Shown: positions 1 to 64,000, numbered from the stretch's first letter. The stretch: 64,000 bases of DNA from Thermoplasmatota archaeon (GCA_041601615.1 JBFIHX010000001.1:192001-256000); one strand, 5' to 3'. Notes: a model not told the origin generated them from the sequence alone. Translations and numbers: made by a program.

Positions 1-28
1 CGACAACAAGGATGGTGCCCCAGTCCAC
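1..28 (-). CDS. possible 5' start of a receiver-domain protein running off the window edge
   Basis: GTG at 28 reads MDWGTILVV(D/E), resembling a REC beta1 motif; divergent from the kinase-like gene. Only 9 codons are visible. Confidence 0.25.
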
Positions 29-138
29 GGTGCTGCCAGCGTTGCCTTGCTCATAGGGATTGGCAAGGTCCTGCCGGCCCTTGGGTACCGGGGGCCTCTG
101 TGCCGGGGGGTGGATTGCCAGTATGCGCATGGCCATCA

Positions 139-1890
139 ATGGTGACGACCCAGCATGTCGTGGTCGTTCCGGTGGCACCTTGGTATTCGTCGTGGATCAC
201 GCCCCGCCAGGACATCATCGATCCGAACGAGCGCCGTGAGGCCCGAGCGTTTCTTCTGATGATGCTCGCGCTCCTGGCAAGCGGTGTCCTCTTCGTGGGG
301 CTCGACTTGACGTTGTTCATTCTTGGCAGCGCCTCGGATGACCCGTTGCGCCTCGTGCTGGGGTTGTTCGCCCTGGCGGCACTGGCGTTGGCCTACGCCC
401 TTTCGCTGCGGGGCCGACTGTACCCGGGCGCGGTCTTGCTGGTGACCATCATCCTGGCGGGGTCCTGGGTGCTGGTCTGGGCACGCCCGGAGCAAATACA
501 TGATTGGGCCGGCCACACATTGCTTCTCAACGCCATCATGGCCGTGGTGTTTTTTCGACCCCGGCACCTGGTGATGGTGCACGCACTCAACCTGTCGTTC
601 TTGGTCGTCCTGGCAGCGCTCCATGCACAACACGCGGCAGCTTGGGCGGTGTCCATGGGGGTCTACGTCGTGGGTGCGGCGGCGTTGTCCGTCCGGCGCG
701 TGCTTACGGACTGGAGTCTGCGCGACCTGGACACGTTCACGGCAGAGTGGAATGCGGTGCTATCCTCCACGGAAGCGGCGATCGTGAGCCTCGACCGCGA
801 CTACCGCGTGCGGTCGCACAACGGGGCTGCGCAACGGCTTGCCGCACTTGCGGGGTTTCCGCTGCTGGAGGTGGGGCAGCGCGTCCTCGATTTCGTCCCG
901 GCCTCCGTGCAGCAACGGCTTGCCGCGATCGTCGAACCGGCCTTCGCGGGCACCATCGTGCAGGACCGGTGCGAATTTTCAACCGGCGGGCACAAGATCC
1001 AGTTGGAGACGGAGGTCCACCCGATGCGGTCGCGCGACGGCCGCATTGTGGGTGCTGCGGCGCTCCTTCATGACGTGACGGCGCGGGAGGCCAACCGTGC
1101 ACGCGTGGAGCGGCGCGTGGCGGCGACCCAGCTTGCGGTCCTGAACGCCGCAAGCCACGAACTCAACACCCCCCTGACACCCCTCGTCATCCAGATGAGC
1201 CTGCTGCGCAAGGAGCGCCTGGGGCCCCTGACCCCGCTGCAACGGCATTCCCTGGATACCATGAACCGGAGCGTGCGTCAACTGCAACGCAACGTGGACG
1301 CGTTCTTGCAGGCGACCCGGATGGAGCAGGACCTTACCTGGGTGGACCGGGATCGCGTGGACCTGGCCGGTCTCGTGCGCCACTGGTCGGCAACCCGTGA
1401 TTCTGGCCGGCGCGTGCGCCTGCGCCTGGGAGAAGAGTCCGCGGAGGTGTCCGGTGACCGCCGGTTGCTCCAGGCGGCGCTGCAGCATGCGGTCTCGGTG
1501 GTGCTGCGCTGGAACCAGTCCGGTCGGCCGGCGATCGACCTGGACGTGGAAGGGGCGGATGTCGTCCTGCAGGTCGCGGACTCCTCTAGTTCTGTGCGCG
1601 AACCGGACCTAGAGAGCATCCGCCGGTTGCTTCGTGATCCGTCCGGGATGGGCGGGGACGTTTCCTTGCTGCCGTTGCACGTGTGCCGTCGCATCGTGCA
1701 GGCGCACGGGGGTGCCGTGGATGCCGGGCTCGATGCGTCAGCCGGGTTCTACGTACAGGTCCAGCTTCCGCTTGCCCCGGCGATGCACGACGACGAGGAG
1801 TCGCCTGCGTCGCTGCCTGAGACCAGTTCGGTCCTGCACGCAAACGGTGCACGGGAGCGACGGGAGCCGTTCGTCACTTCTGGAACTTGA
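139..1890 (+). CDS. membrane PAS-domain histidine kinase-like protein with degenerate ATPase domain
   Basis: About 6 TM helices; PAS/PAC (HPMRSRDGRIVGAAALLHDVT); H-box AASHELNTPL; HATPase remnant CRRIVQAHGG. ATG 139 chosen; the ORF track starts at 100. Confidence 0.8.
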   Translation: MVTTQHVVVVPVAPWYSSWITPRQDIIDPNERREARAFLLMMLALLASGVLFVGLDLTLFILGSASDDPLRLVLGLFALAALALAYALSLRGRLYPGAVLLVTIILAGSWVLVWARPEQIHDWAGHTLLLNAIMAVVFFRPRHLVMVHALNLSFLVVLAALHAQHAAAWAVSMGVYVVGAAALSVRRVLTDWSLRDLDTFTAEWNAVLSSTEAAIVSLDRDYRVRSHNGAAQRLAALAGFPLLEVGQRVLDFVPASVQQRLAAIVEPAFAGTIVQDRCEFSTGGHKIQLETEVHPMRSRDGRIVGAAALLHDVTAREANRARVERRVAATQLAVLNAASHELNTPLTPLVIQMSLLRKERLGPLTPLQRHSLDTMNRSVRQLQRNVDAFLQATRMEQDLTWVDRDRVDLAGLVRHWSATRDSGRRVRLRLGEESAEVSGDRRLLQAALQHAVSVVLRWNQSGRPAIDLDVEGADVVLQVADSSSSVREPDLESIRRLLRDPSGMGGDVSLLPLHVCRRIVQAHGGAVDAGLDASAGFYVQVQLPLAPAMHDDEESPASLPETSSVLHANGARERREPFVTSGT

Positions 1891-3226
1891 GCTGCCGCAT
1901 CAACTGGCGCTGCATCTTCCGGTTGCTGGACAAGCCCTTCATCATGTTCCGGGTCGTGTCGTAGTACTTCAAGAGCTCCTTGATGTCCTTCTGCTCCGTA
2001 CCGCTGCCGCGCGCGATGCGCTTGACGCGACTGGACTTCAGAAGTTGCGGGTTCTCGCGCTCTTCATCGGTCATCGAAGACAATATCACCTTGTACTGGC
2101 TCATTTTGTCCTGCGTCGCGCCCATGTCGCGGCCCTGCAGCGAAGCGCCCATGCCACCAGGCAACATCTGGGCTACTTTGCCAAGCGGGCCCATTTTGCC
2201 AATCATGTCCATTTGGGAGCGCATGTCGTTGAGTGTGAACTTGCCCGACATCATCTTGCGGGCCATCTTTTCGGCGTTGACACCGCTGCTTGCTTCCTGG
2301 GCCTTCTCCAGAAGCGCATCCAGGTCGCCCATGCCAAGCAACCGACCAATGAATCGCTTCGGGTCTAGAGGCTCAAGCTCGTCCACGTGCTCGCCGGTTC
2401 CGATGAACACCACGGGGGCGCCCGTCGCGGCGACGGCAGAAAGCGCACCTCCACCCTTGGCCGTACCGTCCATTTTGGTGATGATGGTGCCCGTCAAACC
2501 CACGGCTTCATGGAATGCCGTTGCCTGCACAGCCGCTTGCTGGCCTACTTGAGCATCCATCACGAGGAATTTTTCGTCCGGGTTGGCCGCCTTGAAGATC
2601 GCCTCCATTTCCGTAATAAGGCCCGATTCGAGCTTGTCACGGCCCGCCGTGTCCACGATGATGATGTCGTGCTTGCGGCGCAGCTCTGTCATGCCACGTT
2701 CGACGATGCCGACGGCGCGGTCGCTGCCGTGCGTTTCTCCTCCCACAGCCTTTTCGCCGTAGAAGGTGACGCCCACTTGTTCGGCGAGCGTCTTGAGCTG
2801 GTCGTGCGCAGCAGGCCGGTGCACGTCGCCAGCGATGACTCCCACACGCATTCCCTTCTTCTTGAAGTGCGCCGCGAGCTTGCCGGTGGTGGTTGTTTTT
2901 CCCTGTCCATACAGGCCCACCATCATGATGACCTGCTTCTTGAGGGGAATCTTGCGCGGCTCGCCCAGGAGCTTCACCAATTCGTCGTGGACGATGCGAA
3001 TCACGTGCTCGCGGTTGCTCATCCCGGGAAGCGGCTTCTCTTCCATGGCGCGCTTTTCGATGGTCTTGGACAACTCCAGGACCTGACGCACATTCATGTC
3101 CGCCTGCAAGAGCGCACGCTGGATATCGCGGGTGACCTCCTTGATGAGCGCACCGTCGATGTGCCCCGCGTTGGCAATCTTCTTGAGGGTGCTTCGGAGG
3201 CTGTCTCCGAGACCTTCCAGAACCAT
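1874..3226 (-). CDS. srp54: signal recognition particle protein SRP54
   Basis: MVLEGLG start; GLYGQGKTTT, DTAGR, TKMDGTAKGGGALS; Met-rich M domain with RIARGSG. Confidence 0.97.
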   Translation of the reverse strand: MVLEGLGDSLRSTLKKIANAGHIDGALIKEVTRDIQRALLQADMNVRQVLELSKTIEKRAMEEKPLPGMSNREHVIRIVHDELVKLLGEPRKIPLKKQVIMMVGLYGQGKTTTTGKLAAHFKKKGMRVGVIAGDVHRPAAHDQLKTLAEQVGVTFYGEKAVGGETHGSDRAVGIVERGMTELRRKHDIIIVDTAGRDKLESGLITEMEAIFKAANPDEKFLVMDAQVGQQAAVQATAFHEAVGLTGTIITKMDGTAKGGGALSAVAATGAPVVFIGTGEHVDELEPLDPKRFIGRLLGMGDLDALLEKAQEASSGVNAEKMARKMMSGKFTLNDMRSQMDMIGKMGPLGKVAQMLPGGMGASLQGRDMGATQDKMSQYKVILSSMTDEERENPQLLKSSRVKRIARGSGTEQKDIKELLKYYDTTRNMMKGLSSNRKMQRQLMRQLKFQK

Positions 3227-3330
3227 GGGCGCGCCAGAACGCCAGACCTCATAAGCGCGGCGCAAGGAACACAGCCCCGACACCGCCGAGCGCCCGGCCC
3301 AGGCCCGTGTCGATTCGGCTCGGAACCTTG

Positions 3331-3687
3331 ATGCCCCACCGCTATGTCGGCAGGCTCGTGGAGCCCGAACCGGAGCCCTCCGTCGACGCGCACATCCTCG
3401 GCAGCGAAGGCGATTTACCCTCGCACCCGGAACACGACAAAGTGCCGTTCATCGCGCTCGGATTCGTCGTCGCCGGCTACCTGCCGCTTGGTTGGTACGC
3501 GGCGATTCTTGGCTTCGGAAAATTCGGCCCGCTCGAAGTCCCCGCCATCGTCGCCATGGTCGGCGTGTTGTTCGCGGTCATCGGCATCCTTCGCGCCGTG
3601 GACTGGAAGGACCCGCAGGCGCTGCGCTGGAGTTCCATCGCAGGCGTTCTCGGGTTTGTGCGGTTGTTCGTGGTGCCGTGGTTTTAG
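3331..3687 (+). CDS. small membrane protein (3 TM)
   Basis: Three hydrophobic segments; ATG at 3331. Confidence 0.65.
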   Translation: MPHRYVGRLVEPEPEPSVDAHILGSEGDLPSHPEHDKVPFIALGFVVAGYLPLGWYAAILGFGKFGPLEVPAIVAMVGVLFAVIGILRAVDWKDPQALRWSSIAGVLGFVRLFVVPWF

Positions 3688-3792
3688 GCACCATCGCCAC
3701 GATTCGTGCCCGCCCTCCGTGTGCCACAGATCGCCACCACGCACCACGTCCACACCCACGCGTTGATATACAGGGTCCGCTGGCTCAAGCCT

Positions 3793-4830
3793 ATGCTGGA
3801 ACGCGTACCCACGATTCTCACCGGCCAGGAGATCTTGGACAAGGCCTTCCAGCGAGCCAACAAGATCGACATTCCCGATCCTGTTCGGTACCACCGCATT
3901 CGTAAGACGGAAGCGGCGCGCATGCAGTCCGTGGTGGACACGGTCTGTGAGACCCTAGCTCGCTTCCCGGCGGCGTTTCCGAACATGGACGGCTTGCGCC
4001 CCTACGACCAAGAAGTGCTGGACATCGTGGCGGGCCTGCCCCGACTTCGCAAGGCGCTTGGCAGTGTTGCGTGGGCCAGCCAGAAGGTTCGCGACATTGG
4101 CCAACAAGCCAACCAGCAAATGGCTCGCGAGCGCAATGTCGAAGGCATCAAGCAGGCGCAGAAGAAGTGCTATGGCCGCATGAGCAGCGTCGTCTACGAA
4201 GTGGACAAGGCGCTGGCGGTGCTCGCGGAGACCCGCGAGGCATGCAAGAAGCTCCCCTCGGTTCGCCCCGACTACGCCACCGTAGTCATCGCGGGCTATC
4301 CGAACGTGGGCAAGACCAGTTTGCTGCGCGCTTGGACCGGAAGCCGCGCCGAGGTCAACGAATATTCCTTCACCACGAAGCACGCGGAGGTCGGCCATTT
4401 TGATGCCATCGACCGCCACGGCGTCCAAACACGCTACCAACTCGTGGACACCCCGGGCTTGTTGGACCGGCCAGAGGAAGACCGCAACGCCATCGAAAAG
4501 CAAGCTGTCGCGGCGCTGCGTTTTGCTGCCGATGCGGTTCTGTTCCTGATTGACCCCACGGAGACCGCCGGCTACAGCGTCAAACAACAAGAAGCGCTCT
4601 TGGAGCAGACCCGCAGCGAGATGGTTGGTATTCCGATGCTCATTGTGGAGTCCAAGTGGGACCTAGCGCAGTACCTCGATTTGCAAAAGGACCCGGAGCG
4701 CATGTCCATCAGCACTCTGACCGGGCATGGCCTTGAGGAGCTGAAGGCGGCGATGCTGGATATGCTCCCCGATGAGGGCGACTTGGAGTTGGAAGTGGAC
4801 CCCCTGGACGCCTGGCGCCCGAACCGCTAG
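3793..4830 (+). CDS. NOG1-family GTP-binding protein
   Basis: G1 GYPNVGKTS, G2 FTT, G3 DTPGLLDRP, G4 SKWD; NOG1 N-terminal helical region; TATA-like TTGATATA upstream. Confidence 0.93.
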   Translation: MLERVPTILTGQEILDKAFQRANKIDIPDPVRYHRIRKTEAARMQSVVDTVCETLARFPAAFPNMDGLRPYDQEVLDIVAGLPRLRKALGSVAWASQKVRDIGQQANQQMARERNVEGIKQAQKKCYGRMSSVVYEVDKALAVLAETREACKKLPSVRPDYATVVIAGYPNVGKTSLLRAWTGSRAEVNEYSFTTKHAEVGHFDAIDRHGVQTRYQLVDTPGLLDRPEEDRNAIEKQAVAALRFAADAVLFLIDPTETAGYSVKQQEALLEQTRSEMVGIPMLIVESKWDLAQYLDLQKDPERMSISTLTGHGLEELKAAMLDMLPDEGDLELEVDPLDAWRPNR

Positions 4831-4874
4831 CCTCTACCCCCAGCCTTATCAATGCCTGGAGCCAAAAGGCGACC

Positions 4875-5054
4875 ATGGACGGGGAGCGGAAGATGGACGC
4901 CTACTGTGAGGACTGTGGCGAGCCCACCCGACACTTCCAGGTGGATCCCGGATCGTGTCGGTGCAGCGTGTGCGGACGCGTGCAGCAGTTGATGGTACCC
5001 ACCGAGGCAGGCATGCTTACTCTGGGCCACGCGATTCCTGAATTGGCCGCATAG
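4875..5054 (+). CDS. 59-aa zinc-finger microprotein (not in ORF track)
   Basis: Hand translation MDGERKMDAYCEDCGEPTRHFQVDPGSCRCSVCGRVQQLMVPTEAGMLTLGHAIPELAA*; two CxxCG motifs; fills the intergenic gap. Confidence 0.75.
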   Translation: MDGERKMDAYCEDCGEPTRHFQVDPGSCRCSVCGRVQQLMVPTEAGMLTLGHAIPELAA

Positions 5055-5055
5055 G

Positions 5056-5736
5056 CTACCTAGAAGGACCCGCCGTGTCCGGTTGGCAAGCCGTGATGTG
5101 TTGTACGGAGCCGTGTAGGCTCTGCGCTGCGGCACTTTCACCAGCAACGCTTGGGCCGTGGCCACAATGCAGGGCTCGCACGGGTAGGCGTTCGAGTCGT
5201 AGAATGCTCTCGTACAGGACGCGTACGTCACCGTCGGGAAAGTCGAAGCGCCCGATGCCGCCGCCGGCAAACACCGTATCACCCGAAAACAACGTGCCTG
5301 TGCCCTCGTGCCAGTAGCAGAGGCTTCCGGGACTGTGGCCGGGAGTCCCGAGGACGGCGACGTTTGCGCCCCCCAGCACCACATGGTCTCCGTCGCCCAC
5401 GACTTCATCCACGGCCAATACAGGCAGATTCGTGCCGAACATTTTGCTCGTTACATCGTATCCGGCTGCGAGCTTGTCGGCGGTGGGTCCAGAAGTGACG
5501 ATGCGGGCGCCTAGGTTTTGCCAGTGCGGCAAGCCGCCCGTGTGGTCGAAGTGCTCGTGGGTGACGGCTACGCGTTGGATGCGGTGCGGATCAACCACGG
5601 CTGCGACTTCCGCGAGGATGCGGTTTTGGTCCAAGCCCACGCCACCATCGATGAGGTCATACTGGTTGGAGGCGGGGTCTTTGAGTAAGAACAGATTGCA
5701 ATCGTATCCTCGCCCTCCGATTGGGATGATCTTCAC
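5056..5736 (-). CDS. MBL-fold metallo-hydrolase (glyoxalase II-like)
   Basis: THEHFDH, TPGHSPGS, FSGDT, GHG motifs. Confidence 0.92.
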   Translation of the reverse strand: MKIIPIGGRGYDCNLFLLKDPASNQYDLIDGGVGLDQNRILAEVAAVVDPHRIQRVAVTHEHFDHTGGLPHWQNLGARIVTSGPTADKLAAGYDVTSKMFGTNLPVLAVDEVVGDGDHVVLGGANVAVLGTPGHSPGSLCYWHEGTGTLFSGDTVFAGGGIGRFDFPDGDVRVLYESILRLERLPVRALHCGHGPSVAGESAAAQSLHGSVQHITACQPDTAGPSR

Positions 5737-6854
5737 AGTTGATCCTCCGTTTCCGGCCCGCCCGCAGCCATGATGGCGCTTGTGGTTTCTGCGATGGCAC
5801 CCACTTCGTCGAGCATATTGGAAAGGGCTGTGCCGATGCGACTGGCGCCATGGGCGGCGATGCCTTCGGCGGGGTCGGTGTCGCTTCCCCAGTGTTCGAC
5901 CACGGCGCCAAAGATGCGGTCCTGGAGTTCTTTTTGGGTCTGGGTGGCTCGGTCGTGGACTTGCAGGAGCGCCGAAGCGTCGCGTTTTGCCATGGCAGCC
6001 AAGAGGTCATGTACGAGTCCGTCAAGAGCGCCAAAAGCCAGTACAGCTGCCCGTCGCAAGGCTCTGGCCACTCCTGTTGGTACGGCGGGCCGTTCGATTT
6101 TTTCAAGCAAGTGGTTGCGCGGGTAGTCGAGGTCGCTGCGTTCAAGTCCATAAGCATCAAGCAGGACGTCGGCGACTACGAGAATTTGGCCGCTGACTTG
6201 GTGCAGGTCGCTGGCGGCCATGCCGAGCAGTTGGTATTCGGATACGGATTCGAGGGGAAGCTCTAGGGTCGCCACGAGGCGGAGGGCTTGGTGGAAGATG
6301 CGGCTGACGTCCTCTTCGTGCGTGTCTCGAAGGAGTCGGAGTCCGTGGAGGGTGCGGTCGGGGTCCACTGCATACGCTTCGACGCAATCGCGAGCGAGCC
6401 CGAGCATTTCGCGGATCTTGGCGCCCATCATCCACAACAAGTCGATGCCGCCGGTGCTGGGAGCGGGTAGGTCCGGGCGCAACCGGTAGCCGATGCGTTC
6501 TGGAGTCACGGTGGCGGCGAGTCGTTCATCAAGGTGGCGCAGGAAGTCGCGGGCGGCACTCATGCAGTCGTTGTCGAAGGCCCCAGAGGCGGGCGTGAGG
6601 TCGGCTTCGTCGTTGCCGCGCACATAGGCAGACAGCAGGTGTAAGCACACGGTGCGCTTTTCGACGGCGACCGTTGCTTGATTGGCCCGCCGCTGGATGG
6701 CTGGACTGACCAGGATGCTTTTGCCAATGTAGCGCAGCAGCACTTCCCGGCTCTCCTGTTGCGCTTCGTCCCAACCGTCGATCCATTTCTTGGGCAAATA
6801 GATGCTGAATGCACCGCTGCCGACGCGGGTGACACGCTTGCGCAGGATTTCCAC
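5733..6854 (-). CDS. AbrB-domain/PhoU-like phosphate uptake regulator family protein
   Basis: N-terminal RKRVTRVGSGAFSIYLPKKW (archaeal AbrB-PhoU signature) followed by helical repeats; GTG start at 6854 inferred. Confidence 0.7.
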   Translation of the reverse strand: MEILRKRVTRVGSGAFSIYLPKKWIDGWDEAQQESREVLLRYIGKSILVSPAIQRRANQATVAVEKRTVCLHLLSAYVRGNDEADLTPASGAFDNDCMSAARDFLRHLDERLAATVTPERIGYRLRPDLPAPSTGGIDLLWMMGAKIREMLGLARDCVEAYAVDPDRTLHGLRLLRDTHEEDVSRIFHQALRLVATLELPLESVSEYQLLGMAASDLHQVSGQILVVADVLLDAYGLERSDLDYPRNHLLEKIERPAVPTGVARALRRAAVLAFGALDGLVHDLLAAMAKRDASALLQVHDRATQTQKELQDRIFGAVVEHWGSDTDPAEGIAAHGASRIGTALSNMLDEVGAIAETTSAIMAAGGPETEDQL

Positions 6855-6956
6855 GCCGATGCAAAACTGGAATGTTACGTAAATTCTTGCCCAATTACTT
6901 GGCCCGCCGACGCCAGGCCACCCATGGTCTGAAATCCCGGCGTCCATGGCGGCCTC

Positions 6957-7592
6957 ATGATCGTCGATCCGGCCGTCGAATCCTGGCTGCATGCCCAAGC
7001 CCCCTCCGCCCCCGAAGTGGTCGTGGAAATGGAGCGCGTCGGTCTCGGTCGCGGATTTCCCATCATTGGCCCCCTCGTGGGACGGTTTTGCGAAGTGCTG
7101 GCCCGAAGCGTGGGCGCCCGGCGCGTCTTCGAAATGGGCAGCGGCTTTGGCTATTCGACGGCGTGGTTTGCGCAAGCCGTCGGACCCGAGGGCATGGTGG
7201 TTCACACCGACGGCAGCCGGGATTTATCGCGCGAAGCCCAGGGTTGGCTGAGAAAACTCGGGTGGCAAGACCGCGTCGATTTCCGGGTCGGCGACGCGCT
7301 CGACTTGCTGGAATCCGAGCCAGATGCCGATTCGTTCGACGTGGTATTCATTGACGTGGACAAGGACGCCTACCCCCGCGCATGGAACATCGCCAGCGAG
7401 CGCGTGCGCGTCGGCGGCCTCATCATCACCGACAATACACTCTGGCAGGGCAAAGTGGCGGACCCAATGCAAACCGACGAGTGGACGGAGGCAGTTCGAG
7501 AGTACCTGCGACGGGCGCAAGGGGACGCACGGTTTGTTACGAGCGTGCTGCCGCTGCGGGATGGGGTGGCGGTGAGTCTGAGGACTCACTAG
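6957..7592 (+). CDS. SAM-dependent O-methyltransferase
   Basis: FEMGSGFGYS, FDVVFIDVDK, GGLIITDNTLW. Confidence 0.92.
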   Translation: MIVDPAVESWLHAQAPSAPEVVVEMERVGLGRGFPIIGPLVGRFCEVLARSVGARRVFEMGSGFGYSTAWFAQAVGPEGMVVHTDGSRDLSREAQGWLRKLGWQDRVDFRVGDALDLLESEPDADSFDVVFIDVDKDAYPRAWNIASERVRVGGLIITDNTLWQGKVADPMQTDEWTEAVREYLRRAQGDARFVTSVLPLRDGVAVSLRTH

Positions 7593-7693
7593 TGCAGCTA
7601 TTCATCACCTCTTCTCTCCTGATAAATTAGGGCCAGCGGGCCGCTTTGCGCCCGAGATAGTCCATTTCAAATATCTTGCACACCTAAGGGTAT

Positions 7694-8053
7694 GTGATGA
7701 CCCAAGCGTGGGCGCTTCCTCCGCAAGACCGAGACTTCAGCCTCGCCGCGAAGCTCCTTGCCAAGGACCCGCCCCTGGACCGGCGCATCGTAGAAGCGCT
7801 CGTGGGGACCCCCAAGCGCTACAGCGAACTCAAACCGCTCTTGGGCGGCCGCAACGACAACGTCCTCACCAAGGCACTGCACCGTTTGCGCAACGAGGGC
7901 ATCATCCAGCAGGGCCTCAGCCACGACCTCAAGGAGACGCGGTACATGCTGACGGAACTTGGCAAACTCGTGATTTTCCGCCTCCACGAGATGATTCCCC
8001 ACCACCAGAGCATCGAGGCCTATCAGCGCGGCATGGCTGCCCTGCATCCATGA
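7694..8053 (+). CDS. HxlR-family winged-helix regulator
   Basis: PKRYSELK...LTKALHRLRNEGII...YMLTELG. Confidence 0.85.
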   Translation: MMTQAWALPPQDRDFSLAAKLLAKDPPLDRRIVEALVGTPKRYSELKPLLGGRNDNVLTKALHRLRNEGIIQQGLSHDLKETRYMLTELGKLVIFRLHEMIPHHQSIEAYQRGMAALHP

Positions 8054-8511
8054 GTGTGGACCGTCCCACCGGCTGGACGGACGTGGTGCGCCAATACTGG
8101 CCGCAAACCCAAGGTTATCTGTTGGCAAGCACGGAACCCTGCCTCTCCATTCGAGAGGAGGAACTGGCGGCGGTTCGCGACAACCGAGTGCTCGTGGGCA
8201 TTGGATTCGATGAACTTGCAGCGTGGACGCCTCCAGAATCCTGGCTCCTTGGCGTGGTCGTTTGCCCCAAGGATGAGCTTGGGCCGCTTGTTTCGTGGCT
8301 CAAGGGCCGAAAGCAAGACGCGCACCGCATCCACTTGTACCTGCATCCGGAGACGCCGTGGTCCGTGTTGATTTCGTGGCAAGAAGCCGGGCTCCCGGTG
8401 GATCGCGTGGACGTGGATGTGGATTCATGGCCGCGCCTTCACAAGCTCTTCGGGCTTGCTCTGAACGACCGCGTTTACGCCGATGCCGATGCGGACGCCG
8501 CTACGGTTTGA
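8050..8511 (+). CDS. hypothetical protein translationally coupled to HxlR gene
   Basis: ATGA overlap at 8050-8053; protein-like composition (MSVDRPTGW...). Confidence 0.65.
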   Translation: MSVDRPTGWTDVVRQYWPQTQGYLLASTEPCLSIREEELAAVRDNRVLVGIGFDELAAWTPPESWLLGVVVCPKDELGPLVSWLKGRKQDAHRIHLYLHPETPWSVLISWQEAGLPVDRVDVDVDSWPRLHKLFGLALNDRVYADADADAATV

Positions 8512-9157
8512 CTTTCCCGTCCGCTCCGAAGCTGCGGTAGCCGCCCCAGAAGCGCTGCACCGTGGTGAATGCGCCCATAATGGCGAAGTAGGTGAGCATC
8601 CAGCCGAGCAGACTCATGCCCCAAGCGTCGCCGCCAATGTGGTCCCAGCCGAAGCGCGGGCCGAGGCCGGCCTGCGCCACCGGAATCACAAGCAACAGGA
8701 CCATACGATCGGCGCGACCCAGGAGACCACCGTAGTTGCGGCCGATACCGACGGCTTGTGCTTGGGTGCCGAGGTAGCTGGTGAGAAGCGTGAAGACGAC
8801 GGCGGCAAAACCGATGCGCAAGTCGGCCCAGGGGCTAAGTGCGATGCCACCGATGAACAATACGTCGCTGAACCGGTCGATGGCGTGGTCTAGGTAGTCG
8901 CCCTTGGGTGTGCAGCGGTCCGTCATTTTGGCCACTTTGCCATCCAGCAAGTCCAGGACGCTGTTGGCAAGCACCATGCCCCAGGCAAGCCACAGCCAGC
9001 CTTCCCGGCCAGGGCCGCTGGTGTAGAAGGCCCAGCCACCTACGAAGGCGGCTATGAGGCTCACCCAAGTGAAGACGTTCGGATCTATGCGGCGCAGTGC
9101 CTTGGCCAGGGGTGTCAGCCACCAGTCGAGACGGTGCCGTTGTTTGTCGAGAACCAT
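8501..9157 (-). CDS. CDP-alcohol phosphatidyltransferase (archaetidylinositol phosphate synthase-like)
   Basis: DLLDGKVAK...GDYLDHAIDRFSD motif; multiple TMs. Confidence 0.92.
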   Translation of the reverse strand: MVLDKQRHRLDWWLTPLAKALRRIDPNVFTWVSLIAAFVGGWAFYTSGPGREGWLWLAWGMVLANSVLDLLDGKVAKMTDRCTPKGDYLDHAIDRFSDVLFIGGIALSPWADLRIGFAAVVFTLLTSYLGTQAQAVGIGRNYGGLLGRADRMVLLLVIPVAQAGLGPRFGWDHIGGDAWGMSLLGWMLTYFAIMGAFTTVQRFWGGYRSFGADGKVKP

Positions 9158-9161
9158 GTCA

Positions 9162-9698
9162 TCACCGCAGGAGCCACGCGCTCCAGTCTATCGGCTCCAA
9201 GTCCGTGGTATTTAGGGGATTTCCTTTCTTGTTCACGAACGACGACAGTAGCTCTTCGGGGCTTCGGCGCGTGCCGTCCCGCTGCACCACGACGAGGTCT
9301 TCTTCAGCTGCTTCTTGGAGTACGAGGTCCATCGCTTCTGCCTCGAGGTTCTCCTGGATTTTGCTTTCTTTGTAGCCACGGGCGCGCAGGCGGCCTTCCA
9401 GTACGAACGGGTCGCAGCGGATGAGCCAGACGGCATCCACCGGCAGCAAGTGGCTTAGATGGCCATCCAGGATTTCGATGCCCCGCGCCGGGTTGGCGTC
9501 GTCGGCTTTCTGCATTTCTTCGTAGAGCCGATCGATATCCAGTACGTCTGCTGCGTCCTCGGCGTCGTGACCCACCACGAGCCCGTGTGCTTGGGCCAAT
9601 TCCAACACTCCCGTGCATGGCCAGCCGAAGCGCTCGCCTGCCATATGGGCCAGTGTGGATTTTCCGACGCCGGGTGTGCCGGTGATGGCGATGCGCAC
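9162..9698 (-). CDS. archaeal adenylate kinase / Fap7 (AK6) family
   Basis: ITGTPGVGKST, ILDGHLSH, RLRARGYKESKIQENLEAE; GTG start at 9698. Confidence 0.9.
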   Translation of the reverse strand: MRIAITGTPGVGKSTLAHMAGERFGWPCTGVLELAQAHGLVVGHDAEDAADVLDIDRLYEEMQKADDANPARGIEILDGHLSHLLPVDAVWLIRCDPFVLEGRLRARGYKESKIQENLEAEAMDLVLQEAAEEDLVVVQRDGTRRSPEELLSSFVNKKGNPLNTTDLEPIDWSAWLLR

Positions 9699-9699
9699 G

Positions 9700-11010
9700 C
9701 TACACCGTGAGCGGGGCTTGGATGAGGTTGTGCCACTCGTACCCGCCAAGCTTCTCGTCGTTGAAGCAGTACTGAACGGTTTGCCGGTCAGCGCGGAAGG
9801 TGGCGACGTCCGCTGCTACGGCGGCAGGATCCACGCCCTTGAGAAGGACGCGCTCGAAGCACTCGGCCACGAAGTCCATGTCGTTCTTGTCCATGCCCAC
9901 GCGAGTCATTTCCTGGACGCCGAGGCGCAGGCCGGACGGGTGCAACGGCTTGGTGTCGCCGGGAAGCATGTTCATGTTGGTGATGATGCCGGCGTCTTCG
10001 AGGAGCGCTGCGGCTTCGGCACCGGCGCTGCTGTCGGGCGTTCCGTGCCGGGTGACTACTTGGTGGCTCTGGGTGTAGCTGCGGGCCTCTCCGAGTACAT
10101 CGAAGCCACGCGAGGCGAGGCTTGCGGCGAGCGCTTGGGCGTTGGCGACGATGTCGCGTGCGTAGTCGCGGCCGTAGGCTTGGAATTCAGCGAGGGCGAC
10201 GACTTTGCCTGCCATGTGGTGCAGGTGGTAGTTGCTGCAAACCCCGGGGAACACGCCACTGTTGAGGCGGCGTTGGAATTTGCCGTCGTCCGAGTCCGAG
10301 AGAACGAATCCGCCTTGGGGGCCGGGGAACGTCTTGTGGCTGCTGCCCGTGAGCACATCCGCACCTTCGCGCAGGGGGTCTTGGAATTGGCCGCCTGCAA
10401 TGAGACCGAGAACGTGGGCTCCGTCGTACATGACGTGGGCGCCGACATCCTTGGCCGCCTCCGCGACCTCCTTCATGGGCGTCGGGAACAGGATCATGCT
10501 TTGGCCAAATAACGCGAGTTTGGGTTTGACCTCGTGGATCATCTTCACGGCGGCGTCGATGTCGATTTGCATGTCTTCGACGAGCCACGGGTAGGTGTGC
10601 AGGTCGAGGCCGCGCATCCCAACGGCGCCCATGTTGGCGTGGCTGATGTGGCCGCCGTCGGCGGTGCTTACGGCGGTGATTTTGTCCCCGGGCTTGGTAA
10701 GTGCCTTCAGAACCGCGAGGTTGCTATTGGTGCCACTGGTGCTTTGGATGTTGGCAAACCGGGCGCCAAACACATCCTGGGCCAATTCGATACCGAGTGC
10801 TTCGATTTCGTCAAATGGCTTGCAGCCTTGGTAGTAGCGTTTGCCGGGCAATCCTTCGGCGTAGCGACCGTGCAGGTCCGTGACCAGCATTTCTTGGACG
10901 CGGGGAGAAACAATGTTCTCGCTGGCAATCATTGGCAAGCCGTTGCGAAATTGCGTCGTGCTGCGCTGTGCGGCGTTTCGCACGAGGTCGACGGCGGCGC
11001 GGGGGTCCAC
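9700..11010 (-). CDS. glyA: serine hydroxymethyltransferase
   Basis: IASEN, YAEGLPGKRYYQG, GSSHKTFPGPQGG. Confidence 0.97.
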   Translation of the reverse strand: MDPRAAVDLVRNAAQRSTTQFRNGLPMIASENIVSPRVQEMLVTDLHGRYAEGLPGKRYYQGCKPFDEIEALGIELAQDVFGARFANIQSTSGTNSNLAVLKALTKPGDKITAVSTADGGHISHANMGAVGMRGLDLHTYPWLVEDMQIDIDAAVKMIHEVKPKLALFGQSMILFPTPMKEVAEAAKDVGAHVMYDGAHVLGLIAGGQFQDPLREGADVLTGSSHKTFPGPQGGFVLSDSDDGKFQRRLNSGVFPGVCSNYHLHHMAGKVVALAEFQAYGRDYARDIVANAQALAASLASRGFDVLGEARSYTQSHQVVTRHGTPDSSAGAEAAALLEDAGIITNMNMLPGDTKPLHPSGLRLGVQEMTRVGMDKNDMDFVAECFERVLLKGVDPAAVAADVATFRADRQTVQYCFNDEKLGGYEWHNLIQAPLTV

Positions 11011-11302
11011 GAGGCCGCGACGAGGCGGCGGTTCAAGAGGGAATCGGAGGAGGGGCAGCGGGTTTGGCGGTGGCTCGGTGCGGACCGCTCCCGCCGCATA
11101 TGCACTGGTTCGGCGCCATTAGGCAGCGCGAGAAAACCGGGAAATTTGTGTCATCGTTTTGCGGGCGTTGGTGTTCATGTCAATCCCTGCGCGAGGCTTG
11201 GGCACCTTACGGAGTGCAGGCAACTAGCTGCCAATACATGCCGGTTAGAAGGGGGCAATAGTATGATAAGGTTGTAAGTTATTATGTCCTCGGAGTCAAA
11301 CT

Positions 11303-12301
11303 ATGACAAGCAAGTACAATAGCAGAGTTTATGCAATTTTTGCCATTTTGACTGTGGCATTAGCACCACTTCCTACGGGGGCGACATTGTTAGAGACTGG
11401 CTCCACTTGCCTACAGGACGAAGATCCCGTCGGGTCGGCGGGGGTCGGCTATGTTGCACAGCGTATTCTGCCATTATGTGTAGGCACCCATGCTGCGGTA
11501 AGCGTTGCGGCCAGTGAGCGAACTACATGCATTCTCTTGTCCAATGCCAACGTCGATTGTTATGGAACTAATGGGCCCCAAAAACAGGACGACTATGGAG
11601 TGGGTGACGCCATTGCCGTTGCAACCTCTGCGGCCCATACGTGCGTGCTCTTGGCGTCTGGTAACGTCCACTGCTATGGTGACAACAGCTACGGCCAGAG
11701 AGTTGCATACTCTGGTGGCGATGCGACAGCAATCGCGACCGGATGGCGCCATACGTGCGTGCTGTATTCAACTGGAAACGTCGACTGCCACGGCGATAAT
11801 AGCGAAGGGCAATCCAACGACTATTCGGGTGGCGACGCCATTGCAATCACGGCCCATGGCGCAAACACATGCATACTCTTGTCGAACGGAAACGTCGATT
11901 GTGCCGGGAGGCTTCATGACGCGCCAACGGACGACTATTTTGGTGGCGACGCTGTCGCAGTTGCATCGGGCTACGCCCACACCTGTGTGCTCTTGGTCAA
12001 CGGAAATGTCGATTGCTACGGCCGCAATTGGCTACATCAGCCAGCAGGCTACACGGGTGGCGACGCAATTTCCCTCGCGTCGGGCTCCAGCCATAGATGT
12101 TTGCTAAAAACAAATGGAAATGTCGATTGCAGCGGCTGGAACGTCAACGGGCAGGCCAATGACTACTTGGGGGGCAAAGCAATCGCCATAGCGACCGGAG
12201 CCGCCCACACATGTATTGTGCTGAATACGGGCGACGTGGAGTGCTATGGATACAACAACGATGGCCAGGCAGCCGATTATACATATGTGGCCCCTCCTTG
12301 A
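11303..12301 (+). CDS. secreted RCC1/BLIP-II-like beta-propeller protein
   Basis: Signal peptide; seven ~38-aa repeats (HTCVLLxxGNVDCYGxNxxGQxxDYxGGD); visibly lower GC than flanks. Confidence 0.85.
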   Translation: MTSKYNSRVYAIFAILTVALAPLPTGATLLETGSTCLQDEDPVGSAGVGYVAQRILPLCVGTHAAVSVAASERTTCILLSNANVDCYGTNGPQKQDDYGVGDAIAVATSAAHTCVLLASGNVHCYGDNSYGQRVAYSGGDATAIATGWRHTCVLYSTGNVDCHGDNSEGQSNDYSGGDAIAITAHGANTCILLSNGNVDCAGRLHDAPTDDYFGGDAVAVASGYAHTCVLLVNGNVDCYGRNWLHQPAGYTGGDAISLASGSSHRCLLKTNGNVDCSGWNVNGQANDYLGGKAIAIATGAAHTCIVLNTGDVECYGYNNDGQAADYTYVAPP

Positions 12302-12526
12302 TGACGGCCAATTGTGAAGGAAACGGAATGGCAATAGCATCACGGTGGCGCGATTGACACGTGGTTAAGCAAGCGGCGATCATACGCCAGCGCCTTCCCG
12401 CGTTCAATTTTCTCCGAGGTCCGATGCCGGACTCTATAGTTGTTCGTATTGAATCTATATGCGCCCAAGAAATCGCTCAACGCGACCTCGCTCCGCTCGG
12501 CCGGTTAAACCGTAGCCGATCGTTGC

Positions 12527-12745
12527 TTAGAGAGCGCAAGCGATGAGGCGGTCCGGGAATGTGGTCCAGTGGCCGCTGCCGACACATTCGTCGTAGCAAG
12601 TGAGGGCGCGATTTGCGAAGCCGCTCCAGTGGCCAGTAGCGGTGCATTCTTGGTAGCCGATGATGCCGGGTTCCGCCGAGGCAACGGGTGCGGCGGTGAT
12701 GGCGGCAAGGATGAGGAGTGCGGAGACCATAATGGCGCGATCCAT
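12527..12745 (-). CDS. 72-aa secreted Cys-containing peptide with internal duplication
   Basis: Signal peptide ending VASA; two copies of ECxxxGHWxxFxxRxxxC. Confidence 0.75.
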   Translation of the reverse strand: MDRAIMVSALLILAAITAAPVASAEPGIIGYQECTATGHWSGFANRALTCYDECVGSGHWTTFPDRLIACAL

Positions 12746-13085
12746 GCGTTCGAATGAAGCGGGCGCACTTGATGGTATCTCGGGACGATTGCTGAACGTC
12801 TTGGGCGGGACACCATGGAAAGTTTCAGTTAGGTACGGCGCCCCAGGAAGGGAGAGGCATGGAGGGGTTGATTTTAGAGTCGCTCTGTGGGGTGTGGGCG
12901 CCAACTCTGGCAAGGTGGAAAATGGCGTTGATGCACAAGCCGACCTCGTTGCGTGGCGGGTTGCGGCGGCACCAGGTCGATGCAGATGCGTGGAGCGTCT
13001 AGGATACGGTCGTTCCAAGTACCGGCGTCCAGGGCGGGTCCCGCGAGGCATGCGAGAAGGAGGAGGCAGAGGGTGGATTTGCAAT

Positions 13086-13376
13086 CTAGAGGCAGCCGAG
13101 CACGTAGGCAGGCGGGCTGTAGAGCACGTTGTAGCCGTAGATGCAATCCAAGGTGGGGCCTACTTCGTCTCCTACGCGGTCGGCAACGTCTAGGGCTGCG
13201 TGTAGGGCAATGTTGGTCAAATCTTCGCCAAGGCAGACGTAGTTCCAGCCGGGCGGGGGCGACGGGTACCAGTGGACGGTGTCACAGGGCCCTCGAAGGT
13301 GGTCGGCGGACGCGGTCGGCGTTGCGGCAATGGCGGCCAGTAGCAGGATCGAGGCGGCAAAAAGAGCGCGAACCAT
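13086..13376 (-). CDS. 96-aa secreted 4-Cys peptide
   Basis: MVRALFAASILLLAAIAATPTASA signal; ends AYVLGCL. Confidence 0.75.
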   Translation of the reverse strand: MVRALFAASILLLAAIAATPTASADHLRGPCDTVHWYPSPPPGWNYVCLGEDLTNIALHAALDVADRVGDEVGPTLDCIYGYNVLYSPPAYVLGCL

Positions 13377-13613
13377 ATGCATTGTATCGACCCAATCCAG
13401 ATGACCATTGTTCGGGACATGTGGAGAAGAAAGGATTGACGCGCTCACCAAAGAATCAGGAGGCCCAAGGCGAGACGGAGGCGGCCTACCGAGCCTCGCC
13501 GAGGTGCCCGCTCATGGGGAACGAAAAGGAATGGGCGACAAATCAGAATCAGCGCCCGCAAGCACCGACGTCGTGAATGATGGGAGAAAGGGGAAGAATG
13601 CGGACGGCGCGCC

Positions 13614-13865
13614 TTAGAGGCAGCCAATCACGTATGCGATGTTGACCGTGAGCGGATTCGCGCTGGCCATGCATTGGTAGAAATCGAGGAAGGGCTCAAG
13701 CGCCGTTCCAGCCCCGGACGTCACGGCACAAATGTAGTGCTCGGGCGAGGGGTTCTGGAAAATCGTATAGATGTGGCAGTCCGGTTCGTCGTGAGCGGCA
13801 GACGTGGACGGCATGAGAAAGAGCGATGCCAAAAGAAGGCATGCAACAGAGATGGATCGAACCAT
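13614..13865 (-). CDS. 83-aa secreted 4-Cys peptide, paralog of 13086-13376
   Basis: MVRSISVACLLLASLFLMPSTSAA signal; ends AYVIGCL. Confidence 0.75.
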   Translation of the reverse strand: MVRSISVACLLLASLFLMPSTSAAHDEPDCHIYTIFQNPSPEHYICAVTSGAGTALEPFLDFYQCMASANPLTVNIAYVIGCL

Positions 13866-14122
13866 AAAGTGCCGTATGGGCGCCAAGGGATAGGGGTTCC
13901 TGGCGATGAATGATGTATTCAGCGGAACCGATGCAGGGGTTGCCAAATTTTCAAAAAATGCATTCCCTGTCAAGGAAAAGCCCCCCCGCCAAAGGAAGGT
14001 CACTGCGCAATCCAAGACAAGAAGGAACCCAATCGCGTCTGCGCCCTGCACCTGCGGTGTTCGCGGCCCGCGACCCCACCTCTTGAATACCCCTTCCCGC
14101 TCGCGCGGCTCAGGGGCAAACC

Positions 14123-14368
14123 ATGGTCCGCGCCGAGGTCATCATCCACTTGAAACCGGGCATCAGCGACCCGGAAGGAAGCAACACCACGAAGGCGTTG
14201 CATTTGCTCGGCTTTGACGCCGTCCAATCCGTCCAGACCACGAAGATCTGGGAAATCGAACTCGGTGACCTTGCCGAGGACGAAGCCCGCGATCAAGTGG
14301 ACCGCATGTGTCGACGTTTGCTCACCAACCCAGTCATCCACGACTATTCGGTGGAGATTCGGAGCTAG
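14123..14368 (+). CDS. purS: FGAM synthase subunit PurS
   Basis: LKPGISDPEG, RRLLTNPVIHDY. Confidence 0.95.
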   Translation: MVRAEVIIHLKPGISDPEGSNTTKALHLLGFDAVQSVQTTKIWEIELGDLAEDEARDQVDRMCRRLLTNPVIHDYSVEIRS

Positions 14369-14369
14369 C

Positions 14370-14522
14370 ATGACGCACCCCGCCAACAAGAAGCGTACCC
14401 ACAACGCCGCCGCGCGCGACGCAGCTCGCAGCAACGGGGATGTTGCGGTGCGGGGCACGACGCCCACGAGGCGCAGCCGGTACGGGGACAAACTTCGTGC
14501 ACTTCAGGAGGAGAAGGAATGA
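14370..14522 (+). CDS. 50-aa basic microprotein between purS and purL
   Basis: ATG begins after a 1-nt gap behind the purS stop; its TGA overlaps the purL ATG (ATGA). Confidence 0.5.
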   Translation: MTHPANKKRTHNAAARDAARSNGDVAVRGTTPTRRSRYGDKLRALQEEKE

Positions 14523-16900
14523 CGCTCCAAGTTGCTAGCTGGGAATCCAAGGTCCAGAAATTGGACGTCGCTTTCCCGCTTCGTCGCTTCCGCTTGCAAG
14601 ACATGACGGACGCGGAATTGCTGGCATGCAGCCAAGCCATGAGCATCGGCCTCAGTCTCGATGAAATGCAGGCTGCCCGCGACCACTTCCTGAGCCGCGA
14701 TGGCGAGGACAACCCCACCGATGTGGAACTCGAAGCGCTCGGCCAAGCGTGGTCGGAGCACTGCTGCTACAAGTCCAGTAAGCCGGTGCTGAAAGCAAAC
14801 GTCTATGGTATTGCCGAGCACAAAATCGCCGCGCGCGAAGACGCCGGCATCGTCGAATTCGACGACGAGCACTACTACGCCGTGGGACTGGAATCCCACA
14901 ACCACCCGAGCGCCATCGAACCATACGGCGGAGCCGCGACGGGCGTCGGCGGCATCCTGCGCGACGTTGTCTGCATGGGCGCGCAACCTGTGGCCCTCTT
15001 GGATCCTCTGTTCTTTGGCCCCTTGGACATGGCGCACGAAGCGCTCCCTCCTGGCGTCAAGCACCCCCGGTTCATCCTGGGCGGCGTCGTTAGCGGCATT
15101 CGCGACTACGGCAACCGCGTCGGCATCCCGACCCTGGCCGGCGGCATCACCTTCCACCCGGGCTACACCGGCAACTGCCTCGTCAACGTCGGCTGTGTTG
15201 GCGTGGTTCGCAAGGACGAACTGATTCACTCCAAGGCGGGCGGTGTTGGCGACGTATTCGTGTACATCGGAAATGCCACGGGCCGCGACGGCATCCACGG
15301 CGTCGCCTTTGCCTCGGAGGAGCTCTCGGAAGACTCTGAGGACTCCGGACGATCGGCCGTGCAAGTGGGCGATGCGATTCTCAAGGAACCGCTCACCCAC
15401 GTAACGCTCGAAGTGATCCGCGAAGGCCTTGCGACAGGCTGCAAGGACTTTGGCGGCGGCGGCCTGAGTTGCGTCGCGGGCGAACTCGCGTACGACGCGG
15501 GCTTCGGCTGCCACATCGAGCTCGAAAAGATTCCCACTAAGGTCCCCGGCATGGCGCCGTGGGAAATCTGGGTCAGCGAATCCCAAGAACGCATGATGGT
15601 GACGGCGAAAGCCGAAAACGTCCCGCGCATCCTGCAAATTGCAGCCAAGTGGGACGTGCCGGCGTTTGCCGTGGGCACTGTCATCCCTGAGAAAATCAAC
15701 CACGTCACGTTCCACGACGAGACCGTTTTGAAGCTGGATCTCGAATTCAGCACCGGCGGCCCCGTCTACGACCGCCCGGCCACGCCTCGCACCGTGGTGC
15801 GCGAGGCGACGCCTGCGTTTTCGGAACCCACCGATTACGAGCAAACCCTCCGAGCGCTGCTTCGGCACCCGGCCGTCATGAGCAAAGAATGGGTCATTCG
15901 CCAGTATGACCACGAGGTACGCGCCAACACCGTCCTGAAGCCGTTGCAAGGCGCACTTGGCATGGAAGGACCCGGAGACGCCGCGGTCCTGAAGCCTGTG
16001 CACGAAAGCGACAAGGCAATGGCGCTGTGCTCCGACGTCAATCCGTTCTACACCGAGCAAGACCCGTACTGGGGCAGTGCCTCCGCCATCGACGAAACCG
16101 TGCGAAACCTCGCCGCCGTCGGCGCCCGCGTCAGTTCCGTCTGCGACAACCTCAACTTCGGCAACCCGCAGAAACCCGAGCGCATGTGGGAACTGTACGA
16201 ATGCACCCGGGGACTTGGCGACATGGCTCGCGCTCTCGACGTGCCCTTCAGCAGCGGCAACGTCAGCCTCTACAACGAGACCCCCACGCGCCCGATTCCC
16301 CCCACGCCCACCATCATGGGCGTTGGAATCCTTAGCCACTTCCAACACGCCACCTCGCTCGACCTCAAGTCGGCCGGCGACCGGCTCTACTTGCTCGGTG
16401 AGACCCGCGACGAGTTCGGTGCCAGCATCTACCTGCAACACCTTGGACTTGCAGGCGGCTCCGTTCCCACCACCGATGCCGGCATCCTGATGCAAAGCGC
16501 CGAAGCCGTGGTCTCTGCGATTGAAGCCGGCTTTGTTCGCGCCGCGCACGACTGCTCGGAAGGCGGCGTTGCGGTGGCCGTAACGGAAATGGCCTTCGCG
16601 GGCGGCCTCGGCTGCACCGTGGACCTACAAGCAATCGCCCCAGGCCTGCGCTCGGATCTCAAGGCGTTCTCCGAGAGCAACACCCGATGGATCCTCGAAG
16701 TTCCAGCCTCCAAGGTCGAAGCGTTCGAAGCGCACATGCAAACCGCCGGTCTTGCCGGCCGCCTCTTCGACATCGGCTCCGTCACCGCCGACAACGTGCA
16801 AATCTACGACGCCGACCGCAAACTCGTGGACGCCGACAGCGCCAGCCTGCGCCGCGAGTGGGCCGAAGCGATGCCCAACCTCATGGGGGTAGCCGCATGA
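14519..16900 (+). CDS. purL: FGAM synthase subunit PurL
   Basis: WSEHCCYKSS, ESHNHPSAIEPYGGAATGVGGILRD, SESQERM, SGNVSLYN. Confidence 0.97.
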   Translation: MTLQVASWESKVQKLDVAFPLRRFRLQDMTDAELLACSQAMSIGLSLDEMQAARDHFLSRDGEDNPTDVELEALGQAWSEHCCYKSSKPVLKANVYGIAEHKIAAREDAGIVEFDDEHYYAVGLESHNHPSAIEPYGGAATGVGGILRDVVCMGAQPVALLDPLFFGPLDMAHEALPPGVKHPRFILGGVVSGIRDYGNRVGIPTLAGGITFHPGYTGNCLVNVGCVGVVRKDELIHSKAGGVGDVFVYIGNATGRDGIHGVAFASEELSEDSEDSGRSAVQVGDAILKEPLTHVTLEVIREGLATGCKDFGGGGLSCVAGELAYDAGFGCHIELEKIPTKVPGMAPWEIWVSESQERMMVTAKAENVPRILQIAAKWDVPAFAVGTVIPEKINHVTFHDETVLKLDLEFSTGGPVYDRPATPRTVVREATPAFSEPTDYEQTLRALLRHPAVMSKEWVIRQYDHEVRANTVLKPLQGALGMEGPGDAAVLKPVHESDKAMALCSDVNPFYTEQDPYWGSASAIDETVRNLAAVGARVSSVCDNLNFGNPQKPERMWELYECTRGLGDMARALDVPFSSGNVSLYNETPTRPIPPTPTIMGVGILSHFQHATSLDLKSAGDRLYLLGETRDEFGASIYLQHLGLAGGSVPTTDAGILMQSAEAVVSAIEAGFVRAAHDCSEGGVAVAVTEMAFAGGLGCTVDLQAIAPGLRSDLKAFSESNTRWILEVPASKVEAFEAHMQTAGLAGRLFDIGSVTADNVQIYDADRKLVDADSASLRREWAEAMPNLMGVAA

Positions 16901-17745
16901 ACAAGAAGGACATCAAGTGGGCCGTGCTCCGCATCGAGGGCACCAACAGCGAAGACGAATCGGCGCAAGTGATGCGCGAAGTGGGCGTCCAATCCGAGAT
17001 CGTCCACTTGAAGCAATTCACCGGCGACGACGTGGCCGACCACGAAAAACGCAACCTCGCCGACTTCGACGGCCTCTGGATCGCCGGCGGCTTCAGTGCT
17101 GGCGACTACATTCGCGCCGGCGCCATCCTCGCTGCTCGCGTCAAGAGCCGCCTCGGGGACGACCTCTCGGCCTTCGTGGACGCAGGCAAACCGATTCTGG
17201 GCATTTGCAATGGATTCCAAATCATGGTCGAAACGGGCCTCCTGCCCAACCTCGACCCCGGCCGCGCCTTCACCCAAGCGCCCACCGCGGCCCTGCACCT
17301 CAATGACTCCGGGCACTACGAATGCCGCCCCAGCTTGCTTCGCCACGTCAACCGAGGCAACTGCAAGTTCACCAGCGGCATCCCCCACAACGAAGTGCGC
17401 ACGGTCATCAGCAGCCACGCCGAGGGCAAATTCCTCCTAGCCGACGAGCGCGACTACCAACGCCTCCTCGACCAGGATCAACTCGTGTTCACCTACACGG
17501 ACCCCAATGGCGCCGACGAACCCAGCTACCCCTGGTCACCCAATGGAGCAACACACGCCATCGCAGGCGTGTGCAACCCCGAAGGCACCGTCTTTGGCAT
17601 GATGCCGCACCCGGAACGCGTGTTTTGGCGCCGCAACCACCCCGACTGGACCCGCACAGGCCTCGATGCTGGACTCGGGCACGACGTGGGCGACGGGCGC
17701 GCAATCTTCGAGAGCATCGTCGACTACCAAGTGCGCAAGCTGTAA
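16897..17745 (+). CDS. purQ: FGAM synthase glutaminase subunit PurQ
   Basis: GGFSAGDY, GICNGFQ, GMMPHPER; ATGA overlap with purL. Confidence 0.96.
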   Translation: MNKKDIKWAVLRIEGTNSEDESAQVMREVGVQSEIVHLKQFTGDDVADHEKRNLADFDGLWIAGGFSAGDYIRAGAILAARVKSRLGDDLSAFVDAGKPILGICNGFQIMVETGLLPNLDPGRAFTQAPTAALHLNDSGHYECRPSLLRHVNRGNCKFTSGIPHNEVRTVISSHAEGKFLLADERDYQRLLDQDQLVFTYTDPNGADEPSYPWSPNGATHAIAGVCNPEGTVFGMMPHPERVFWRRNHPDWTRTGLDAGLGHDVGDGRAIFESIVDYQVRKL

Positions 17746-17779
17746 GCGACCCATCGAACGGTCGGCGTGCCAGCGGAGC

Positions 17780-18535
17780 CTAGGCCAGGAGCTCACCAAT
17801 CACGGCGTCCAGGTTGCCAAGGTTGGCCTGGACCGCCTTTCCCGTGTCTCCAAACACAAAGAACGTCGGCGTGCCTCGAACTCCATTGTCGTCGCCCTTG
17901 CGGTAGTCGGAGCTGACGAGGCGACTGGTTTCTTTGCCGTCGAAGCAGGAAGCCAATGCGTCCGCGTCCAAACCGTCGCTTGTGGCAAGTTGGTCGAGGT
18001 ATCCGCCATAGTCGGGACTCGCGTAGATGTCGCTGCGCGCGTACAACGACTCGGTAAGGCTCCAGAACGCATCCGGGCCCCCGACGCGATGGGCGCATTC
18101 CTGGGCAATGCTTCCCTCCAGGTCCGTGGCGTGGCCAATGGATGCCTGAACATAGTAGTACACCACATTGCCCGTGTCGATGTGCCGCGCCTTGAGGTCC
18201 GGCAACATACTGCGATGGAAGCTCTGGCAACTGGAGCAATGCGGTGACTCGAAGCCCACGAGCACCACCGGCGCATCCGGGTCCCCCATCAACGGATCGT
18301 CGGCAAGCCCAAAGCGGGCAAAATTGGCGGCCCGAGTCTCGGCAGGATCGTCACCTGCGACAAACACGAGGTATCCGACGGCCGCGACCGCAAGCAGGGC
18401 AATACCAGCCACGAGCACCGTTCTTCGCGGATTGTGGTTCGAGGCGCCACCATGTTCCCGCTCCAAGTGCTTGTGAAGCTTTGCTGGGTTCGTGAATGTG
18501 GCATCGCAGCGCTTGCAGTCGTGGCTCCCGGGCAC
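17780..18535 (-). CDS. DsbA-family thioredoxin protein with N-terminal C2H2 zinc finger and TM anchor
   Basis: CKRC-x12-H-x4-H; TM; MGDPDAPV, PHCSSC, GVRGTPTFF; GTG start at 18535 inferred. Confidence 0.85.
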   Translation of the reverse strand: MPGSHDCKRCDATFTNPAKLHKHLEREHGGASNHNPRRTVLVAGIALLAVAAVGYLVFVAGDDPAETRAANFARFGLADDPLMGDPDAPVVLVGFESPHCSSCQSFHRSMLPDLKARHIDTGNVVYYYVQASIGHATDLEGSIAQECAHRVGGPDAFWSLTESLYARSDIYASPDYGGYLDQLATSDGLDADALASCFDGKETSRLVSSDYRKGDDNGVRGTPTFFVFGDTGKAVQANLGNLDAVIGELLA

Positions 18536-18789
18536 ACGGGCCACTTGGGCGTGGACAATTGGGGTTTTGGGTCGGCAACGGGAGCGACCAAGCGCATCCA
18601 GGGGGGCAACTACAGCATCAAAAGGGGCAAGAGTGCCAGCGTGGTCGCGGCGATGATCCAACCAAGGACTCGATCCTGCACGTCCCCCCTTTTGCCACCA
18701 TTGCGGGCAGCATTTCTGGTGAACGCCCGGAAGCTTCCGGCGGCTCGTTTCGTAAGCATTGAAGAGCGATGCCGGTCTCGGCGCCGGCC

Positions 18790-19338
18790 ATGAGCAAGGA
18801 TGACGCGGCCGAGGCGACGGCCCCGGACGCAGAAACCGCGCCCAGTGCACAGTCGACCGACGACGCAGGGCACGACCTAGAGCAAAAACTCGAGGGACTG
18901 GAAGACGAGGCCCGCGACCTTCGCGACCGCCTCGCCCGCGCCCGCGCCGACTACGAAAACCTGCAAAAGCGCCAGGCCCGAGACGCGGCCTTGGAACGCG
19001 AACGCGTCAAAGCCCGATTCTTGGAAGGCTTCCTGCAAGTCTACGAATACGCAAACATGGCCGGCGCCGAAGCCGAACGCACCCCAGGACCCCTATCGCA
19101 GGGAGTCTTGATGGTCGTCCAGCAATTTCGCACACTCCTACAAGACGAAGGCGTGCTCGAATCAGGCACCATCGGCGAACCATTCGACGCAGCACGGCAC
19201 GAGGCCGTCGGCGAAGAAGCCGTGGACGGCGTGGCACCAGGATGTGTGGCCCGAGTGGTGCGATCCGGGTACTTGCTCGGTGACCGAGTGCTGCGGTACG
19301 CACAGGTCGTGGTGGCGCCCCAGGAAGCAGAAGAATAG
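18790..19338 (+). CDS. grpE: nucleotide exchange factor GrpE
   Basis: RARADYENLQKR, GEPFDAARHEAV, GYLLGDRVLRYAQVVV. Confidence 0.95.
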   Translation: MSKDDAAEATAPDAETAPSAQSTDDAGHDLEQKLEGLEDEARDLRDRLARARADYENLQKRQARDAALERERVKARFLEGFLQVYEYANMAGAEAERTPGPLSQGVLMVVQQFRTLLQDEGVLESGTIGEPFDAARHEAVGEEAVDGVAPGCVARVVRSGYLLGDRVLRYAQVVVAPQEAEE

Positions 19339-19641
19339 GGCTGCCAATGACCCAAATGGGGCAGGCGTAGTGGCGGCGCGCAGCGGGTCCGTGTATGTGA
19401 ATCACCCCTTCAAGCCAACCGCAGCAGATAGCGACCACAGCGACGAACCCGCGCCTTCTGAGATGCGCACCGCATCGACAAACGCTCCCGCCGAGGTCGG
19501 CAGCAAGTTGGGTTGGATTTCCTGACCTGGATTGCCCAAGCTATCCGAGAGCCTTTCGCCCCGATCGTGGTGATGCAAAAATCCAACACAGACACAATAT
19601 TTATTTTGTTTGAAAGAAAGGAAGAGGTGCTTTGGACAGTC

Positions 19642-19836
19642 CTATGGATCCGTAATGTGTTCGATGCAGTCCGTGTGGAAGTGAGGGTTGCTGATCGTCG
19701 GTGCCTGGATGGGATTTGTGTGGATTGTGACGCCATGGAGTGAACATCCCCCATCTGAAGGTCCGGCTGCCACACCAGGGGCAACGATCAAGCCGATTGC
19801 GAGTATTCCGATCAGGACGAGAGTTTTGGAGTTCAT
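19642..19836 (-). CDS. 64-aa secreted His/Cys peptide
   Basis: MNSKTLVLIGILAIGLIVAPGVAA signal; one Cys pair; AT-rich upstream region with a TATA-like element (+ strand AATATATAATTA, ~19880-19890). Confidence 0.65.
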   Translation of the reverse strand: MNSKTLVLIGILAIGLIVAPGVAAGPSDGGCSLHGVTIHTNPIQAPTISNPHFHTDCIEHITDP

Positions 19837-20014
19837 GGTTCTAACCTGCCATTGTAGGCGTGTTGGCATAAAGAGGCAAATATATAATTATTTCGGCACC
19901 ATGGGGACACCAAAGGAAGTTAGATGGATATGAAACATGCCGGATTGCACCTCATTGGCGGCTAAACGTGTAACCTGAAAGATTGCTGTCGCTATGTCTT
20001 GACAATCGCATCGC

Positions 20015-20281
20015 TTCACGCCCCCCGAGGGTTGGCAGTTCACGGTCGACGGCGCCCCCGTGGTGCCTTCAAGCTAGATTCCGTAGGGCCCGGCCCCGGC
20101 CCCGCCCGTCCCCGTCTGCGGTGTCCCGAACCCGGTTCACGGCGGCGACATGTGCATCAAGGGCGTCGGCTTGACTCTGAGCCAGGACTTCGAGATTTTC
20201 TCGCACGTCACGTTCCACTTCACGCCCCCCGAAGGCTGGCAATTCACCAACGATGGCGCCCCCATCGTCCCTTCCAGCTAG
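20015..20281 (+). pseudogene. two orphan 3'-terminal fragments of the same gene family
   Basis: 20015-20077 reads FTPPEGWQFTVDGAPVVPSS*; 20087-20281 ends ...FTPPEGWQFTNDGAPIVPSS*. Each is bounded upstream by an in-frame stop. Confidence 0.7.
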
Positions 20282-20736
20282 AATCCTGACGGGGCCAGCG
20301 TGCCGCCGGCATCGGATCTGCTGCGTTCCGCGCCCTCAGGCACGGCCAGGGCAAGTAGATTGGCGACCAAATCCGTCAAGTGGTTCCGGTCCACCGGTTT
20401 TTCCAGCACGCCATCCAGCGGCGTCTCCTCAGCGCGAGCAGACGCCGGCAACTGCGTGAAGCCACTGGAAAGCACAAACCGCGTCGACGCCGATAGGGGC
20501 CTCGATCGCCGCACCAATTCCATACCGTCTATGCCAGGTAGTCGGTAATCCGTGATGACCACGCTGGGAGAACGCTCCGCTAGGGCTGCCAAACAAGCCT
20601 CTGCGGAAGCAAAAGCGACCACTTCCACCGAGGGGAATGCTTGGTCCAACACATGCGAGAGAAGGAACCGGGAGCTTTCGCAATCGTCTACGATGAAAAT
20701 GCAGGAGCGCCGAAATCCTTGGCCAGGGGCTTGCAT
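20278..20736 (-). CDS. stand-alone CheY-like response regulator
   Basis: IVDD, ITDYRLPGIDG, LSSG, EKP. Confidence 0.85.
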   Translation of the reverse strand: MQAPGQGFRRSCIFIVDDCESSRFLLSHVLDQAFPSVEVVAFASAEACLAALAERSPSVVITDYRLPGIDGMELVRRSRPLSASTRFVLSSGFTQLPASARAEETPLDGVLEKPVDRNHLTDLVANLLALAVPEGAERSRSDAGGTLAPSGF

Positions 20737-20870
20737 CTTGCCTCAAGAAGCGGGCGGCTACGCTTGAAACTGTTTCGCTGAATTGTCTGGGACGGGCCGT
20801 TTTGACTCGGGGCGTCGAGGGCGAAGCGGGGCTTCCGAGAACCATTTTTTCACCCGACTAGACCGTCGCT

Positions 20871-20909
20871 TTCTTATAGAAGCCCTAACTCGCTCGGCTC
20901 CACAGGTGA
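20871..20909 (+). promoter_or_regulatory. TATA box and Shine-Dalgarno of dnaK
   Basis: TTCTTATAGA at 20871-20880; AGGTGA at 20904-20909, 5 nt before the ATG at 20915. Confidence 0.6.
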
Positions 20910-20914
20910 CCTCA

Positions 20915-22798
<1,884 letters not shown>

Positions 22799-22839
22799 GC
22801 CGGGCCGAGCCCGCAGCGCCTCCTAATCGACTCCAACCC

Positions 22840-22930
22840 GCTTCTCCCCACTCTGCCCCTTCCACTCCGTACTCTCTTAGCTCCCCCTCCGTCCATCTCT
22901 CCCACTTCCCCCTCTACGTCCCCTCCCTTG
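22840..22930 (+). terminator. polypyrimidine (C/T) tract between convergent genes
   Basis: About 90 nt strongly dominated by C/T, starting ~40 nt after the dnaK stop. Confidence 0.4.
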
Positions 22931-23210
22931 TCGCCGGCCCCAGCTGGTACAACTCGTCTTCTCGCGAAACGACGCCACAAGACGCCAAATTGTGCAGCAG
23001 CCGACACGCACCCACCGGCGAAATTCGCACCCACGCCACCAATTCTTCCAACGACGCCGGCCCCAAACGAAGCCGATCCACCATGAACCGAGCCTTGGAC
23101 CAATGCATCGTCCAAGACTGGACAGCTGGATCCAGACCAAAGGGTGTCAAAGCTGGTAATCGGGGTCGAGGCGAGGACCATTCGAGCGCTTCCATAACAG
23201 CCTGGACCAT
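22914..23210 (-). CDS. small winged-helix DNA-binding protein divergent from the pilus operon
   Basis: RLRLGPASLEELVAWVRISPVGACRLLHNLASCGVV...YQL matches a wHTH pattern; ATG at 23210 inferred. Confidence 0.6.
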   Translation of the reverse strand: MVQAVMEALEWSSPRPRLPALTPFGLDPAVQSWTMHWSKARFMVDRLRLGPASLEELVAWVRISPVGACRLLHNLASCGVVSREDELYQLGPATREGT

Positions 23211-23488
23211 GTTGGAAGGTTGTGTTTGTTGGAGCAAACGCCGGCATGAGCCCCCTTCAAGCCCACCAACCCCGGCACCCAAGCCCATTGCACGTTCCAC
23301 GCAGCACTTCGTCGCAACCATCGGCTTCTCGTCCGGCCCCGATCTCCCCGCAGATCCTACGCAGCCAACAGGGAACCAAACGCAACACGCCATCCCCTGG
23401 AACCGCGAAACCGGCCTCCCTTTGTCCCTTTCGCCCCGCCGGCCGTAGTCGCACAGGTTATCAAAGAAACTCCGGCTTCGGCCCTCTA

Positions 23489-24118
23489 GTGGCTTCACGG
23501 CTCAGCACGGGTCTCTCAGGACTCGACGCCCAATTGGGCGGCGGACTCCCACCAGGCACAGTACACGTCTTGCTTGCGGAGCCCATGAACGCCCAGGAGT
23601 TGTTTGCCTACCACTTTGCCGTCGGCAACACCGGCACATCCCGCTGCCGCTTCGTCACCACAGACCAAGAAGTGGACGACATCAAAGCCGGCATCGAGCG
23701 CGTAGGCGGCGACCCCGCCCGCTGCGACATCCACAAAATACCCGTCAAAAAATCCTGGGACCTACCCCCACCAGCCGAAGGTGCGCGCTACGTACTGGAC
23801 AGCTTCACGTCCTGGAGCGACGAAATCGGCTGGGACGCATCCCTGGAAGCGCTGAAAAAATTGCGCGACACACTACGCGAAACCCAAGAAGTGGGCCTCA
23901 TCTCCGTCGTCAACGGCATCCACGAGCCGCACCAAATCGCCCGCCTGAAAATGTGGGCCGACGGCGTGCTCGAACTGGGCTTCGACCGCCAAGGCTTCGG
24001 CCTCTACCCCTTCCTCAAAGTGACCAAAATGCGCGGCGTGGCAGACTCCGCGAGGTTTTTGCTGTTCAAGGACACTGCAAAGGGCCTCTTCATGGAAAGC
24101 ACACGGAGGGTGTTCTAA
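23489..24118 (+). CDS. KaiC/RAD55 (ArlH-like) family protein with degenerate Walker A
   Basis: STGLSGLDAQLGGGLP; P-loop position reads AEPMNAQEL; VLDSF, ADGVLEL, KVTKMRG. Confidence 0.8.
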   Translation: MASRLSTGLSGLDAQLGGGLPPGTVHVLLAEPMNAQELFAYHFAVGNTGTSRCRFVTTDQEVDDIKAGIERVGGDPARCDIHKIPVKKSWDLPPPAEGARYVLDSFTSWSDEIGWDASLEALKKLRDTLRETQEVGLISVVNGIHEPHQIARLKMWADGVLELGFDRQGFGLYPFLKVTKMRGVADSARFLLFKDTAKGLFMESTRRVF

Positions 24119-25291
24119 GTGCGCACTGCCCGCCGGCCGGCACACACGCAGCGCCAGCGCGTGGCACAACGATTGCGAGCATGGCGCCGCGACGACGCCG
24201 TGACGCCCGTCGTTGGCACCAGCATGATCCTCGTCATCACCGTACTTGGCATGGCGGGCGTTCTCTTCTGGGGCACCCCAACCCTGCAAGGAATCCAAGA
24301 CCGAGGAAGCCTCATCGGCATGGAAGGCGAATTCGACGAACTGCGACGCGCCAGCCTCGAACTCTCGGTTCCTGATGCCAGCCGAATTCCCTCCGTGGTA
24401 CTCGAAGGCGGCAGCCTGGACCTCGAACAAGGCAGCCGCATGCTGATTGCCATTGGACAAGACTCCGGCAACACCGACTGCGACATGCAAATCACAGGCT
24501 GGAGCACCGGCACCAGCAACAGCCTCTCCGCCGACCTCACCGGCTGCCGAAACAGCGGCGACATCCTAGGCTTGTGCGGCCTCGGATGCCTCGAAATCCA
24601 CCGCGTCACCGGCAGCAGCACCATCGAACAGACCAACATGAACTGGAACCCCGGCGCCGGCGTCAACACATACGACGCAACCTGGGACAACACCGGAACC
24701 GCACCCAACTTCGGCTCCGACGACTGGCTCGTGCGCCTAACCGATGGCGGCACAACGGTCTACGCCACTGCTTGGATTCTGGACCAAAAACGGATCACCT
24801 GGCGCCTCAGCACCAGCGTCAGCGACGTACAACTGCACTTTGAAGGCGGCGCCATCTTTGAAGTCGACAGCGGCGCCTACTTCCTCCACCGACCCGCACC
24901 CATCCGCGAGGACGCCTTTGGCAGCGAAGACTACGTTCTGCGCCTCGTGACGCTGCTTGGTGAACCAAGCGGCAGCGCCGGCCGCGGCACCCCCGAAGTG
25001 TTTCTTGGGCTCGTCGGCAACCACGTTCGAGTCAGCACCCCCAACGCCTACCAAATCCGCTACACCGTCTCGGGCGACATCTCCGAGGCCTGGTGTCAAA
25101 GCCTCAGCCTTCGCAACAATGGCCTCGTCGCCACCGCCACCACCAATCGGCACTATACCGTCGACGGCACCTGCACCAGCGCCCTTCCCAGCGTCGTCTA
25201 CGAAGTAACCGACCCCAGCGTCGGTGGCTCCCGCAAATCGTTCCCCCTCGAGTTCCTCCATGCGCGCATCACGAGCAGCATCCGTGTCTAA
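24119..25291 (+). CDS. class III signal peptide protein (minor pilin-like)
   Basis: RRDDA|VTPVVGTSMILVITVLG then a beta-rich, Thr/Ser/Cys-containing domain. Confidence 0.8.
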   Translation: MRTARRPAHTQRQRVAQRLRAWRRDDAVTPVVGTSMILVITVLGMAGVLFWGTPTLQGIQDRGSLIGMEGEFDELRRASLELSVPDASRIPSVVLEGGSLDLEQGSRMLIAIGQDSGNTDCDMQITGWSTGTSNSLSADLTGCRNSGDILGLCGLGCLEIHRVTGSSTIEQTNMNWNPGAGVNTYDATWDNTGTAPNFGSDDWLVRLTDGGTTVYATAWILDQKRITWRLSTSVSDVQLHFEGGAIFEVDSGAYFLHRPAPIREDAFGSEDYVLRLVTLLGEPSGSAGRGTPEVFLGLVGNHVRVSTPNAYQIRYTVSGDISEAWCQSLSLRNNGLVATATTNRHYTVDGTCTSALPSVVYEVTDPSVGGSRKSFPLEFLHARITSSIRV

Positions 25292-25841
25292 CACGAACGG
25301 CCCCCTCACCCGCCCGTGCCCCCTTCGGCCCGCCGCCAGCGCCGGCGACGACGCCGTCAGCGAAGTCATCGGACAAATCCTCATGTTCGGCATCCTCAGC
25401 ATGGTCCTGATCCTCAGCCTGCTTGGATTCAACGTCGCAAAAAGCGGAGCCGAGGACCGCGTCGCGGAATTGGAAGCCGATTCCGCAGCCCAGCGCGTGG
25501 CCGGCGTCTACATCAGCGCCAGCCTGTTTGCCGAGCAAAACGTCGACCACGAAGTGGACTACCAAAGGCTCGTCAACCTGCCCGACCGCATCCAGCAACG
25601 CGACTACAGCATCAGCATCCAAGGCGAAACCCTCACCCTCGAAATTCCCACCGCCAGCGTCACCGTCACCACTTCGCTGCTATCCGCCGGCGCGCCCGCA
25701 GAACTAGTCGTCTGCAAACAAACCAACATCCCCGGCGGCCCCCTACTGATCCGCGCCCGCACCTACCAAACAGGCGACGAACTCGCCCTCTGCACCAACC
25801 GCAGCACCGAATCCATCATCCTATTCCTGGAGTCCGCATGA
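25284..25841 (+). CDS. class III signal peptide protein (minor pilin-like)
   Basis: GDDA|VSEVIGQILMFGILSMVLIL; GTG at 25284 overlaps the previous gene end. Confidence 0.8.
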   Translation: MSNTNGPLTRPCPLRPAASAGDDAVSEVIGQILMFGILSMVLILSLLGFNVAKSGAEDRVAELEADSAAQRVAGVYISASLFAEQNVDHEVDYQRLVNLPDRIQQRDYSISIQGETLTLEIPTASVTVTTSLLSAGAPAELVVCKQTNIPGGPLLIRARTYQTGDELALCTNRSTESIILFLESA

Positions 25842-28315
25842 GCCCCGACACGCCCGAACAACGCAAGGCAAAACAAGCCAAGAAGGCCCCACAAGCCGCG
25901 GACCCCGCACCCCAAACCGAGCAAGAACGACTCGATGCCCTGCTGGCCCGAAAAGCCAGCGACACCAAGGATTCCGCCAAAAAAAGCAGCCCGCCGCCGC
26001 CCTCCGCCGTCGACCTAGAGGCCTTGCGCGGACGCGCCCTCTCCTCACGCACCACGCCCGCCCCAGACGCCAGCCGTCCCCCCACCGCAGGCGCCCCACC
26101 CCCCGCTGGCCAGACCCCCCGAGGACCTATACGCACCAGTGCGCCTCGACCGGGAGCCGCCGCAGCACCCGGCAGCAAAGCGCCCGCCTCGAGCACCACG
26201 CCGCCGGGCGAACCTGGCGCCGCCCCTGGCTCCAAATCCGCAGCACCCCAGGTCAAACCCGAACCATCCAAGGACCTCAAAGCGGCAGCCGCGCCAGCAC
26301 CCACGTCCGAGCCAACCAAAACGCCGAGCCCCAAGAGCGACGCGGACCCGGACGCCAAAGGAGAGACGGAACCAACTTCCCCCGAACCAGAGGCCGACGC
26401 AAAACCCCAAGGTGCAAGCGAAGAAGCCCCCGAATCCGCCGAACTCGAAAGTGAAGCAGAAAGTGAAGCAGCCGAACGAGGCGAATACGGCACCCGCCGC
26501 GCCAAGGTCGGCGAAAAAATCGAACGCGGCCTCAAAGCCGTCGACAGCCAAGACGCCGAGAGCGTCATCCAAAAACAACTCAAAGGCACAGCCCGGCCCG
26601 ACGCCGTCAAGCTGCCCGTGTTTCCCGCACCCTCCAGCGAACGACCCAAAGCGCTCGACTTGGAAGAAGTACGCCGCCAAGAAATCGCCGAAAAGGAAGC
26701 ACAACGCCGCGCCGAACTGCTGGAGGACCTCGACGAGGAAACCCAGCGCAAACTCGAAAAAGACTGGGCCGTCGAAGACAAACTTGACTACCGCCCCGAC
26801 CCCGACGACGTGGAAGTGGAAGTCTACCCCATCCAGGAGCCGTTCTCCTACATCCAAATCGTGCGCAACACCCGCACGCACGAGATGATCTACCACGCCA
26901 TCGAACCGCGCCTCAGCCGCGATGAGCAGTTCCTGCTTCGCTTCATCGAGGAAACCCTCGTAGACGTGCTCGATTTGCAGCCCGGAGAACTCGAAAAGAA
27001 GGAACTCGACGAGTACATCCGAGGCAAATTCGACGAAGTGCTCTTCGACTACAGCATCAGCCTAGGCGACGAAGAATCCGAAGCCGACGAAAGCCGCGAA
27101 CGCCTCCTTTACTACGTCCTTCGAGACTTCATCGGCGAAGGCCCCATCAACATTCTCATCAACGACGAAATGATTGAGGACATCTCCTGCGACGGACCCC
27201 ACGTCCCCATCTTCGTCTACCACCGCAAATACGAAGCCCTCACCACCACCGTACGCTACAGCGGCCACGAAAGCCTCGACTCCTTCGTCATACGCCTCGC
27301 CCAACGCGCCGGCAAACACGTGAGCATCGCCGAACCCATCCTCGATGCAACCATGCGCGATGGAAGCCGCCTGCAAGCGACCCTCGCCAAGGAAGTCAGC
27401 TCCTTCGGATCCACCTTCACCATCCGCAAGTTCCGCGAAGTGCCGTTTACGCCCATCGACCTCGTGCGCTTCGGCACCATGTCCTCTTCGATGCTCGCCT
27501 ACCTCTGGATGGTCATCGAACACCACATGAGCGCCATGTACGCAGGCGGAACCGCCTCGGGAAAAACCACGGCCATCAACGCCATCATGATGTTCATCCC
27601 GCCGCAAAACAAGGTCGTTACCATCGAAGACACCCGCGAATTGCGCGTGCCCCAACCCAACTGGATCGCCGGCATCACCCGCGACGGCTTCGGCCCCCGC
27701 GACGCCCACGGCCGCCAAGCGGGCGAAATCGACATGTTCCAGCTTCTCAAAAACGCCCTGCGTCAACGCCCCGACTACATCATCGTCGGTGAAGTGCGCG
27801 GCGCAGAAGCCTACAACTTGTTCCAAGCCATGGCCACCGGACACGCCGCCTACGGCACCATGCACGCCGACTCAGTCGACGCAGTCATCCACCGCCTGGA
27901 ATCCGACCCCATCAACATCCCGCGCTCCCTGCTGGAAGCACTGGATGTGGTGGCAGTACAGATTCAGACCCGTGTCGCTGAAAAGCGCGTCCGGCGCACC
28001 AAACAAATCACCGAGATTGTGGGCCTCGACCCCAACACCCGTGAAATTCTCACCAACGAAGTGTTCCACTGGGACCCCGAGACGGACTCGTTCATCTACT
28101 CCGGCATCAGCTACGTCCTCGAACGCATCGCCGTGGAAACGGGCAAATCACCCAAGCACGTTGCCCAAGAAATGGAGGATCGGGTGCGGCTCATCAACCA
28201 CATGATGGACATGGATCTTCGCGACTACCACAAAATCGCCTCCATCCTCACGAACTACTTCAAAGTCAAGGATGATGTCATGGCCATCGTCGACTCGGGG
28301 GCCTCATGGGACTGA
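25838..28315 (+). CDS. type IV pilus assembly ATPase (PilB/ArlI/VirB11-like) with long disordered N-terminus
   Basis: EDISCDG, GGTASGKTT, TIEDTREL, LRQRPDYIIVGEVRG, ATGH, TMHA; ATGA overlap at 25838. Confidence 0.95.
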   Translation: MSPDTPEQRKAKQAKKAPQAADPAPQTEQERLDALLARKASDTKDSAKKSSPPPPSAVDLEALRGRALSSRTTPAPDASRPPTAGAPPPAGQTPRGPIRTSAPRPGAAAAPGSKAPASSTTPPGEPGAAPGSKSAAPQVKPEPSKDLKAAAAPAPTSEPTKTPSPKSDADPDAKGETEPTSPEPEADAKPQGASEEAPESAELESEAESEAAERGEYGTRRAKVGEKIERGLKAVDSQDAESVIQKQLKGTARPDAVKLPVFPAPSSERPKALDLEEVRRQEIAEKEAQRRAELLEDLDEETQRKLEKDWAVEDKLDYRPDPDDVEVEVYPIQEPFSYIQIVRNTRTHEMIYHAIEPRLSRDEQFLLRFIEETLVDVLDLQPGELEKKELDEYIRGKFDEVLFDYSISLGDEESEADESRERLLYYVLRDFIGEGPINILINDEMIEDISCDGPHVPIFVYHRKYEALTTTVRYSGHESLDSFVIRLAQRAGKHVSIAEPILDATMRDGSRLQATLAKEVSSFGSTFTIRKFREVPFTPIDLVRFGTMSSSMLAYLWMVIEHHMSAMYAGGTASGKTTAINAIMMFIPPQNKVVTIEDTRELRVPQPNWIAGITRDGFGPRDAHGRQAGEIDMFQLLKNALRQRPDYIIVGEVRGAEAYNLFQAMATGHAAYGTMHADSVDAVIHRLESDPINIPRSLLEALDVVAVQIQTRVAEKRVRRTKQITEIVGLDPNTREILTNEVFHWDPETDSFIYSGISYVLERIAVETGKSPKHVAQEMEDRVRLINHMMDMDLRDYHKIASILTNYFKVKDDVMAIVDSGASWD

Positions 28316-29175
28316 CAGGGACGCAACGGTTTGCCTACAAGGTATTCGGCATACGCGCCGCCAGCTCCAAAGGATTGCCCAAGCTCAAAGAAGCAATTCG
28401 CAAGGCCCAGATGCCGGTGCGCGCCGAAGCATACCTTGCCCAAAGCATCCTCTACGGCCTCGGCACCGCCGCCGTCATGTTCCTTCTGACATTGATGATC
28501 GTGCCCGTGCTGACCGCCGTCCTGGGCATGAGCCCAGCGCTGTGGATGCTGGTGCTTGTCGTGCCTCCCATGGGCGGCTTCATCGCCTACACCGCCCTCG
28601 TGGGCACCCCCGCCAGCAACGCCAAAAAGCGCGGCAAAAACATCAACACCAAACTTCCCTACGCCACGAACTACATCGCCGCCATGGCTTCGGCCGGTGT
28701 CATTCCTGCCGAGATTTTCAAGAGCTTGGCCAACCAGACGATCTATGGCGAAGTGGCCCGCGAAGCCGCCATGATGTACAAGGACATGCACGTTCACGGC
28801 AAAGACATCGTTACGAGCCTGCGCCGCGCCATGGACCGCACACCCAGCGTGAAGTTCCAAGAACTGCTGCAAGGCGCCATCACCACCGTCACCAGCGGTG
28901 GCGACCTCACCGCCTACTTCCACCAAAAAGCCACGCGCTACCAATGGGAAAACCGCGTCGAGCAAAAATCATTCATCGAAACCATGGGCCTCATGGCCGA
29001 GACCTACGTCACCGCCGCCGTCGCCGGGCCGCTGTTTCTGCTCGTCATGGTCGCCATCATCGTCTTGATGGGAAGCGGCAAGATGAGCCAATTGCAACTG
29101 CTCGTCTACCTCCTACTGCCCGTGATCAACATCGGCTTCATGTTCGGCATCAAGAGCATGATCCCGGAGGTCTAG
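28306..29175 (+). CDS. type II secretion F / TadC (ArlJ-like) platform protein
   Basis: INTKLPYATNYIAAMASAG, RTPSVKFQELL; N- and C-terminal TMs. Confidence 0.9.
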   Translation: MGLTGTQRFAYKVFGIRAASSKGLPKLKEAIRKAQMPVRAEAYLAQSILYGLGTAAVMFLLTLMIVPVLTAVLGMSPALWMLVLVVPPMGGFIAYTALVGTPASNAKKRGKNINTKLPYATNYIAAMASAGVIPAEIFKSLANQTIYGEVAREAAMMYKDMHVHGKDIVTSLRRAMDRTPSVKFQELLQGAITTVTSGGDLTAYFHQKATRYQWENRVEQKSFIETMGLMAETYVTAAVAGPLFLLVMVAIIVLMGSGKMSQLQLLVYLLLPVINIGFMFGIKSMIPEV

Positions 29176-29176
29176 C

Positions 29177-31519
29177 ATGAGCGACGAGGATCCAAAGAAG
29201 GCCGCCCGCACCGACGCCGAAACCGAGGCCGCCCCGGACACCATCGACGACCTCGACCTACCCGAAGGCGCCATCGTCGAAGACATCGACGACCTCGACC
29301 TACCCGAAGGCGCCGTGGTGGAAGACATCGAAGTGCCCGGAACGCCTGAAGGCCCCGCGAGTACCTCCGAATCCGCCATATCCGACGCCGCCGACACCTC
29401 CGACGCGGCTCCAAGCGATGCCGAAGAAGACAAGAAACCCCGCTTCGAACTAAGCCACGACCGCGAAGCCGCTCGCCACGGCAGCGTCAGCGACGACCTC
29501 GAAAACCCCGAAATCGAAGCCGCACCCATCGAAGCCGCAGCCCCCGAACGCACCAAGCTCAGCCGCAAACAACGCAAATCACTCGCCAAAAAAGGCCTGG
29601 ATTCCGGTCTCGTGCACAGCAGCCAACTCGACGAACGATTGCGCCACGGCGACGCGGAGGCAACCCCCCGCGACCGCGCCCTGAAAATGGTCTTCGACGC
29701 CGTCACCATCACGAGCCTCCTGCTCCTCGTAGCAGTCATCGCGGGCGCCGCCGGCTTCATCGGATTCCTCGCCTCCGTCCCTGCCCAAGTCTACACGCTC
29801 GCCCTCGTCGCCACCCTGCTTGCAGGCAACGGATTCCTGTTCAACCAAATCCGCTGGCGCGCCCTACGCGGCCACCAAGGCATCCATGTCCTTGAAAAAT
29901 GGAAGGCCGACCTGCAACTGACCGTCGCGAGCATCATCGCCCTGTTCACGGTCATTTTCATCGCATTCATCGAAATCGCGGCCCTCCTGGCGTTCCTCGG
30001 AGTCATCAATGTAGGCACCGCCGGCAACGCCCTAGCACGCAACTTCGCGCTCTTCCAAATCATCATCCTCCTCGTCTACGCCCTGACGCTGGTGGTGCGC
30101 GAAAACAACGTCACGAGCTACCAACCACACCGCAACACCGTCATCGCCAGCTGGGTGCTCACGGGTGTCGCCGGCGTCGCCGTGCTGTTTGGTGTCCTCC
30201 TGACCACAGGCGGCCCCCAAAGCGCCGGCATCCTTGCCAACATCACCCGCGGCCAAGGCATCTACATCGTCACCCTCGGCGTCGGCCTCGAATTCATTGC
30301 CGTCCGCATCCGCTTGCGCCTACCCTCCGTCGTCAGCCTCTTCAAAGCAGCCGTAGACGTCAGCATGCGCGCCAACGAGGAAATGCGCGTACAACTGCAA
30401 AAACGCGCCCAACGCACCTACCTCGCATCCTTTGCCTTCGTCGCCCTCAGCATGGCATTCGCGGGCGCCATCGCCACCGGCAACCTAGGCCTCGGTGGCG
30501 GCAGCGCAACCCTCGCCCTCGTCATATTCTACGTCGGCACCGCCATCATCTTGATGGGACTCATCACGGTACGCATCTTCCAAGGACGCAACCTTGAACG
30601 CCGCACAATCAAGGACGAAGGCGACCTCGAGTCCCTCATTGGCCAAAAACGCAAAGCGCCCGCCGAAGTGTTCCGCATCGCCGTCTTCGGCATCACCGCA
30701 TTCATGGCCGCCATGTTCGTACTCCTGGCCGTCATGGTCGGCACCGAACGACTGCCCATCTTCGAGAAAAAATACGCCACGGACCTCTTCATCGTCGCCA
30801 TCATGTTCGGCGCCGGCCCGTACGGCTTCTACTTCAACTCCGAACGCAAACGGATGGGCGCCATCGACGAGAAATTCCCCGACTTCCTGCGCGACATCGC
30901 CGAATCCGCCCGCGCCGGCATGACCCTCCCCCGCGCCCTCGTCACCGCCGCCAGCGGCAACTACGGAGCCCTCACCAAGGACATCCGACAAATGGCCGCG
31001 CAGGTAGAATGGGGCGTAGAATTTGCAGAGGCACTGGAACGCTTTGCCGAACGAGCCAACACCCCCCTCATCGACCGAACCGTGTCGCTCGTGGTGGAGG
31101 CGCAACGCGCCGGAGGCAACGTCGTGGACATTCTGACCGCGGCCTCGGACGACGCACGCGAAATCAAACAGATCGTCAGCGAACGAGACGAACAAATGCA
31201 GATGTACAGCGTCGTCGTCTACATCGCCTTCTTCGTGTTCATCGCCGTGGTGCTCATCCTGTCCGCCCAATTCATCCCGGCCTTCAAGGAGGCCGTGGGC
31301 GCCGCCAGCGGCGAACAAGTGGGCGGCCTCAACTTCAAAGATTTTGATCCTGAAGACTTCAACACCCTGTTCTTCCACGCCGCCATTGTCCAAGCCATCG
31401 GCGGCGGACTCGTCGGCGGTGTCCTCACCAAAGGCCACCCGGTCGCTGGCTTCAGCAACATCGTCATCATGCTGATCGCGTCGTGGCTAAGCTTCCGCGT
31501 CCTCATCGGAGTGATGTGA
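29177..31519 (+). CDS. second TadC/GspF platform protein fused to a large multi-TM N-terminal domain
   Basis: C-terminal IDEKFPDFLRDIAESARAGMTL, EAQRAGGNVVDIL; roughly 10 extra TMs and an acidic N-terminus. Confidence 0.9.
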   Translation: MSDEDPKKAARTDAETEAAPDTIDDLDLPEGAIVEDIDDLDLPEGAVVEDIEVPGTPEGPASTSESAISDAADTSDAAPSDAEEDKKPRFELSHDREAARHGSVSDDLENPEIEAAPIEAAAPERTKLSRKQRKSLAKKGLDSGLVHSSQLDERLRHGDAEATPRDRALKMVFDAVTITSLLLLVAVIAGAAGFIGFLASVPAQVYTLALVATLLAGNGFLFNQIRWRALRGHQGIHVLEKWKADLQLTVASIIALFTVIFIAFIEIAALLAFLGVINVGTAGNALARNFALFQIIILLVYALTLVVRENNVTSYQPHRNTVIASWVLTGVAGVAVLFGVLLTTGGPQSAGILANITRGQGIYIVTLGVGLEFIAVRIRLRLPSVVSLFKAAVDVSMRANEEMRVQLQKRAQRTYLASFAFVALSMAFAGAIATGNLGLGGGSATLALVIFYVGTAIILMGLITVRIFQGRNLERRTIKDEGDLESLIGQKRKAPAEVFRIAVFGITAFMAAMFVLLAVMVGTERLPIFEKKYATDLFIVAIMFGAGPYGFYFNSERKRMGAIDEKFPDFLRDIAESARAGMTLPRALVTAASGNYGALTKDIRQMAAQVEWGVEFAEALERFAERANTPLIDRTVSLVVEAQRAGGNVVDILTAASDDAREIKQIVSERDEQMQMYSVVVYIAFFVFIAVVLILSAQFIPAFKEAVGAASGEQVGGLNFKDFDPEDFNTLFFHAAIVQAIGGGLVGGVLTKGHPVAGFSNIVIMLIASWLSFRVLIGVM
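29242..29330 (+). repeat. 42-bp in-frame tandem duplication
   Basis: CATCGACGACCTCGACCTACCCGAAGGCGCC at 29242 and 29284; encodes IDDLDLPEGA(I/V)VED twice. Confidence 0.9.
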
Positions 31520-32367
31520 TGCAACCCGCCCGCCTCGGCCCCAGCACCCGAGTCCTTCGCCGCGTTCCCCTGCTTCGACACGCATGCCCAGGCTCCGCTC
31601 GCACCCGCAGCCTCCACGCGGACGAAAACGCCACCATGGCCGTCTTCGAAGCCATCATCGCGGGCATGATGATTCTGACCGCCATCCTGTTTCTGACCGC
31701 CATCGGACGGCCCACCCCCGCCTCCGGCCAGGGCGGCATCGATCTTGGCCAAAACGCCGCCGACACGCTCTCCATTCTACGCGACCGCGACGCCGACCTC
31801 CCCGGCACCTACCCCGACCGACTCACCGAAATCGTAGAACTGGCCATGGCCGGCAATACCGCCGACGCCGAAGATTTCCTCGATGAAATCGTTCCCCTCG
31901 GCACCCGCTACCTCGTACGCCTTGACAACGGAATTTCGCCACTGATTCTGTTTCCACACGGCAGCGGACCCGACCTAACCCCCCGCGCCGCCCGCGCCGC
32001 CAGCGTCCTCGTCATCCCCAACTGGGTCGACAACGGCCTGCCATCCACCGTCCTCGACGCCGCCGCACTCGCCCCGGCCCAAGTGATTCCGAGCGGTCAC
32101 GCCGCCGAGATCGTCTCCGACGCAGGCACCGCCCACTTATTTGGCCCAAACGGCGTCGAAACAAAGCCCGACGGCACCTCGTGGCTTGCGCACTGGCAAA
32201 ACGCCGAGAACACCGGCACCGTCCCGGCCGATGTGCCCTACGGCGTGTGGAAAGCGTGCCCCGAACCCTGCGATACGTCGACAAAGTTCAAAATCACGCC
32301 GCCCGACGGAACAGACGCCGCCTACCCCATGTACGGAGTCCAATTGGTGGTGTGGCTTGCGGCGTAA
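31519..32367 (+). CDS. class III signal peptide protein (minor pilin-like)
   Basis: DENA|TMAVFEAIIAGMMILTAILFL; C-terminal VQLVVW strand. Confidence 0.75.
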   Translation: MQPARLGPSTRVLRRVPLLRHACPGSARTRSLHADENATMAVFEAIIAGMMILTAILFLTAIGRPTPASGQGGIDLGQNAADTLSILRDRDADLPGTYPDRLTEIVELAMAGNTADAEDFLDEIVPLGTRYLVRLDNGISPLILFPHGSGPDLTPRAARAASVLVIPNWVDNGLPSTVLDAAALAPAQVIPSGHAAEIVSDAGTAHLFGPNGVETKPDGTSWLAHWQNAENTGTVPADVPYGVWKACPEPCDTSTKFKITPPDGTDAAYPMYGVQLVVWLAA

Positions 32368-32854
32368 TTCTGCCCGTAGCACATGGGGCCATGACAGTGG
32401 CCAAATGCTCCTGTTGACCAGCGTCGTCCTCCTCATCGGCTTCATCGCCCTCGGCAGCATGGTCATCCGTGTTACCCAACTTCCCGAGGAAACCACCCAA
32501 GAGAGCCGGGACCCCATCGAATTGGAGGCCGACGCCGTAGCCGCAGGTGTCAGCGACCTTTTGGTGCAAATGAACACACACGTCCCGATTGACCCGCTGC
32601 TTGGCGCCGCCGACTACAGTGTCGCCGTCCAGGAAAGCCTGGATACCTTGGCCAACCTCGAAAAGGGGCGAGGATTCCGCTTCGAATGGATTCCCAACGG
32701 CCTCGGCAACGCCGTTACTTGCACCAGCTCCACACCAGGAGTCGTCACGGTCGAGGTGACGGTGGCACTCCAGGACATGAACACACGCATCCAAGTCACC
32801 TTGAGCGAGACGTTCGGGCATGCCATTGATAATCCGCTCGTCTGCACACCCTAG
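32357..32854 (+). CDS. class III signal peptide protein (minor pilin-like)
   Basis: HDSG|QMLLLTSVVLLIGFIALG; TTG start at 32357 inferred from the overlap and upstream GGTGGTG. Confidence 0.7.
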   Translation: MRRNSARSTWGHDSGQMLLLTSVVLLIGFIALGSMVIRVTQLPEETTQESRDPIELEADAVAAGVSDLLVQMNTHVPIDPLLGAADYSVAVQESLDTLANLEKGRGFRFEWIPNGLGNAVTCTSSTPGVVTVEVTVALQDMNTRIQVTLSETFGHAIDNPLVCTP

Positions 32855-33023
32855 AAAAAGTGCAGAAAAGCCGCAAGCAGCCCGCCAGAACCGCACCGAC
32901 AGGGGCGAAAAACTGGAAGAAGGCTTGTCCGCACCATTCGTATCCACAATCACTAAGCACCCCAGGTAGTTCAGGAATCAACACAGAAGTGTTCAAGAAC
33001 TGGAGCCTGATGCTATACCGGGT

Positions 33024-33518
33024 GTGCCTATGGTGAAAATACTACGAGTAATGATATGGTCAATGCTGCTACTGCCCCTCGGAGCCTCCGCTGGCCCTTC
33101 GGCACCAGGCATCCACATTGGCCCATCCGATGCCACGATGACCTTCGTGGAGCGCACCATGGGCGACGCCATGCAATTGATCGAAGACGCCAAGAACAAC
33201 GGAACCGACCGCGTACTCTTCGTCTACGACACAGCATGGAACAGCACCACGCAAATCTCTGATTTCTACGACGACGCCAAAGGACTGGTGTTCCACGACG
33301 AGAACAGCACCGTCACCGGCCCGCTGGACGAAATCATCGAAAAATTGCCCCGGAGGCCCAATTGTACGTCACCATTCATGACCACCATCGACCCCGGCGA
33401 CACACCCCCCATCTGGGCAGAATACAACTCCCCTTGCTACGAAGCATTCTGGGATGGAGTCGGATTTGACCCCATCATGATCGTCTGGATTGTCATCATC
33501 GACATCATCCACAGCTAA
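33024..33518 (+). CDS. secreted hypothetical protein with Cys pair and hydrophobic C-terminus
   Basis: Signal peptide ending GASA; C-x23-C; ends IMIVWIVIIDIIHS. Confidence 0.7.
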   Translation: MPMVKILRVMIWSMLLLPLGASAGPSAPGIHIGPSDATMTFVERTMGDAMQLIEDAKNNGTDRVLFVYDTAWNSTTQISDFYDDAKGLVFHDENSTVTGPLDEIIEKLPRRPNCTSPFMTTIDPGDTPPIWAEYNSPCYEAFWDGVGFDPIMIVWIVIIDIIHS

Positions 33519-33541
33519 GTGAAATAATTAGGACGGATTAT

Positions 33542-35044
33542 ATGAAATCGCACTGGATTCTCCTCTTACTCCTGCTCGTACCCTTGCTGGGCACCGCCAG
33601 CGCCAACACGGATGACCCCCTCATCGTCACGCACGTCATGGTCCGCAACGGCACCACCACAGGCACCCTCGGCATGGTCTCCGTCCTGCGCATCGATGGC
33701 ACATCCGTGCCCCCCGCATTCCACCTGAGCGCCGACGCCGCCAACGTCCTCGTGGATCACGCCGATTTGGCCATCCAAGCCATCGACAGCACCAACCTCC
33801 CCGACACCACCCAAACGCACTACGAGCAATACGAATTGCACGGCTTGCGCAATGGCGCCGCCGCCGCCCTCTTTGTCCACCCCACACCAGGCTCGGACGC
33901 CACCGTGCGCTTCTCCACGTCCTGCTTTGACGTGCAACCCTCCGATCTAGCATCCGAGTACCGCCCGCGCCGCGTCGACCACTCCACCCCCGGACACAAG
34001 ACCGAACTTGCCAGCGCCGCCAAAGTAACCCCTTGCGGCCAGCTCAACCTCGTCACCATCGAAGGCGACTTCTTGCTAGGCCTCTGGGACTGGGACGCAC
34101 AATGGCAAAGCACCAGCGGGCAAGGCAAGCTATCCACCGGCTACACAACCCAAGACTCCGCCATCGGAGAAGCGGACGAAGCGTTCATCCACGTCCAGGA
34201 CGGCAGACTGGTCCTGCCCATCGCCGACAACAACATCCGACTCTTCCTATCCAACGCCACCGTCACCGCCCCCGAAATCCTCCTCGGCGACATCGAAGGC
34301 CAAGTCCGACCAACCCAGGAAATGACCTTCGACGGCAACGACCTCATCCTCCGCGGCAACATCAAAATCGCCCTGGAACCCGAAGGCGTCAACCAACCCA
34401 TGCAGGCTACCGTTCTAAGAACGACCCCCCTCGCCCCTGCCGCCGCCTCTGCGACCGCCATCCCCGGCAGCCCCATGCTCTTGCTGGCCACGGGCGCCCT
34501 CCTCATCGCCACCATCGTGACCCTGCACCGCATCCACCGCCGACCCGAGCGCAGCCTCGCCATCCTCTGGAGCGAACACGAACTCGACCTCCGACTCGCG
34601 CCCCGAACCCGCCGCGAACGCCGCGCCCTCGGCATGCAACTCTTGGGCGCCCACCACGCCCTTGAAGGCCACAAGCTCCGCAGCCAACGCCTACAGGGAA
34701 AGGCCACAGAACTCTACAATGACCCCATGGAAGCACTCATGGGCCTCGGCGAAGCGCTCCTCGCCGTCGGCGCATACGACCACGCCCTCGACGCATTCTT
34801 TGTCATCCAAGAATCCAAATCCAGCGCAACACAACAGGTTCGAGCCCAAGTAGGAGCCGCTGTGGCGCACCTGCGCCGAGGAGGCGACTTGGACCAACAT
34901 GTCTGCGCCGAATACCTGCGCGACGCCCAATCACGCGACCCCGGCACCGTCCGACGCCTACTGGCACGCGCCGGCGACCTCGGCACCGAACTTGGCCGCA
35001 TCGACGCCCAAGGACCCGACGCCAGCACCGCCATGTTCGGCTGA
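33542..35044 (+). CDS. single-pass membrane protein: extracellular beta domain, TM, cytoplasmic TPR-like region
   Basis: MKSHWILLLLLLVPLLGTASA signal; TM PMLLLATGALLIATIVTL; ALMGLGEALLAVGAYDHALDAF (TPR-like). Confidence 0.75.
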   Translation: MKSHWILLLLLLVPLLGTASANTDDPLIVTHVMVRNGTTTGTLGMVSVLRIDGTSVPPAFHLSADAANVLVDHADLAIQAIDSTNLPDTTQTHYEQYELHGLRNGAAAALFVHPTPGSDATVRFSTSCFDVQPSDLASEYRPRRVDHSTPGHKTELASAAKVTPCGQLNLVTIEGDFLLGLWDWDAQWQSTSGQGKLSTGYTTQDSAIGEADEAFIHVQDGRLVLPIADNNIRLFLSNATVTAPEILLGDIEGQVRPTQEMTFDGNDLILRGNIKIALEPEGVNQPMQATVLRTTPLAPAAASATAIPGSPMLLLATGALLIATIVTLHRIHRRPERSLAILWSEHELDLRLAPRTRRERRALGMQLLGAHHALEGHKLRSQRLQGKATELYNDPMEALMGLGEALLAVGAYDHALDAFFVIQESKSSATQQVRAQVGAAVAHLRRGGDLDQHVCAEYLRDAQSRDPGTVRRLLARAGDLGTELGRIDAQGPDASTAMFG

Positions 35045-35105
35045 TCAACCGACGCGCATTCTCTGCCACAACAAGGGTCTTTTATCACTGGGACTTAAAC
35101 GTCGC

Positions 35106-37226
35106 ATGGACCGAGAGGCTGTCACCGCCCCCATTGCAATGAGCGTGGCATTCTCCATCTTCCTCGTTGCCTTTGGCGCCGTCGCCCTCAAATCAAGCAG
35201 TGTGGGTGATGGAAGCGCCGGCAACGAAGCCGATGCTGCTTACCTCAGCGCCAAAGCCGGCAACCTGCTCGACGTCATGCTGCAAAGCCCCGGCTACAGC
35301 ACGGGAGGACTCGACTGGATCAGCCCAGAAGGACAATCCGGCCGCGAAGACACCATCACGCGACTCGGACTGCGCAACGCCGCGGGCTCCGGCCTCTCCT
35401 TCGAGAAATTCGAAAACCTACGCCTCGCACCCTACTCCGACGACGGCACCGGCGACGGCTTCGTCAACTACGAAGACGCGCGCGCGGCGCTCGGTCTCGA
35501 ATCCGAAGGACTCGGATTCCACATCCGCGCCAAACCCAGCCTCAAATCGGTCCAACAGATTCTAGAATCCGGCGAACGCGACCCGAACCTCAAAGTCACC
35601 TACTTGGGCGACTCCACCGGCGACGGCGACGACCCTTCCCTAACCCCGCCATCGGTTTCGGCACCCACCTGCACCCTCGACGGGAGCGGCAAGACCTACA
35701 CGCTCGCAGCCACGGTGGAAAACACAGGGACGCAGCCCACACAATTTAGCGCCTTCATCACCATTGATCCCCCCTCCGGCAGCAAACGCACAGAATGGGC
35801 CCATGGCCCCATCGTTGCTGCCTCCGGCACCACCGTGCTCCAAACCACCGTCCCCGTCGACAAGGACTACTGCAAGGCCAGCGCAAAAATCACCTTCGAC
35901 GTCTGGGACCCGAGCCAACGCTGGGCCACCGCCACGACCACCATCGCAATCGATGTCGGCGGCACGGAGCACACCCGCGACCTGATTATTGACGCCAGCA
36001 AGAGCCAGTACACAGAAGGAGCAACCGTTGTGCTTGCCTACGACGGAACGGGACTCGGCAACAACGACGCCCTCGCGTTCACGCTGCTCAACGAAACCCT
36101 CGCCGTCGTAACTGGACCGCACGGATTCACCGCAGGCAACAACAACCTCCGCTCCATTCAAGTGGGCGACGTGACCGCCGGTACCCGTGCATTCAACACC
36201 GGCGGCCCGCTTCCAGCAGGCTCCTACACGGCAACACTCACAGACGGCACCGTGACCGTGACCGAACAGGTGCACATCTTTGCCTCCGGCTCCGAGCCCG
36301 GCAATTTCGCAGCCAGTGGCGCATCAGGCACCTCTGGACTAACGGCGGGCGCCATCACAGAAATCACATTCCTCCACGACCTCGTCGAACGATTCTGCCC
36401 CTTCGAGTACGATGACTCCGCAACCAAACTCGTACCCGACCGCACCGGCGACCCAAGCCCCACGCACACCGAACGCTGCAGCTTCTCACCACGTTTCCAG
36501 GACGGCGACGTGATTCCAGACCAGAAAGATGTCATGAACGACGAACTTCCCCTGCGCCTGCTGGATGCCAACGGCGACCCCACCTTCACCTATGTGACCA
36601 TGCTCGTGGTGGGCAGCAACGTCGACCACCAAGTCATGACCTCCGCATCCGCCAAACACGCCGTGCGCGACTGGGTGCTCGGCGGCGGCACGCTCGTGGT
36701 GTTCGGCTCCAGCGAGCAAACCGTGCAATGGCTGCAACCCATCTTCCACGCCGGCATCCAAAGCAGCAGCGGCGGCGTCGCCACCCCCGATGCCGACCAC
36801 CCGCTCCTCGTCGTCAGTGATACGCTGGACTACGACGGCTACAGCAGCCATGGCAAAGTCTGGGACCTCAAAGAAAGCGGCGGCAGCTCAAGTGCAGACA
36901 AATTCACAGATGTTGTCGAAGACGGAGCCGGCGACGCCATCTTGACCATCAGCGACCCGGGCGCCTACGGAAAAGGCACCGTGATTCTCTCGACGTGGAT
37001 GCCCTACGACCTCTTCGGCGATGGCAGCGACCCAGGCCTGGAAGGAGCCAAGCTCACCAACAACATCTTGATGCAAGGCTACCGTGGCCTGTTTTTGGAC
37101 TACGGCCCCTCGCTTCCCTCGGGACAACTGGTGGTCCCCGCATCGGGCAAGGCACAAATCTTCCACCCGGAACTCAACCGACTCGTCAGCTTGGACATTA
37201 CCCTGTTCGTGTTCAAGCAGTCCTGA
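35106..37226 (+). CDS. large pilin-like protein with Ig-like inserts and GATase-like domain (paralog 1)
   Basis: MDREA|VTAPIAMSVAFSIFLVAFG; SPG/RLGL/VNYE/GFHIR core; MLVVGSNVD...DWVLGGGTLVVFG; LFLDYGP. Confidence 0.8.
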   Translation: MDREAVTAPIAMSVAFSIFLVAFGAVALKSSSVGDGSAGNEADAAYLSAKAGNLLDVMLQSPGYSTGGLDWISPEGQSGREDTITRLGLRNAAGSGLSFEKFENLRLAPYSDDGTGDGFVNYEDARAALGLESEGLGFHIRAKPSLKSVQQILESGERDPNLKVTYLGDSTGDGDDPSLTPPSVSAPTCTLDGSGKTYTLAATVENTGTQPTQFSAFITIDPPSGSKRTEWAHGPIVAASGTTVLQTTVPVDKDYCKASAKITFDVWDPSQRWATATTTIAIDVGGTEHTRDLIIDASKSQYTEGATVVLAYDGTGLGNNDALAFTLLNETLAVVTGPHGFTAGNNNLRSIQVGDVTAGTRAFNTGGPLPAGSYTATLTDGTVTVTEQVHIFASGSEPGNFAASGASGTSGLTAGAITEITFLHDLVERFCPFEYDDSATKLVPDRTGDPSPTHTERCSFSPRFQDGDVIPDQKDVMNDELPLRLLDANGDPTFTYVTMLVVGSNVDHQVMTSASAKHAVRDWVLGGGTLVVFGSSEQTVQWLQPIFHAGIQSSSGGVATPDADHPLLVVSDTLDYDGYSSHGKVWDLKESGGSSSADKFTDVVEDGAGDAILTISDPGAYGKGTVILSTWMPYDLFGDGSDPGLEGAKLTNNILMQGYRGLFLDYGPSLPSGQLVVPASGKAQIFHPELNRLVSLDITLFVFKQS

Positions 37227-37344
37227 GCCCGGCGCCATCCATTCCAACACCACGAGCCCGCCGCCAAGCTTGAGACAGCGCCCGATTGCACTCGAATCCA
37301 GAACCCCCGCAGGCGGCTCACCGACCCTTCCGGATGTTTCACAG

Positions 37345-37410
37345 TATCATTATATACAAGAAAATTTTTGGGAAATCCTATTTAAATTCATTGGCACGGC
37401 GGTATAAGCT
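37345..37410 (+). promoter_or_regulatory. AT-rich promoter region
   Basis: TATCATTATATACAAGAAAATTTTTGGGAAATCCTATTTAAATT and GGTATAAG upstream of the ATG at 37438. Confidence 0.5.
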
Positions 37411-37437
37411 CCACCGCCGCAGCACACCCCATAGACC

Positions 37438-38844
37438 ATGCAACGACGCGGCCATGAATCCGAAGCAGTGACACAAGTCGTCTCCTTCATCGTAGCCAGC
37501 GCATTCTTCCTCGCCGTCTTTGGCGCCCTCCTCATGGCCACCACCGATGCATCCAGTGCAGACGGCAACCAAATCCAAGACACCCACAACCGCCTCGAAG
37601 CCGAACGCATCGCAGACCTCCTCGCCGGCAGCCCCGGCACCGGCTGGGTCGCCGGCCCCGAAGCCGTCACCCGACTCGGACTCCAATCCGCAGACGGCAG
37701 CCAACTCGACAGCTACCGCCTCGACGCCCTGCGCGGCGCCGTGTACGACCACGACCCCACCAACAACAAAGTCGACTACCTCGACGCCCTCGCCAGCATG
37801 GGACTACCCACCGACGGCAGCGTCGGCTTCCACCTGCGCATGACCCCCGTCGGCCTGCAAAAACAACTCCAAGCCGCCGACCTCAGCAACATCCGCACCG
37901 CCTACATCGGCGACTGGCCCGGCGTCAACCTCGACCTCACCGTAGCCCTTGGCAGCGACGACGCCATGGTCGCCGACGCCCGCGCCCAAATCGACACCCA
38001 AATCGACTTCCTGACCTCCCAAGAACGCGCCGTCATCGACGCCATCGGTTTGGGATTTGACGACCTCGTGGACCTCAACAGCGCCCAACTAGACGTGGAC
38101 CTCGGCCTTGGTGTCACCGTCCCACTCGGCACCGTCCTCTCCAGCACCGGCCTCCTCGACGGCGACGTCTACGTCGACCAAAAACAATACCTCGACATCG
38201 TCCTCGGCAACGACCTACCCAACTACGACCTCCTCATCATCGGCAGCACCGTTGACCAATCCAGCCTCACCAGCGCCGCCGTCAAACAACCCATCGCCGA
38301 CTGGGTAATGAACGGAGGCACCCTGATGGTCATGGGAAGCTCCACGCAGAACTTCCAATGGCTCGAACCCCTCTTCAGCGTCGGCACCACCACCGTCAAC
38401 GCCGCCCCCGCAGCCCCCGACGTAAGCCACCCCATGCTCCACGAACCCCACGAACTCGACTGGCCCAGCTACGACAACTTCGACCTCGCCTGGGACCTCA
38501 AAGATGCAGGAGCAATAGCCAGCTTCGACAAATTCCAACACATCATCACCTCCGACGGCGAAGACATCCTCGCCGTCAGCAACGAAGGCGCCTTCGGAGA
38601 CGGCCGCATCTTCCTCACCAGCTACCGCCCCGAAGACATCGCCGGACAACTCGACGTAATCGAAGCAGGCAACTTCGTCAACAACCTCGTCCTATACAGC
38701 GACCGCGCCCACCTCTACCTCGACTACGGCCCCACGCCCCCTGACAACGCCGCCGTCAGCGCCGCCGTACGCACCAGCCAAATCCACGACGCCGACATCG
38801 GCATGGTCAACGTCCGCCTCACCATCCTCTACTGGGGCATCTAA
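37438..38844 (+). CDS. pilin-like protein with GATase-like domain (paralog 2)
   Basis: ESEA|VTQVVSFIVASAFFLAVFG; YDLLIIGS...DWVMNGGTLMVMG; LYLDYGP...LTILYWG. Confidence 0.8.
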   Translation: MQRRGHESEAVTQVVSFIVASAFFLAVFGALLMATTDASSADGNQIQDTHNRLEAERIADLLAGSPGTGWVAGPEAVTRLGLQSADGSQLDSYRLDALRGAVYDHDPTNNKVDYLDALASMGLPTDGSVGFHLRMTPVGLQKQLQAADLSNIRTAYIGDWPGVNLDLTVALGSDDAMVADARAQIDTQIDFLTSQERAVIDAIGLGFDDLVDLNSAQLDVDLGLGVTVPLGTVLSSTGLLDGDVYVDQKQYLDIVLGNDLPNYDLLIIGSTVDQSSLTSAAVKQPIADWVMNGGTLMVMGSSTQNFQWLEPLFSVGTTTVNAAPAAPDVSHPMLHEPHELDWPSYDNFDLAWDLKDAGAIASFDKFQHIITSDGEDILAVSNEGAFGDGRIFLTSYRPEDIAGQLDVIEAGNFVNNLVLYSDRAHLYLDYGPTPPDNAAVSAAVRTSQIHDADIGMVNVRLTILYWGI

Positions 38845-39977
38845 CCCCCGGAGCCGCTCCTCCCCTCCCCCACCCAACCAAGTAGCAAAACCGGCCCCGG
38901 CTCCCCATATAGCCTCTTTGAGGGAGCACCTTAAGCCGCCGAGCCACATCAAATGGGGTCCATGCGCCGCGCACGGATGGACCACGAGGCAGTCAGCCAA
39001 ACATTCGGATCATTGGTCGCCCTCACCGTCTTTCTTGGATTTTTTGGCGCCCTCATCATCGCCACCAGCGAACCAAGCACCAGCAACGTCAAAGACACCC
39101 AGAACCGCCTCGAAGCCGAACGCATCGCCGACCTGCTCGCTGGCAGCCCCGGCGTCGGCTGGGACACAGGTGCCGACAACCTAGCCCGCCTCGGCCTCGT
39201 CGACCCCGCCACCCACCAAATCAACTTAGCACACCTAGAAGCCCTCCGAGGAGCCAGCTACCAAGCCAACGCAAACAACGGAAAAGTGGACTACGAAGAA
39301 GCCCTTGCAAGCCTCGGACTGCCCACCGACGGCAGCCTCGGATTCCACCTACGCATGACACCCGTCGGCTTGCAACAACGACTCCAAACCGCCAGCCTTG
39401 CCCACATCGACACCGCCCTCATCGCCGATTGGGAAAACACACCGCGAACCTTCACCGTCACCCAATCCACGGATCAAACCATGGTCAACGACGCCCGCGC
39501 CCAAGTGGACGCTACCATCAGCTCCCTGACCCAACACGAACGCGACACCATCGCCAGCCTCGGCGTAGGCTACGACGACAATGTCAACCTATGGGGATTC
39601 ACCATCACCGCAGTCCACCCCATCACCGGCGCCAGCACGCCCCTCGCCGACGCAATGTCCGATCCAAGCCTCCTCGACGGCGACTTGTACATCGACGACA
39701 AACAATACCTTGCATTCCAACAAGCCTCCAGCAAAGGACTCCTCGAAGACCAACTGCCCGCCTACGAAGTGCTCATCATCGGCAGCACCGCCGCCCAATC
39801 CAGCCTCACCAGCAACAACGTCAAACAACCCATCGCAGACTGGGTCATCGCTGGAGGAACCCTCATGATCCTCGGAAGCAGCAGCCAAAACTACCAATGG
39901 CTCCAACCACTCTTCAGCGTCGGCACCACCACCGTCAACGCCGCCCCCGCAGCCCCCGACGTAAGCCACCCCATGCT
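38371..39977 (+). repeat. 68-bp identical block shared by paralogs 2 and 3 (38371-38438 and 39910-39977)
   Basis: CTCTTCAGCGTCGGCACCACCACCGTCAAC...CCCCATGCT is identical in both genes. Confidence 0.9.
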
Positions 39978-40383
39978 GCACGAACCCTACGAACTTGACT
40001 GGCCCAACTACGAACACTTCGGCATTGGCTGGGATCTCAAACAAAATGGCGCCCACGCAAGCTACGAGCAATTTCAACACGTCATCACCTCCGGCAACAA
40101 AGACCTACTGGCCGTCAGCAACGAAGGCGCCTTCGGAGCCGGCCGCGTGTTCCTGACCGCCTACCGACCTGAAGACATCTTCATCGACCAAGGCGCTCCA
40201 GAAGCCCACAACTTTCTCAACAACCTCGTCATCTTCGGTGATCGATCCTACCTCTACCTCGACTACGGCCCCACCCCACCCGACAACGCCATCGTGAGCG
40301 CAGCCGTACGCACCACCCAAATCCTCGACCCCAACCTAGGCATGATCAACATCCGCCTCACCATCCTCTACTGGGGCACCTAG
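38953..40383 (+). CDS. pilin-like protein with GATase-like domain (paralog 3)
   Basis: DHEA|VSQTFGSLVALTVFLGFFG; collinear with paralog 2; start could be a later Met. Confidence 0.8.
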   Translation: MGSMRRARMDHEAVSQTFGSLVALTVFLGFFGALIIATSEPSTSNVKDTQNRLEAERIADLLAGSPGVGWDTGADNLARLGLVDPATHQINLAHLEALRGASYQANANNGKVDYEEALASLGLPTDGSLGFHLRMTPVGLQQRLQTASLAHIDTALIADWENTPRTFTVTQSTDQTMVNDARAQVDATISSLTQHERDTIASLGVGYDDNVNLWGFTITAVHPITGASTPLADAMSDPSLLDGDLYIDDKQYLAFQQASSKGLLEDQLPAYEVLIIGSTAAQSSLTSNNVKQPIADWVIAGGTLMILGSSSQNYQWLQPLFSVGTTTVNAAPAAPDVSHPMLHEPYELDWPNYEHFGIGWDLKQNGAHASYEQFQHVITSGNKDLLAVSNEGAFGAGRVFLTAYRPEDIFIDQGAPEAHNFLNNLVIFGDRSYLYLDYGPTPPDNAIVSAAVRTTQILDPNLGMINIRLTILYWGT

Positions 40384-40391
40384 AGCAATCG

Positions 40392-40544
40392 TCACCAAAA
40401 CCGCAACACGTCACGAAACTGCAACGCCAAATACGCCGCAAACGCCGCCAAAAACAACAACAGCACAATCCGCACAAACCACACCGGCTCCTCCGGCCCC
40501 GCCGACCCCGCTGCATTCGCCGGCTCCGCTGCACGTTCGGCCAC
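40392..40544 (-). CDS. 50-aa single-TM microprotein (not in ORF track)
   Basis: Hand translation MAERAAEPANAAGSAGPEEPVWFVRIVLLLFLAAFAAYLALQFRDVLRFW*; TTTATAGG lies 21-28 nt upstream on the minus strand. Confidence 0.7.
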   Translation of the reverse strand: MAERAAEPANAAGSAGPEEPVWFVRIVLLLFLAAFAAYLALQFRDVLRFW

Positions 40545-40564
40545 GACCCGCCCAACGAACCATT

Positions 40565-40572
40565 CCTATAAA
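40565..40572. promoter_or_regulatory. TATA box, probably bidirectional (tyrS and microprotein)
   Basis: CCTATAAA ends 24 nt before the tyrS GTG; the same octamer lies 23 nt before the truA GTG (42518-42525, minus strand). Confidence 0.6.
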
Positions 40573-40595
40573 CCGCATCACCCTCCCCGTTCCTC

Positions 40596-41660
40596 GTGAC
40601 CAGCGACCGCCTCAAGGCCCTCGCGCAAGAGATCGTCAACGAGGACGAATTCGACGCCCTCCTGACCCAGGCCGCCACCGCCGAACACGACCGCGACCGC
40701 CCCCGCGCCTACATCGGCTTCGAACCCAGCGGTACTGCCCACATCGGCTGGATGGTCTGCACAGACACCATCAAAACACTCGTAGACGCCGGCTTCGACG
40801 TCACCATCCTACTTGCCGACTGGCACGCCCAAATCAACGACAAACTCGGAGGCGACCTACACGCCATTCGCCGCTGCGCCGAATACATGACCGACGCCTT
40901 CGAAGCCCTCGGCGTGGAGAAAACCAAGGTCACCTACCGCTTCGCCGCCGAATTTGCCCAAGACCCCGCCTACTGGGCAACCGTCATCCAAGTCGCCAAA
41001 CACACCACCCTCAAACGCATGCGCCGCGCCATGACCATCATGGGCCGCGCCGAAGACGAAGGCGACGGCGACATGAGCAAATTCCTCTACCCCGCCATGC
41101 AAGTCGCCGACATCTTCCACATGGACATCGACCTAGCATACGGCGGCATGGACCAACGCCACGCCCACATGCTCGCCCGCGACGTGGCCAAGAAACTCGG
41201 CACCAAAGCCCCCGTAGCATTCCACACCCCGCTTGTGCCCAACCTCAAGGGAGGTGCTGGGCGCATGGACCCCGCCGAAGCCAAAATGAGCAAAAGCGAC
41301 CCCACAAGCGGCATCTTCCTGCACGACGAAGCAGCACTCGTAACCAAGAAAATCCAGAAAGCCCACTGCCCCGCCAGCGAAAAAGAGGACAATCCCATCT
41401 TGGACCTCCTACGCCTCGTCATCTTCCCCCGCCTCCCCGACGGACTGCACATCGACCGCCCCGAGAAATTCGGCGGCCCCCTGCACTACCCCACCTTTGA
41501 TGCGGTCGAAACAGCGTTCGTTGGAGGCGAATTGCACCCCATGGACCTCAAGAACGGCGTCGGTGCTTCGCTGAATGCTATCTTGGAACCCGTGCGGGCC
41601 TACTTCGAGCACCACCCCGACAACTTGGCGTTCGTGGAGAGTTTGAAGAGGACCCGGTAG
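40596..41660 (+). CDS. tyrS: tyrosine--tRNA ligase (archaeal type)
   Basis: YIGFEPSGTAHIGW, YPAMQVADIF, GGMDQR, KMSKS, RPEKFGG, LHPMDLK. Confidence 0.97.
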   Translation: MTSDRLKALAQEIVNEDEFDALLTQAATAEHDRDRPRAYIGFEPSGTAHIGWMVCTDTIKTLVDAGFDVTILLADWHAQINDKLGGDLHAIRRCAEYMTDAFEALGVEKTKVTYRFAAEFAQDPAYWATVIQVAKHTTLKRMRRAMTIMGRAEDEGDGDMSKFLYPAMQVADIFHMDIDLAYGGMDQRHAHMLARDVAKKLGTKAPVAFHTPLVPNLKGGAGRMDPAEAKMSKSDPTSGIFLHDEAALVTKKIQKAHCPASEKEDNPILDLLRLVIFPRLPDGLHIDRPEKFGGPLHYPTFDAVETAFVGGELHPMDLKNGVGASLNAILEPVRAYFEHHPDNLAFVESLKRTR

Positions 41661-41665
41661 GCAAG

Positions 41666-41705
41666 ATTTCGTAATTTCGAAATCATGAAATTTCGCAATT
41701 GGTAA
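41666..41705. repeat. five degenerate 8-bp tandem units with embedded palindrome
   Basis: ATTTCGTA ATTTCGAA ATCATGAA ATTTCGCA ATTGGTAA; ATTTCGAAAT is a perfect palindrome. Confidence 0.7.
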
Positions 41706-41706
41706 T

Positions 41707-42495
41707 TCAGCTCTGCGACCCACGCACCGTCTGAACCACCTTCGACTGCACTTTCGTCACTTGCCACTGCCGGGCTAGGTCGCGCACTTGCACCTCTGCC
41801 GCTGCCGCGTCCCACGTTAGGCCGTGCTCCACGGAGACCAAGACCAGGCCCTCCGCTGGCGCCTTGCTGAAGGACTTGTGTTTGTGCTGGGTCGCTAAGC
41901 CGCTCCTGATGTCGGCCACCGCCGCGTCGCCACGACCCACCACAAGCGCGGCACTGACCATGCGGCGCACTTGATTCCAGAGGAAACTCTTGCCTTGGAC
42001 CGTAAACAGCCAGTCGGCACCATCCTGTTGCACCTCGCAACGCAATATTTCCCGCACGGGGTCGCGGTCCTCATCCAGTCGCGCAAAAGCCCCCATGTGG
42101 TGCTTGCCAAGAAACGCCGCGCACGCATCCTGCATCCGTTTCAGGTCCTCGCCCTGGCCCGGCGCATGGTAGTGGTAGGTGCGACTGGCTGCAAAACGCG
42201 GATTCCACTGTTCATCCACTTCGCACGCGGCGGTGAGCCAGAGGCCGTCGGGCAAATGCGCGCAAACGGCAGGCACGAGGCCGTTCAAGTGCTGGCGATC
42301 GAGTTGAGCGCCGAGCACATTCTCCAAGGCACTGACTCCCTTGTCCGTGCGGCTGCCACTGCGCAGAGAATCCTTTACGTATCCCTCCTTGCGAAGCCCC
42401 CGAATCAGCAGCGATTCCACAGTGTCCGGAATGGACGGATCGCGCTGATACGCGCCGAATCGACCGTCGTACGCAATGCGCAAGGCCACATGCAC
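41707..42495 (-). CDS. truA: tRNA pseudouridine(38-40) synthase
   Basis: LRIAYDG, GSRTDKGVSA, SFLWNQVRRMV, APAEGLVL; GTG start at 42495. Confidence 0.93.
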   Translation of the reverse strand: MHVALRIAYDGRFGAYQRDPSIPDTVESLLIRGLRKEGYVKDSLRSGSRTDKGVSALENVLGAQLDRQHLNGLVPAVCAHLPDGLWLTAACEVDEQWNPRFAASRTYHYHAPGQGEDLKRMQDACAAFLGKHHMGAFARLDEDRDPVREILRCEVQQDGADWLFTVQGKSFLWNQVRRMVSAALVVGRGDAAVADIRSGLATQHKHKSFSKAPAEGLVLVSVEHGLTWDAAAAEVQVRDLARQWQVTKVQSKVVQTVRGSQS

Positions 42496-42581
42496 GATGC
42501 GGCCACCCACGCCCAGATTTATAGGCCGTGGCGACGCCCGAAAACGGCCCCACCCAGTCGCATCGTGTCCCGATTGCCTAA

Positions 42582-43592
42582 ATGGACCCGCGCCCATTCC
42601 ACACCGTGTCCCGCGTCGTCGTTACCTGGACCCCGCAAGCCGGGGAACGCGAGGTCGTCGAAGAAAATCTTGGCGACGACGCAGAATGGGCCACGGACGG
42701 CGCGGACGCATGCAAAGCAGAGGGACTCCTGATGTTCTGGCCGCGCCAGGAACTTCGCGCGCTGGGCCTCGAATGGAACGAACTCGCTGCGGGATGGGTA
42801 AAACTTGCAACCGCCGGCGCCAACCACGTCGGCTGGCACCCCGGCCCACCCATGCCTGTCCTCACCACCCCCGGCGCCACGGCCCCAGCCATCGCCGAAT
42901 ACATCCTCGCCAACATTCTCTCCTGGACACGAGGACTCACCGCACACACGCGAAGCATCCGTGGCGGCCACTTTGAACAAGGAGCGCCCATACGCGGACT
43001 CTCCGAATTGCGCATCGGCCTCGTGGGCTACGGCGGCATCGGGCAAGAAACCGCCCGCATCTTGCACTTGCTTGGAGCAACCGTGGAAGCAGTCAGCCGC
43101 AGCGGCAAAACCACCTCCGAAGCAAGAAAGAACATCAGCCACCTTGCCACCATCCAGGAACTCCCCGCCATGGCCGGCCGCGTGGATGTGCTCGTGCTGT
43201 GCCTGCCGCTGCACAAAGACACCGTCGGCCTCGTAGATGCTGCCCTACTCGAAGCATTCGCAGACGGACTCCTTGTCAATGTGTCCCGAGGCCCCGTAGT
43301 CGACGAAGACGCCCTCTACACTTGGCTCCACACAGACAAAACCCGCCGCGCCGCCGCACTCGACGTATGGTGGCGCTACCCCCGCGGCATCGGCTGGCCC
43401 TTCCGACGCCCCTTCGACCAATTGCCCAACATCACCATGACCCCCCACAACAGCCCCAACATCGCAGGCTTCCGACTCGGCATGCTCGAGGCAGCATGCA
43501 AAGATATCCGCGCGCTGCTTGACGGCGGAGACCTTGCACATGTGGCAGACCCCGAGGCACACCGGTTGGAGATTGAAGGGGATGGGCGCTGA
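42582..43592 (+). CDS. D-isomer-specific 2-hydroxyacid dehydrogenase family protein
   Basis: GLVGYGGIG, NVSRGPVVDEDAL, AALDVWW, MTPHNS. Confidence 0.9.
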   Translation: MDPRPFHTVSRVVVTWTPQAGEREVVEENLGDDAEWATDGADACKAEGLLMFWPRQELRALGLEWNELAAGWVKLATAGANHVGWHPGPPMPVLTTPGATAPAIAEYILANILSWTRGLTAHTRSIRGGHFEQGAPIRGLSELRIGLVGYGGIGQETARILHLLGATVEAVSRSGKTTSEARKNISHLATIQELPAMAGRVDVLVLCLPLHKDTVGLVDAALLEAFADGLLVNVSRGPVVDEDALYTWLHTDKTRRAAALDVWWRYPRGIGWPFRRPFDQLPNITMTPHNSPNIAGFRLGMLEAACKDIRALLDGGDLAHVADPEAHRLEIEGDGR

Positions 43593-43605
43593 AGGCCGTG
43601 AAATC

Positions 43606-43897
43606 CTACAACCCCACCATCTTCATCGACATCTCTGCCACTCGACAGGCGTAGCCCCATCCATTCGACCTTCAAAAAGATCGACCATTTTGGGCGGCCC
43701 TCGCCCCGCTCGACCACCCGGGCAACGTCAACCTGCCATCTTCATCGCCATCTCTGCCACTCGACAGGCGTAGCCCCATCCATTCGACCTTCAAAAAGAT
43801 CGACCATTTTGGGCGGCCCTCGCTCCGCTCGACCACCCGGGCAACGTCAACCTGCCATCTTCATCGCCATTTCTGCGACCCGACACGCATACCCCCA
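43606..43897 (-). repeat. 119-bp period tandem array: two extra copies of the gap 3' end, each with a 68-bp spacer
   Basis: CCATCTTCATCG at 43617, 43736 and 43855; spacers 43660-43727 and 43779-43846 differ at one base. Confidence 0.95.
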
Positions 43898-44848
43898 TTC
43901 ATTGTCGTACCATGCGAGTACCTTGACCATGTCGTCATTGAGCTGGAGTGCCGGCAGGTCCACCACCGCGGACCTTGGATCATGCGTGAAGTCTACGGAC
44001 ACCAGCGGCGCCTCCTCGATACCCAGAATGCCCTCCATTGGCCCAAACGCGGCGGCCCGGAACGCTTCCTCTAGATCCTCCTTGCTTGGCGATCGTTTCA
44101 GATGGGCCGTGAGGTCAATGACGCTCACATCCGCCGTCGGTACGCGCAGAGATTGGCCCGTGATGCGGCCGTCCAAGTGGGGCAATATCTTGCCGATGGC
44201 TGCTGCGGCGCCGGTCTTTGTTGGAATCATGCTCAATAGGCTTCCACGGGCCCGGCGCAGGTCCTTGTGCGGTGCATCTGCGACGTGCTGGTCGTTGGTT
44301 ACCGCGTGCACCGTGGTCATCATGCCGCGATGGACTCCAAACGCATCGTCGAGGACCTTCAGAACGGGTGCTAGGCAATTTGTGGTGCAACTGGCGTTGC
44401 TGACCAAGTAGTGTTTGCTCGGGTCGTACTGGTCATCGTTGACGCCCCGCACCACCATGAGGTCTGTGTCTCCTGGCGCGGTGAGCAAAACTCGGTCCGC
44501 CCCTGCGTCTAGGTGCTTTTGCAGTGCTGGCCGCGTGGTGTGCCTGCCGCTTGCCTCGATCACCACTTGGGCGCCGAGATCTTGCCAGGGCAACTGGGCG
44601 GGATCAGGAATTTGCAGCACGCGTAGTCGGTCGCCGCCAATGACAAGCCCGTCGTCCGTTACTTCCACGGAGTCTGGGTAGCGGCCGTGCACGGAGTCAT
44701 AGCGAGTCAAATGCGCTAGAACTTCCTTGTCGGTCAGGTCGTTGACCGCCACGAAATCCACTGGACCCATTTGCTGCAACGCTCTCGTAACGAGTCGCCC
44801 GATGCGCCCAAAGCCGTTGATGCCGATGCGGGGCCCCTCGCCATTCAT
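43847..44848 (-). CDS. gap: type I (bacterial-type) glyceraldehyde-3-phosphate dehydrogenase
   Basis: GINGFGRIGR, SNASCTTNCLAP, TGAA, RVPT, WYDNEWGY. Confidence 0.95.
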   Translation of the reverse strand: MNGEGPRIGINGFGRIGRLVTRALQQMGPVDFVAVNDLTDKEVLAHLTRYDSVHGRYPDSVEVTDDGLVIGGDRLRVLQIPDPAQLPWQDLGAQVVIEASGRHTTRPALQKHLDAGADRVLLTAPGDTDLMVVRGVNDDQYDPSKHYLVSNASCTTNCLAPVLKVLDDAFGVHRGMMTTVHAVTNDQHVADAPHKDLRRARGSLLSMIPTKTGAAAAIGKILPHLDGRITGQSLRVPTADVSVIDLTAHLKRSPSKEDLEEAFRAAAFGPMEGILGIEEAPLVSVDFTHDPRSAVVDLPALQLNDDMVKVLAWYDNEWGYACRVAEMAMKMAG

Positions 44849-44985
44849 GCACTAGATTCGCCTTCCCGCGATGAAAAGCCTTGGGTCCGCGATGCTCCAC
44901 TTGGGCACGCAGCACATTGCAACTTGGGGCGAGCGGGCGTCCAACTGGGCCGTGAAGGGCCAAGCTCGGAGCTTCTGTTCGATTG

Positions 44986-45924
44986 CTAGTGCGCGGCTTG
45001 CTCTTCCAGCCACCGCTCGGCATCGATGGCCGCCTTGCAGCCACTACCTGCCGCGGTGATTGCTTGGCGGTAGCGGTGGTCGAACACGTCGCCAGCCACG
45101 AAGACGCCGGGAATGCTGGTGCGGGTCTGGTTGGTGCCCTCGGGAACCAAGTAGCCGGCTTCGTCCATGTGCAATTGGCCCTTGAACAGCTTCGTGTTGG
45201 GGTTGTGGCCGATGGCGACAAAGAAACCGTCCGCCGCCTGCTTGGTTTTCTCTTCCGTTTCGAGATTCACAATGGAGACACCCTCGACCTTGTCCTCTCC
45301 AAGCACTTCGTCGATGGCGCTGTTCCAGACGATGTCGATTTTTGGGTGTTCCATGGCGCGCTTGGCCATGATTTTGCTGGCACGGAACTCGTCCCGGCGG
45401 TGCACGATGGTGACCTTGGAAGCGTACTTGGTGAGGAACGTGGCTTCCTCCATGGCCGTGTCGCCTCCGCCCACGACGATGACTTCCTTGTCTTTGAAGA
45501 AGAAGCCGTCGCAGGTGGCGCAGGCGCTCACACCGCGGCCCATGAGGCGTTTTTCCGAATCGAGTCCGAGCCACTTGGCGCTGCTGCCGGTGGCGACGAT
45601 GACGGTCTTGCTGAGGTACACCTTGCCGCCGGCCTTGACTTGGAACGGTTTGACGCTAAAATCCACTTCCGTGGCGTCCTCTTCGACGAACGTGGCACCG
45701 AAGCGCTCCGCTTGGCGTCGCAGGTCCGCCATCATGTCTGGGCCCGTGATTCCGTCGGGGTATCCGGGGAAGTTTTCCACGTCGCTCGTCAACATCAACT
45801 GGCCGCCCGCCTCGAAGCCGGCAATCACCTTGGTCGATAGGTAGGCCCGGCTTGCATACAGGGCTGCAGTGCAGCCTGCGGGACCGCTGCCAATCACCAG
45901 GACGTCGAACACCTCGTCGCTCAC
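44986..45924 (-). CDS. trxB: thioredoxin-disulfide reductase
   Basis: IGSGPAG, VENFPG, SACATCDG, GGGDTAMEEA, AGDV, QAITAAGSG. Confidence 0.97.
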   Translation of the reverse strand: MSDEVFDVLVIGSGPAGCTAALYASRAYLSTKVIAGFEAGGQLMLTSDVENFPGYPDGITGPDMMADLRRQAERFGATFVEEDATEVDFSVKPFQVKAGGKVYLSKTVIVATGSSAKWLGLDSEKRLMGRGVSACATCDGFFFKDKEVIVVGGGDTAMEEATFLTKYASKVTIVHRRDEFRASKIMAKRAMEHPKIDIVWNSAIDEVLGEDKVEGVSIVNLETEEKTKQAADGFFVAIGHNPNTKLFKGQLHMDEAGYLVPEGTNQTRTSIPGVFVAGDVFDHRYRQAITAAGSGCKAAIDAERWLEEQAAH

Positions 45925-45993
45925 GACGCGTGCCAGTCCAGCATCGCCTTTGGCGGTTTGGGTCAGTGCCGGCCCATTCCGGAACCGAATCGC

Positions 45994-47109
45994 TCAGCGA
46001 GACTTGCCGCCAAACGCCTGCACAGCCGATTGCGCCTGGACGAGGCCGTATCCGGCGGCGCGGTCGTGGGGCGTGTCTTGGCCGTTCAATTCGAGCGCCG
46101 TGTCCATCAAGACGCGCTTGACTTGGTTCACTTCTGCGGCGTTGCGCAAGCGGGGTTTGTCCTCCAGCATCAGCGCAATGACTGCGGCCACGAAAGGAGT
46201 CGCCTGGCTGGTGCCGCTGGCGCGCACATATTGATCACCGCTCCAAGCGCTAAGAATGAATGTCCCAGGCGCCACGACCTCCGGCTTCTGATCCGGCGCG
46301 CATCGGCTCTGGTCCAGGATCGGGGCTGCATTGCAGCGGTTTTTGTCCGCGTCGCCTCGGTTGCTAAAGCTTGCCACGCGGCCATCGTCGTTCATGGCGC
46401 CCACGGCGATGACTTCAGGAATGCTGGCGGGAAACGCCACGTCGTCCGTGTCGGGGCCATCGTTGCCGGCAGCCGCAACCACCACGACGCCGCGGCTGAC
46501 CGCGCCTGCCACTGCTTCTTCCATGGCTTGCACGGCGGGGTCTTGACTTCCAAAGAACTCCTCCAGAAGCCCCTTTTGCAGGAGGCCTCCCAAGGAGAGA
46601 CTGATGATTTGGGCGTTGTGCTGGTTCACGGCCCAGTCCACGGCATCGGCGATCGCGTTGCCGTCGCAGGTTTCGCCCTTGGCATCGCAGACGCGAGCCA
46701 CAACGAGGCGCACATTGGGCGCGGCTCCGTAGAGATCGACGCCGCCGTTGACGAGCTTATCACCGAAGCTGCTGCCCTTGGCGCTGATGATGCCGGAAAC
46801 ATGGCTGCCATGCCCGTCCGGATCAAACGCCTCTGAAACCCCTTGCGCGGTGCCCAGGAAGTCTCGGAATGCAATGATTTCTCCGTTGGTCTCGTCGCCG
46901 TCCACAAGGTGATCGAGGCTCGGGTGCCGGGTGTCGATTCCGGTGTCCAGAATCGCAATGATGACGCCGGCTCCCGTGAGGCCGTCGGCGCGGACGGAGT
47001 CAATCTGGGTGACTTCAAAGGCCCACTCGGTGCGCTTCTCGCCGCCGACGCAACCGGAGATGGCCACCGTCAGAAGGGCGAGTGCGAGCACGGGGGCAAG
47101 CAGCTTCAT
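45994..47109 (-). CDS. S8 subtilisin-like serine protease, lipoprotein
   Basis: Lipobox ISGC; LDTG, GHGSHVSG, AAAGN, SGTSQATP. Confidence 0.93.
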   Translation of the reverse strand: MKLLAPVLALALLTVAISGCVGGEKRTEWAFEVTQIDSVRADGLTGAGVIIAILDTGIDTRHPSLDHLVDGDETNGEIIAFRDFLGTAQGVSEAFDPDGHGSHVSGIISAKGSSFGDKLVNGGVDLYGAAPNVRLVVARVCDAKGETCDGNAIADAVDWAVNQHNAQIISLSLGGLLQKGLLEEFFGSQDPAVQAMEEAVAGAVSRGVVVVAAAGNDGPDTDDVAFPASIPEVIAVGAMNDDGRVASFSNRGDADKNRCNAAPILDQSRCAPDQKPEVVAPGTFILSAWSGDQYVRASGTSQATPFVAAVIALMLEDKPRLRNAAEVNQVKRVLMDTALELNGQDTPHDRAAGYGLVQAQSAVQAFGGKSR

Positions 47110-47147
47110 CGGAACCTCCGATGGTCTTGTTGCTGAAACCTGTTGCG

Positions 47148-47486
47148 TCACAGGCCCATCATCAATGCCACGTCAGCGACCACCGGCATGCGGTAGCGTT
47201 CGCCGAGAAGGACCTTGAAGATTCCAATGAGCGCCAGCAGCGCGTAGAGGCCCGTGACAAGGAAGATGCCACCGATCATGATGGTCTCCACGATGCCCAC
47301 CTTGACAAGGAGCAGTACGATGAAGAACACCAGGAGAAGCACGAGCCAGAGTCCGAACAGAACGCCGCCCTGGCGGGCGTGGAACTGCAGGAAAATGCTG
47401 TCCTTCTTGACCTTCAAAGGAATGACGAAGAAGATCGCCAAGTAGCTCAGTACACCAAGTGCGCGTTCGCCGCCACTGATCCGCAT
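47148..47486 (-). CDS. DUF4870-like small membrane protein
   Basis: LSYL...FLQFHARQG...YRMPVV; 3 TMs. Confidence 0.75.
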   Translation of the reverse strand: MRISGGERALGVLSYLAIFFVIPLKVKKDSIFLQFHARQGGVLFGLWLVLLLVFFIVLLLVKVGIVETIMIGGIFLVTGLYALLALIGIFKVLLGERYRMPVVADVALMMGL

Positions 47487-47520
47487 GGACAGGCGTTCGA
47501 TTCGGGCGTGGTTCTTAGGG

Positions 47521-48252
47521 TTATTGAAGAGGAAGCTTGTCCCACGAGCCGGCCAGAATACGCGGAATCGCCTCCCCCACGGGCTCCCGAAGTACGTGTG
47601 TGGCGCGAGCATCGTAGGGCGTCGCTTCCTGGTTGATCAGCACCACATCCGCGCCGCTTTCCAGGGCAAGATCCACGAGTCCGGCCGCCGGGTGCACTTG
47701 CAGGCTCGTGCCCGCCACCAACAACGTTCCTGCACCCTGCACGAGTGCCGCTGCCCGTTGTAGGCGCGTGACAGGCTCTCCAAACAGCACCACGTCGGGT
47801 TTCAGCAGGCCTCGACACTGCAAACAACGTGGCGCCTGCCCCTCGACGCGGCGCGCTAGGACCGCCTCCGTTGGCTCCTTGCGGGGGCATCCAAGGCACG
47901 CGACCCAGGCGCCGTTGCCGTGTAATTCAACGAGGCAGGCGGCAGGTGTTCCGGCCTTGGAGTGCAATCCGTCCACGTTCTGCGTCACAATCGCCGATAC
48001 GATCCCGGCCTGCGCCGCCTGGGCGAGGGCGATGTGCGCCGCGTTTGGCGCGGCATCGAGGTAGTCCATGGCGGCGATGAGTCGGGCGCGGCGGTCCCAA
48101 AAACGGGCGGGGTCCTGGTGGAATCGTTGGATGGTGAACTCCATCGCGTCAAATCGCTCCCAAACACCGCCGGGGCTGCGAAAATCAGGAATGCCACTGG
48201 CGGTACTGATGCCGGCACCCGTGAGCGCCACCACGGGGCCTCGAAGGTTCAC
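47521..48252 (-). CDS. cobB: Sir2-family NAD-dependent deacylase
   Basis: TGAGISTASGIPDFR, TQNVDGLH, ELHG, two CxxC, KPDVVLFGE, GTSLQVHPAA. Confidence 0.93.
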   Translation of the reverse strand: MNLRGPVVALTGAGISTASGIPDFRSPGGVWERFDAMEFTIQRFHQDPARFWDRRARLIAAMDYLDAAPNAAHIALAQAAQAGIVSAIVTQNVDGLHSKAGTPAACLVELHGNGAWVACLGCPRKEPTEAVLARRVEGQAPRCLQCRGLLKPDVVLFGEPVTRLQRAAALVQGAGTLLVAGTSLQVHPAAGLVDLALESGADVVLINQEATPYDARATHVLREPVGEAIPRILAGSWDKLPLQ

Positions 48253-48290
48253 AAAGGGGAGAGGGAGGGTAAGGAAAAAGTCCTAGCGAC

Positions 48291-49106
48291 CTAGGCAGGG
48301 GCCGAGTCGAGGGCACCGCAGGCGTCCTGGAGGATCGGCTTGACCTGGCGAGCCCAGGCTTCCCATTCTTCCACGACGGTCTCGATTTCCTTCTTCTCGC
48401 CTTCGAGGTCTTCGTAGACGCGGTACAGCTTGGCGAGGCGCTCGCGTTCCTCATCGAGGAGCTTTTCGAGTTCGCCCACGCGGCCGGCGTCGGCTTCTAC
48501 TTCTCGAAGGTCGCGCACTTCGCGTTCCATGCGCTGGATGTGTTCCTGGGTCTTTTCCAGTTGCACTTCCATGCGGTCCGCGTCCTGTTCGAGCTTGCGG
48601 TGGTCGCGCAGGAGGTTCTCGTAGTCCTCCTTGTATTGGCCGAGCCCTTGCAGGCGGGCAATCTCGCGCTTTTGGGATTCGACGAGGCGTTCGCGCTCGA
48701 AGAGCTTCTCTTCCATCAAGGGGTAGTCACGCTTGAGGCGGTCCAGTTCGTCCTCTTGGCTCTTGTAGGCGTCCCAGAGTTTGCGCAGGCGTTCTTGCTC
48801 GGTTTCCAGTTCGCGCTCGGTGCGCTGAACGCGGCCTTCCGAATCGAGGCTGGCGTTTTCGAGCTCCTCGATGCGAACCTCCAGTTCTTCGATGCTTGCA
48901 AGGAGGTTTTCGAGGTATCCGGTGCCAAGCATGCCCCGGATGCGTTCCAAGCTCTCTGCTTCTTGGCGGGCTTGGTCACGAACGAGGGCGATCTCCGACG
49001 CCACTTCCGTGAGGTTTTTCTTGATCTCGTCAGCGCCGGCCCGCGAGGTGGACCGGGTCGTGCGCGTCGTGGTGGTGCGGCGTTCGATGGAGCGGGCCAT
49101 GGGCAT
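48291..49106 (-). CDS. long coiled-coil protein
   Basis: Continuous E/K/R/L-rich heptads; internal repeat ExERLxKL(W/Y)xxY; start at 49106 or 49100. Confidence 0.8.
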   Translation of the reverse strand: MPMARSIERRTTTTRTTRSTSRAGADEIKKNLTEVASEIALVRDQARQEAESLERIRGMLGTGYLENLLASIEELEVRIEELENASLDSEGRVQRTERELETEQERLRKLWDAYKSQEDELDRLKRDYPLMEEKLFERERLVESQKREIARLQGLGQYKEDYENLLRDHRKLEQDADRMEVQLEKTQEHIQRMEREVRDLREVEADAGRVGELEKLLDEERERLAKLYRVYEDLEGEKKEIETVVEEWEAWARQVKPILQDACGALDSAPA

Positions 49107-49197
49107 TCCTTGCGTAGGAAGCCAGATGACGGCTGTAAATAAGGGCTCGGATTCTTCCAGGAGGGAGCAGGGCCGAGCCCTGGGCAATCAGGTCGGT

Positions 49198-49641
49198 TCA
49201 GCCCACTTCAGGCGAATCGGTCGGCATGGCCGGCAATGCGCCTTCTGCTTGTGCGTCCTTTTGGCCGACGCGCACTTGCGGCAATGGGATGGGCGGAGGC
49301 ATGCGGACGATCTTCGACAATCCGACTGCTTCGGGAAGGCACGCGGCGAGAATTCCCTGGTGCACTTGTTGGGCAATTTCGGGAGGCAGTGCGCGCTTGG
49401 CGTTCCATTCCACCATGGCGTCGTCTGCCTCGGGGCCGGTCCAGGTGAGTGTCCCTTCGGCTTTGATGACTCCGAGGGCACCGTAGCTCGTGGTGAATTG
49501 GAATTCCACGGCGAGTTTTTGCTCGTCTTGGACGACGTTGGCCAAGTGGGAATTGTGGTCGATGCGGATTTGCACCTTGCCAGCGGCGTCCTGGTATCGG
49601 CGCGCCTCCACGGACTTGAGGGCGACATTCGTGACGGGCAC
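49198..49641 (-). CDS. conserved archaeal hypothetical protein, possible SecB-like fold
   Basis: Four beta-like strands, then helices and MPPPIPLP; the fold call is inference. Confidence 0.6.
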   Translation of the reverse strand: MPVTNVALKSVEARRYQDAAGKVQIRIDHNSHLANVVQDEQKLAVEFQFTTSYGALGVIKAEGTLTWTGPEADDAMVEWNAKRALPPEIAQQVHQGILAACLPEAVGLSKIVRMPPPIPLPQVRVGQKDAQAEGALPAMPTDSPEVG

Positions 49642-49842
49642 GGGCCGGCCGATGGGGGGTTGGTGGAAAAGGGGTGCGGGAGAGGCACCCGAAACAATAG
49701 GGGCCGTGGCGTGGCGCGAGGTGGTGAAGGAGGTGGGAAAGAAGGCGAGAAAGGAAGCTGGGAGGAGGCGGAGGAAGAGGTACCGTCAATTCAGAGCGGT
49801 TCGGCCCCGAACAAGTCATGTGAATTGGCGAGCAAACTTTGC

Positions 49843-50394
49843 CTAGTTGGTGAGGCTGCGAACAAGTTGCGCCATTCGGGTGGGCACAGTCCGGCATACT
49901 TGCAGACAGCGGGCATATTCGTCCTTACACGCCGCATTGCACACATCGTACCAGTAGTCGCATAAGTCGGGGATGGAGATCGACATCACACCGTTCGTGG
50001 CATTCTTGCACTCAACGTAGGTTTTGTAACAGACCTTCAAGCACTCTTCGTAGGCTTCGAAGCATTGACGCTCGCAGGTCGGGGCGCTTGTCTCTCCAAA
50101 GGTCGGGCCGTCGGTTTGCGCCTCGTCGTCGCCAGCTCGGCTGGACGCCGCATGCATGGCGGCCAGGAACTTGGCAAACACTTCGCTTCTCGAGGCTTCT
50201 GCGTCGCCGTCGGCCAAGTCCAAAATGTCGTTGACCAAATCTTGGGACAAGACGCCTGCCACGACGGCGAGGTCGAGGGACGCCCGAAGTTCATCCGTGA
50301 TTTCCACGGGTGTTCCCACGGATTGGGCTTGGGAGGTGGGCATAAGGAGAGCCACGAGAGCTACTGCGATGATGGTGCGATGAATTGTGCTCAT
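49843..50394 (-). CDS. secreted protein with Cys-rich CxxxC helical C-terminus
   Basis: Signal peptide ending SQA; acidic linker; 10 Cys spaced mostly x3/x6. Confidence 0.8.
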   Translation of the reverse strand: MSTIHRTIIAVALVALLMPTSQAQSVGTPVEITDELRASLDLAVVAGVLSQDLVNDILDLADGDAEASRSEVFAKFLAAMHAASSRAGDDEAQTDGPTFGETSAPTCERQCFEAYEECLKVCYKTYVECKNATNGVMSISIPDLCDYWYDVCNAACKDEYARCLQVCRTVPTRMAQLVRSLTN

Positions 50395-50689
50395 GCAGCA
50401 AGGAAACGGTTAGGACCCTATTATAACTTCACGATGGAACGCGGATATTTTTGTTCAGTCAAAATTTTTCACTTATCCATAGGGGGGCCTTTATGCACTT
50501 ATATCCTAAAATGGGAGCATTCGGGAGGCATTCGAGCTCCACATCGGCCAGGGCCCAATCCCCCTCAACCGCCCACTCCGCCGCCCAAGATTCTTGCGGA
50601 TTTTGATGGCCAATCAACTCCGATTCAGGAGCAGATAGGAAGTGCCCGGCGGGGGCGGCGCGGAAGGTGCGATGCAAGTCCACAAATAG

Positions 50690-52363
<1,674 letters not shown>

Positions 52364-52428
52364 ACAACCCCGTTCGACGGTGATGGGGCAATCACTGCCC
52401 TTAGGAGGTCCTGCTGTGTGCCGCGCTC

Positions 52429-53559
52429 GTGTCCACGGTGGGGGGTTCTCGCGTTTCGGGGGAAAACGACCCCCTCGCCGTCGTTCGTGGCCCGGATCTT
52501 CGCGTAGCGCGAGGGGAGGCCATCGCAATTGTGGGCCGCAATGGCTGTGGCAAGACGAGCTTGCTGCGTGCCTTGGCTGGATTGTCGTCGCCGCTGCCGC
52601 CTCGGTCCGTGGAGGTGTCGGGGGGCGTGGAGTTGTTGTGGCAGGATGCCTTGGATGGGTTGGTTGGCTTGACGGTGGCGGGCGAGTTTCGCATGCGTCG
52701 TCGCTTTCTTGGCGGAGCGGTTGCAGGCCTCGAGGGTCGGGATGTTGCGACACTGTCGACGGGGGAGGCGCGCCGGGTGACCGTTGCATTGGCCGAGGTA
52801 TCCGATCGGAGCTTGCTTTTGCTGGATGAGCCCGCCGAAGGATTGGACGAGATGGGCTTGGAGCGATTGCGTGCGCTGGTGCGTCGAAGTCGGGAGCGCG
52901 GGGCGGTGTTGTTTGTGGACCCGACGGGGGTTCTTGCGGGCGAATCGACACGCGTTTTGGATCTTGGTGGCTCATGCCGGGCGGAAGTGGCGCCGTTTGT
53001 GACGGATGCGAGCGCAGCGGTTTCGGATCGTCGTTTGCAATGTCCCGAGGCCCTGGTGGTGCTGGGGCAGCGGGAGTTGCGGTTGCCTGCTTTGGATCTT
53101 GGCCCGGGCGTGCATGCGGTGTTGGGTCCCAATGGTTGTGGCAAGTCGACGTTGCTGCGGCGGTTGGCGGGGCTGGGCGCGGCACCCGTTGTTGCGCCGG
53201 GGCGGCCATGGTTGCCTTCTCGTGCCCGTGATTTGCTCACCGAGGCTACTGTTGAGCAGTGTTTGACCGGCATGGATGCGGATGTGGTGCGCGTGTTGGT
53301 GCCCGATCATCTTCGGTTGCGTCATCCGTTGACGTTGAGCGGCGGAGAGGCGCAGCGCGTGGCCTTGGCGGCGGTGTTGGGGCGAGATGCGGATGTGTAT
53401 TTGCTGGATGAACCGGAGGCGCACCTGGATGGCGCAGGGTACGGAGCACTGTGCTCGGTGTTGCGACGTCGATCGGACCGAATCGTGGTGGTCGCTACGC
53501 ACGATGCGCAGTTGCTATCAGCGGCCACGAGTCGAACCGATATGGAGGCGGCGACGTGA
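52429..53559 (+). CDS. compact double-NBD ABC ATPase (ECF A-A' type)
   Basis: GRNGCGKT/LSTGE/LLLDEP and GPNGCGKS/LSGGE/YLLDEP/ATHD within 376 aa. Confidence 0.85.
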   Translation: MSTVGGSRVSGENDPLAVVRGPDLRVARGEAIAIVGRNGCGKTSLLRALAGLSSPLPPRSVEVSGGVELLWQDALDGLVGLTVAGEFRMRRRFLGGAVAGLEGRDVATLSTGEARRVTVALAEVSDRSLLLLDEPAEGLDEMGLERLRALVRRSRERGAVLFVDPTGVLAGESTRVLDLGGSCRAEVAPFVTDASAAVSDRRLQCPEALVVLGQRELRLPALDLGPGVHAVLGPNGCGKSTLLRRLAGLGAAPVVAPGRPWLPSRARDLLTEATVEQCLTGMDADVVRVLVPDHLRLRHPLTLSGGEAQRVALAAVLGRDADVYLLDEPEAHLDGAGYGALCSVLRRRSDRIVVVATHDAQLLSAATSRTDMEAAT

Positions 53560-54746
53560 GGCCGCTGGCTGCGTGGGCGGTCCTGGTTGCATTGTCGCTT
53601 GCGACCACGGCAGCCTTGGTTGCGGTTTGGCCGGTGGCGGCTGCTTTGCTTGGCGTGTCTTTGCTTATGGCGCGTCGACGGGCGGGGCTTGTGGCGTTCA
53701 CGGTTGGTTCGCTTCTGGTGAATGGCTTGCTGTTGGCATTATTGGACCCCACGGGGCCGTCGCTGGAGGTGGGTCGAATCGTGTTTGGTTTGGATGGAGC
53801 ATTGCTTGGTGCGCAGGCGGCGGTTCGGCTCTCGGCGGCAATTGCGGTGAACGTGGCGGCGTTCGGTTGGTTGGCTCCAGCGCAGCTTCTGGATGGCCTT
53901 CGGCTTCCGCCCGCATGGACTGCGTTTCTTGCGGCGGTGCTGATTGCGGGGCAGGATTTGGGCAGGGATTTTGCGTCGCTTCGGGATGCTCGTCGTAGTC
54001 AGGGCCGTTGGCCGGAGGGTCGACTAGGGTCGTTGTGGGCGGCGGTGGCGGTGCTTCCAACGCTGATGGTCCATGCGGTTCGGCGTGCGGAGGTGCGCCG
54101 GGATGCGCTCATGCTTGCGGGTTTCCGCACGGGTCCTTTGTTTGCGCCCGTGGTGGCCGTGACGGCGCTCGGAGTTGCAGGGCGGCTGGCTTTGGTCGGG
54201 TTGCCCAATGTGGCGCTCACGTATGTTGTGGTGTTTCTTGGCGGGCTCGTGTTTGGGGTGCGGGTTGGGGTGTGGGCCGGGTTGTGGAGCATGGTGCTGT
54301 CGAATTTGGTGTTGACCGGGTTGTATCCTGGGTCGTTTGCCAATGCGCCGGCCATGGCGCTTCTTGGCTTGTTGGGTGGCTTATTGCGGCCTCTCGATTT
54401 GTCGGGCCCGGCGTCAAGTTCATTGGATCGGTTCTTGGGCCGGGTGCTTGCGGGCGGCGCCGGGTTCTTGGGCACTATGCTGTTTAGTGTCACTTCGGAC
54501 CTCTTTGAGTGGGTCCTGGCGCCGGAGTTGCGAGGCGACGTGGCGGTGCTCGTGGCGCGGGTCGTGGCGGGCCTTTTGTTCAATGTGGTTCCGGCGATTC
54601 TGAATGCGTTGGTGTTTGCTGCTTCGGTGGTGCCGGTGCACGCGGCGTTCCGGGCGCTCGAGGTAGGTGGAGCCGTGCGCCAGCAGCGGGATGAGCACGG
54701 GAGGCTAGTTGGGCGCGAGGGGTTGGATGGGATGTCCACCCAGTAG
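53556..54746 (+). CDS. ECF transporter T component fused to S component
   Basis: EcfT-like N-half (AVRRAEVRRDALMLAGF); S-component C-half (GRLALVGLPNV...GGLVFG...SMVLSN); GTGA overlap with the ATPase. Confidence 0.75.
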   Translation: MRPLAAWAVLVALSLATTAALVAVWPVAAALLGVSLLMARRRAGLVAFTVGSLLVNGLLLALLDPTGPSLEVGRIVFGLDGALLGAQAAVRLSAAIAVNVAAFGWLAPAQLLDGLRLPPAWTAFLAAVLIAGQDLGRDFASLRDARRSQGRWPEGRLGSLWAAVAVLPTLMVHAVRRAEVRRDALMLAGFRTGPLFAPVVAVTALGVAGRLALVGLPNVALTYVVVFLGGLVFGVRVGVWAGLWSMVLSNLVLTGLYPGSFANAPAMALLGLLGGLLRPLDLSGPASSSLDRFLGRVLAGGAGFLGTMLFSVTSDLFEWVLAPELRGDVAVLVARVVAGLLFNVVPAILNALVFAASVVPVHAAFRALEVGGAVRQQRDEHGRLVGREGLDGMSTQ

Positions 54747-55550
54747 GGCGACGATGGCCTCTGCCGTGGCCCACCAAGGCGTTGGGTCGGCGCCATCCGG
54801 TGCGCGGGCAAAGTGTCCGTCGGGGCGCTGTAAGTTGGCAAGCCAAGCTTTGGCCCCTGCCGCTTCGTCCTTGGCACCGGTGTGGGCGAAGATGGTGATG
54901 GCCCATGCGGTGCTTTGGGCGTTGGCGCCTACGCGGCCATCGCTGTAGCCGCCGCCGGGGGCCTCGTGGCTGCGAACGTGGGCTAGAAGGGCGGTTGTGT
55001 TGATGCGCCCAAGCGCGTCGTGTGCGGCGAGGGCAGCCACGGCAAAGCCGGTGCAGTCGAGGCTGCTGTAGCCATGGAGGCACGGAAATCCTCCGTCCAA
55101 ATTTTGCAGCTCCACAAGCGCTTGGAGGATTTCCTCGGTGTCGGCTTCGGGGGCGTCGAGGATGCTTGCAGACAGAAGCCAGAAGCCAAGGGTGCTGGCA
55201 GCGGGGGCGTCGAGGGCGATGGCGCGGCGGGCGGCAAGTTCGTCGCCTAGATGCAGGAGGCCTCGCGCCGGATCGTCGTAATCGCGGACCCCAGCAACCA
55301 GGAGAGCGTGCAGTGTGCGCAGTCCGTCGGCGGGACGGTCGGGGTCGGCTACGGGAAGGCGCAGGGCCGTGGTGTCTTGGCGGTTGCCGGCGGCGGCGAA
55401 CGCTTCGATGGTCTCGGCGGTGACGGGTTGGCTTTCGAGGAACGCGAGGGCGCGCTCGACGGCGCTAGGCGCGGGGGTTGGGTTCCCTTGGAGTCCTGCA
55501 ATCGCAAGGCCAAGAAACAGGATGCCGACCCCCCAGGCTGCTCCGTGCAC
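54705..55550 (-). CDS. secreted prenyltransferase/squalene-oxidase-repeat (alpha/alpha barrel) protein
   Basis: LQNLDGGF, GGGYS, STAWAI, LQRPDGHF, ATAEAIVAL repeats. Confidence 0.8.
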   Translation of the reverse strand: MHGAAWGVGILFLGLAIAGLQGNPTPAPSAVERALAFLESQPVTAETIEAFAAAGNRQDTTALRLPVADPDRPADGLRTLHALLVAGVRDYDDPARGLLHLGDELAARRAIALDAPAASTLGFWLLSASILDAPEADTEEILQALVELQNLDGGFPCLHGYSSLDCTGFAVAALAAHDALGRINTTALLAHVRSHEAPGGGYSDGRVGANAQSTAWAITIFAHTGAKDEAAGAKAWLANLQRPDGHFARAPDGADPTPWWATAEAIVALLGGHPIQPLAPN

Positions 55551-55612
55551 GGCGCCGGCAAACCGGGGCTTGTGAAAGCTTCATGGACGAATTGCAACTT
55601 GGCTTTCTTTGC

Positions 55613-56389
55613 ATGCAAGGCGGTTTTGCGGCGTTGACGCGGCGGGGCGAGGGTACGAGGTTGGCGGTTCTGGCGTTGTTGCTGGAGCATCCCACGGCGA
55701 GTCGGCAGCGCATCGGTGAGGTGTTGGGCATCACGTCCCAGGCGGTGAGTGCACAAGTGGCCGAGTTGCGGCAACGGGGTTGGATTGGGGGCGAGGATTC
55801 GCAGCCGACGCCGGCGGGTATCCAAGCACTCTCGGAGGGCGTTGCGGGGCTTCGTCGTGCTTTGGAGGCGTTGCAGAGGCCTTTGGCGTCGCTTGGCACG
55901 GTGAGTGCGCAGGCGCGGTGCGGGTTGCGGGCGGGCCAGCATGTTGGATTGTGGATGGTGGATGGCGATTTGGTGGCGGACGAGGACCTTCGCGCCGGCA
56001 GTAAGGGAATTGCCCGCACGGATGCAGACACCGGTTCCGAGGTGGTTGTGGGCTCATTGTCGGGCGTCGTGGAGCTTCGGCCTGGGTTGATTACAGTGGC
56101 GCGTTTGCCAGGGCCTTCCGAGGGTGGCACGGGCGGAATCGATGCCAAGCGGGTGCGGTTGTTGGTGCCGGACGGGGTGCGCGTGGGCGCCGTGGGGACT
56201 GGGGCGCGCATTCTTGCGGAGCAGACGGGGCGGTTGGATTATCCGTTTGGAGCCGAGGCGGCAGCCTTGAACGCGGCTGCACGCGGCGTGGATACGTTCC
56301 TTTGGGTCAGTTCTGATCGAATGGCGGAGGTGCTTGGCGCGATGGACGTGGAAGGCACCCGCGTTCGTGTTCTGGATGCCTCGGCGTGA
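55613..56389 (+). CDS. archaeal MarR-like HTH regulator with C-terminal extension
   Basis: RIGEVLGITSQAVSAQVAELRQRGWI; GLWMVDG; AAARG. Confidence 0.75.
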   Translation: MQGGFAALTRRGEGTRLAVLALLLEHPTASRQRIGEVLGITSQAVSAQVAELRQRGWIGGEDSQPTPAGIQALSEGVAGLRRALEALQRPLASLGTVSAQARCGLRAGQHVGLWMVDGDLVADEDLRAGSKGIARTDADTGSEVVVGSLSGVVELRPGLITVARLPGPSEGGTGGIDAKRVRLLVPDGVRVGAVGTGARILAEQTGRLDYPFGAEAAALNAAARGVDTFLWVSSDRMAEVLGAMDVEGTRVRVLDASA

Positions 56390-56404
56390 CTGATGCGTTG
56401 ATCG

Positions 56405-59137
56405 TCATCGCTCCGAGCGTCGCCACGCTACGCCCGGTGTGCGCGCTTTCCATAGAATCCAACCAATACCGCCGAGGCCTGCGACACCGGCTGCGGCGAT
56501 GCTGACCCAGAGCCAAGTAAGGCTTCGGGGCGGTGGCGGCGCGGGGGGAAGTTGGGCCGGAGGTAGAGCAGGCGGAGCCGGGGCTAGGAGCGGGTCGGTG
56601 CCGGCGTCCAATTCGAGGCGGTCGGAGATTCCGTCGCCATCTGTGTCTGCGCGCTTTGGATTCGTTCCCAGGATGGCTTCTTGATCGTCCGTGAGGCCGT
56701 CGTTGTCGTCGTCGGGGTCCGAGTTGTCGCCGATGCCATCCCCGTCCGTATCCACTTGCTCGTTTGGGTCTAAGGGGAAATCATCGTCGCCGTTGGCAAC
56801 ACCGTCCCCATCCGCATCCTCGCCTGGAAGGAGTTCTTCGCACGCGTCTCCAATGCCGTCTTTGTCTGCGTCGGCTTGTGCTGGATCGGGGTGGTCTGGA
56901 CATACGTCGAGGCCATCCGGTACGCCGTCTCCATCGCGATCCACGGCGGTGCCAAGATCGGCGGGGCGGACATTGCGCACGATGGTGGACCGGGCGCCTT
57001 GGTCGTCGGTCACCGAAAACCGGACTTGGTAGGTCTGGCCTGGGTCGGCAAAGGTGTGCTTGGTGGTTTCTTCGGCACTGCTGGAGCCATCGCCAAATTC
57101 CCATGCAAACGCCACGAGGTGGCCGTCCGAATCCGTGCCTTGGCTTTGGAATGCGACGGTTCCTGGTTCGCCTTCCACAAGGAACGCAGAAAGAGCCGCG
57201 ACGGGCGAGGTGTTGAGGACCCGCACTGCCACCGTGGCCTCGCCCACTCCGCCGTATTCATCGTAGGCGAGGGCCTTCACCGTGTGGGTTCCCACCATGG
57301 AAAAGGAGTGGCGGACGTTCATCCCTTCCAGCTCCTTGCCTTCGAAGGTCCAGACACAACGGCGCACTTGATCGCCGTCGAGGTCCGAGGCGTTGCAGGC
57401 AAATTCGTAGGCGTACCCGGTGGCCAGCAGGACCGGTTCTGTGACGCCAATTTGGACCGTGGGTGCGTGGTTGAGGATCTCCAGCACCCGGCAATCACGG
57501 TCCGTGCTGCCGGCATCGTCCTCCACTTCGAGGCACACCAAGTACGATCGGCGCTCCTGGAAAATTTGTGCCGCCTGGCCTGCCTTCAATTCGATTCCGT
57601 CGACAGTCCATGTGCGTCGAACGAGGGTACCGTCCGGATCAACACTGTCGTCTGCGAAGTTCACCTCTTCGTTGGGCCATGCTTGGACGGGCACTTCGGC
57701 CACAGCCTTGGGCGGGTCGTTGTCAATGACCACATCCTGAACGACGCTGGTTTGGGCGCCTTCGTTGTCTGTGACCGTGAGTCGCACGGGGTAGGTGCCT
57801 CTGGCCGGGAAGGTGTGTTTGAGTTCCTTCTTCGTGCCATCGACAGTTCCGTCATCATGAATGTCCCATTGCAGGGATTCCACGGTACCGTCGGCGTCCG
57901 TGCTTGTGTCGGTGAAGGTCCAGGGGGTGCCTGCGTCGCTGCGGCCAGAGGATTCAAAGGACGCCACTGGCGCGATGTTTTGCACGCGCACGATGTGCAC
58001 TTGGCACGGTTCGGCGACTCCGCCCAAATCGTCGTGGGCTAGAAACAGCAGCACCTCGTCGTCGTTGCCATCGATGGGAACTTGGACATGGAAACGCGCC
58101 GGATTGCCCTCGGCCAGTTCCACAAAGCTGGACCCAGGAGGAAGGTCGGGGGCGGCGATGGTGACATAATCGCCCTCGGGGCTCCTTGCTGCCACCTCGA
58201 ACGAAATGGTTCCATGCACGCGGGACGTCAAGGTCTCTCCGCAAGGCGTTGGCTCCAACCACTCGGGCGGTGCAGGCGCAGAATCGGACAATCGAATGAA
58301 GAAATCCACGGGCACTTTGCCCCGGTCATCCGTGATGCTGACTTGGGCAGAGTACAGCGTTGTGTCGTAGGAACTGGCCAGCGTGGCACCCCGAGTGTTC
58401 CAGGTTATGACGCCAGTCTCGGAGTCGATGGCGGCGGCGTTGGGTGCGTCCGGGGGTCCGGGGGGACGGAAGCTGCTGCCAATTTGTTGCCCAGTCACTT
58501 CGCTGATTTCATCTTCTCCCGCCGATTTGCCCGCACCTGCTTCCTCCGCATAGGCAAAGGAGAATACCGGATTCTTAGCCACGGTCGGGACTCGGAAGGT
58601 GCAGTCGCCCTCGATGGGGCAGTTGATGAAAGGCGGCATGAAGGCGCGGGGAGATCGAGTGGCCGTGACGCCGTCCAATTCCACGTACGTGCGGAAAATC
58701 ATGTTCTGGTCAGGATTGTTGACATGGTTGTTGCCGAGGCGCGCGTTTGCAGTGTGGCTGACAATCCATGCTTCCCCCTCGGCGGGCGGTTCTTGGAATA
58801 AGATTCTCGGTTTCGAACCGTCTTCCATTTGCATTTTGGCCGCGAACCAATCGTCACGCTCATTGACATAAGTCACGATCCAATCGAAGGAAACGGAGCC
58901 GCCCCCGCTACTAAGAACGCCAGATTGAATGGAGGCTCCGCGCTCGGGCGTCGCGCCATAGTAGGACGTACGGGCCAGAAACGATCCGTCAAACTCCACT
59001 TCCAAGGGATCGTCCAGGGTGCGCCACTCCAGGGAACCGCCTCGAAGATGCGAAGCCTCTGCGGAACCTGCTAGCAACAACAACGCAAAAGCGAGTGCAG
59101 AAAAAAGAAAAACAACGCCCCGCACGCGCCGAACCAT
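56405..59137 (-). CDS. surface protein with PKD domains, TSP type-3-like Ca-binding repeats and C-terminal TM anchor
   Basis: Signal peptide then ASHLRGG; WEFGDG; DGDGVPDGLDVCP; DTDGDGI; Pro linker and TM. Confidence 0.9.
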   Translation of the reverse strand: MVRRVRGVVFLFSALAFALLLLAGSAEASHLRGGSLEWRTLDDPLEVEFDGSFLARTSYYGATPERGASIQSGVLSSGGGSVSFDWIVTYVNERDDWFAAKMQMEDGSKPRILFQEPPAEGEAWIVSHTANARLGNNHVNNPDQNMIFRTYVELDGVTATRSPRAFMPPFINCPIEGDCTFRVPTVAKNPVFSFAYAEEAGAGKSAGEDEISEVTGQQIGSSFRPPGPPDAPNAAAIDSETGVITWNTRGATLASSYDTTLYSAQVSITDDRGKVPVDFFIRLSDSAPAPPEWLEPTPCGETLTSRVHGTISFEVAARSPEGDYVTIAAPDLPPGSSFVELAEGNPARFHVQVPIDGNDDEVLLFLAHDDLGGVAEPCQVHIVRVQNIAPVASFESSGRSDAGTPWTFTDTSTDADGTVESLQWDIHDDGTVDGTKKELKHTFPARGTYPVRLTVTDNEGAQTSVVQDVVIDNDPPKAVAEVPVQAWPNEEVNFADDSVDPDGTLVRRTWTVDGIELKAGQAAQIFQERRSYLVCLEVEDDAGSTDRDCRVLEILNHAPTVQIGVTEPVLLATGYAYEFACNASDLDGDQVRRCVWTFEGKELEGMNVRHSFSMVGTHTVKALAYDEYGGVGEATVAVRVLNTSPVAALSAFLVEGEPGTVAFQSQGTDSDGHLVAFAWEFGDGSSSAEETTKHTFADPGQTYQVRFSVTDDQGARSTIVRNVRPADLGTAVDRDGDGVPDGLDVCPDHPDPAQADADKDGIGDACEELLPGEDADGDGVANGDDDFPLDPNEQVDTDGDGIGDNSDPDDDNDGLTDDQEAILGTNPKRADTDGDGISDRLELDAGTDPLLAPAPPALPPAQLPPAPPPPRSLTWLWVSIAAAGVAGLGGIGWILWKARTPGVAWRRSER

Positions 59138-59176
59138 GGCGGGCGAACGATTTGATGGTGTCGCAGGACCCACGGC

Positions 59177-61966
59177 TTAGCCCTCCTGTTTGCGCCATTG
59201 CACCGTCTCGCCTTTGCGGCCCCAGAGTAGCCACGCGCCAACACCGATGCCCACCGCAGCGAGTCCACTGAGACTCCCCCATAGCCACGCGAGGCTCCGC
59301 TGCTTCACTGCAACGTCTTGGAGGGGTTCCGGCGCAGGTTTGGGCGCTGCTTCGGCCGTGAGCGGGTCCGTGCCGGCATCCAATTCGTCCTTGTCGCGTA
59401 TCCCGTCGCCGTCCGTATCGGCATTCTTTGGATCCGTGCCCAGAATTGCCTCCTGCACATCGGTGAGTCCATCGCCGTCGTCGTCTAGGTCGGCGTTGTC
59501 GCCGATGCCGTCGCCGTCCGTGTCCAGTTGTTCGTTGGGGTCCAGCGGGAACGCGTCGTCCCTGTTGATTACGCCGTCGTCATCCGAGTCGCCCAACGGT
59601 TCTTGGGATTCACAGGCATCACCTATGCCGTCGCCGTCCGTATCCTCTTGGCCAGGATCGGGGTCATCGGGGCACACGTCGATGCCGTCCTTGATTCCAT
59701 CCTGGTCCCGGTCGCCTCCCGACGCAAGCTCCGCTGGTCGGATGTATCGAGTCATCGTCCAGGAGACGCCTGCGTTGTCGGTTGCCGTCAAGCGGACGCG
59801 GTACGTTGCATCTGGATCGGGGAACGTGTGCTGCACTTCTCTCTCGGCGGAGTCCACCACGTCAAATCGAGAGGGATCCGCTTCGTCGTCAAAGCGCCAT
59901 GCGACCGCCGCTACCTCCACGTCGTCGCTGCTGGCATCCTGAAACCGTATGGTGCCCGGCGCGGCAGCATCCGCAAAGACCGACATTTGGGCCGTGGGTG
60001 CGTCGTTGTCCACGACGATGTTGCCACCCGGTGGCGCCCACTTGGTTTGGGCTCCTCGATCATCCGTGACCGTGAGCCGGAGCGCGTAGCTTCCTTTGGC
60101 CGCGTATGCGTGCTTGGGTTGCGGGTCGTCGCTGCGGCTGCCATCGCCAAAGTCCCATGCCCACGCCACGACCTTGCCGTCCATGTCTTGAGCGTCTACG
60201 ATGAACTTCACCGGAATCCGCGTGGCCGGGGGCGGGTCAAATCCTGCCGCGTCCACTGTTGGCGCACGGTTTTGCACCACCACAATCCGAGTCTGCTCCG
60301 CATAACCTCGATTGGAATCCTCGACGTACAACGTGACCTCATACACACCGGGAACTTTGTACAGGTGCGACAGGGTTGCGGGTCCCTCGGCGCGGCCGTT
60401 GCCCACGTCCCATTTGCGCACCACCAATTCGTGGTCGCCCTTGGCGCTCGTGTCCTGGAACGTTGCATCCTCGTACGTGCGCACGGTGGTCGGCGCCTCG
60501 AACGACGCCATGGGAGGGAGCCAGAGAATGTCGAACGAGTGTGTGACCTGATCCGAGCCCCCGTAGCCGTCGTCCACGGTCAGGGTGACAACGTAGGTGC
60601 CGCGTTCGCCGTACGCATGCTCGACGATGCGTTCGATGCTCGTGGTGCCGTCACCAAAATCCCAGAAGTAGGATAGCTCGTCGCCGTCGGGATCCGTGCT
60701 ACTTTCTGCCGATACGCGCACGGGATTGTCCACCGTGTCGCTGTCTTGCAAGATGGTGATGACGGCGGTGGGCGGGTCGTTGGTGGTCGCCACGGTCTTC
60801 GAGATGGAACCAGTGGCGCCATGGTTGTCCGTGACGGTGACCGAAGCCTCGTAGGCGCCCTTCTGCATGTAGCGGTGCTGAATGGTTGGGCCGCCTAGGA
60901 TGCTTGTCCCATCGCCAAAGTCCCACTTGTACACCGAGCGCAACGTACCATCGGGGTCCGTGGAACCCTTGGCGTCAAAGGTCACCGCTTGACCAATTTC
61001 CGGCACTTCGGGCGAGGTGACAATCTTGGCAACGGGTGGACGGTTGGCGGCGACGATATCCTGGCATTCGGTTCCAGTCGCGCCGTCCGCTTCGGTGAGT
61101 GTCAGGCAAACCGTGTATGTGCCAGAACGAGCATAAGCGTGTGTTGCGGTCGTGGCTGCCGGCGCTTGAAGAATCGTTCCGTCGCCAAAATCCCAGGTCC
61201 TTTGGACAATGGCAAATCCCTGAAGGTTGGTCTCGTCCGTGAAGACCACATCGTTCAAACTCAATGGTTCCTCGGGCGCATACGAGAAGGATGGCCCAAG
61301 AATCAGCTCCGGGTCACCGCTGTCCATCACGACAATGTACTGAATTTGGGTCTGGCCACTGAAGCGCTGGTAGGAGCCGGCCAACTCAAAAGTGCCTCCG
61401 GGGCCGCCCTCGGTATCCACCTTGTGGTACCCGATGAAGGCAAAGGGGCCATTCTCGTTCAGAGAGCCATACACGCAAAACGGCTCCCCGGTGTTCGCGG
61501 CACCCGATTGAGGATTGGTCGTCAGGTAGTCCGATTCGTACACCGCCAAGTCATCGCCTGCGCCGTTGGAAACGACCTCTGCAAACCTGCCCCGGAACCA
61601 GCCCGCTTTGCCAAGGCTCACCACGCTCTGGGAATCAAACTCCCCAGTTCCGATGCCCAAAATGGTGGTGGCATAGGGACTCCCTTCCACTTCCCGTGGG
61701 TCCGTGAACTGGTTGTCGCCACCTGTGAAATCGAAGTCCTGGTAGCGCTGCGACATGTAGCCCACTTCCAAGTAGGCGTCCGTCGCCAACGCCTCGACAC
61801 CCATGATGTCAGCACGGGGGCTGCGCCCGTTGGACAACTCCACCGTCGTCGGCACGCACGCATACCCCGTGAACTCAAATGATTCCGGAAACGAGTACGC
61901 TTCCGACCAGTCCGCAGACGCCGTGGAAAGCAGCGCCAACGCCGCGAGGGCCAGCAGAGGCGCCAT
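59177..61966 (-). CDS. surface protein with multiple PKD domains, TSP type-3-like repeats and C-terminal TM anchor
   Basis: Repeated WDFGDG; DTDGDGIGD repeats; C-terminal third paralogous to the neighbouring gene. Confidence 0.9.
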
Positions 61967-62087
61967 GCGACCAAGGGCCAGACGGCACACGATAGGGGAA
62001 CCCTGTTCTCGAAGTACAAAAGCAGTTTGGACGCTTCCTGTGGTTTTGCTCACCCATACGAACCCCCTATGAACCCCATCCGGCGTC

Positions 62088-63077
62088 GTGGACGCCGTGC
62101 GACAAGGTGTCCACTGCGTCGCCCGGTATCCCCACGAACGGGCCCACGTCGGACCTCTTGCCGCGAGGCTGCAAGACGGCCATCAACCCGACCCGGCACA
62201 CGCCAAGGTCCTCGTCATGCCCGACACGCGGCCACCCCAGCGCGGCGCCTGGAACATCCAAGTGTTTCACGGACTCGGCGACAAAGGATACACGGGCAAC
62301 CCGCTGTTTCTGCAACGGGGACGATTCCCGCGTGTGCGCACCGCCCTCAACCGCATTTCGGCAAGCCTCGGCCTTCCCGCTCACTGGCTGGCACCACCTC
62401 GTCGCCCCGGCTGCAAAAAGAGCCGATACGAACAAGTCAACGCTTACGGACCCCGCTTAGCAGACCACTTGGAATCGATCCTGCGCGACGCAGAAATCAG
62501 CCGCTTCGGACACGTCGCCCTCAACGAGCGCGGCCCACCCCGCATCGACCCCGAGGGCCCCCTCCTTTGGATGCCCACCTGGGACAACCACCGCTATCTA
62601 GGCGGCGCCAACCAAAGCAGCCTAACCGGATTCGCCCACGAAGTGGCACTCGTAAGCCGCCACGTCCCCGTGCGCGTCAAATTCCACCCCCACACCCTCC
62701 GGCACGACCAAGATCGCAAGGCGCGCCAGGAACTGCAAAAGGCCGATGGCGTGGAGAGCGTACCTCCCGAAGCCGACCCATACCCATTGCTCGACGGAAT
62801 TCGAGGCATCCTCACAGACACCAGCAGCCTCGGCTTCGAAGCCTACTGCCTCGGCATTCCCGTTGCCCTCGCGCACCCCACCGGCGTCCAATACCGAGGC
62901 CTGCACGCGGAACTTGCCGAACGCGTCACCGTCTTGAGTGCTGGAAAACCAGACCTACTCGCCTGGGCAGAAGCGCCGGACCCAACCCACGACCGCGCCT
63001 GGGCTCGAGACCTCCTGTTCGATCCATCCCGCGCGCGCAACGACGCCTTCGCGGCGCAAATTCGCACACACACGTAG
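62088..63077 (+). CDS. CDP-glycerol glycerophosphotransferase (TagF/TagB)-like protein
   Basis: [25 protein letters not shown] correspond to the TagF motifs (WHG, YAPTW, K.HP, ITDYSS). Confidence 0.75.
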
Positions 63078-63217
63078 CAATGGAGCAAGCGACCCATCGG
63101 GCCGGCGCCTCACCGACTTCGAGCGACCGAGCGGCCACCCGCCTGCCAGCCAGCCAGCAAGCCAGGAACGCGAACTCCGACCGCAACCCCTAGGAGCAAC
63201 CACGGGACTCGACCCAA

Positions 63218-63901
63218 GTGGAGGACCCCGTCCGACTCGGACTCAGCCTCGCCATGCTCCTTGGCGCCAGCATCAGCGACCTACGCACCCGCCGCGTTCC
63301 CAACGTGTACTGGTGGCCCTGGTTTGCCGCCGCCACCGCACTGCTTCTAGGCGACCTGGCGCAAGACCCCGCCGCCACCCTCCTAGGGTTTGCGTGGTCC
63401 GCCGGAACCGCCTCCGTACTCTACGCCCTATGGTACTTTGGCTTGTTTGGAGGCGCCGACGCCAAAGGCCTCATGGTGCTCGCCCTCCTGTGGCCGACCC
63501 CGCCCGCCATCCTGGACGGCGCCAGCACCCCCGCCATCGACGCACTCGTCAACGCCAGCACCTTCGTGGCAATTCTACCCATCCTCTTCTTGCTCTGGAA
63601 CCTCACCCGCGGCCACATCGGCGGCCCCATGCTCCTCGGCATCCGCATGGACCGCGAAACCGCCCGCGGCCGCCACGTCTGGCCCATGGAACGCGTCGAG
63701 GACGGCGTCGTACGCATCCGCCTCTGGCAACGCATCGGAGCGCCCCTCGACGAAGCATACAACAACTTGGAGAAGGCGGGCGTCCAGCGCGTTTGGGCCA
63801 CCCCCAAAGTGCCGTTTATGATCGGAATCCTGGTGGGAATCATCATCGCCTATCGCTACGGCAACTTGCTCCTGCTCCTGATGGTGCGCCTGCTCAGTTG
63901 A
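63218..63901 (+). CDS. A24-family prepilin/prearchaellin peptidase (PibD/FlaK-like)
   Basis: SISDLRTRRVPN, FGGADAK, VWATPKVPFM. Confidence 0.9.
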   Translation: MEDPVRLGLSLAMLLGASISDLRTRRVPNVYWWPWFAAATALLLGDLAQDPAATLLGFAWSAGTASVLYALWYFGLFGGADAKGLMVLALLWPTPPAILDGASTPAIDALVNASTFVAILPILFLLWNLTRGHIGGPMLLGIRMDRETARGRHVWPMERVEDGVVRIRLWQRIGAPLDEAYNNLEKAGVQRVWATPKVPFMIGILVGIIIAYRYGNLLLLLMVRLLS

Positions 63902-64000
63902 AGGCCATCCTGGGCCAGTAGGTTGCCCGCAGCGCGCATGCCCTCGCCTGCCGACGCGCCCAGTTCCACCCGTTTGCGGCCAACGCCATGGTGCCATGGC

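Follow-up and report, generated by a model that had tools for sequence, protein, structure and literature searches.

The e14 element and phage 21 integrate at the 3′ end of the icd gene of E. coli and bring a replacement end with them, and in fungal mitochondria, mobile endonuclease ORFs carry a foreign C-terminus of the gene that they target, as at atp6 of Allomyces. Short tandem units have precedents of another kind, in the microhomology-mediated template switching known as FoSTeS/MMBIR and in the mycobacterial minisatellites called MIRUs. In archaea, integrated elements of Thaumarchaeota occupy the 3′-distal part of protein genes, supply a replacement stop codon, and form arrays by re-use of the site, according to the available part of the published account (PMC6563490). 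Fungal mitochondrial double-hairpin elements (DHEs) are described, in the available portion of a report that cites Paquin et al. 2000, as small, GC-rich, mostly intergenic, near-identical across species, and potentially mobile, with no known enzyme or mechanism (PMC10085805). Prokaryotic repeats of the REP/BIME and MITE types are characterized in the accessible text of 3 further sources as short, structured, multi-copy, and non-autonomous sequences that lie in intergenic DNA behind genes (PMC3184786, PMC3733652, PMC2759123).

The locus that we compare with these systems lies in the window, which is the whole 64,000-nt stretch of DNA that was analyzed, from contig C1 of a Thermoplasmatota archaeon genome (G000; GCA_041601615.1, JBFIHX010000001.1:192001-256000). 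Two 119-bp units stand between the live gap gene and an untranslated, probably original gap end that adjoins a convergent dehydrogenase gene. Each unit consists of the last 17 gap codons (the tail, T), 3 nt, and an element of about 65 nt that we call E. In the features below, A1 and A2 denote the 2 codon versions found in the left part of the tail and B1 and B2 those of its right end.

42582-43592, + strand: D-2-hydroxyacid-dehydrogenase-like gene (ORF), convergent with gap and its conserved right-hand neighbor; syntenic in the sister species G002, with 73% amino-acid identity.
43606-43659, − strand: T3, distal echo WGYACRVAEMSMKMVGL and stop, with A2 codons and the B2 end (in-register comparison); its stop codon (43606-43608) is 13 nt from the stop of the dehydrogenase ORF.
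43660-43727, − strand: spacer 2, consisting of CGT, E2, and tail, unlike spacer 1 at 1 of 68 nt (match to covariance model R1).
43728-43778, − strand: T2, middle untranslated echo WGYACRVAEMAMKMAG and stop, with A2 codons and the B1 end (in-register comparison); its A2-to-B1 junction is present in contigs at about 1x depth.
43779-43846, − strand: spacer 1, consisting of CGT (3 nt), E1 (about 43785-43843, 59 nt), and the 6-nt tail AATGGA (43779-43784), placed by the R1 match, hairpins, and covariation.
43847-43897, − strand: T1, live gap tail WGYACRVAEMAMKMAG and stop, with A1 codons and the B1 end, echoed by both copies (in-register comparison).
43847-44848, − strand: gap, type I glyceraldehyde-3-phosphate dehydrogenase, live gene of 333 aa ending in NEWGYACRVAEMAMKMAG and stop (ORF list and translation).

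Tandem Repeats Finder returns 43617-43903 as a single array with a period of 119, 2.4 copies, 94% matches, no indels, and a score of 511, and together with the in-register comparison this confirms the preliminary description of extra copies of the last ~17 gap codons at 119-bp spacing behind the stop. The array consists of head-to-tail copies of one unit, as any plain tandem repeat does; the label minisatellite describes this form and leaves the codon-wise mosaic and the dispersed family of the spacers unaccounted for. Over WGYACRVAE, both echoes differ from the gene at the 6 codons that had been named (gene/echoes: GGG/GGC, TAT/TAC, GCG/GCC, CGG/CGA, GTC/GTG, and GAA/GAG), with all 6 changes synonymous and at third positions, and T2 and T3 are identical to each other. 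From ATG GCG onward T2 equals the gene, and past this switch T3 is unlike both (GCG/TCG, GCA/GTG, GGT/GGG, and TGA/TTG). The mosaic noticed earlier is exact, with the gene being left-A1/right-B1, the middle copy A2/B1, and the distal copy A2/B2, and the 2 switches of allele type fall in the same 4-nt interval. An apparent seventh difference (GAA to GGA, or NE/NG) belongs to the 3′ tail of E itself; a copy of E at another locus ends in GGTCGGATGGAA, which places the true beginning of the echo at TGG.

A synonymous mosaic of this kind requires recombination with a diverged functional allele and does not require a site-specific enzyme. Two switches within a single 4-nt interval are what one crossover with a circular or tandem donor would produce of necessity; 2 independent crossovers would share the interval by chance in about 1 in 6 to 10 cases, as we estimate from 10 informative sites. 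We tentatively read the gap stretch as a stack of two gene-end cassettes that are non-autonomous and carried by host recombination.

A mosaic could also come from the computer, if the assembler had concatenated strain variants of the gap end, and the genome is indeed a metagenome bin in which the whole array is bridged by no single contig among the public-run assemblies. Those assemblies, from 4 runs of one study that is probably the source of the genome and whose support is therefore not independent, argue against this: in run X1 the piece shared by the two units (43630-43751) has a depth of 44.2 between flanks of 25.1 and 21.3, about twice the single-copy level, and the junction that only the middle copy has (43722-43778) is at 19.2, or about 1x. 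Shared unit and junction are both present in 2 further runs, the junction being seen at a depth of 3.3 versus 4.1 for the flanks in X2 and being covered in X3 by a 149-nt piece (43630-43778), where position 43705 reads as E1. The same architecture moreover recurs at dozens of loci, and relatives that were assembled independently have it too. On the strength of the contig depths and of this recurrence, we take the gap array to be real and regard an assembly artefact as barely credible. The public-run contigs of this study, none of which bridges the array, showed no circular, element-free, or one-unit allele of gap, at the level of contigs rather than reads.

The spacer recurs next to other gene ends, as the preliminary description had anticipated for an inserted sequence, and does so at 4 other loci of the genome with E<1e-9. 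An nhmmer profile finds 14 copies of E in the genome (E<=3.4e-4), and covariance model R1 finds 24, together with 15 in the sister species G002 and 1 in G001. Within the window, R1 matches the two gap copies only, in spacer 1 at 43775-43848 (81.2 bits, E=1.3e-19) and in spacer 2 at 43656-43729 (79.1 bits). Copies are present in 19 of the 24 genomes of the same family (f1) and in 0 of 6 from the neighboring families f2 and f3; among genomes from other families of the class, 1 of 10 gives a weak match. E is a non-autonomous structured repeat family that is confined to one family of uncultured Thermoplasmatota.

E1 and E2 are identical at 73 of 74 positions, and the nearest other copy of E reaches 87% (62/71, in G002), or 85% within G000. 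By this comparison the duplication of the gap unit appears recent, and E would not have reached gap by jumping recently from another locus of the genome. The copy at C5:134620 of G000, considered as a source on account of its similar ATGGA tail, was rejected at 79% identity. An 18-nt motif of E had 4 matches in a viral contig collection, none of them an E by R1 (best 11.9 bits, E=0.14). The same motif gave at least 118 matches in species genomes, mostly chance hits in unrelated bacteria, and this search was discarded as the pattern is too short for 596 Gb.

In an alignment of 15 copies, the consensus of E consists of 2 hairpins and a conserved AAAAYGATCGA linker. Two pairs of hairpin 2 switch from U-A (8 sequences) to C-G (5 sequences), paired cells amount to 96.4% as against 38-46% with slid partner columns, and the observed covariation score was reached in 0 of 500 shuffles. 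The folding energy of the hairpins does not exceed that of shuffled sequence (z = -0.02 as DNA and -1.15 as RNA), so it is the covariation that argues for the structure. One U-G pair is kept in 13 of the 15 sequences, which fits a role of the sense strand as RNA or single-stranded DNA. Rfam 15 gave no match at the gathering score (best 17.2 bits, with a cut-off of 40), and no tRNA lies within the window. In hairpin 1 (the region of 43810-43835 in the window), most copies of E have CGAG opposite CGAG, an arrangement that would pair as tandem G-A/A-G between Watson-Crick pairs, and 3 copies have fully complementary stems in its place. We presume that the CGAG/CGAG motif could be a protein-binding, kink-turn-like feature.

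The copies of E are dispersed and have no coding capacity, and 18 of the 24 R1 matches lie behind stops, each following a same-strand ORF of at least 100 codons that ends within 140 nt. An echo of the last codons of that ORF lies at -13 to +29 nt from the model end in 14 of the 18, and these 14 rows, which overlap within arrays and include 2 echoes of only 4 codons, contain 30 synonymous and 4 replacement codon differences. On its 5′ side E comes after the live gene end, and its 3′ hairpin is nearly always in direct contact with a displaced copy of this end; the end concerned can belong to a protein gene (3′ end) or to a tRNA gene (5′ end with promoter). Protein genes with this layout include those for H+-pyrophosphatase (H+-PPase), a membrane protein (27 codons), an arginase-like protein (26 codons), and dihydrolipoamide dehydrogenase, as well as polB, with 3 units of 113 bp. 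The echoed tail differs by locus and ranges from about 9 to 35 codons; at the nucleotide level, duplicated tails measure about 25 to more than 100 bp. Units span 99-158 bp, and the idea of a fixed unit length acting as a ruler was rejected for this reason.

Among tRNA genes, a tRNA-Ser gene has a 109-bp array of 3 E matches at its 5′ end, and a tRNA-Leu gene has 2 (the tRNA arrays are at C2:114747-115092 and C14:35605-35808 of G000). E is antisense to the tRNA at these loci, and what is echoed is the first ~10 nt of the tRNA with the upstream (promoter) region, as is also the case in G002 (locus L160); the live tRNA therefore uses the element-side copy. At NucS (C4:57768-63752 of G000, locus L163), the tail and a complete E are followed by a 5.9-kb island, a second hairpin 2, and the displaced tail echo, in whose 24 codons 7 differences are synonymous and none is a replacement. 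The island is lower in GC and encodes a TPR protein, a winged-helix regulator, and unknown secreted, Gly-rich, and lipoprotein-like ORFs, with no recombinase among the 8 ORFs scanned. A cassette can apparently carry cargo, as here.

The NucS locus bears on a model in the line of the preliminary description, which had a 119-bp unit with a foreign gap terminus integrating twice at the E-M codon junction: a larger element carrying a replacement end would have integrated at the 3′ end of gap, perhaps twice, and later lost its cargo, leaving attL, attP-like, and attR copies with E as the end of the element. The gap mosaic fits such an arrangement, with 3 tails flanking 2 units, an empty site in G002, and both switches in one 4-nt interval; the NucS island sits between E and a second hairpin 2 beside a displaced tail, and integrated elements with replacement stops and arrays from site re-use in 3′-distal regions of protein genes are on record for archaea, in the available part of that account (PMC6563490). 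The enzyme and the fixed site that the model calls for did not turn up. There is no integrase in the window, just as had been reported, and the 3 tyrosine-recombinase matches in the genome (PF00589) are on contigs C16 (a XerA-like recombinase), C13, and C8, with none on C1 and none among the NucS island ORFs scanned. The same E accompanies gap, H+-PPase, polB, NucS, the arginase-like gene, and tRNA 5′ ends, so that the tail cannot be a fixed attP, and the tails are long and variable, with no conserved core at the crossover. The tails are exactly 68 bp apart in both units, so that on this model either the same deletion would have happened twice or a unit would have been duplicated afterward, and none of the 4 viral-contig matches is an E by R1. 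We consider an integrase scar improbable, and a site-specific att/integrase mechanism at the E-M junction is not supported. Since tails and their lengths vary among loci and the polB junctions differ between species, homologous recombination within the gene tail is a better account than a fixed core site.

Other enzymes of mobile DNA are likewise missing from the 93% complete genome, in which neither a Y1 (HUH) transposase (Y1_Tnp) nor a reverse transcriptase (RVT_1) was found. The IS200/IS605 palindrome-associated type is a poor match for E, there being no Y1_Tnp match and long duplications being present. A diversity-generating retroelement would come with RVT_1 and adenine-confined changes, and the changes at gap are G/C, T/C, G/C, G/A, C/G, and A/G. 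Retro-copying of a transcript 3′ end was set aside for lack of a reverse transcriptase.

Displaced gene ends extend beyond those linked to E. A protein-level scan of stop-to-stop ORFs of at least 150 codons (n = 7658, many of them spurious) found a downstream echo at a score of at least 7 in 44 ORFs and in 0 of the reverse-complement control; at a score of 6 the figures were 50 and 8. The 44 merged rows, which include wrong-frame ORFs, low-complexity runs, and one ribosomal P-protein paralogue, hold 174 synonymous and 44 replacement codon differences, distributed 45:37:182 over the codon positions, and the earlier argument that duplication with drift cannot give a synonymous bias is borne out by these counts across the genome. 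The AspRS pair is almost fully recoded (16 synonymous differences and 1 replacement in 22 codons), and one pair has the multi-base synonymous changes CTC/TTG and CGC/AGG; such pairs can only be diverged functional alleles. Some echoes lie behind unrelated hairpins of a second family, CCAAGGGGCGGAGCCCCTTGG and its variants, so the layout is not tied to the sequence of E.

This second family occupies the same position as E between live and displaced gene ends, and is seen in G000 at C5:35058, C5:112877, C5:116251, C7:90026, C1:421679, C22:14731, and C6:12226. The window itself holds another recoded echo at 20014-20286 (+ strand), where a gene ending in FTPPEGWQFTVDGAPVVPSS and stop is repeated 204 nt downstream as FTPPEGWQFTNDGAPIVPSS and stop, with about 7 synonymous and 2 replacement differences as read by eye and a spacer that is not E. 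A 105/120-bp periodicity at 59380-59660 (− strand) is unrelated and consists of coding, calcium-binding DxDxDGxxD repeats (thrombospondin type 3-like).

Relatives of the genome allow the gap site to be compared with and without E. Orthologues of gap are present in 21 of 40 related genomes (G001 was left out of the site comparison, as its contig ends inside gap at residue 267), and nhmmer found no significant E at the gap loci of these 21 relatives, the sole match having E=0.57. In the sister species G002, gap ends in LALQMAVESPRKLRA and stop; the same dehydrogenase gene adjoins it directly, and neither E nor an echo is present. The preliminary description had looked to an empty site ending in MSMKMVGL and stop as support for integration. 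The locus is too diverged to show that the native end had this form, or for the native tail to be read from G002, with amino-acid identities of 77.7% for gap and 73.0% for the dehydrogenase. T3 is probably the displaced original end, since its place, with 13 nt to the stop of the dehydrogenase gene, is the one that the gap end takes in the sister species. In G002 the site may be empty through loss; either E arrived at gap with the echo, or it was lost from G002.

Of the informative third positions, G002 matches A1 at 4 and A2 at 1, a distribution that would weakly fit A1 as resident and A2 as donor, weakly because synonymous sites between the species are near saturation. Replacement of the whole gap gene by a xenologue was considered, as gap is 78% identical to G002 and 3 other genes are 92-96% identical, and was rejected because the neighboring dehydrogenase is equally diverged, at 73%. 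A metagenome scan for close relatives of gap gave matches of at most 55% identity, through the conserved WYDNEWGY motif, and no strain-level alleles.

At other loci the sister species share E. The E junction lies at the same codon in G000 and G002 in the H+-PPase and membrane-protein genes, and the 2 tails of each are identical or nearly so within a genome and about 25% different between genomes; orthologous copies of E are about 93-95% alike by eye count, next to 3′ UTR sequence that is unalignable. Tails that are alike within and unlike between genomes, together with a conserved E, indicate continuing gene conversion between the neighboring tails and selection on E. In polB and one other gene the junction positions differ between the 2 species; on our reading, the polB echo of G002 departs from its gene by 7 synonymous changes and no replacement. 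Echoes of the AspRS tail occur in 4 of the 6 genomes compared (G000, G001, G005, and G007, at loci L164 and L172-L176; not in G002 or G006), with different lengths and, in G007, twice in tandem. TTG, CCx, and AGG of the displaced copy in G000 recur in the G002 gene, which is empty, so that the displaced copy looks like the native one. The E family, its pairing with live and displaced coding-like gene ends, the stacking of units, homogenization within genomes, and presence or absence at gap within the genus are established.

Two observations stand beside these. AspRS is a single conserved gene end that has been struck repeatedly across genomes. At a gene ending in KKGGKISLGF and stop (C9:15030 of G000 and locus L157 of G002), the echo starts at the same codon in both species, with E as the spacer in G002 and a different, partly E-like sequence of 68 nt in G000.

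The preservation of E between species whose neutral sites are unalignable is also what one would see if E were a conserved 3′-UTR or terminator structure and the echoes were by-products kept alike by gene conversion. Such a regulatory role would agree with the covariation and the conserved G-U pair, with the co-orientation of E and the upstream gene in 18 of 24 matches, and with a T-run in the loop of hairpin 2, given that T-runs act as archaeal terminators. It is hard to reconcile with the 2 tRNA genes, where E is antisense and upstream of the 5′ end, and it leaves the echoes, their synonymous recoding, and the presence at gap in G000 versus absence in G002 without explanation. We hold this reading to be very improbable.

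A process at the replication fork is the main rival to the cassette, and one that we regard as unlikely. An E-type hairpin would stall or unseat the polymerase, the nascent strand would switch at microhomology and re-copy the tail, and later allelic recombination with element-free strains would give the mosaic; E would then be a resident 3′-UTR or terminator-like structure. A number of observations agree with template switching: in every copy the junction coincides exactly with the base of hairpin 2, tail and target share microhomology (AATGGA versus AATGAA at gap, GCTCG at the arginase-like gene), and the length of echo and unit varies. Several unrelated hairpin families have the same layout, and no transposase, reverse transcriptase, or nearby integrase was found in the genome. 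Orthologous copies of E are old at their loci, the polB junctions differ between species, and the U-G pair suits a function at the RNA level, on the sense strand. A back-slip within a single molecule would, however, leave the element after the last tail, and the native flank has no E there at gap, the tRNA-Ser array, or the arginase-like and membrane-protein genes. The lack of E at gap in G002 would mean that E came with the echo unless it was lost there, and pairs of the AspRS type, with 16 of 22 codons synonymously different, are too diverged for ordinary allelic recombination.

For the cassette, the recombination route and the donor are what we infer. The copy of the gene tail would serve as a homology arm for host homologous recombination, and a unit of tail, 3-nt linker, and E, supplied by a diverged allele in tandem or circular form, would be placed into the resident tail. 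Crossovers within the tail between an allele with the element and one without it should yield one hybrid tail that is resident on the left and donor on the right, one that is donor on the left and resident on the right, and, in the middle, a copy that is donor throughout. The units could then be stacked by unequal crossover or by integrating a second time, and frequent gene conversion between neighboring tails would keep their cores alike, with the outer edges retaining differences that are allelic and hence synonymous.

Several points count against the cassette. The search produced no donor, the nearest other E being those in G002 and G000 already given. At AspRS the whole displaced copy looks native, not just its 3′ part, and this is easier to explain by a complete new end that was imported and joined illegitimately than by a crossover within the tail. 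The route gives no account of the first duplication at a locus, and neither does any rival for the first tail-E-tail arrangement. That several unrelated hairpin families share the layout points to a structure-driven process rather than to an element peculiar to E, and the conservation of orthologous E could reflect a host function without mobility. A bolder form of the idea is that E is enzyme-free selfish DNA, a hairpin element of ~60 nt that uses a copy of a gene end as its homing arm, overwrites gene ends (3′ in protein genes, 5′ with the promoter in tRNA genes) across diverged lineages, stacks relic ends, and occasionally takes up kilobase cargo as at NucS; this we put forward as possible and doubtful.

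If the cassette reading is true, imported copies with synonymous recoding, tied to a tiny hairpin element that has no enzyme of its own, routinely overwrite the ends of housekeeping genes in these archaea. This would be a new route of horizontal exchange on a sub-gene scale, a source of false pseudogene and small-ORF calls behind genes, and a natural marker of recombination between strains. With a defined 119-bp unit, a covariance model of E, and orthologous sites both filled and empty, the system is a testable one, and it could be used to study the movement of hairpin elements that lack a transposase, a matter that is also open for the mitochondrial double-hairpin elements.

In full-text literature, with subscription journals outside the scope, no account came up in which archaeal or bacterial hairpin elements are coupled to displaced, recoded gene ends, and E with its displaced ends looks like an undescribed way of gene-end replacement. 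It overlaps with each of several known systems in part. Like FoSTeS/MMBIR products and the MIRUs, the arrays have tandem units of ~100 bp, microhomology at the junctions, and copy numbers that change by unequal exchange, but an element-free last copy, gain at an empty site, and purely synonymous differences are not predicted by either. The mobile ORFs of the Allomyces atp6 type share the order of gene, foreign recoded tail, insert, and displaced native tail, and spread by repair recombination with a diverged donor; they differ in carrying a homing endonuclease gene, whereas no nuclease gene lies in or next to the gap unit.

REP/BIME and MITE-type repeats, so far as the available text of their descriptions goes, are similarly short, structured, multi-copy, and intergenic just behind genes, and E resembles MITEs in its many dispersed non-coding copies (24 in G000 and 15 in G002). 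It differs in having neither terminal inverted repeats nor a short target duplication of fixed length, being built of 2 internal hairpins, base to base, and in its hallmark, a long and variable duplication of the gene end. The DHEs come close in form, with 2 adjacent hairpins in a unit of ~60 nt that is multi-copy and mostly intergenic, a resemblance only, as E is archaeal and the DHEs are mitochondrial with no sequence relation to it; displaced, recoded gene ends are not reported for DHEs in the available part of PMC10085805. With the integrative elements that target 3′ ends, as the accessible accounts present them, the locus shares a live gene that ends in imported sequence with its own stop, an original end left downstream as an untranslated direct repeat, and the formation of arrays. 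Those elements are kilobases long, encode an integrase, and use one fixed target, whereas the unit here is 119 bp long, has no recombinase gene, and belongs to a family that pairs with many tails of variable length.
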